This document shows positions 1-27,743 of a DNA stretch of 27,743 nt, one piece after another. The notes under the pieces were generated by a model, which saw only the letters and a list, made by a program, of their open reading frames with translations, searched no databases and was not told where the DNA came from. Positions within the stretch are counted from its first letter, which is position 1. The number at the start of each line of letters is the position of its first letter. Source of the DNA: a virus (taxonomy: Duplodnaviria; Caudoviricetes); IMG/VR virus record IMGVR_UViG_3300020414_000298, positions 1 through 27,743 of that record; one strand, written 5' to 3'. A program made the position numbers and the translations under genes.

Positions 1-2109
1 TCGCTGTGTGATATTGCGTTGGTTTAGACCAGCGGTAGGGCGGAGGTCGTCAGCACCACCCGTCAAGAAAGGAACATCGCCGTTTAGATCTAACCAACCC
101 TCCAAATCAAATTCACGGGCAAGACGATTTGCTTCACTAGCGTCACCTAATACACGAACGATACGCACATAGTTGCCGCCATCAGCATCACCTCTGACTT
201 CAATGAACGCATCAGATCGACTTAAAGCCTCTTGGTTATTAATGAAGAATTGAGTAATGTTGTCGGTATCAATAAGATCATCAGCCTTATCGATAACAAC
301 CATAGCGCCCTCTTCAATTCGTTGGCCCGTTAGTGGATCAAAAACGCCATAATCACCAACATTATTCATTAAGCGCCGAACAACAGCATCACTCTCAGCA
401 CTAAACTGACGCTCTCCAACTTCAAAGTATTCACTGTTTCTACGAGCAACATTGTCGTAGCTATTAGGATTAGAAGCTACGAGGTAGTCATCACGGACAG
501 AAGCGTACCAGTTTTCATATTGCTCAGGAGTTACAATACCAGCCGGAGGTGTAATAGGCCGAACGATCAAACGGCCATTGCTATCTTGCACAACCTGCCC
601 ATACTGAGTAGAGGTGTTAGGAAGCAGGGGGCCAAATCCCATACGCTCATAAATACGAGCCCGTGTATTAGTTTCTCGTCCACCAAGCTCTACAAGTGTA
701 TTTTTAGCTCGATTAAGAAAATCGACCTGAGTACCTCTTTCAGGTCCATCGACCTTCATGTATTCAAGATCGTCAAACTCAAGCCCGCTGGCTTTAGCAA
801 GACGGCGTGCTACTTCTAATACTTTTTCCTTAGGTGCAGCAGCGTCCATCCGCCTTTGCTGCGCCCCAGAAACCCTTCTAAGTGAGTCGTCAGGTATGGG
901 CAAGTTATAGAGAACTGTGCCAGGTTCAAAGTTACCCTCAGCAATCAACCTGCGGAAATCAGTTCGCATTCTTCCCAGGTTAATAGCACCTGTGCGTGTG
1001 CCTTCTACATCCCAGGAAACTTCAATGGCACCTTTATCTTCAGTAAAAAACCACTCACCTTTCATATCGCCGCCTAGATCGACGGGACGAGTCACATAAT
1101 TTTCACCGACAAGCTGTGCTGATAAAGGGTTTTCAGTACGAGGGATCGAAAGGTCAGCCTGTACATCAGCCTCACGCGCAGCGGTAAGACCTGCGGTAGC
1201 AGCCTGCTCATCAGTAGCGCCACCATTTTTTGCAAGCCAAAAAGCAACTCGACCAGAGACATAACTGACGGCAGCGTCAGCAGCAATGCCAAGACCAAAG
1301 CCTTCGAGTGCTGTCTTAAATCGGCTAAGCCAGGGGTTTTCACCTTCCTCTACAGCAAGAGCAGTAAGCCATGTGGGATACCACTCAGGCGCGTGCTCTT
1401 TGATGAGGTTGGAAAGGTTGCCATCTTCAGGGCTGGAAATGAAGTCAGCAGCAAGGCCACGCAGACCGCTCTGAACAATGCCAGCGCCACCAAACCCACC
1501 AGTGGCATACATGAGTACACCGAACTCACCAAAACCAGCAGCGACCTTGCCGATGCCAGTTTTAGCCATACTGTCGGAACCAAGATCCCATTGGAATGCT
1601 TGGTATTTATCACTGAAGATATTGTCCTTTTCCTCTAGAGGGACAATCTCAGGGAACAGTTGATTGAGAAATGTGCGCCCAGTGTCACCAATAAGTTCAC
1701 CAGTTTCTAGGACACTTTCCGCCGCACCAGCAATGGATTGGTTAAATACCTCAACAGGTTCATTGAGATAATCGCCAACATTGAGTTCACGGTTTTCCTC
1801 CGCCTCAGCAGCTCGACGCTGGTTTTCCCGCATCTGCTCAGGTGTGAACTGATCACCCCCAATAAGATTGTCTAGGGCATCAGCTACAAAAATAGAGGCG
1901 GATCCAATAGGGTCACGGATATTGTCTGCAATAGATGGAGCATCTACAGGCTGAGTATCCTGTGTTTCTGGTGTAGCTGCCTCAGCAGCAGCAGGAGCGG
2001 CAACATCTTCCTCAATCTCACCCGGAGGAGTAACAGTTTGACCTAGGTCTGTCTGCTGCTCTTCCTCATCACTAAATAGATCGTTTACAAAGTTAAACTG
2101 TTCGGACAT
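1..2109 (-). CDS. Internal virion protein (T7 gp16-like), runs off the window start
   Basis: ATG at 2109 (MSEQFNFVNDLFSDEEE...). The frame was open wherever checked, including at position 1 (...TAGLNQRNITQR). It is absent from the ORF track, as expected for an incomplete ORF. It follows the gp14/gp15-like genes. Confidence 0.75.
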   Translation of the reverse strand, partial: MSEQFNFVNDLFSDEEEQQTDLGQTVTPPGEIEEDVAAPAAAEAATPETQDTQPVDAPSIADNIRDPIGSASIFVADALDNLIGGDQFTPEQMRENQRRAAEAEENRELNVGDYLNEPVEVFNQSIAGAAESVLETGELIGDTGRTFLNQLFPEIVPLEEKDNIFSDKYQAFQWDLGSDSMAKTGIGKVAAGFGEFGVLMYATGGFGGAGIVQSGLRGLAADFISSPEDGNLSNLIKEHAPEWYPTWLTALAVEEGENPWLSRFKTALEGFGLGIAADAAVSYVSGRVAFWLAKNGGATDEQAATAGLTAAREADVQADLSIPRTENPLSAQLVGENYVTRPVDLGGDMKGEWFFTEDKGAIEVSWDVEGTRTGAINLGRMRTDFRRLIAEGNFEPGTVLYNLPIPDDSLRRVSGAQQRRMDAAAPKEKVLEVARRLAKASGLEFDDLEYMKVDGPERGTQVDFLNRAKNTLVELGGRETNTRARIYERMGFGPLLPNTSTQYGQVVQDSNGRLIVRPITPPAGIVTPEQYENWYASVRDDYLVASNPNSYDNVARRNSEYFEVGERQFSAESDAVVRRLMNNVGDYGVFDPLTGQRIEEGAMVVIDKADDLIDTDNITQFFINNQEALSRSDAFIEVRGDADGGNYVRIVRVLGDASEANRLAREFDLEGWLDLNGDVPFLTGGADDLRPTAGLNQRNITQR

Positions 2110-2148
2110 AGTAAATACCAATATGCCCGGCACCGCAGTGGGGGCTTA

Positions 2149-4761
2149 TCAATTAAGTAGTTGTTGTGCGTAAGTAAACCGCTTGCCTTCATGCCCATAA
2201 CCCCAGTATTGAACTGATGCGGCCCGCAGGTCGCGTGCTCCAAAACCAGGCTGGGTGAAGACTTTGTAAGCCCAAGGGTTACGTTTTTTCATTTCCCATT
2301 TCATAGCCTGTAGCTGTTCATCAACAGTGGCTTCTGTAATGGGCTTGCCTAAGTAAGATTCGATATTGCGTAAACGGAAGTGATTTCTTTCAGCGTCATC
2401 CATCCAGCTAATAAGACCGCCATTGCGGTCAGAGCCATCACCCATGACTTCGTCCCAGGTACGCTGTCCACGCCAGCCAGATTCTTGCTGGATGTTGCCT
2501 GCTAGATAGGCTGCACCTATATCGGTAAAGCCCAAAGCTTTTAGCTTTGCATATCCCTGCCTCATAGATACAGTGGCAAGACCGCCTTGGGATGGAGTGG
2601 CGCCAGGGTTAAGACTTTGCAGCCTCAGCTCTGTCAACGATGGTTTGCCATAACGCTTAAGTTGTGCGTCAATAAAAGCAGCGTCAGGCATATCCAAAAA
2701 TGCTGCTATATTAGAACTTCTATTGGAAACCTTACCTGTTGTCATCAGAGATTGAACATCAGCTTCAAGCTGTGCAGGTGTGATAAAACTATCTGTATCT
2801 GCATCTAAGCTAATTCTATGTCCAAATGTAGACATAGTTTTTCTAATATCAGTTACCGATTGGGTAGTAAAATTTTCTGATATTTGACCGATGGAGGCAC
2901 TTGTAGAATACATAGGCGCTTTGAACGTCTGAGGAGCGCCAACTTCTTTTCGATGAAGTGTATATTTGTCTTGACTCATGACCTCGGCTCTAATACTTGT
3001 AACAAGTCTGCCAAGTTCATTGGGCTTATTTACAAGTGATGGGTCTGCAGCCAATTCAGACATAAGACGTTCGTGCATCTCTTCGTAAGCAGCATCCATA
3101 CGGAATGCCATTTCAGCCAATGCGTCGGGACTGATTGTGGCTTTATTAGAACCATCTAAAACAAATTTATCAAGTCCTTTCTTAACTGGTGCAAGTGCCT
3201 CAGTTACTTTGTCAGACCACACCTTTTCAGGATGAGCTTTAAGCGCAGCATCTTGCTGCTCTTGAGTAATCAAATTCTCATCCTTCATAGATTGGATTTG
3301 AGCGAGAGTTTTAGTACGAAGAGAGAACTGGGCGTTAGGGTCGTAGTTGTTTCCCTTAGAAAAAATCAATGCAGCAGCTTGCTGACCTGCGAGGGTGCCC
3401 GTACTCCTAAGCTCATTAACTGCCTGTTGAACAGTTATTTCACGATTAATAAAACGTTCTTTAACATTCTGAATGCGGATACCTTCTTCAGCATTTTTCA
3501 GATTAAATAACTGAGTTGCAGATGTGCGAGAAGCTCGTTCTGCTTTATCAAAGATGTGGTCATACTCTTTCCCAAGGAGGATGCCATTGGAAAGACGGTG
3601 ATCGCGAAGACGCCTAATAGCTTCAGTGCGACCATCTTCGTTAAGGTTGTTGACATATTCTTGAAGTGTTTCTGCAGTAGCCGCAGTGCTATTAACACCG
3701 TTGTATCCAATGTTGCCGTGTACAGCAGCATCTACAGCTTCATCGAAGTTTGTACCTACAGTTTCAAATGTTGCAGAATCTGCTAGGTTAGAAACTATCC
3801 CAGACCATTCAGCTTTGTTAGCTGCTTGTACTTTTTGAACATGCTGAGCAGTGACCTGCCTAACAGTATTTTGAATTGCATTAAGAGCTGCTGGCTTAAA
3901 CTTTTCAGCGATCTTGATACGATCGAGACCACGCAATCCAGCTTTCTCTGCAAATTTTTGGACGATCCTTTGGGCATCTAGATAGCCATCAGCACCAGGA
4001 CGAATAAGACCCTGAGCTGAAGCATCTAAAAGCACAGGCTCAATCATTGCAGCAGCAGAATCAAGGTTGCCATTGACGCGGCTGATTTGTTTGAAGAACG
4101 TTGATTGCTGAAGATCAGATGCAATCTTTTGATCAATAGGATCGTTGCTGTCTCGTAGATCAGCGACAGAGTTATTGATTGCCGTAGATTCAGCTTTAAT
4201 AGCTGTATTTTCTGCATCAACAGAGCTAGTATCTACAGGCTCATTGTCAAAGAAAGTTGAGCCTAGTCCAATAGCTTCGTTAGCTTCGTTAGCAGCTTCA
4301 AGTTTTTCTGCTGCCTCAAGCTTAAGCTTCATGACACTGCCACCAACCTCTAAAAGGCTGTTGACAGCAGATCCAATGAATTTGATCTTAGCCGCTTGCA
4401 GATTGTTTTTTGCTTGCAATGCAGCGAAGTCAACTTGCATTTGAGCACGTTCATGGCCGTGCTCCATCTTCATAGTGTTGGAGTCAAAAAGCTGTTGCGT
4501 TGCTAGTGCATCTCGCTCTTGACCTTGCTGAACCTTCTGAGCACTAGAAGCAATCCTCTGTTTAGATTCAAGCTCTAAGTTTTCTTGCTGCTGTTCACGA
4601 TTGATTTCTCTCGAAACAGCCTGCCTATCTTGCTCACGTGCTTGCTTCCAACCCTGCAGTTGCTTATCAGATGATTGTGCTTTGACAGGATTAAACTTGA
4701 CGCTAGTATTTACACCTTTATAGCGTGCGCCGGTTACTTCAGATTTGTAGATACGACTCAT
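2149..4761 (-). CDS. Internal virion protein (gp15-like) with C-terminal phage tail lysozyme-like domain
   Basis: 870-aa helical Q/A-rich ORF. The C-terminal GAAYLAGNIQQESG...GLISW...EQLQAMKWEM segment resembles Phage_lysozyme2. Synteny supports the call. Confidence 0.75.
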   Translation of the reverse strand: MSRIYKSEVTGARYKGVNTSVKFNPVKAQSSDKQLQGWKQAREQDRQAVSREINREQQQENLELESKQRIASSAQKVQQGQERDALATQQLFDSNTMKMEHGHERAQMQVDFAALQAKNNLQAAKIKFIGSAVNSLLEVGGSVMKLKLEAAEKLEAANEANEAIGLGSTFFDNEPVDTSSVDAENTAIKAESTAINNSVADLRDSNDPIDQKIASDLQQSTFFKQISRVNGNLDSAAAMIEPVLLDASAQGLIRPGADGYLDAQRIVQKFAEKAGLRGLDRIKIAEKFKPAALNAIQNTVRQVTAQHVQKVQAANKAEWSGIVSNLADSATFETVGTNFDEAVDAAVHGNIGYNGVNSTAATAETLQEYVNNLNEDGRTEAIRRLRDHRLSNGILLGKEYDHIFDKAERASRTSATQLFNLKNAEEGIRIQNVKERFINREITVQQAVNELRSTGTLAGQQAAALIFSKGNNYDPNAQFSLRTKTLAQIQSMKDENLITQEQQDAALKAHPEKVWSDKVTEALAPVKKGLDKFVLDGSNKATISPDALAEMAFRMDAAYEEMHERLMSELAADPSLVNKPNELGRLVTSIRAEVMSQDKYTLHRKEVGAPQTFKAPMYSTSASIGQISENFTTQSVTDIRKTMSTFGHRISLDADTDSFITPAQLEADVQSLMTTGKVSNRSSNIAAFLDMPDAAFIDAQLKRYGKPSLTELRLQSLNPGATPSQGGLATVSMRQGYAKLKALGFTDIGAAYLAGNIQQESGWRGQRTWDEVMGDGSDRNGGLISWMDDAERNHFRLRNIESYLGKPITEATVDEQLQAMKWEMKKRNPWAYKVFTQPGFGARDLRAASVQYWGYGHEGKRFTYAQQLLN

Positions 4762-5582
4762 GACGGCAGACCAATAGCTAGCGTAGAACCATCGATAAAT
4801 GCTGGAGTATCAGGCATTGAGGGCATATATGGGTCAGACGGCTTAAATGAAATTTCAGAATAAGCTTGATTGTCTGCAGATTGATTTTGGATATATGCAG
4901 ACTCCATAGCAATGGATGCAATATCAGAGGCAGCTCCAAGCTGTGCAGTTTCTTGTGCAGTAGCAAAGCCAGCTTGACGTTCAACATCATTCAACAAAAG
5001 TCCGACTGACTGACCAGTGCGACCTGCTGCAAGGATAGTGCCTTTAGTGCCAATAGATTTAGCCAGAATTGCTTGCTGTTCAAATGCAGCTTTCTTTTTA
5101 GCCTGGATTAATTTTGCTTGTTCTCCTTTGTAAACGCGGTTTGCTGCCTCAGCGTTTAGATCTGTCTGCAGCCTTGCACGCTCAACGTCACGCTGATAAG
5201 TGATACGCTGCGCTTCATTGCGTTCCATGATCGATGCACGATCATTAAGAACTTGTCGCCGCTGCTGCTGGTATTGCTGCAGCATTGAAGCGTTAGTTTG
5301 TGCAACTTGCAAATTATATGCTTGTTGATTTTGTCGTTGTGAAAGAATCTGGTTTTGACGCTGTTGATCCTGCTGAAGAATCATTTGCTGTCGGTTCATT
5401 TCTTGCTGGCGCTGAGCTTGCTGCGCCTGCATATTCATTTGGGCCTGCGCTGCTGCAGCCTGCTGTTGCATTCCAATAGCGGCTATGCCAAGTGAAGCAA
5501 CAGTAGAAGCAATAGCAATGTTGGCTGTTAGGGCGGCACCTGCTGAGATGCCTGCAGCGGGGGCTGCTGCTACTACGCACAT
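4758..5582 (-). CDS. Internal virion protein (gp14-like)
   Basis: 274 aa, with an MC start, an Ala/Gly-rich hydrophobic N-terminus, a Gln-rich coiled coil and an AAGRTGQSV motif. Synteny supports the call. Confidence 0.7.
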   Translation of the reverse strand: MCVVAAAPAAGISAGAALTANIAIASTVASLGIAAIGMQQQAAAAQAQMNMQAQQAQRQQEMNRQQMILQQDQQRQNQILSQRQNQQAYNLQVAQTNASMLQQYQQQRRQVLNDRASIMERNEAQRITYQRDVERARLQTDLNAEAANRVYKGEQAKLIQAKKKAAFEQQAILAKSIGTKGTILAAGRTGQSVGLLLNDVERQAGFATAQETAQLGAASDIASIAMESAYIQNQSADNQAYSEISFKPSDPYMPSMPDTPAFIDGSTLAIGLPS

Positions 5583-6025
5583 AGTTTTACAATTTCATAA
5601 TATGGAAGAGCATCAGGTCCAGTTGGGACTGTACGCAAAGCGCGAAAACCTAGATGCTTAAGTAGTTTGTGGTGGACATCATTTCTGGCATCAGCCAGAT
5701 TCCATAAAAGCTTGTAATCAGATTCGACCTCCCTGAGCCAAGCTTTAGCTCCACGCACAAAGGTGTGCGGTTTGGATGTAATCAGTGGAGTGCATAGCAT
5801 CCAGATTTGACCTTCTGTAGGGCTTAATCGAACGACGCCAGCAATACCAGCTGGACTACCGTCAGTGTCATGAAAGAACGTAGCGTGTTCACTAATGAGC
5901 ACCCCAAAAGGAACATGAAGGGGGGACGAGCCTGTACCCCTCAGTTCCTCTAGGTCTTCCTTGCGTAGATTGTTAAGCACCAACAAACCATCTTTATATG
6001 TGGCAGTGCGGTGATACTTAGACAT
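5573..6025 (-). CDS. T7 gp13-like protein (acetyltransferase-like fold)
   Basis: 150 aa with NLRKEDLEEL, IWMLCT and LWNLADARNDVHHKLLKHLGF motifs. It lies directly after tail tube B. Confidence 0.7.
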   Translation of the reverse strand: MSKYHRTATYKDGLLVLNNLRKEDLEELRGTGSSPLHVPFGVLISEHATFFHDTDGSPAGIAGVVRLSPTEGQIWMLCTPLITSKPHTFVRGAKAWLREVESDYKLLWNLADARNDVHHKLLKHLGFRALRTVPTGPDALPYYEIVKLCA

Positions 6026-9000
6026 TACATCAGGCGAACGCCTCGGTTGTTGTAGTGACCTTCCCAGCGATAACTGGTGATAGATGCGGGAAGTGGGTCA
6101 GATGCCTTAATAGTAAGAGTGGCATAATCGCCACGGCTATACACAGGAATCTGTTGTGTGCTGATCTCATCAATAGCAGCAGCGTTAGCTGAATAGATAT
6201 CAGCAACAGTTGTATCAAGGTCGACTGATTTAAGGTCGTAACCTCGTCTTTCAATATCTACAGAGTATCGACCTGAATAATACAAATCGAGATAGACATT
6301 TTCAATCATCGGAATGTTAAGGCGGTCAGCACGCTTTTCTTCTTTGACAAAGAAAGATGGAAGCTTGACCTTCATGTCATAGTCCAAACCAAGAATAAAA
6401 TCTTGATCGGCTAGATCCTCATCGATAGTCACAAAATAGCCAGTTGAATCAGATTCAATGTCGGGGCTACGATAAAGAGTGCTGTTACCGTCAAGGGTGA
6501 GAATAACGGTTGGCTGAGTATCAACAACAAACGATCCAGCTGGGAACCGAATAATCTTTTTACCAGCCGCCGAGGATGCAGCAACAGTGGTCTGTGATTT
6601 CAGAAGACTGTGGTCAAGCCGTGGGGCAAATCTGCTACCAAATGCAGTAATTGGAGAAGTACGAGGATCGTCTAACATCTCCATTTTTAGGAGAACATGA
6701 GACGTGCCATTGCGACAAACAATGTATCCAGTGTCATGGTCAAAGCCAATACTTTCTACAGGGCTAGGCATGATCCATTTAGACCATCCAGCGAGGCTGC
6801 GCTCATTGCCTGTATTGAAGAATTTGAAAGTCCAAAGGGTTTTAGATCCATCACCAAAAATGCACAAGCTGTTGTTGGGGCTAGACGCTGCAAGCGTTAA
6901 TCCTGGTGGGATGTACTCAGGAACAATGCGGGTGTTTTCACTGACCACAGGACGGTTGTCCACAGAGTCCACAGCCATTTCATAGACCTTGGTGAAGGTG
7001 TCAGCCTCAGTGCTAAACAAGATGGAAACACCCGTTTCAAGAGGTGCGATGTCACTGCTGTAGCTGTACTGAGACAGCTCTTTGATGGTGACAGTAGAGG
7101 GACCAAAGGCTGTCTCGGAGGTGGACAGCAGGAACTGGCTGTTTTCAGCAAACAGCAGCAAACCCTTAGGAGTACCTAATGCTGCCTTCAGAGAGGCTGG
7201 TTTAGTGCTACTAGCTGACATATCAATAGGGTCAGCATCACTAACAGCGATAGCTGAATCAACAAAGAAATCAAAGAAGTCACCTGGCTGGCTAAGTACA
7301 ATAGTATCTTCTGACAAGAATCCAAGGCGATTCATGTAGAAGACCATGCCTTTAATTTTGTTGCCAACGAAAGTAGGATTAGGATTACTTTCCTCATCGC
7401 CAACATCTCTGGATGCCCAGCTCAGTTCATCATTGTAGGTAGATGAAAGTTGTCGAACTGTAAAGGTACCATTCGCCTCACGAATCATTGCATGGGGCAT
7501 AGTGTTGGGATTCAAGTCCGTAGTAATCCCAGGCTTATGAGTTTCTTCCCAGGAACCCTGACCAGGGATTTCTCCAGAGGCAGGTACAAACTTAACGTAG
7601 TAATCATCAGCATCTGATTCAGATGAGTTTCTTACCAACAAAATAACGCCTTTGACACATTGCCTAGGCAGAAGACTTACATCGTTGACAGAGCCTTTAA
7701 TACCATAGAGAGCGTTATTAGTAGTACCACCTTTAGTTTGAATGTTAAAGTCTCTACCATCAGTCCGCCTGATAACGATTACGTTACCGACAGGAGTTGC
7801 AGAATATCCAGATAAGGCTTGGATTGAACTTGTTAAACTAGATACAATCAAGTTTACATCGAGAGTACCTGAAGTTGCGTTGGCTGGGGTGGTATAAGTC
7901 GCAGTCGCCTCAGCCGCATAGCTATAACCGAAAGCCTCATCTTCGACGCGGATCGTATAGGATTGCCCGCTGAGAGTAACGTTTACAGAATCTCCAATAC
8001 GCCAGTTAGATCCACCATTGGTTAAAGTAACTCGGGAAGCATAGACACTTTTGTAAGAAAAACTGCTGGTTGATTGGGCCTGTTGGACTGAAGAAACTTG
8101 GAAACTTAAGCCATAAGATGATCCAGCGGGTGCGATATGTCCACTGGATAGAGTAGTATTTGCTCCGATAGTACCAGAATCACTAATTACATAACCTGTG
8201 GCCCACTCACCTGTGCCGTTAGTTGTATAGTTTTGGATTGTAGCAGTAGGAGAACTATAGTTTTTAATGTCTGGATTGCTGAGAGCATTCTGTACTCTCA
8301 CCTCAACTCTGACAGTTATATTGCCAGCGGGAGTTGTTGAAGTGAAGTTACGATATAGATAACTACCAACAGCATAGTTTTCCGCTGATCCAAAATTTAC
8401 TGTGCCCCAAAGCTGAGGTCCTGAGTAAGCGAAATCAGGAATAGAACCACCGCGCCATTCAACTGCAGTGGGAAAGAAAGCACCATCTGTTTCTTCAGTT
8501 ACAAGAGTTGGTGAACAGCTAGTAGTTAATGTAAAACCTAAACCAGTCTTGGATCCAGAGTTTTCAGAAAATGTTTGAGTGCCAGCTTTTCCACAGTTAC
8601 CGTTGGTATCGTCTTCAAAAGAACCTGGGCTTACAGAAAGTTTACTAGCACGATATACTTTCTCCTGCTGCGTCTGCTGACCATCTTTTAGAAAATCAAC
8701 TGTGTATTGTGTGTTGTATGCAACTTGGTTGACAACAACTAAAGCTTCAGGATTGGTCTCATCATCAGAAGCGGCATCCATAGTTACATTCTTCTCAGCG
8801 TTACAGAGAAGTGTGTAATCGTTGATGGTCAGTTGCTGGATATTTTTTGGATCAGAAACTTTTAGGTATTCACCTGCAGAAGAGGCGATGTTGACGGTCT
8901 GCTCAGCTCCAGTATCGGCGTCCCAGACACGGATGCTGGTAGAACCACTGCTGGTGTAAATCGCAGAGACATACCTCTCAGTTCCGTTACGGAAGATGTT

Positions 9001-9195
9001 GAACCACTTAGCCCCCTCAGGGACGTTGGTAGCCAGCTCTCCCACAAACTGCGTAGGCGGACGCTTACGGCAGCCAAAGGTGGGATCGAGAAGTACGTTC
9101 TCTGCCTCTTTCACCTGGCCGGGAAGCTTGAGCGGATCAGGCTGCTGACTTACACCTCCCAACAGGTTCGGGACAATTTGAGAGATAGCGGCCAT
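6025..9195 (-). CDS. Tail tubular protein B (nozzle, T7 gp12-like)
   Basis: 1056 aa. N-terminal ISQIVPNLLGGVSQQPD...GCRKRPPT, plus NPNPTFVG, NRLGFLS, DADPID and WSKW motifs. Confidence 0.92.
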   Translation of the reverse strand: MAAISQIVPNLLGGVSQQPDPLKLPGQVKEAENVLLDPTFGCRKRPPTQFVGELATNVPEGAKWFNIFRNGTERYVSAIYTSSGSTSIRVWDADTGAEQTVNIASSAGEYLKVSDPKNIQQLTINDYTLLCNAEKNVTMDAASDDETNPEALVVVNQVAYNTQYTVDFLKDGQQTQQEKVYRASKLSVSPGSFEDDTNGNCGKAGTQTFSENSGSKTGLGFTLTTSCSPTLVTEETDGAFFPTAVEWRGGSIPDFAYSGPQLWGTVNFGSAENYAVGSYLYRNFTSTTPAGNITVRVEVRVQNALSNPDIKNYSSPTATIQNYTTNGTGEWATGYVISDSGTIGANTTLSSGHIAPAGSSYGLSFQVSSVQQAQSTSSFSYKSVYASRVTLTNGGSNWRIGDSVNVTLSGQSYTIRVEDEAFGYSYAAEATATYTTPANATSGTLDVNLIVSSLTSSIQALSGYSATPVGNVIVIRRTDGRDFNIQTKGGTTNNALYGIKGSVNDVSLLPRQCVKGVILLVRNSSESDADDYYVKFVPASGEIPGQGSWEETHKPGITTDLNPNTMPHAMIREANGTFTVRQLSSTYNDELSWASRDVGDEESNPNPTFVGNKIKGMVFYMNRLGFLSEDTIVLSQPGDFFDFFVDSAIAVSDADPIDMSASSTKPASLKAALGTPKGLLLFAENSQFLLSTSETAFGPSTVTIKELSQYSYSSDIAPLETGVSILFSTEADTFTKVYEMAVDSVDNRPVVSENTRIVPEYIPPGLTLAASSPNNSLCIFGDGSKTLWTFKFFNTGNERSLAGWSKWIMPSPVESIGFDHDTGYIVCRNGTSHVLLKMEMLDDPRTSPITAFGSRFAPRLDHSLLKSQTTVAASSAAGKKIIRFPAGSFVVDTQPTVILTLDGNSTLYRSPDIESDSTGYFVTIDEDLADQDFILGLDYDMKVKLPSFFVKEEKRADRLNIPMIENVYLDLYYSGRYSVDIERRGYDLKSVDLDTTVADIYSANAAAIDEISTQQIPVYSRGDYATLTIKASDPLPASITSYRWEGHYNNRGVRLM

Positions 9196-9197
9196 AA

Positions 9198-9803
9198 CTA
9201 CGGACGGAGGAGAACGTTAATAGGTCGGTGTGCGGATTTCTGATAGGTGTCATCGCCATCGCCATCAGCGAAGATTGTGTAGTTACCCTGCTGCGTGTCG
9301 TACTCCAGAAGAGTTGCACGAGCAATGGTCTCTTCGCGTTGGCCGAAGCTCACAGCTTCCTGGGAGCCAACGGAGCGACCGGCAAAAACGTTTGCTGCAC
9401 GAATGGTGATGTAGTTCTTAAATGCTTCGGGGAGATCCTCAAAGTCAAAAAGCCATTGGACATCCAGCTCTTGCTGTTTATCGAATGTGTAGGTGTGCTT
9501 AACACGGTCGTACAGCTTGCCGTTGCGGATCACGGTTTGCGTGCCGTCACCGGGCTTGGTGTCGAGCTGCAGCACGTTGTCAGGAATGACGATCTCTTTG
9601 TTGCTATCAGGAGTAAACGGATACCCACGCTCCGTGTTGTACTCCCAGCCCTCAGCAAGGACTGCAATAGTAATCTCATCTAGGATTTGTTCAGCCATCT
9701 CCACCAACGGATTGCCTGACTCCAGGTTGGTGACAGGAGCTTGGCCGATGTTAGAAATGATGGTATTGACGGCTTGTAGTTTAGTCGCCTTTTTAATTGC
9801 CAT
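9198..9803 (-). CDS. Tail tubular protein A (adaptor, T7 gp11-like)
   Basis: 201 aa with LQAVNTIISNIGQAPV, EGWEYNTE, GKLYDR and FEDLPEAFKNYI motifs. Confidence 0.92.
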   Translation of the reverse strand: MAIKKATKLQAVNTIISNIGQAPVTNLESGNPLVEMAEQILDEITIAVLAEGWEYNTERGYPFTPDSNKEIVIPDNVLQLDTKPGDGTQTVIRNGKLYDRVKHTYTFDKQQELDVQWLFDFEDLPEAFKNYITIRAANVFAGRSVGSQEAVSFGQREETIARATLLEYDTQQGNYTIFADGDGDDTYQKSAHRPINVLLRP

Positions 9804-9826
9804 TTATTTACTTAGGGAATGGGAAG

Positions 9827-9850
9827 CCCAAAGGCCCGAAGGCCTAAGGG
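9827..9850 (-). terminator. T-phi-like hairpin after the capsid gene
   Basis: Minus strand CCC-UU-AGGCC-UUCG-GGCCU-UU-GGG, a cUUCGg-capped stem 10 nt after the capsid stop. This is the position of T7 T-phi. The U-tract is weak. Confidence 0.55.
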
Positions 9851-9860
9851 TGGGTATAGA

Positions 9861-11746
9861 TCAGGCAGCTTGGAGAGAACCAGCCACAGAAACACGCAGG
9901 GTGTCGGCACCCATCGCGAGTTTCCCGACCACAAGGTCACCTTGGTATTGGCGGAAAGTCCAAAATTTTCATTCTGGCCCAGACTATATCTTCATCCCAG
10001 AGGGATGCTGGACGCTAGTGGCGTATTACATGAGGAGCGCCTCATACCGCCTAGTCGTTGCACGTTCCTCTCACGCTTGAGAGGCTTCGCTCAGGATTGC
10101 CTTAGCTATATGCCTTAGGTTTCCCTGAATTCATCCAGTTGCACTTATACGTTGCCGCATAAGGACGCCTAATTGACGTTGAAATCACCAGAGGTGGTTT
10201 GGATCGAAGGAGCCACGGAGGTGAGAACACCCGCCGCTTCTCTATGAAACACCAATCCGGCAAGGTTGGTGTTGTTCACTGCGTAGTCATTGTTTTCACC
10301 AGTGACAGCAGCGTTGTTCGATGCAGTCTTGCCGTACTGGGCAGCCAGCACGTTGGACTTCAGGATTCGGATTCCGGCAATCTGGTAGATGCCGTCGCCC
10401 GTTGCAAGCGAACCGCCGGAAGCGCCAAGATCCCGAGACAGGATGTTGGTGTCCACAGACGAAATCAATTTGTAATCAGTTATTCCATTATTTCTAATGG
10501 CCCAGACTATATCATCATCCTTTAAGGATGCCGGACGCTATTGGTGTATTACATAGGACGCTTCCTAAACCACCTAGTCGTTGCACCTTCCTCACAAGAT
10601 CGTGTGAGGCTTGGATCAGGATTGCCGTAGGTTTTACCCCTTAGGTTTCCCTGAGTTCATCCGGTTATTCGATTGCCATTGCTGACAAAAGCAGCGTTAC
10701 TTTTAGTTCACTGAGTAGGGGAGAGCACGCAGACGCGGCCGTCCTGAGGAGCATTACGGGTATCGAGAGTTGCAGCAGCGGTGAACAGACCATCAACGAT
10801 TGCTTGTGCGTTGTTGGTGTTACCAGAACCGATGTTGACTTGGAAGCCACCAGGCTCACCAGTCACCACAGAGTTCTCGGTGGCAGCCTTACAAAGGACG
10901 CGACAAATGCGGTCGTCCATATGCAGCGCGAGGGCCTCGCCGATTTGTTTTGACAGCTCAGATCTCGTGTCAAATTGAGAAAGAACGCTGTCTAAATCGT
11001 AGGTAAATTGAGAACTAATGAGCAAATCATCCATCAGGATGGTCTTCTCATTTGCCTTCAGCGCGGTATCGCCCAGGATCGGTTGTCCGGGGGTGTGATC
11101 GTGTAAATCTGTACTTTCATACAGCACGGACTATATCTTCATTCGATGTGAATGTCGGACGCTAATGATGTATTACGCGAGACGCTTCTCGCACCATCTA
11201 GTCTCTGAACCTTCCCTTTAAGCGTAAAGGGCTTGGCTGCTGATTGCCATAGCCATGGCCTTAGGTTTCCAGCAGTTCATCCGATTTAAGCTGGGCGTCA
11301 AATCCACCCAGCGCTGAGCTTACCCGTCAGCAGGAATTGCTTGGACTTACCACCACGGAGGGTGTAGTTACGCACAAGACCTTGGAAGATCGTGGCGGAG
11401 TTGAAAGCGGTGAATACTTCCGTGTTATCCATACTTTCGTATGGCACTGACTATATCTTCATCCACATGGGATGCTGGGCGCTAATCATGTATTACGTTC
11501 CACGCTTGGAACACCATGTAGTCGATGCACCTTCCACCAGAGCGCTGGTGGCTTGGCTCAGGATTGCCATAGCATTAGCCGTAGGTTTCCCTGAGTTCAC
11601 CCAGTGTGCAACTGTCATTACTGACAGAGGCGGCAAAGTTATTTACCGGAGAAAAGCTTCAGAGCGGTTGCATACTTAGTTGCGTAAGTATTGCCCTGGT
11701 TACCATTCACGGCATTAGGCCGTGTAATGTTTGCCATGTTAGTCAT
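9861..11746 (-). CDS. Major capsid protein (T7 gp10-like), five exons: join(11746..11645, 11420..11306, 11099..10710, 10476..10176, 9951..9861), 332 aa
   Basis: Exons of 102+115+390+301+91 = 999 nt form one frame: MTNMANITRP...ALKLFSG|EVFTAFNSATIF...GKSKQFLLTGKLSAG|YHTPGQPILG...VCVLSPTQ|YYKLISSVDTN...TTSGDFNV|QYQGDLVVGKLAMGADTLRVSVAGSLQAA*. These are gp10-family motifs, and the gene lies between scaffold and tail tube A. An alternative start is at 11737. Confidence 0.93.
9952..10175 (-). ncRNA. Group I intron 4 of the capsid gene (224 nt, no ORF)
   Basis: 5' splice site AACGU|CAAUUAGGCGU (P1 ACGU/GCGU with U.G wobble). P3 CUGGAUG/CGUCCAG, P4 UUCAGG/CCUGAG, P7 GACUA/UAGUC, J8/7 AAGAUA, P9 GAAA loop. 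Ends ...UUUCCG|CCAAUAC, restoring V-Q-Y-Q-G-D. Confidence 0.92.
10477..10709 (-). ncRNA. Group I intron 3 of the capsid gene (233 nt, no ORF)
   Basis: 5' splice site CAGU|GAAC (P1 CAGU/GCUG; P10 GUAA/UUAC). P3 CCGGAUG/CGUCCGG, P7 GACUA/UAGUC, P9 CCAUUA-GAAA-UAAUGG. Ends ...AACUG|AUUACAAA, restoring Q-Y-Y-K-L. Confidence 0.92.
11100..11305 (-). ncRNA. Group I intron 2 of the capsid gene (206 nt, no ORF, no P2)
   Basis: 5' splice site GCUGGGU|GGAUUUGACGCCCAGC (7-bp P1 with U.G). P3 UCGGAUG/CGUCCGA, P4 CUGCUG/CAGCAG, P7 GACUA/UAGUC, P9 CUGUAU-GAAA-GUACAG. Ends ...UACACG|AUCACACC, restoring G-Y-H-T-P-G. Confidence 0.93.
11421..11644 (-). ncRNA. Group I intron 1 of the capsid gene (224 nt, no ORF)
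   Basis: 5' splice site CCGGU|AAAUAACUUUGCCG (P1 CGGU/GCCG; P10 ACUUU/GAAGU). P2 CUGUCA-GUAA-UGACAG, P3 CUGGGUG/CGCCCAG, P4 CUCAGG/CCUGAG, P7 GACUA/UAGUC, P9 CCAUAC-GAAA-GUAUGG. Ends ...AACACG|GAAGUA, restoring F-S-G-E-V. Confidence 0.93.
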
Positions 11747-11796
11747 GGTTTTAATTAAATAAGAGGTTTATAAGTTTGCGAATCGATTCTAAGTTT

Positions 11797-11970
11797 TGTC
11801 TGTTTAGGGCCACAGACAGGGCACCGGCACCCTGAGAGTTGTCCACCGCAGTGGGCTCAAAGGGCAATCAGAAGGGGATCCGACTCTGAGGTGTCCCCTT
11901 CCTTTAGCTCTAGGCCCCCTATCCCTAGATCCTTAAACCGTTCTTCGGGATGGTCAATGTATAGGGGGTC
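11797..11970 (-). promoter_or_regulatory. Structured non-coding leader of the capsid gene (four consecutive hairpins)
   Basis: Inverted repeats at 11913-11922/11961-11970, 11871-11878/11894-11901 and 11797-11803/11812-11818, plus CCAC-UGCG-GUGG at 11843-11854. No ORF. Confidence 0.55.
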
Positions 11971-11999
11971 AGATACAAGGCCTCTGAGGGGGCCAGCGA

Positions 12000-12101
12000 T
12001 CAACGCTGTTTCAGGTATGCCACACCGCGATAGGTGAGCTTGGTCTGTTTCTCTGCAGCCTTTTGAAGACGGACTGCATGACGGATTTGAACTTCGGACA
12101 T
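12000..12101 (-). CDS. DUF4278-like small peptide (33 aa)
   Basis: MSEVQIRHAVRLQKAAEKQTKLTYRGVAYLKQR* carries the L-T-Y-R-G-V-x-Y signature. A GGAG Shine-Dalgarno lies just upstream. It is below the ORF-track size cutoff. Confidence 0.8.
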   Translation of the reverse strand: MSEVQIRHAVRLQKAAEKQTKLTYRGVAYLKQR

Positions 12102-12111
12102 GAGTAACTCC

Positions 12112-12170
12112 ACAAGACCTAGGCCGCGTTCCATGCCTAAGCAGACCCGTCCCTGAAAAGGGATGAACGT
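12112..12170 (-). ncRNA. Glutamine-II (Downstream-peptide) riboswitch
   Basis: Minus strand CGUUC-AUCCC-UUUUCA-GGGACG...CUUAGGC-AUG-GAACG-CG-GCCUAGG gives P1 CGUUC/GAACG, P2 UCCC/GGGA and pseudoknot CUUAGGC/GCCUAGG. It sits directly 5' of a YRG peptide, the known context of this motif in marine cyanobacteria and cyanophages. Confidence 0.8.
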
Positions 12171-12180
12171 ACTGGAGTTA

Positions 12181-12534
12181 TCAGAAGCCCCACTTAATGC
12201 CAGCCTTCAGGCCGACAGCAGGATCACCTGAGGTCGTAGCACCTGCCACTTCCCCATAGACGGATGCAGAAGAGCTGACAGCCACGGAGCCGCCAACCTT
12301 GCCACTGAGTTCGGTAGAGCCGTCTCCACCATCTGGAGCAACCACACTGGGACCACCCTGGACATACCAGGAATAGGCACCTGAGGAGCCTTCATAGCCA
12401 ACATGGATGTCTGTAATGGTCGAGCCCAGGTCTCCGCCTGAGTACGACTGGTTGGCTTCTACGTTTACGAAGGGTGCGGCGTGTGCGCCGTGGGCGGCTC
12501 CCAGGAGGAGACCAGCAATAACAATGGATTTCAT
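12181..12534 (-). CDS. Cyanophage outer-membrane-protein-like small beta-barrel protein
   Basis: 117 aa with a signal peptide (MKSIVIAGLLLGAAHGAHA), amphipathic beta-strands (HVGYEG, WYVQGGP, VYGEV) and a C-terminal Phe (GIKWGF). Confidence 0.65.
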   Translation of the reverse strand: MKSIVIAGLLLGAAHGAHAAPFVNVEANQSYSGGDLGSTITDIHVGYEGSSGAYSWYVQGGPSVVAPDGGDGSTELSGKVGGSVAVSSSASVYGEVAGATTSGDPAVGLKAGIKWGF

Positions 12535-12540
12535 AATGGA

Positions 12541-13371
12541 TTAAAGAAGATCGTTGCTCACCGCAAGTCGGGCTTCGACATCAGCGCGGAAAGCTGGATC
12601 GGTGTTGTAATTGGGATTGGCAATATCGCGAGCAAGCTCGGCATTGCTTCGGTACGGCTGAACGCCTGAGCTGGCTTTCTGTCCGCTGATAAGCGGAGCT
12701 TCATAGCCAACGTCGCCACGGAAGCGATTGTTCAGCGCCTCTACTGCAAAGCGAATTGCAGCAGGGTTGTTGGTTGCAGTAACTGCATTGAAGTTTTCGA
12801 TCTCGGTCTGATCAAGGTTCTGACCAGCCCAAGAGATCATCTCCGTATAGGCCTCTTCGCCACCAATCGATTGCTTAATATCGGCAATGGCTGACTCTTG
12901 AAGCTGGGCTTGCTGAGCAGTGGCTTGAGACTGTTGATAATACTGAAGGTAACTTTTGATGAGATCTTTTTGATCCATCTGCGCGAGTCGCTCGACAGCT
13001 TCGTCAGAGATGGAGCCCGTCTCATCGAACTCTTTACCGAGCTGCTGCATGTAGTCAACAGTCTCGTTAGTTTCCTCAGGCTCGGGCTGTTCATCAACGG
13101 TCTCCTCAGCTTCAGTGGTTTCTTCAGTGTTCTCTTGGCCTAGTTTCTTCTCAAGCTCTTTGTATGCTTTGAGTAGATCCTCGCTAGATTTGAACTTGCC
13201 ATCAATAAGACCGACGCCTTCATTCTCAGCATCTGTCTGTTCAAACTGACGAGCTTTGTCTTCAGCTTCTGCCTGTGCAATGCGCTCGCCTTGAGCAAGA
13301 GCCTTGGCTTCAGCAGCCTGTTGCTCAGGAGTGAGACCGTCAGAGGTGGTATCAAATGTGGATGTGGTCAT
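12541..13371 (-). CDS. Capsid assembly scaffolding protein (T7 gp9-like)
   Basis: 276 aa, acidic, with GKFKSSEDLLKAYKELEKKLG, GGEEAYTEMISWA and YNTDPAFRADVEARL motifs. Confidence 0.92.
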   Translation of the reverse strand: MTTSTFDTTSDGLTPEQQAAEAKALAQGERIAQAEAEDKARQFEQTDAENEGVGLIDGKFKSSEDLLKAYKELEKKLGQENTEETTEAEETVDEQPEPEETNETVDYMQQLGKEFDETGSISDEAVERLAQMDQKDLIKSYLQYYQQSQATAQQAQLQESAIADIKQSIGGEEAYTEMISWAGQNLDQTEIENFNAVTATNNPAAIRFAVEALNNRFRGDVGYEAPLISGQKASSGVQPYRSNAELARDIANPNYNTDPAFRADVEARLAVSNDLL

Positions 13372-13629
13372 TTAGAACTCAGTTACGGTGATGTCGCCAA
13401 AGCCAGCACTGCGGATCTTTGGCTTGATTGAATACTTGCCAGCACCACCATCACTGGTGCCGGTGACTTTCTTCTGGACTCCGTACTTAATGTCTTTGTC
13501 CAGACCAGCTTCAATTTCGGTGGGCTCCCAAGCCTGTTGAGTTTCGGGAGCGCCTTCATTGCCTTTGAATTCGCCCTTAGGCGTCCGTGCCCGGCGGCGG
13601 CTCGGTTTCTTCGGTTCCTGATTGTCCAT
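13372..13629 (-). CDS. Hypothetical protein
   Basis: 85 aa. It overlaps the portal 3' end, and its stop abuts the scaffold ATG. Confidence 0.65.
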   Translation of the reverse strand: MDNQEPKKPSRRRARTPKGEFKGNEGAPETQQAWEPTEIEAGLDKDIKYGVQKKVTGTSDGGAGKYSIKPKIRSAGFGDITVTEF

Positions 13630-15211
13630 CTACAAGTTGTTCTGTCATACGTTCGCCAACAGGACTCTTGGCGAGTTGCCCGATTTGTCCGATGACTTGT
13701 GCTTGTGCAGCCTGCTGTTGTGCCTGCTGCTGTTCTTGTGCTAGCTGCTCTTCAGTCTTGACGAGACCAAGTGATTCAATACCACTTGCAGCCGCTAGTC
13801 GTTTAATAAATTCAGTTGGATTGATATAGCGAGCAAGAGCTTCGGGACCCATGGTCTGTGCCAAGGTTCCTACGAATTCCATCAGTGCTTGACGATCCTG
13901 CCCACGTCCAACGCCGTTAAGACCGGCGACGATGGTAGGCATCACCAAACCTTTAGGAAGCGCAGGCAACAGCTTCTGTCGCCGCATCAGTTGCATCTTC
14001 CGTGTGAGGTAAGGAAGCAACAGAGTGGTGGTGAGATTGCCGTAGATTCCCGCCAACTGCTGAGACAACTCATTTTGGACGGCATTGACCTCAGCTGCCG
14101 TGGTGCGCTCACTATCACGCACCTCAAGGATGAGGAACGCTTGAGACAAACGTTGCGTCAGATTGGCGATCATGTCTTGGACTGTTTTAAAGTCCGCTGT
14201 CTTCCCTCCTGTTGTAACCACCGACACATCGTCGGCGCGTCCCTGGATAATGCTGCCGTTAGCACTATTAGCCAGAGATTGTGGCTTGGTAGTAGAGCTA
14301 GGTGATACAAGAAACACAACCTTTGAGGCTGCTGCTGTGCCTTCTACAAGAGACTTCATCAGTCCCTCAAGGCTTACAAGATCACCGTAAAACTCTTCCA
14401 CGCGGCCTCGGCCGTAGCTCTCACCGTCAACACGGGAAAAAGTCAGTGGAAGCCAAGGGCTTGTATTGACTGGACTCGATGAACGAGAGCCAGGAATTTC
14501 TTTACCGTCGCACTCTTGATACCAGCGATGCTGTCCATCTTTGAGTTCGACGTGGGTAAGGACAACAGCATCATCTGTCTTGCCCTTGTTAGATCTGTTG
14601 GGGACACCCATTTTGGGGCCGTCCTCACCAGGCGCATTTACATTCTCATCAGGAGCTGCAGCTTGGAATTGCTTTGGAAGCATTTCCCTGTCAACAATCT
14701 CCTTAGTAATGATTTCAGTTACGTTGCCATCGCCATCACGGCAGACGACATAGCGGTCAAGAGGATAAACCTTCAGAGCTTTCTTCCCTTGGTAGATAAG
14801 GCAGTTGCCTGTCACTACCAGATGCTTCATAGCGTTATGCAGAGCCACACGATCATTAGATTCATTGACTTGCTGCATGATGATCCTCTCCATTTTATTT
14901 AGAGAGAGATCAATTTCAGAACGGACAGCATCATCGACGCCAGGAAGCTGGCTTAGTTCGCCGTCGTTGATCTGAAGCTTAAAGAAGGGTACGTTGATGG
15001 GGAAGAGTGCAATCAGCAATTTACTGCTGAGCACATTCGCTGAGCGGGCTCCTGTTGATTGATAAGGGGAATGCAAAGTTCCACCCTGCTCAAGACCATC
15101 CTCAGTGAGGAGGTAAGGCAGGGTAAGAACTGCACAACGTCGCCCCATATCCAGGAACTGTTGCCTCTCCGCTTCCAGACGCATTAAGCGCCCATACACA
15201 GAGCTTTTCAT
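13577..15211 (-). CDS. Head-to-tail connector (portal, T7 gp8-like)
   Basis: 544 aa with LTLPYL, YQSTGARSANVLSSKL, GESYGRGRVEE, RDSERTTAAEV and GVGRGQD motifs. Confidence 0.95.
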   Translation of the reverse strand: MKSSVYGRLMRLEAERQQFLDMGRRCAVLTLPYLLTEDGLEQGGTLHSPYQSTGARSANVLSSKLLIALFPINVPFFKLQINDGELSQLPGVDDAVRSEIDLSLNKMERIIMQQVNESNDRVALHNAMKHLVVTGNCLIYQGKKALKVYPLDRYVVCRDGDGNVTEIITKEIVDREMLPKQFQAAAPDENVNAPGEDGPKMGVPNRSNKGKTDDAVVLTHVELKDGQHRWYQECDGKEIPGSRSSSPVNTSPWLPLTFSRVDGESYGRGRVEEFYGDLVSLEGLMKSLVEGTAAASKVVFLVSPSSTTKPQSLANSANGSIIQGRADDVSVVTTGGKTADFKTVQDMIANLTQRLSQAFLILEVRDSERTTAAEVNAVQNELSQQLAGIYGNLTTTLLLPYLTRKMQLMRRQKLLPALPKGLVMPTIVAGLNGVGRGQDRQALMEFVGTLAQTMGPEALARYINPTEFIKRLAAASGIESLGLVKTEEQLAQEQQQAQQQAAQAQVIGQIGQLAKSPVGERMTEQLVDGQSGTEETEPPPGTDA

Positions 15212-15214
15212 TTA

Positions 15215-15580
15215 TCAGGTAGGGATATTGAGGCCAGTAGATCCAGTGCCGCCTGTGGCCGTAGCACCCAACTTTTTAGACAGAGGGATGCGCAGAGCGC
15301 TAGCCCCTTTGGATGCTTGCTGCAATTCCTTTCGTTTGGACTTGCGCTTCTTAACGATCGGCTGATCAGTGGATTGACCGTCAACCTGCACAGGTGGCGG
15401 AGCCGTCTGATTCATGTTGATTGGAGCAGGCGGGGGAGCTGGGGCTACAGGTGCTGCCTGCATAGGCTGCACGGGAGCAACTGGGGGCGGGGGCGGTGCC
15501 TGCTGAGGAGTAGGCAAAGGCTCTGGAGTAGGCAGAGGCTCTGGCTCTGGGATTTTTGGTGCTTTAGGAGCGCTACACAT
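15215..15580 (-). CDS. Proline-rich virion assembly protein (T7 gp6.7/gp7.3-like position)
   Basis: 121 aa. MC start, Pro-rich N-terminal half, basic C-terminus KGASALRIPL...GLNIPT. It lies just before the portal. Confidence 0.6.
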   Translation of the reverse strand: MCSAPKAPKIPEPEPLPTPEPLPTPQQAPPPPPVAPVQPMQAAPVAPAPPPAPINMNQTAPPPVQVDGQSTDQPIVKKRKSKRKELQQASKGASALRIPLSKKLGATATGGTGSTGLNIPT

Positions 15581-15761
15581 TGTCTAATTTCGCCAATAGA
15601 TAATCGACAACACTGCGTTGACCAGATCGATACATGATTCGAGCAATGTCATCTTTGGGGTTTGGTGTGAATTGTGGATACATTGCATCTAGCTCTTCGA
15701 TCAATTTCTTGATTGGCTCTTCGCCACGGAAGATTTCAGAATGCGTTAGCTCATCAGGCAT
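15573..15761 (-). CDS. Conserved hypothetical podovirus protein
   Basis: 62 aa with IMYRSGQRSVVDYL motif. It overlaps both neighbours by a few bases. Confidence 0.7.
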   Translation of the reverse strand: MPDELTHSEIFRGEEPIKKLIEELDAMYPQFTPNPKDDIARIMYRSGQRSVVDYLLAKLDNV

Positions 15762-16473
15762 ATTGCGGGAGGTCGTTGTTGTTGGTCTCGAAGAACGCAG
15801 GCATAACGCTGCGGCGGGTGGCTCCCAAATCGTCAGCCTTGCCTCTGGTGTAGAGGTTGTCGGACTGACGGAGCCAGAAGTCTTTGTTGAGGTACTTGTT
15901 ATCAGAGGTGCCCAGCAAATCCATAGCCCAGTGAACAGTCGCCTTGCGAAGTTTGTTCAGGTTGGGAGTGGACTTCAGACCAAGATCATGAGCAACCATT
16001 GCATGAATCGCAACATGAGTCTGCTCATCTCGGGACACATCGCTGGAAAGGTTAATCAATCCAGCATCGCCCGTGAACCTGTAGAACGGTAAGAGAACGA
16101 AGAAAACTGAACGTTCAAGGATTGCAGTCTTCAGGATCGGATGCTCGGGTGCCTCAAGCCATGCCTTGCGGATCATGACAGCTTCACGCTCAGCCTTCTC
16201 ATCAACACCGTGGGCGTCGACGACATATTGAAAGCCGAGATCATGCTTATCTTCATCGAGCATGTTGGATTGAAGGGCTGGGATCACACCTGGATCATCA
16301 GGTAGATCTTTTTCCAGCCCTTGCTGCAACATCTCTTTGACGGGCAACTCAAGTGTGCGCAGGGCGAGGCACCGCTTCATGGTCTCATCAGACCCCTCAG
16401 CGAATGCCCCTTTCGTTACCTGGAGTGGAGTCCAAGAACGTTTCTTTTGAACAATTTTAGTGTAAGCAGACAT
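15754..16473 (-). CDS. nrdB: Ribonucleotide reductase class I beta subunit (small ferritin-like)
   Basis: 239 aa with di-metal ligand pattern TLE, DEDKH, ILE and DEQTH, and a C-terminal FFE...Y. It is coupled to the alpha subunit gene. Confidence 0.75.
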   Translation of the reverse strand: MSAYTKIVQKKRSWTPLQVTKGAFAEGSDETMKRCLALRTLELPVKEMLQQGLEKDLPDDPGVIPALQSNMLDEDKHDLGFQYVVDAHGVDEKAEREAVMIRKAWLEAPEHPILKTAILERSVFFVLLPFYRFTGDAGLINLSSDVSRDEQTHVAIHAMVAHDLGLKSTPNLNKLRKATVHWAMDLLGTSDNKYLNKDFWLRQSDNLYTRGKADDLGATRRSVMPAFFETNNNDLPQYA

Positions 16474-17855
16474 TACTCAGCACAGGAAGAACAGAATTGC
16501 TCCTCTTCATCTAACTCAAAAATATATCGGTAATTATCGTCGTCGATAATCGCTCCTGCATCATCCTTTCGGAGGGTGTCAGGTAAGACCTGGAGTGAAT
16601 AATAGAGAGAGGTTTGTGGTGATGCGAACCAATCTTGGATAAAGTTCTCATCCATGGTGACACAATCGGCCCACCAATTCAGAGAGTATCCATGGAATAG
16701 TCCGGTGTCGGTCATCATTTGAACCAGACCATTTGCCACTTTCAGGAACGAGTCATAACCGACTTCAGATGCAATCTCCACGTCGCCGTAGGAGACTGTC
16801 TGCGTACCAAAGGTGGAACTGACCCGATCAACTTCACGGTTGATGGGCGGGGCGATCTCTGGACAAGTGGTGTTGCCACGCAGGTCCGTATAGTTATACG
16901 AACAGGTCGCCGTTGGTGCGATGGTGAACGCACGTTCCATGCGATTGGCACGGGCAATACGTTCAGCAGCTTCGATACCTTTCTTCCACTCATTAGCGAG
17001 TAGAAGAGCAGGAGTATCGTATTTGATGTAAGGAGTTTTGTTGAGAGTAGCGAGGGCTTCACCAAACTCCTCGTAGGTGATGCCATGGATGGACAGGTGA
17101 TTAGCCAGCCCAAGGATGCCCAAGCCGACCTGCCGATCCTCTTTGGGTGACAGGTAGTGCCCAGACTTATCCACGCCAGTGCGTCCATGAAGCTCGCACA
17201 ACTCAGTCATACCCTGCTCAAAGGCAGGAACAATGTCTTCAATGTGCAAAGCCCCAGCGTTGACATGACTCAAAAGGCATGTCCCCTTCGATCTCAAATA
17301 GATCTCCAAACATACGTTGGAATAAATACGTTCACAATGAAGATCCCACTTCATCTTGGACAACCAGATGTCACCATTACGAACACCAGCCAACACAAGA
17401 TCTTTGGTTTCTTGAGATGCCTCATTCCACATCTCTTCAGTGACATCTACACAGCGCTTAAGCCAAGGAAGTTCTTGACGACTAACTGTGAGATATTCAT
17501 TGATGTCAGGATGACTGAGCGCACAATGACTGACCACCGCGCCGGACCTATATTGCCCGCCTCTGCGTAGTACCTCATTCAAAACTGAAAAAATTTTGAG
17601 GAAACTTACAGGCCCAGAAGCGATCAGGCCTTTGCCGTTATCGCTGCCCCGTGGACGCAACTTAGATACGTCAATGGCACAGCCAGCACCAAAGCGGAGA
17701 GCGTGAGCAGCGAAGGTGATTGCATCAGCAATACCATTTTCTCCGTCGTAGCTGTCCTCAATGGACATGACAGTACAGCTCACAGGAAGCCGTCCTTCAG
17801 GATTTTCTTGCCACGATTTCACGCGGCCTGTCTTTGCGATGAATTGTGCAGACAT
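16473..17855 (-). CDS. nrdA: Ribonucleotide reductase alpha subunit (compact cyanopodovirus type, no ATP cone)
   Basis: 460 aa with PVSC, LRPRG, ASGPVSF, NVCLE, GTCLLSHVN, GLGILG, IAPTATCS, TSLYY and C-terminal CSSC motifs. Confidence 0.9.
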   Translation of the reverse strand: MSAQFIAKTGRVKSWQENPEGRLPVSCTVMSIEDSYDGENGIADAITFAAHALRFGAGCAIDVSKLRPRGSDNGKGLIASGPVSFLKIFSVLNEVLRRGGQYRSGAVVSHCALSHPDINEYLTVSRQELPWLKRCVDVTEEMWNEASQETKDLVLAGVRNGDIWLSKMKWDLHCERIYSNVCLEIYLRSKGTCLLSHVNAGALHIEDIVPAFEQGMTELCELHGRTGVDKSGHYLSPKEDRQVGLGILGLANHLSIHGITYEEFGEALATLNKTPYIKYDTPALLLANEWKKGIEAAERIARANRMERAFTIAPTATCSYNYTDLRGNTTCPEIAPPINREVDRVSSTFGTQTVSYGDVEIASEVGYDSFLKVANGLVQMMTDTGLFHGYSLNWWADCVTMDENFIQDWFASPQTSLYYSLQVLPDTLRKDDAGAIIDDDNYRYIFELDEEEQFCSSCAE

Positions 17856-18247
17856 TAGATAAGATCAGTGAGGTAAGGGGGATGGTAGTGAGGTGGCTTG
17901 ATTACTTTTCCAAACTCATTCTTCACAGGCTTGCCATCGACAAGCTTGGACATGTTGGATTCATACACCCGGTCCAATGCTTCATCGAGAGGCCAGCCCA
18001 TAGCGGCTGAGTATTGAAAACAAACAAAGACCAAATCCGCTAGCTCTTTGAGAAGATGCTCACGGCTTCTGGGGTTTTGGATGTATTGGATAGCCTCAGC
18101 ATGTGCCTCCATAACTTCCTCGTACTCCTCCGAAATCAGCCTCTGCTGAATTGTCGCTGTATCGGGATTGAATACACCAATGGGTTGTTCCATCAGATTG
18201 CGAAACTTGATCGCTTGACCCATTAGGTCGGGGTGTGGTGCTTTCAT
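17855..18247 (-). CDS. MazG-like nucleoside triphosphate pyrophosphohydrolase
   Basis: LISEEYEE, KELADLVFV, VYESNMSKL and GKVIKP motifs. The probable start is MKAPHPDL at 18247 rather than 18409. Confidence 0.85.
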   Translation of the reverse strand: MKAPHPDLMGQAIKFRNLMEQPIGVFNPDTATIQQRLISEEYEEVMEAHAEAIQYIQNPRSREHLLKELADLVFVCFQYSAAMGWPLDEALDRVYESNMSKLVDGKPVKNEFGKVIKPPHYHPPYLTDLI

Positions 18248-18449
18248 CTTGTGATGCGGTTTCAATAAGTTTGCGGAGGTAGGTAGCTGCCTTTGTAAGA
18301 TCATCCAGGCGAGACTCACCATCTTTCTTTCCGGCGCGGGTGACGTATTTAATGATGTTGCCCTCAAGGAAGTTGAGGTCTTGAGAGACAATGAAGTCCC
18401 AAGGTTCAATCGACCCTTGGCGGTAGTGCTGTGGATTTGATTTGCTCAT
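18096..18449 (-). CDS. DUF3310 / T7 gp1.7-like putative nucleotide kinase
   Basis: NPQHYRQGSIEPWDFI...GNIIKYVTRAGKK...DDLTKAATYL signature. Start at MSKSN (18449). Confidence 0.8.
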   Translation of the reverse strand: MSKSNPQHYRQGSIEPWDFIVSQDLNFLEGNIIKYVTRAGKKDGESRLDDLTKAATYLRKLIETASQDESTTPRPNGSSDQVSQSDGTTHWCIQSRYSDNSAEADFGGVRGSYGGTC

Positions 18450-18585
18450 TAAGAACTTTTTGGTAAAAGGTTTCCATCCAATCAGGCCAAAGGTTGACAC
18501 CATGCGGAATGTCCATACCTCTGTATGCCCGATTAGCTCTTAAAACGTTCCTCAGGAAGGTCAGCTCCTGCGGCGTCAAGTTCAT
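18406..18585 (-). CDS. Hypothetical protein (59 aa)
   Basis: MNLTPQELTFLRNVL... fills the gap between the nblA-like gene and DUF3310. It is the 3' part of track ORF 18406..18693. Confidence 0.5.
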   Translation of the reverse strand: MNLTPQELTFLRNVLRANRAYRGMDIPHGVNLWPDWMETFYQKVLNEQIKSTALPPRVD

Positions 18586-18763
18586 GCCATGCGTCGATGA
18601 TGTTGTTGAGCGTGTTCTTAAGAAGAAAGTTGTGCTTAAGAAGTGTTTGGCAAATCTCAAGCGTTTGCTCTGGACTTGCCTTTTCAATGTCACCTAAAAG
18701 AGTGGCAACTTTAAACTCTTGTTCAAGCGTCAGCTTTGTCACTGGAGGAGGTAGCGGTTTCAT
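18533..18763 (-). CDS. nblA: NblA-like phycobilisome degradation adaptor
   Basis: LTLEQEF...IEKASPEQTLEICQTLLKHNFLLKNTLNNII matches the NblA pattern L(S/T)LEQxF...S.EQ...L...N. It overlaps the exonuclease 3' end. Confidence 0.7.
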   Translation of the reverse strand: MKPLPPPVTKLTLEQEFKVATLLGDIEKASPEQTLEICQTLLKHNFLLKNTLNNIIDAWHELDAAGADLPEERFKS

Positions 18764-19496
18764 AAGGGCTATAAAGAATCGGGACTTGTTTTTCCTTATC
18801 CCAATCCTCTGCCTGCAGGATGCGAGCTAGTCGAAGGTTGCGGAGTGCATCCTCTTCTGTCTGTCCAGCTTTCTCGTAGGTCTCTACGATCACCTTCCAG
18901 TAGTTCCCATCCTTTACTTTTTCAAGGATCTGCTCAGCCTTTTTAGGGCCAACACTTTTACATCCTTTGTAGCCATCAGTGCTATCCCCTGTGAGACATT
19001 GCTCCCACAGTTTCATCATTGCGCTCTCAGGATCCTGTGTGAATTCATCCTTGAGGTTGTAAATGCGGCATGGGATTTGCAGCATGTCCTTATCAGGCGA
19101 GACAAGAACAAAGTTGTCGATGTCACCTTTGGTAGCCAAGATGCCTAGGACATCATCAGCTTCCAGCCCAGGTTTGATAACGCTAGGCCAGGTAGCCATA
19201 CACCACTCCTTTAGTTTCTTGTAGCCCGCTGGCTTTCGCTTGTCCTTGCGAGACCCCTTGTAGTCAGGGTCGATGTCTTTGCGGAAGTTAGTGGTGTCGG
19301 TAAAACACAACAGCAGATCATCAGTGTCAAACCGTTGGCGTAGGTTGCGCCACTCTTGTTTGACTATGCGTCTGCCTTCCATAAAGTCGCCAACAATGAC
19401 GGTGAGGTCAGGGTTGTACTCAAGCTCTAGCTCGGCCGCGGCGGCCGCTCGATACAGGAAATAATCTGCATCGACTAATAGTTTGGGTGGTTTCAT
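18723..19496 (-). CDS. 5'-3' exonuclease (T7 gp6-like)
   Basis: 257 aa with LLVDAD, NFRK..PDYKG.R, LEADDVLGI, SPDKDM and GDSTDGYKG motifs. Confidence 0.93.
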   Translation of the reverse strand: MKPPKLLVDADYFLYRAAAAAELELEYNPDLTVIVGDFMEGRRIVKQEWRNLRQRFDTDDLLLCFTDTTNFRKDIDPDYKGSRKDKRKPAGYKKLKEWCMATWPSVIKPGLEADDVLGILATKGDIDNFVLVSPDKDMLQIPCRIYNLKDEFTQDPESAMMKLWEQCLTGDSTDGYKGCKSVGPKKAEQILEKVKDGNYWKVIVETYEKAGQTEEDALRNLRLARILQAEDWDKEKQVPILYSPYETATSSSDKADA

Positions 19497-19499
19497 TTA

Positions 19500-19838
19500 T
19501 TAGTCCCAAAAAGATTCCCAGCCCTCTGGCTCTTTGCCTCGGGTCCAGCGAATCTCTTCAGTAAGAGGGTTGACGTGGATTACATGGACACCTTCTGCCA
19601 CTGATGCGCCTGTGGATTTCCAGCACTTGTTTTGATAGCGCATGGATTTCACATCACACTTGAGCTGCTGCTCACCCTGTTGGAGGATGAGATCAACAGC
19701 TCCCGTGCAACCGGCGTTGGAATAAACCTCTGCGCCACGTCGCCATGCCTCGCGGATGACGTGCAGCTCCCAGAAGTCTCCTTTTCTATTTGTATCAGTG
19801 GCAATCGGCCCAGCTTTCTCCGATAACGGATTCAGCAT
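19500..19838 (-). CDS. Free-standing PD-(D/E)XK endonuclease, I-Ssp6803I-like
   Basis: TNRKGDFWE...RRGAEV...AVDLIL...LKCDVKS follows the KGD...G..V...DL....K.(Q/D)VKS pattern of the group I intron-associated PD-(D/E)XK nuclease family. Aligned by eye. Confidence 0.6.
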   Translation of the reverse strand: MLNPLSEKAGPIATDTNRKGDFWELHVIREAWRRGAEVYSNAGCTGAVDLILQQGEQQLKCDVKSMRYQNKCWKSTGASVAEGVHVIHVNPLTEEIRWTRGKEPEGWESFWD

Positions 19839-21555
19839 CTAGTTCACAGCGGAAGTTAAATTGCTTCTGAACATCTTTCATTGCAGCTACCAATAAGAAG
19901 GCAGCTTGTTCAGCATGGTCGGGGTGGACGGAAAGCTGCTGTTCATCATGTATAAATCCCAGCGGTCGATAGTCAAGTTCAGCCTCTTGTAGAAGCTCAT
20001 GACTCCTGAGCAGCCAAGCCTTACACAAAATTGCGCCACAGCTTTGCAGTAAATAATTAGTTGCTGCATAAGTTTTGTTCCCTAATCTGATAGGCCTTCC
20101 GTCTAAGGCTTTCAGTACACCTGTCTCCGCACGAGTTGCGATTGCCTTACTAAGTTCAGCAAAACCATCTAGTCCAGACATAATTGCTGAACGGATACGT
20201 TTACCTTCTTTAGCTGCATCTTGTTTAGATGCTCCGGCAGTCAATCCGATGCGAAAGTTCGATCCTCCATAGATCATTGCATAGGTTGTCGCCTTACCAA
20301 TAGATCTAGGCGTGTTGTAGATTTCAGCCAACTTTGTGTGGATGTCACCCTCAACAACTTCTTTGGAGAAAGCACCACCATCGAACAAAGCTAAGTAATG
20401 TCCAAGGCAGCGAAGTTCTAGGCCAGAAGCATCAGCTCCAACCTGAACTCTTCCCTTACCTGGACCCCATAGCTCTCGATACTCACGTTCACTCGGGGTC
20501 TGAGCAACGTTCGGACGCATGTGAATTTGCCTACCCGTGTTTGTATTAAGAACACAGGAGTGGTGGATCTTACCCTTGACTGCAAGTTTGAGCCAAGAGT
20601 TTTGTCCCTCACTGAGCTGGCCTAGATGTTTTTGAAGAGTGAGGATACGGGCGAATTTTTTGGATTCGTCTGTTCCTATCTCCATCAAAATTTTTTCATC
20701 AATTTTTGGCCGACCTGTATCGGTCAATTCACGAGGCTTCCAGCCACGGAAGTTCTGGAAAGCAAATGCGATGTGTTGACGACTCGTCGGGTTGAACTCC
20801 TTAAGCCGTGTCATGGTCGCACCTTCGACATAACCCTTGTTTTGGTTAGGCCGTTTGGGTGTGAACTGACCACCATCCACCATGTGGAAGGTGTCACGCA
20901 TCTGTTCGGATAGAACCTCCAGTTCAGACCGGAGCTTGCTTTCCAGCTCATGCGCCTTGCGTACATCAAAGTCCCAGCCCTCTCGTTCTTGCCATGCCAT
21001 CACCTCAGCAAGGCGATGCTCTGTCTCAATACAGTCTTTGTACTGTTCCAGCTTTGGCTCGAAGAGTTTGCATAGCTCGACATTGACTGCCACGTCTTGG
21101 ATGCAGTACGCCAGCATCTCTGCTGAATACTCAGACCAATCTGTAGTTTTGCCGAACTCAGACTTGTAATGTCCGAGGCGATAGCCCCAGCTTTCCAGTG
21201 ATGCCCTGCCGTATAAGTTGGCGGGCATGTTGGCAGGCTTAGATCTAAAGTCCCGATCTAACAAGTCGGTAAAGAACAACCGACTGAGGATCAAGGTGTC
21301 ATAGATCTTTTTGGGTTTGAAGAACGGGTAGATCTCTCTGATGAATTCAGTATCAAAGGAAAGGAAGTTGTGCCCCCATACCTCATCAGCTTCCATCAGA
21401 TATTTGATGCCAGTAACGATGGGCTCATTGTCTGAGCCCTTATCGTCATAGCAAACAACCTGTCCCGTATCTAGATCCTGTGTGACTAAACAATGGATGA
21501 GTGGACTGTCTTGTCTAAGAAGTCCATTTGTCTCAATGTCAGCGCATAATCTCAT
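19795..21555 (-). CDS. DNA polymerase family A (T7 gp5-like)
   Basis: 586 aa. Exonuclease motifs DIETNG, GHN and YCIQDV; motif A DASGLELR, motif B KATTYAMIYG (Tyr at the 762-equivalent position), motif C HDE. Confidence 0.96.
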   Translation of the reverse strand: MRLCADIETNGLLRQDSPLIHCLVTQDLDTGQVVCYDDKGSDNEPIVTGIKYLMEADEVWGHNFLSFDTEFIREIYPFFKPKKIYDTLILSRLFFTDLLDRDFRSKPANMPANLYGRASLESWGYRLGHYKSEFGKTTDWSEYSAEMLAYCIQDVAVNVELCKLFEPKLEQYKDCIETEHRLAEVMAWQEREGWDFDVRKAHELESKLRSELEVLSEQMRDTFHMVDGGQFTPKRPNQNKGYVEGATMTRLKEFNPTSRQHIAFAFQNFRGWKPRELTDTGRPKIDEKILMEIGTDESKKFARILTLQKHLGQLSEGQNSWLKLAVKGKIHHSCVLNTNTGRQIHMRPNVAQTPSEREYRELWGPGKGRVQVGADASGLELRCLGHYLALFDGGAFSKEVVEGDIHTKLAEIYNTPRSIGKATTYAMIYGGSNFRIGLTAGASKQDAAKEGKRIRSAIMSGLDGFAELSKAIATRAETGVLKALDGRPIRLGNKTYAATNYLLQSCGAILCKAWLLRSHELLQEAELDYRPLGFIHDEQQLSVHPDHAEQAAFLLVAAMKDVQKQFNFRCELDAESVIGESWADCH

Positions 21556-21854
21556 AGGTTCATTGCCTTACATTCTTTTAGCTCATCATGAAGAGCGTCG
21601 TAGCAGGCAGTGCCACCAACCCAGCGATCTAGTTCTTGACCGAGGTCGTCGACTAGCAGCATGGTTGGAAACATATCGATCTCGTATGCGACAAGTAGAG
21701 CAGAGTGATACTCCTTACGCAGTACAGAGATTTGGTGAACTAAGTCCGGTTCCCTGGAGATGATTGATTCCAGGCGCTGAGCAACACGCCCACAGGGTGG
21801 GCAGCTCTGCTTTTTGAACAGAACTAGATGCTTCCTAGAAGTCGGTGTAGTCAT
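21552..21854 (-). CDS. Thioredoxin/glutaredoxin-like protein
   Basis: 100 aa with a CPPC active site and a cis-Pro motif (MFPTMLLV). Confidence 0.8.
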   Translation of the reverse strand: MTTPTSRKHLVLFKKQSCPPCGRVAQRLESIISREPDLVHQISVLRKEYHSALLVAYEIDMFPTMLLVDDLGQELDRWVGGTACYDALHDELKECKAMNL

Positions 21855-23439
21855 CAGAAGATGAAGATGCAGCAGTGAGGGATTCAGTAAGACGGCCAGT
21901 TTCCTGGTCGAAGGTAAGGGTGCCAGCAGGGCCGGTGCGCCCGGTAAACCTGTTTTTCAACACGACAAGTTCAGCGGAGTTATCACCTCCACTGATGTCT
22001 CTTTGCACGGCAATGCAGACATCACAAAGTTGAACAATGGAATGCGATCCTCTCAACATTTGTAGAGAGATCTTTGCTCCATCCTCCGGACCTTTGTCAC
22101 CTTGAGAGCGGCGAAGATGGGAGATAAGTATCATTCCGACACCAGTCTCTTCGCAGAATGAACGCAGCATTGTCATGCAGCGGTCAATAGTTTGTCTCTC
22201 ATTGTCCATCTCTAATCCAGAGATAAGGATGGATAGGTGATCAAGAATGATCCACTTAACGCCGTGATGTGCGACTAGAAAGCGGATGTCATTAAGGATG
22301 CAGTCGAGATCAACACTCCCGAAACCATCCCGAAGGAATACGCGACCACCACCCAGACTGCTATCAAAAGCGGTTCTGAGTTCGTCTGTTGGAACTTCAT
22401 TATTTAGGTGAAGTGGTTTGTTTGCTTTGATACTCATCAGCCTGAGAGCAGTTCTCTTGACTGATTCTTCGAGTGCGATGTAACCAACTGAACCGACATC
22501 TGCGTCTACTAAATGACTACAAATCTCGGCAGCTAGGGTTGATTTCCCGCTTCCAGAACCAGCGGTGAGCACCACAAGTTCAGACGCTCGCAAGCCGGAA
22601 GTAATGGAATTGAGAGAAGGGAAAGGATAATCAACATCGCTTGTATGTAGCGGTGTAGATACAAGATCAAAGAGTGTTCGTCCATCAACGATTGAAGCCG
22701 GGGTATAGGTTCGTTTATTCCAGATAGCTTGACGAATAGCCTCACTATCACCGGCTTGCAAGGCATCGCTCGCATCCTTGTACTCAGACAAGGAAGCTAG
22801 AAACGCCTTACCAAACGGGAATAATTGAACGCATTCTTCGGCCGCAGCCACCCCTGCATCGTCGTTGTCGAACATGAAGATGACTTCATCGAAGCCCATC
22901 AGGTACGGCAACTGAGCAGAAATAGCTTTTTTTGCAGCCTTGGCACCGTTGGGAACTGACAAAACAGGCCATTTCGGGCGGGCTTGCCACACGGAAAGGG
23001 CATCAAGTTCCCCTTCTACGCAAACGACAGACTTGCCACCACCAAATAATTGCTGTCCAAACAACTGGTTATCGGTGTTTTTGCCGTGCCAACGGAACTC
23101 TTTGTTAAGAGTTCTTTCTTTGTACCCAACGATTCGACCGGCTTGATCGTGATACGGAAACCGAATTACGGGACCTTGATCAACCCTGACGTTGAACTTC
23201 CTGAGCGTATCCTCATGAAGTCCTCTGGACTTGATCCCGGTGTAATCCCCTGAATAGTCGATTGTTCTAGCTCTTTGAGTTTGTTTGTGATCTGACCCTT
23301 CACCAGACGTGTAGGATCCGCAAGAAAAGCAATAACCGTGGCCGTCAGAATAGAGGCAGTAAGCATCACTGCTGCTGCAACTTGGACAGGGAAGGTGAGC
23401 TTGAGTGACGAAAGATTCTTGGTCATCCGTTGTCAACAT
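21835..23439 (-). CDS. DNA primase-helicase (T7 gp4-like)
   Basis: Zn finger CPSC...CFSC, TOPRIM EGELD/FDND, Walker A AGSGSGKS, ILDHL, SHLRR, LRGS and KNRFTG. Probable ATG at 23439; the track start is TTG at 23445. Confidence 0.96.
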   Translation of the reverse strand: MLTTDDQESFVTQAHLPCPSCSSSDAYCLYSDGHGYCFSCGSYTSGEGSDHKQTQRARTIDYSGDYTGIKSRGLHEDTLRKFNVRVDQGPVIRFPYHDQAGRIVGYKERTLNKEFRWHGKNTDNQLFGQQLFGGGKSVVCVEGELDALSVWQARPKWPVLSVPNGAKAAKKAISAQLPYLMGFDEVIFMFDNDDAGVAAAEECVQLFPFGKAFLASLSEYKDASDALQAGDSEAIRQAIWNKRTYTPASIVDGRTLFDLVSTPLHTSDVDYPFPSLNSITSGLRASELVVLTAGSGSGKSTLAAEICSHLVDADVGSVGYIALEESVKRTALRLMSIKANKPLHLNNEVPTDELRTAFDSSLGGGRVFLRDGFGSVDLDCILNDIRFLVAHHGVKWIILDHLSILISGLEMDNERQTIDRCMTMLRSFCEETGVGMILISHLRRSQGDKGPEDGAKISLQMLRGSHSIVQLCDVCIAVQRDISGGDNSAELVVLKNRFTGRTGPAGTLTFDQETGRLTESLTAASSSSDDYTDF

Positions 23440-23560
23440 CTTCAAGGATTTCTAAATATTCGCGGAGAATGTCGATGATTTCCACGAGGGGTGTGCCCTC
23501 CCGTTCCCGGTCATAAACCCAAGAATCGAGTTGATAGAACACATCTGTTTCAAGACTCAT
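23423..23560 (-). CDS. Small acidic hypothetical protein (45 aa)
   Basis: MSLETDVFYQLDSWVYDREREGTPLVEIIDILREYLEILEDVDNG*. It has an ATGA overlap with the endonuclease stop and fills the gap to the primase. Confidence 0.65.
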   Translation of the reverse strand: MSLETDVFYQLDSWVYDREREGTPLVEIIDILREYLEILEDVDNG

Positions 23561-23913
23561 GACAGCCAGTCATCAGGAATGTTGGGATAAATGCACCACT
23601 TGAATCCATGCTTGTCGCACCAATCCGAGTAGCGAGTTTTAGAGTTACGGGTAAGTGTGTTGTTTCGTTGAAACACAAACCTCAGATCTAGGTCGGGATG
23701 TTGTTCCTTAAGAGCAACATGTTTCCGCCTTTCTGATGGCTTGAAGAATCCTTTTATCTCTAAGACAACACCATTCTTTAGAATAAAGTCTGGTGTGTAT
23801 CGAGACTCCAACACATATTTAAACTTCTGCGCCTCATACAAGAAGGGAATGTTCTTGGATTCAAGTTGCTCAGCCACCCGCTCCTCCAATCCGGAGCGGA
23901 ACTTAGGCATCAA
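23557..23913 (-). CDS. Endonuclease I / Holliday junction resolvase (T7 gp3-like)
   Basis: FRSGLEE, YTPDF, EIKG, DLRFVF and YSDWCDKHGF motifs. Confidence 0.95.
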   Translation of the reverse strand: MMPKFRSGLEERVAEQLESKNIPFLYEAQKFKYVLESRYTPDFILKNGVVLEIKGFFKPSERRKHVALKEQHPDLDLRFVFQRNNTLTRNSKTRYSDWCDKHGFKWCIYPNIPDDWLS

Positions 23914-24104
23914 TCATCTAGGGCTTTTTGAACAATCTCCTCAACGATTTCAGTGACAGCACGAGACATTTCGTACTTGAAATCATTGCGGTCTGCCTTG
24001 TACTTGGTAACAGAAATAGGGGGCAACTGGATGTCCAGAGTGCCTTTGTAGATGCAGAAGTGTTCATCCTTGCTGACTACAAAATTGGTTTTAAGTTCAC
24101 ACAT
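23910..24104 (-). CDS. Hypothetical protein
   Basis: 64 aa, tightly packed between SSB and endonuclease I. Confidence 0.7.
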   Translation of the reverse strand: MCELKTNFVVSKDEHFCIYKGTLDIQLPPISVTKYKADRNDFKYEMSRAVTEIVEEIVQKALDD

Positions 24105-24106
24105 GG

Positions 24107-24673
24107 TCAGAAGTCGTACCCTCCAGCTGCAACAGGCTCAGTATTTGCCTGCTTTACTTGAGGCTCACTTGCCTTGAATCCTTCGGTTGTTCCGAACATT
24201 TCGACAACATCTTCAGTGGAAAGAGTTCCACTATCCGATGCACCATTCATGGCTACAAGTTCAATGACTTGCACACCCAGCACCTTAAGAGTTGTACCCT
24301 TCGCTGGCTTTGTGTACGGAACTTGTTGACAAATGATCTTAACTTTTGTCCCTTTAGCAACAGTTTTAAGGACACTAAGATCGAGAGGATCACCATTGGA
24401 ATCAACAAATACAGGACGCGCACGGCCCGTATCACCGTCAAATGTGTAACTCACAAGGCCATCTTCGTTCCATTTTGGAAAGTTTAAGGCGACTCTTCCT
24501 GTTACTTTTGTTTCAATCCAGGCAAGCAATTCCTCTCGGTCTGCTTCTGCTTCTGCCATCACATCTGAAGGCAAAGTGAACTTAAAGCAACAGTTATTGT
24601 ACTTGCCGGAAGGTTCACCTAGGTTGATGAACCCTTCCAGGGTAGTGCTAAAAACGTAGCGGTTTTTGGACAT
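24107..24673 (-). CDS. Single-stranded DNA-binding protein (T7 gp2.5-like)
   Basis: 188 aa with OB-like motifs (PVFVD, KGTKVK, GVQVIEL) and a C-terminal Phe (YDF). Synteny supports the call. Confidence 0.8.
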   Translation of the reverse strand: MSKNRYVFSTTLEGFINLGEPSGKYNNCCFKFTLPSDVMAEAEADREELLAWIETKVTGRVALNFPKWNEDGLVSYTFDGDTGRARPVFVDSNGDPLDLSVLKTVAKGTKVKIICQQVPYTKPAKGTTLKVLGVQVIELVAMNGASDSGTLSTEDVVEMFGTTEGFKASEPQVKQANTEPVAAGGYDF

Positions 24674-24679
24674 TTGGTG

Positions 24680-24823
24680 TTAAAGATCGAACTCTTTGTG
24701 GGATTTGATGTAACATTCCAACTCTTCTTCTGAGAGTTGTTTTAACTTTGGATCGCCATATGCCAGATACCAGGCATATTCTTCATCCGAAAGTTCGTCG
24801 ATTTCCTGTTGAGATAGCTCCAT
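24680..24823 (-). CDS. Small acidic hypothetical protein (47 aa)
   Basis: MELSQQEIDELSDEEYAWYLAYGDPKLKQLSEEELECYIKSHKEFDL*. It ends 6 nt before the SSB start. Confidence 0.65.
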   Translation of the reverse strand: MELSQQEIDELSDEEYAWYLAYGDPKLKQLSEEELECYIKSHKEFDL

Positions 24824-24883
24824 GGGGCCACGGTAGATTCCTTGGTGTGTAAAACGTGTGTACCCAACCCAGTCATATCAATG

Positions 24884-24904
24884 AAAAAGGGGCCTTGCGG
24901 CCCC
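24884..24904 (-). terminator. Intrinsic terminator after integrase/att
   Basis: Minus strand GGGGCC-GCAA-GGCCCC-UUUUU. Confidence 0.85.
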
Positions 24905-24927
24905 CGAGGTGTGTATTTTTAGGCAGA

Positions 24928-24967
24928 ACCTGAAACTAGCGCGTCTACCAGATTCCGCCACATCCGC
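24928..24967 (-). mobile_element. Putative attP core: 5' half of tRNA-Leu(CAG)
   Basis: GCGGATGTGGCGGAATCTGGTAGACGCGCTAGTTTCAGGT comprises the acceptor 5' strand, D-arm and anticodon loop (CAG). No 3' half follows. It lies about 100 bp downstream of the integrase, as described for P-SSP7. Confidence 0.8.
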
Positions 24968-25063
24968 TGGCGCAACAGGGATCTCAAACCCCTGTCTGCC
25001 AAGAACATAGCAGTTGATGGTTTCAACCCCCCATTTGGCATGAGGGGTAGACGCGGTAGACCC

Positions 25064-26107
25064 TCAGGCTGCCCTAAAGATCTGCCCGTTGAGGTAGATG
25101 GCTCCGTCAGGAAGGACTACAGGCTCATTTGCTGCTGCCTTGGTAGGGGCATCAACAGGTGAGGGCAGAGATGCCTGAGCATCCATTGCCGCTTGGTTGT
25201 CCACGTCGCAATACTTCATTACGACTTCAAAATCCTTCCAGCCACCAACAGCCATCAGTTCACGAGGCTTCATCGTGCGGCCATACCAAGTTGCCCCGGT
25301 TGATCGCAACGACTTCCAAAGCACCTCGTCACCCAACATGCACTTGCGGCGCACGCGCTCAAAGCGACGTAGCAAGCGCTCACCATCTGGCACGCCACGG
25401 CTGTTAAGCCAATGCTGACCAAACACTTTTTCGTTCGGGTCATCAGCTTCATCAACCATGGTCTGGCAGATCTCACGGATGCGTGAGTGGATCGCTGTTG
25501 TACGGCCTGCCTCTTTGCCTTTGTTAATCAGACCTCTCCTCGGATCACCTCCGACGCGGATGTAACCCATTTCTAGATCGATGTCTTTGGCACGCAAGCG
25601 AAGCAATTCGCTTTGACGAACCATGGTGTAGGCAGAGAACAAGATGGCCTTTGCCAGGTACGGCATCTCAAAGAAATCATTGGCAACACGGGCAAGCTTT
25701 TCAACTTGCTCTTGCTTAAGCCAAACAACACTTTGAGGTGTTGGCTTTTCCTTGATCTTGAGATCAGGCATGTGGACGTTATGTCCACCAGCTTCACGGG
25801 TGAAGTTGAGCATGGTTGAGCCTGCTGTTATCACCTTGTTCAGTGTGCAGTTACTCATGCTCGGACGTTTCTTTTTCACATCAGCTTTGAGAGCATTCCA
25901 CCAGTAGCCGTTAGCCATGTTGGTGATCGACTCATTGCGTCCGCAAAAATTGAGAACGTGTTGGGAGTTGTAGTAGTTCGTCTTAGCCGAAGCCTTGCCG
26001 GACCACTTGTGTTCCATGGTGTAGTCGTACATCTGTCCGACAGTGCGCAGCCGAAGTTTTTTGGAATCCTCGGCCTCTGCTGTGCGAACAGCTCTGCGTG
26101 TGGGCAT
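25064..26107 (-). CDS. int: Tyrosine recombinase / integrase
   Basis: 347 aa. Box I YTMVRQSELLRL, K in NKGK, box II KSLRST (K replaces H of HxxR), GGW and catalytic Tyr in MKYC. Confidence 0.9.
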   Translation of the reverse strand: MPTRRAVRTAEAEDSKKLRLRTVGQMYDYTMEHKWSGKASAKTNYYNSQHVLNFCGRNESITNMANGYWWNALKADVKKKRPSMSNCTLNKVITAGSTMLNFTREAGGHNVHMPDLKIKEKPTPQSVVWLKQEQVEKLARVANDFFEMPYLAKAILFSAYTMVRQSELLRLRAKDIDLEMGYIRVGGDPRRGLINKGKEAGRTTAIHSRIREICQTMVDEADDPNEKVFGQHWLNSRGVPDGERLLRRFERVRRKCMLGDEVLWKSLRSTGATWYGRTMKPRELMAVGGWKDFEVVMKYCDVDNQAAMDAQASLPSPVDAPTKAAANEPVVLPDGAIYLNGQIFRAA

Positions 26108-26134
26108 GGGTCATGCAGCGGTGTGTACTAGGTG

Positions 26135-26143
26135 AGTATAACA
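26135..26143 (-). promoter_or_regulatory. Candidate sigma70 extended -10 promoter for int
   Basis: Minus strand TG-T-TATACT, 28 nt upstream of the int ATG. Confidence 0.45.
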
Positions 26144-26171
26144 CGGTAGACTCGGATCTACCACCTGCATT

Positions 26172-26336
26172 TTAGTCGAATCCCTCTGTACAGAAGGTGA
26201 GTTCAGGAGCTGCACACTCTTCCAACCAATCGCCGAGGGCAGCGAGTGCCGCCCCCTTGTCGTATTGGTCCGTTGCGACGTAGTGCTGAATGCGTTCAAC
26301 CATCGTTGAATTGGGTGCTGGTTTGAGGTCGTCCAT
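26172..26336 (-). CDS. Small hypothetical protein (54 aa)
   Basis: MDDLKPAPNSTMVERIQHYV...EGFD*, with a TAATG overlap with the RNA polymerase stop. Confidence 0.6.
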   Translation of the reverse strand: MDDLKPAPNSTMVERIQHYVATDQYDKGAALAALGDWLEECAAPELTFCTEGFD

Positions 26337-27742
26337 TAGCAAAAGAAGTAATCGGATTCATTCACCAGATCGATGTCCAAGGTGTCCTTAATCAGGTCGT
26401 CGGGTACTTCTACCCCCACCTCATTGGCCCACTCTTGAAGCACCGGGTGCTTGTACATCTCGGCAAAGTGAAGCCGGATTTGTTCGCCCATCTCACGCAT
26501 GTCACATGAGCGACCAAGGGTGCAGTCATGGATGACCATGAATGGCTTGTCCCAGTACGCAAATGTGTGGTGGATCAGTGCTGCATCTGCTGCGTGAACG
26601 ACGTTCGGCGCGAGAGCGTTCTTGTGGTGTGCCTTGTCAACCTCACCTGCACCATCAGCCACAACTGAGGTGACGATGCTGCCGAGGAGACGTGTCTTGA
26701 CTCGCTTTCCTTTTGGCTTGCGGAGGTCTTGTACAACCTCAAAGCCTGATGGCGATGTCCAGCGAATGACATCCTGTGTTTCAAGGATTTTGAGAGCTGA
26801 GCTTTGCAGCCAGTTCATTGCATTCACCGGGCCAGGAAAGATGGCCGGAATGGCTTCGTCGTAGATGGCATACACAATGTCGGAGAGCACACCAGGCTCA
26901 GAGAGATCTCTGCCCTGATCAACCAACTCCTTACGGATGTAGGCACGCGACGAATTGCGTGAAACTCCATAGGGAACCGTCATGCAAGTGCGCTTAGTCA
27001 CCTTGCGATTCATCCAAGAATCGTGCGGCTTGTCGAGCAACTTTGCTGCGTATTCAGCCACTGTTCTGTACCCATCCATTGGCTTATCACCAGGCGTGAG
27101 ATTCACGAGGCTTCCCCCGTGACCGTCAAGACTCATGGCGCAGAGGTGCTGATAGCCACTTTGAGTGGCGTCAACGCCCACTGGGAGCCCTGAAGTCCAC
27201 TTGGTTTTCCAGATGCAACACCGTGCAAACTCGCAGCAGCTCGCCATGAAGACCCATGGCTCAGCCGCAACCTCCCACTCAGGAATGGTCCCAATCGGAT
27301 CGCGTGCAATGCGTTCGATCAAGGGGAAGTTGTCGTAGGTCCAGTCGATGCGTGCATCCATGGACATCTTGTCGTTGCCGTATGCGTTGCTGACGTTGAA
27401 CGCCAGGTAGTACGGGTCAACGACTCCCTCCTCTGAGAAGTAGAGGAGACTGCGATCAAAGTCCGTGCCCTGTGGATTCAGAGCGGTGTTGTTGTAATAG
27501 ATGCGGCCACGGTAGTCCGCTGAACAGACGCAATAGAACGCAGGTTCATCGGCATACTTGTTCGCCACATACATCACTTCAGAGGTGCGCCAGTTCTTTT
27601 GTGCGAGCTGTGCGTTGTGATCCTCAATCTTGCGTCGAGCACGCTTGTACTCCTTTAGCTCTTCCTCTGTTGGGTGCTCACCTGGCGATGCAGGTGGGTC
27701 AATGAATTTGTCACAGCGGAATTTACCAATGGAGATTTGGTG
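26336..27742 (-). CDS. T7-like single-subunit RNA polymerase, C-terminal part (5' end outside window)
   Basis: DYRGRIY, LNPQG, motif A DATQSGYQH, motif B RKVTKRTCMTVPYG, PNVVHAADA, motif C IHDC and C-terminal YFFC. The frame is open to the window end. Confidence 0.97.
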   Translation of the reverse strand, partial: HQISIGKFRCDKFIDPPASPGEHPTEEELKEYKRARRKIEDHNAQLAQKNWRTSEVMYVANKYADEPAFYCVCSADYRGRIYYNNTALNPQGTDFDRSLLYFSEEGVVDPYYLAFNVSNAYGNDKMSMDARIDWTYDNFPLIERIARDPIGTIPEWEVAAEPWVFMASCCEFARCCIWKTKWTSGLPVGVDATQSGYQHLCAMSLDGHGGSLVNLTPGDKPMDGYRTVAEYAAKLLDKPHDSWMNRKVTKRTCMTVPYGVSRNSSRAYIRKELVDQGRDLSEPGVLSDIVYAIYDEAIPAIFPGPVNAMNWLQSSALKILETQDVIRWTSPSGFEVVQDLRKPKGKRVKTRLLGSIVTSVVADGAGEVDKAHHKNALAPNVVHAADAALIHHTFAYWDKPFMVIHDCTLGRSCDMREMGEQIRLHFAEMYKHPVLQEWANEVGVEVPDDLIKDTLDIDLVNESDYFFC

Positions 27743-27743
27743 C

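Follow-up and report, generated by a model that had tools for sequence, protein, structure and literature searches.

Four Group I Introns without Open Reading Frames Interrupt the Major Capsid Gene of a T7-like Phage

Results and Discussion

The Interrupted Gene and Its Setting

The window, by which we mean the whole stretch of DNA analyzed (27,743 nt), is a 27.7-kb fragment, 61% complete, of a T7-like phage genome whose genes are read on the minus strand. In genome order, it encodes an RNA polymerase, an integrase, a single-stranded DNA-binding protein, endonuclease I, a primase/helicase, DNA polymerase, an exonuclease, ribonucleotide reductase, the portal and scaffold proteins, and then tail and internal virion proteins. 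The slot between the scaffold and tail tubular protein A genes contains only fragments matching major head protein families. The open reading frame (ORF) list has no full-length capsid ORF, as the preliminary description of this DNA had stated along with its warning that automated annotation would miss or fragment the gene. Exact removal of four inserts, together 887 of 1886 nt, restores the predicted 999-nt frame encoding 332 amino acids plus a stop codon. The features of the locus are as follows.

12541..13371, minus strand: head assembly/scaffold gene, upstream of the capsid gene
11645..11746, minus strand: exon 1, 102 nt, codons 1-34, ending in U
11421..11644, minus strand: intron 1, 224 nt, inserted ahead of codon 35 in phase 0, with a stop at its codon 2; P1 of 4 bp, P10 of 5 bp, P9.0 with 3 of 3 pairs
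11306..11420, minus strand: exon 2, 115 nt
11100..11305, minus strand: intron 2, 206 nt, interrupting codon 73 in phase 1, with a stop at its codon 3; P1 of 7 bp, P10 of 3 bp, P9.0 with 3 of 3 pairs, without P2
10710..11099, minus strand: exon 3, 390 nt, Gp10A-like capsid domain
10477..10709, minus strand: intron 3, 233 nt, interrupting codon 203 in phase 1, with a stop at its codon 1; P1 of 4 bp, P10 of 4 bp, P9.0 with 2 of 3 pairs
10176..10476, minus strand: exon 4, 301 nt
9952..10175, minus strand: intron 4, 224 nt, interrupting codon 303 in phase 2, with a stop at its codon 3; P1 of 4 bp, P10 of 3 bp, P9.0 with 3 of 3 pairs
9861..9951, minus strand: exon 5, 91 nt, with the stop codon
9198..9803, minus strand: gene for tail tubular protein A, immediately downstream of the capsid gene

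The interrupted gene is the major capsid gene of a T7-like phage of the Syn5/P60/S-CBP42 group. Its T7 gp10-like identity is given by a PF21703 domain match and by the scaffold/tail tubular A gene order, and the Syn5 capsid structure (4BML) is matched at an E value of 2.6e-57. The spliced protein is 67-73% identical to the capsids of P60, S-TIP28, Syn5, and S-CBP42, and it is the single capsid match in the whole record, itself 61% complete. Because these nearest named capsids all belong to Synechococcus phages, a marine Synechococcus host is likely, and cyanobacteria are the most likely host group.

The capsid gene has as its immediate neighbors in the window an outer-membrane-protein-like gene, a 34-codon ORF, and tail A; none of these is an endonuclease gene, and there is none in the interval before tail A. 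No excess of sigma-70 promoters was found near the capsid gene. The 34-codon ORF, between the scaffold and capsid genes, has no Pfam or PHROGs match; directly 5' of it lies a glutamine-II riboswitch match (12172-12118 and 12111-12007, minus strand) scoring 33.6 bits against an Rfam cut-off of 33 bits. Between the scaffold and capsid genes of the relatives L040, L043, L046, L064, and L076 are ORFs that we take, from their N-terminal sequence, to be psbA-like, which would put a known intron host gene beside the capsid gene. Elsewhere in the window, tail tubular protein B (6025-9195) is 1056 aa long against a profile of about 793 positions and loses alignment with close relatives near 8580-7930, a variable insertion, and an integrase gene is located at 25064-26107, the closest intronless relative (G001) being classed as a complete provirus.

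All four inserts are preceded by an exon T and have G as their last base, in keeping with the first account of them. Their identity as group I introns was checked with a covariance model: Rfam RF00028 matches each of the four over the full model at 82.1-100.1 bits (E values 1e-19 to 4e-25; gathering cut-off 50 bits). RF00028 has no further match in the 27.7-kb window, and the DNA polymerase gene is uninterrupted. The junction positions originally proposed are right, as are the numbers, but the codon placing given for introns 2, 3, and 4 had to be corrected: introns 2 and 3 each cut within a Tyr codon (phase 1) and intron 4 within a Val codon (phase 2).

When the spliced protein was compared with 120 homologous capsids, counting at each junction those that cover it, no gap was found within 5 aa on either side of any of the four junctions (118/118, 120/120, 120/120, and 115/115 gap-free, respectively). 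Two database capsids align with it without a single gap column, at 311/332 and 290/332 identical residues, and an uninterrupted allele (L005), 98% identical at the amino acid and 89% at the nucleotide level, matches the junctions exactly. Several other U/G splice pairs up to 15 nt away would also keep the frame; the homologue junctions and L005 favor the chosen ones. Frameshifting or stop read-through instead of splicing was rejected, as the lengths of all four inserts leave a remainder of two when divided by three and stops come early in each. The observation of a capsid gene with four introns is thus confirmed.

Ribozyme Structure and Covariation

The claim of intact core helices with compensatory changes is borne out by an alignment of 58 base pairs across 36 of 41 distinct capsid introns, the remaining 5 being near-duplicates that were left out. 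The elements named in it are P3 to P9, the additional helix P7.1/P7.1a, and the pairing of the P6a loop with the P7.1a loop. All 58 pairs are formed in introns 1, 2, and 4 of the window and 54 of 58 in intron 3. Across the 36 introns, 97.2% of the alignment cells are paired and 38 of the 58 pairs have changes on both sides, with covariation present in P3, P4, P6, P8, and P9. None of 500 shuffles equaled the observed value, a test inflated by the kinship of the sequences but in agreement with the two-sided changes and with slid controls, which pair at 32-38%. P7 is 100% paired, and the G-C pair of the guanosine site is invariant in 36/36.

An extra P7.1/P7.1a helix between P7 and P3, and a P11-type contact with the P6a loop, are marks of subgroup IA. 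In the capsid introns P7.1 is 100% paired, P7.1a 96.8%, and the P6a-P7.1a loop-loop pairing 93.1%, with the strands of the last swapped between the loops from intron to intron. On this comparative evidence, we assign the capsid introns to the subgroup IA type and read the loop-loop pairing as the P11-type contact. P2 is missing from intron 2 and from several other introns at the same site (codon 73).

Each intron also appears fitted to its own exons. P1 reaches at least 4 bp with the intron's own exon in 41/41 cases versus 481/1316 with exons from other sites; the corresponding figures for a P10 of at least 4 bp are 29/41 and 320/1316, and 39 of the 41 have at least two of three P9.0 pairs. 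An in-frame stop falls within the first five codons of 37/41 introns, compared with 29/82 in the other frames. Covariation, exon-matched guides, and early in-frame stops together point to working ribozymes, and we consider the introns to be real, well formed, and very likely functional.

No homing endonuclease ORF was found on either strand of the window introns, the longest sense stop-free run being 49 codons. A hidden antisense endonuclease, as in the mycobacteriophage LittleE, was considered for intron 1, whose open antisense frame has no family match. Open frames of any kind are present in only 5/41 introns, and searches with the antisense ORFs returned no PHROGs match and one weak, unrelated Pfam match (E 0.04).

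Splicing

Group I chemistry suggests the following course, its steps inferred from that chemistry. The guide would pair with the end of the 5' exon, forming the U.G pair in P1; a guanosine held in P7 would attack the 5' splice site; and the terminal G, with P9.0 and P10, would set the 3' splice site. A stop within three codons of the start of each intron would free ribosomes, leaving every unspliced form non-coding. Splicing of all four introns is strongly inferred, and we hold it highly probable that these ORF-less, IA-type introns self-splice from late mRNA and were gained singly, likely by DNA transfer. Of the four sequential splicing events first envisaged, the splicing is thus upheld to this extent, whereas a fixed order is not required.

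RNA runs were examined by contig (X15, X16, X17, and X18). An X15 contig skips exactly intron 2; its exon 2 side agrees with the window at all of 49 nt, and there are 21 differences in 332 nt of exon 3. A separate contig of the same run lies inside intron 2 and has four variants in common with intron-bearing DNA of runs X3-X5. The intronless DNA junctions in X4 and X5 end exon 2 otherwise than the X15 junction contig does, and the X15-type exon 2 end is also present in 21/93 intronless alleles. In X18, a contig about 91% identical to the window (15 differences in about 165 nt) skips exactly intron 4, and in X16 and X17 a relative of intron 4 is still attached to its diverged exons. These exact-junction contigs are suggestive only: because they differ from the window and intronless alleles exist, such alleles could supply them. 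In another X16 contig, an exact match to the 3' end of intron 2 (window 11100-11152) gives way to sequence unlike the window, representing either the same intron in a different gene or a chimeric read.

A Family of Introns at Eleven Sites

Far from standing alone, the four-intron gene is the most loaded member found of a larger family. Pattern scans recovered at least 56 distinct related introns of 196-233 nt in T7-like capsid genes, inserted at 11 sites (codons 29, 35, 73, 106, 114, 120, 177, 203, 301, 303, and 308). The four window sites are thus occupied in other phages too, along with seven more; the intron 4 site (codon 303), for example, is also occupied in L141 and L142. Among the loci found, five have two introns and only the window and a second assembly (L143) have four. 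More distant intron-bearing capsids are 38-55% identical to that of the window.

Among loci selected by exon 3 alone, introns are carried by 11/79 viral and 5/33 metagenome loci, two sets that overlap and contain duplicates and from which one partial intron at a contig end was dropped. A core-pattern search placed 19 of 44 loci in T7-like capsid genes. A pattern for the 5' half of the intron, which allows inserts and covers about half of the collection, placed at least 34 of the 128 matches listed in such genes, all short, while 11 of the 14 measurable psbA copies listed hold inserts of at least 450 nt. A Fisher test was given no weight, since redundant contigs enter its counts. None of the 56 capsid introns is long enough for an endonuclease gene.

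In T7-like phages the capsid gene is therefore a hotspot for introns that has been overlooked and that gene callers fragment. Within the gene, the insertion sites are in moderately conserved stretches (23rd-95th percentile), so there is no strong hotspot rule. None of 73 intron matches in cellular genomes is near any of the query genes. Four cultured relatives have the capsid gene in a single piece, and no T7-like capsid intron in a cultured phage is among the matches listed. The nearest intron relatives in named phages are in cyanomyovirus psbA, a vibriophage terminase gene, and jumbo enterophages.

Two further loci were recorded along the way. A T7-like genome with a capsid intron (G006, locus L297) has a second group I intron at 4341-4551, apparently lying within the ribonucleotide reductase small subunit gene. 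On one viral contig (L113), a stretch of 3.2 kb contains six lower-scoring matches to the intron profile; the gene concerned is not one of those in the window and may have many introns.

Gain and Spread of the Introns

The window introns are mutually 61-72% identical, which excludes recent local duplication of one of them, and the four were likely gained separately. Same-site introns in capsids with only 50-52% identity share 85-88% identity with intron 3. In L006, intron 1 is identical and there is no mismatch from 11701 to 11377, against 86% identity over the capsid coding sequence as a whole, a tract that fits DNA-level transfer with co-conversion of the flanking exons. We envisage that the introns would spread by recombination or break repair between co-infecting phages, with a free-standing endonuclease that acts in trans as a possible trigger, as in the collaborative homing described for S-PM2 psbA and for T7-like phages (PMC6083498, PMC3984707, PMC10448857). 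Such a trans-acting nuclease is, in our judgement, a reasonable candidate route with a little under an even chance of being correct; plain recombination we regard as somewhat unlikely.

A candidate for such a nuclease was seen in an intronless relative (L021), where a free-standing endonuclease VII/HNH-type gene at 2240-2737 is directly 3' of the capsid gene and may encode a capsid-targeting homing endonuclease. It has relatives, but only one of them is at another viral locus. Across five related genomes, HNH_3 was found in 1/5, Endonuclease VII in 3/5, and the L021 type in 0/5; no endonuclease adjoins the capsid gene in G008, the one of these whose context was examined. In the window itself, an ORF of 112 aa at 19500-19838 (minus strand) was rejected as the mobilizer: its PD-(D/E)XK match is weak (E 0.0014), it is 8 kb away between the polymerase and exonuclease genes, and it is also present in the intronless G001. 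The equivalent slot in G008 is filled by an endonuclease VII-type ORF, suggesting that the polymerase-exonuclease gap may be an exchangeable slot for free-standing nucleases. In L073, an ORF of 98 aa upstream of the capsid gene is HTH-like and not HNH, and was dismissed as a nuclease.

The introns could instead splice and have spread by RNA-level reverse splicing to other positions in capsid genes or by intron-intron recombination, not by endonuclease homing. In keeping with this, 0/34 capsid introns among the matches listed have an ORF with a pattern that permits inserts, related cores occur at different sites (one intron at codon 73 and one at codon 308, for instance, are sisters), and all eleven sites are in one highly transcribed gene. 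In the tree built with P1 included, the introns at sites 203 and 303 each group by site; this site monophyly is lost in the core-only tree, where the window introns do not group by site (rough bootstrap support), hinting at retargeting or core exchange. Against an RNA route are the identical exon tract flanking intron 1 in L006, which is the outcome expected of DNA co-conversion, and the free-standing endonuclease gene directly after the intronless capsid gene of L021. We consider this route unlikely and retain single gains by DNA transfer as the preferred reading.

A more speculative proposal, which we think rather improbable, is that the introns are selected armor, each breaking the recognition site of a free-standing, capsid-targeting endonuclease of competing phages, for which the capsid gene would be a contested target. 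It would fit the 11 sites, the contrast between ORF-free capsid introns (0/34 listed) and psbA inserts (11/14), the co-conversion at intron 1, and the endonuclease gene behind the L021 capsid gene. If true, the introns would be selected in co-infection and not passengers, and the four-intron allele would be the most armored.

Integrity of the Four-Intron Allele

Introns that are real singly could have been brought together in one gene by chimeric assembly of a population with one to three introns each. Short-read contigs underlie the data, other intron-bearing loci carry only one or two introns, and DNA runs X3, X4, and X5, from three studies, have intron copies alongside intronless junctions. 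Neither a single read nor a Logan contig spanning all four introns was found. Yet the second assembly, L143, holds all four on one contig and, with one base different from the window in the capsid gene, differs at 22 positions in tail A (window 9243-9657). This pattern suggests a point of recombination shortly downstream of that gene, and L143 may come from the same population as the window. In DNA run X1, moreover, each of the four introns is covered by contigs without differences: one unbranched contig carries introns 1 and 2, the contigs with introns 3 and 4 have similar depth (6-11), and no intronless joint is among the matches listed for that run. Misassembly into a chimera, raised from the outset as a case that would undo the observation, we accordingly judge improbable.

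That the gene is dead or decaying in a defective phage or prophage, spliced too poorly to make virions, is very improbable: the genome has an integrase and a closest relative classed as a provirus, four splicing steps would burden the most abundant late transcript, and skipping of exon 3 (390 nt) would keep the frame, but the exons are without stops or frameshifts and encode a protein 98% identical to that of an intact allele at 89% nucleotide identity, the intron helices and guide pairings are intact, and copies of the introns that are the same or nearly so turn up in sequencing runs of several studies and different years.

Significance

It is likely that a compact phage genome of lytic type can express its most abundant structural gene by way of four splicing events. 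The family to which these introns belong, at least 56 short introns at 11 sites and polymorphic within populations, is a natural system in which to ask how group I introns that lack an endonuclease move, and whether the introns of phages are neutral, carry a cost, or are under selection. At 196-233 nt and with varied guides, these ribozymes are also a compact set for splicing studies. There is a practical side as well. Use of the major capsid gene as a marker has been proposed for marine cyanopodoviruses (PMC9860041). Since it is interrupted in about one in seven of the close relatives sampled (11/79 and 5/33, in overlapping sets with duplicates), gene callers and amplicon or protein-based surveys will fragment or miss such genes.

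Comparison with Known Systems

Among the closest known systems are the psbA introns of S-PM2, S-CBWM1, and S-SRM01, which belong to the same intron family (about 73-75% identity to S-CBWM1 intron 2) and occur in cyanomyoviruses whose presumed host group is that of the window phage. The S-PM2 intron is described as mobilized by a free-standing endonuclease, F-CphI (PMC6083498). In the psbA system the introns number one or two, and an endonuclease ORF is often present (11 of the 14 measurable copies listed have a long insert), whereas the window has four introns without ORFs or an adjacent endonuclease, in a podovirus structural gene. The introns of T7-like DNA polymerase genes, for which collaborative homing has been described, are also of group I (PMC6083498, PMC10448857); they are in a replication gene, while the polymerase gene of the window is uninterrupted.

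Capsid introns themselves have precedents outside the T7-like cyanophages. The Cluster J mycobacteriophage LittleE likewise has an intron in the major capsid gene, with a U before it and a final G, and its splicing was demonstrated by RT-PCR and protein sequencing; the same paper cites another capsid intron in Tuc2009 (PMC3706429). It differs in being a single intron of 820 nt with a putative endonuclease ORF, in a siphovirus of Mycobacterium (PMC3706429). [quoted passage not shown] These are gut phages of 145-192 kb with introns genome-wide (PMC7886860), whereas the introns of the window are ORF-less and no further Rfam intron is present in its 27.7 kb.

Twort (Herelleviridae) reportedly also has a multi-intron gene. 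In the Bastillevirinae, polymerase and terminase genes with two or three group IA introns are known, with exon skipping (PMC11878797). These are large myoviruses of Gram-positive hosts in which 32/45 introns encode a nuclease, and the capsid gene is absent from the accessible part of that intron account (PMC11878797).

The statement that no equivalent was known in T7-like cyanophages stands as far as open-access full texts go, where we found no report of capsid introns in this group (most subscription papers being outside that search); its framing was too narrow in view of LittleE and the crAss-like genome. The mechanism is textbook group I, and capsid introns in phages have been published. 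What appears to be undescribed is their presence in this T7-like marine host group, the concentration of four introns without ORFs in a single gene, and the family, spread over many sites, to which they belong.
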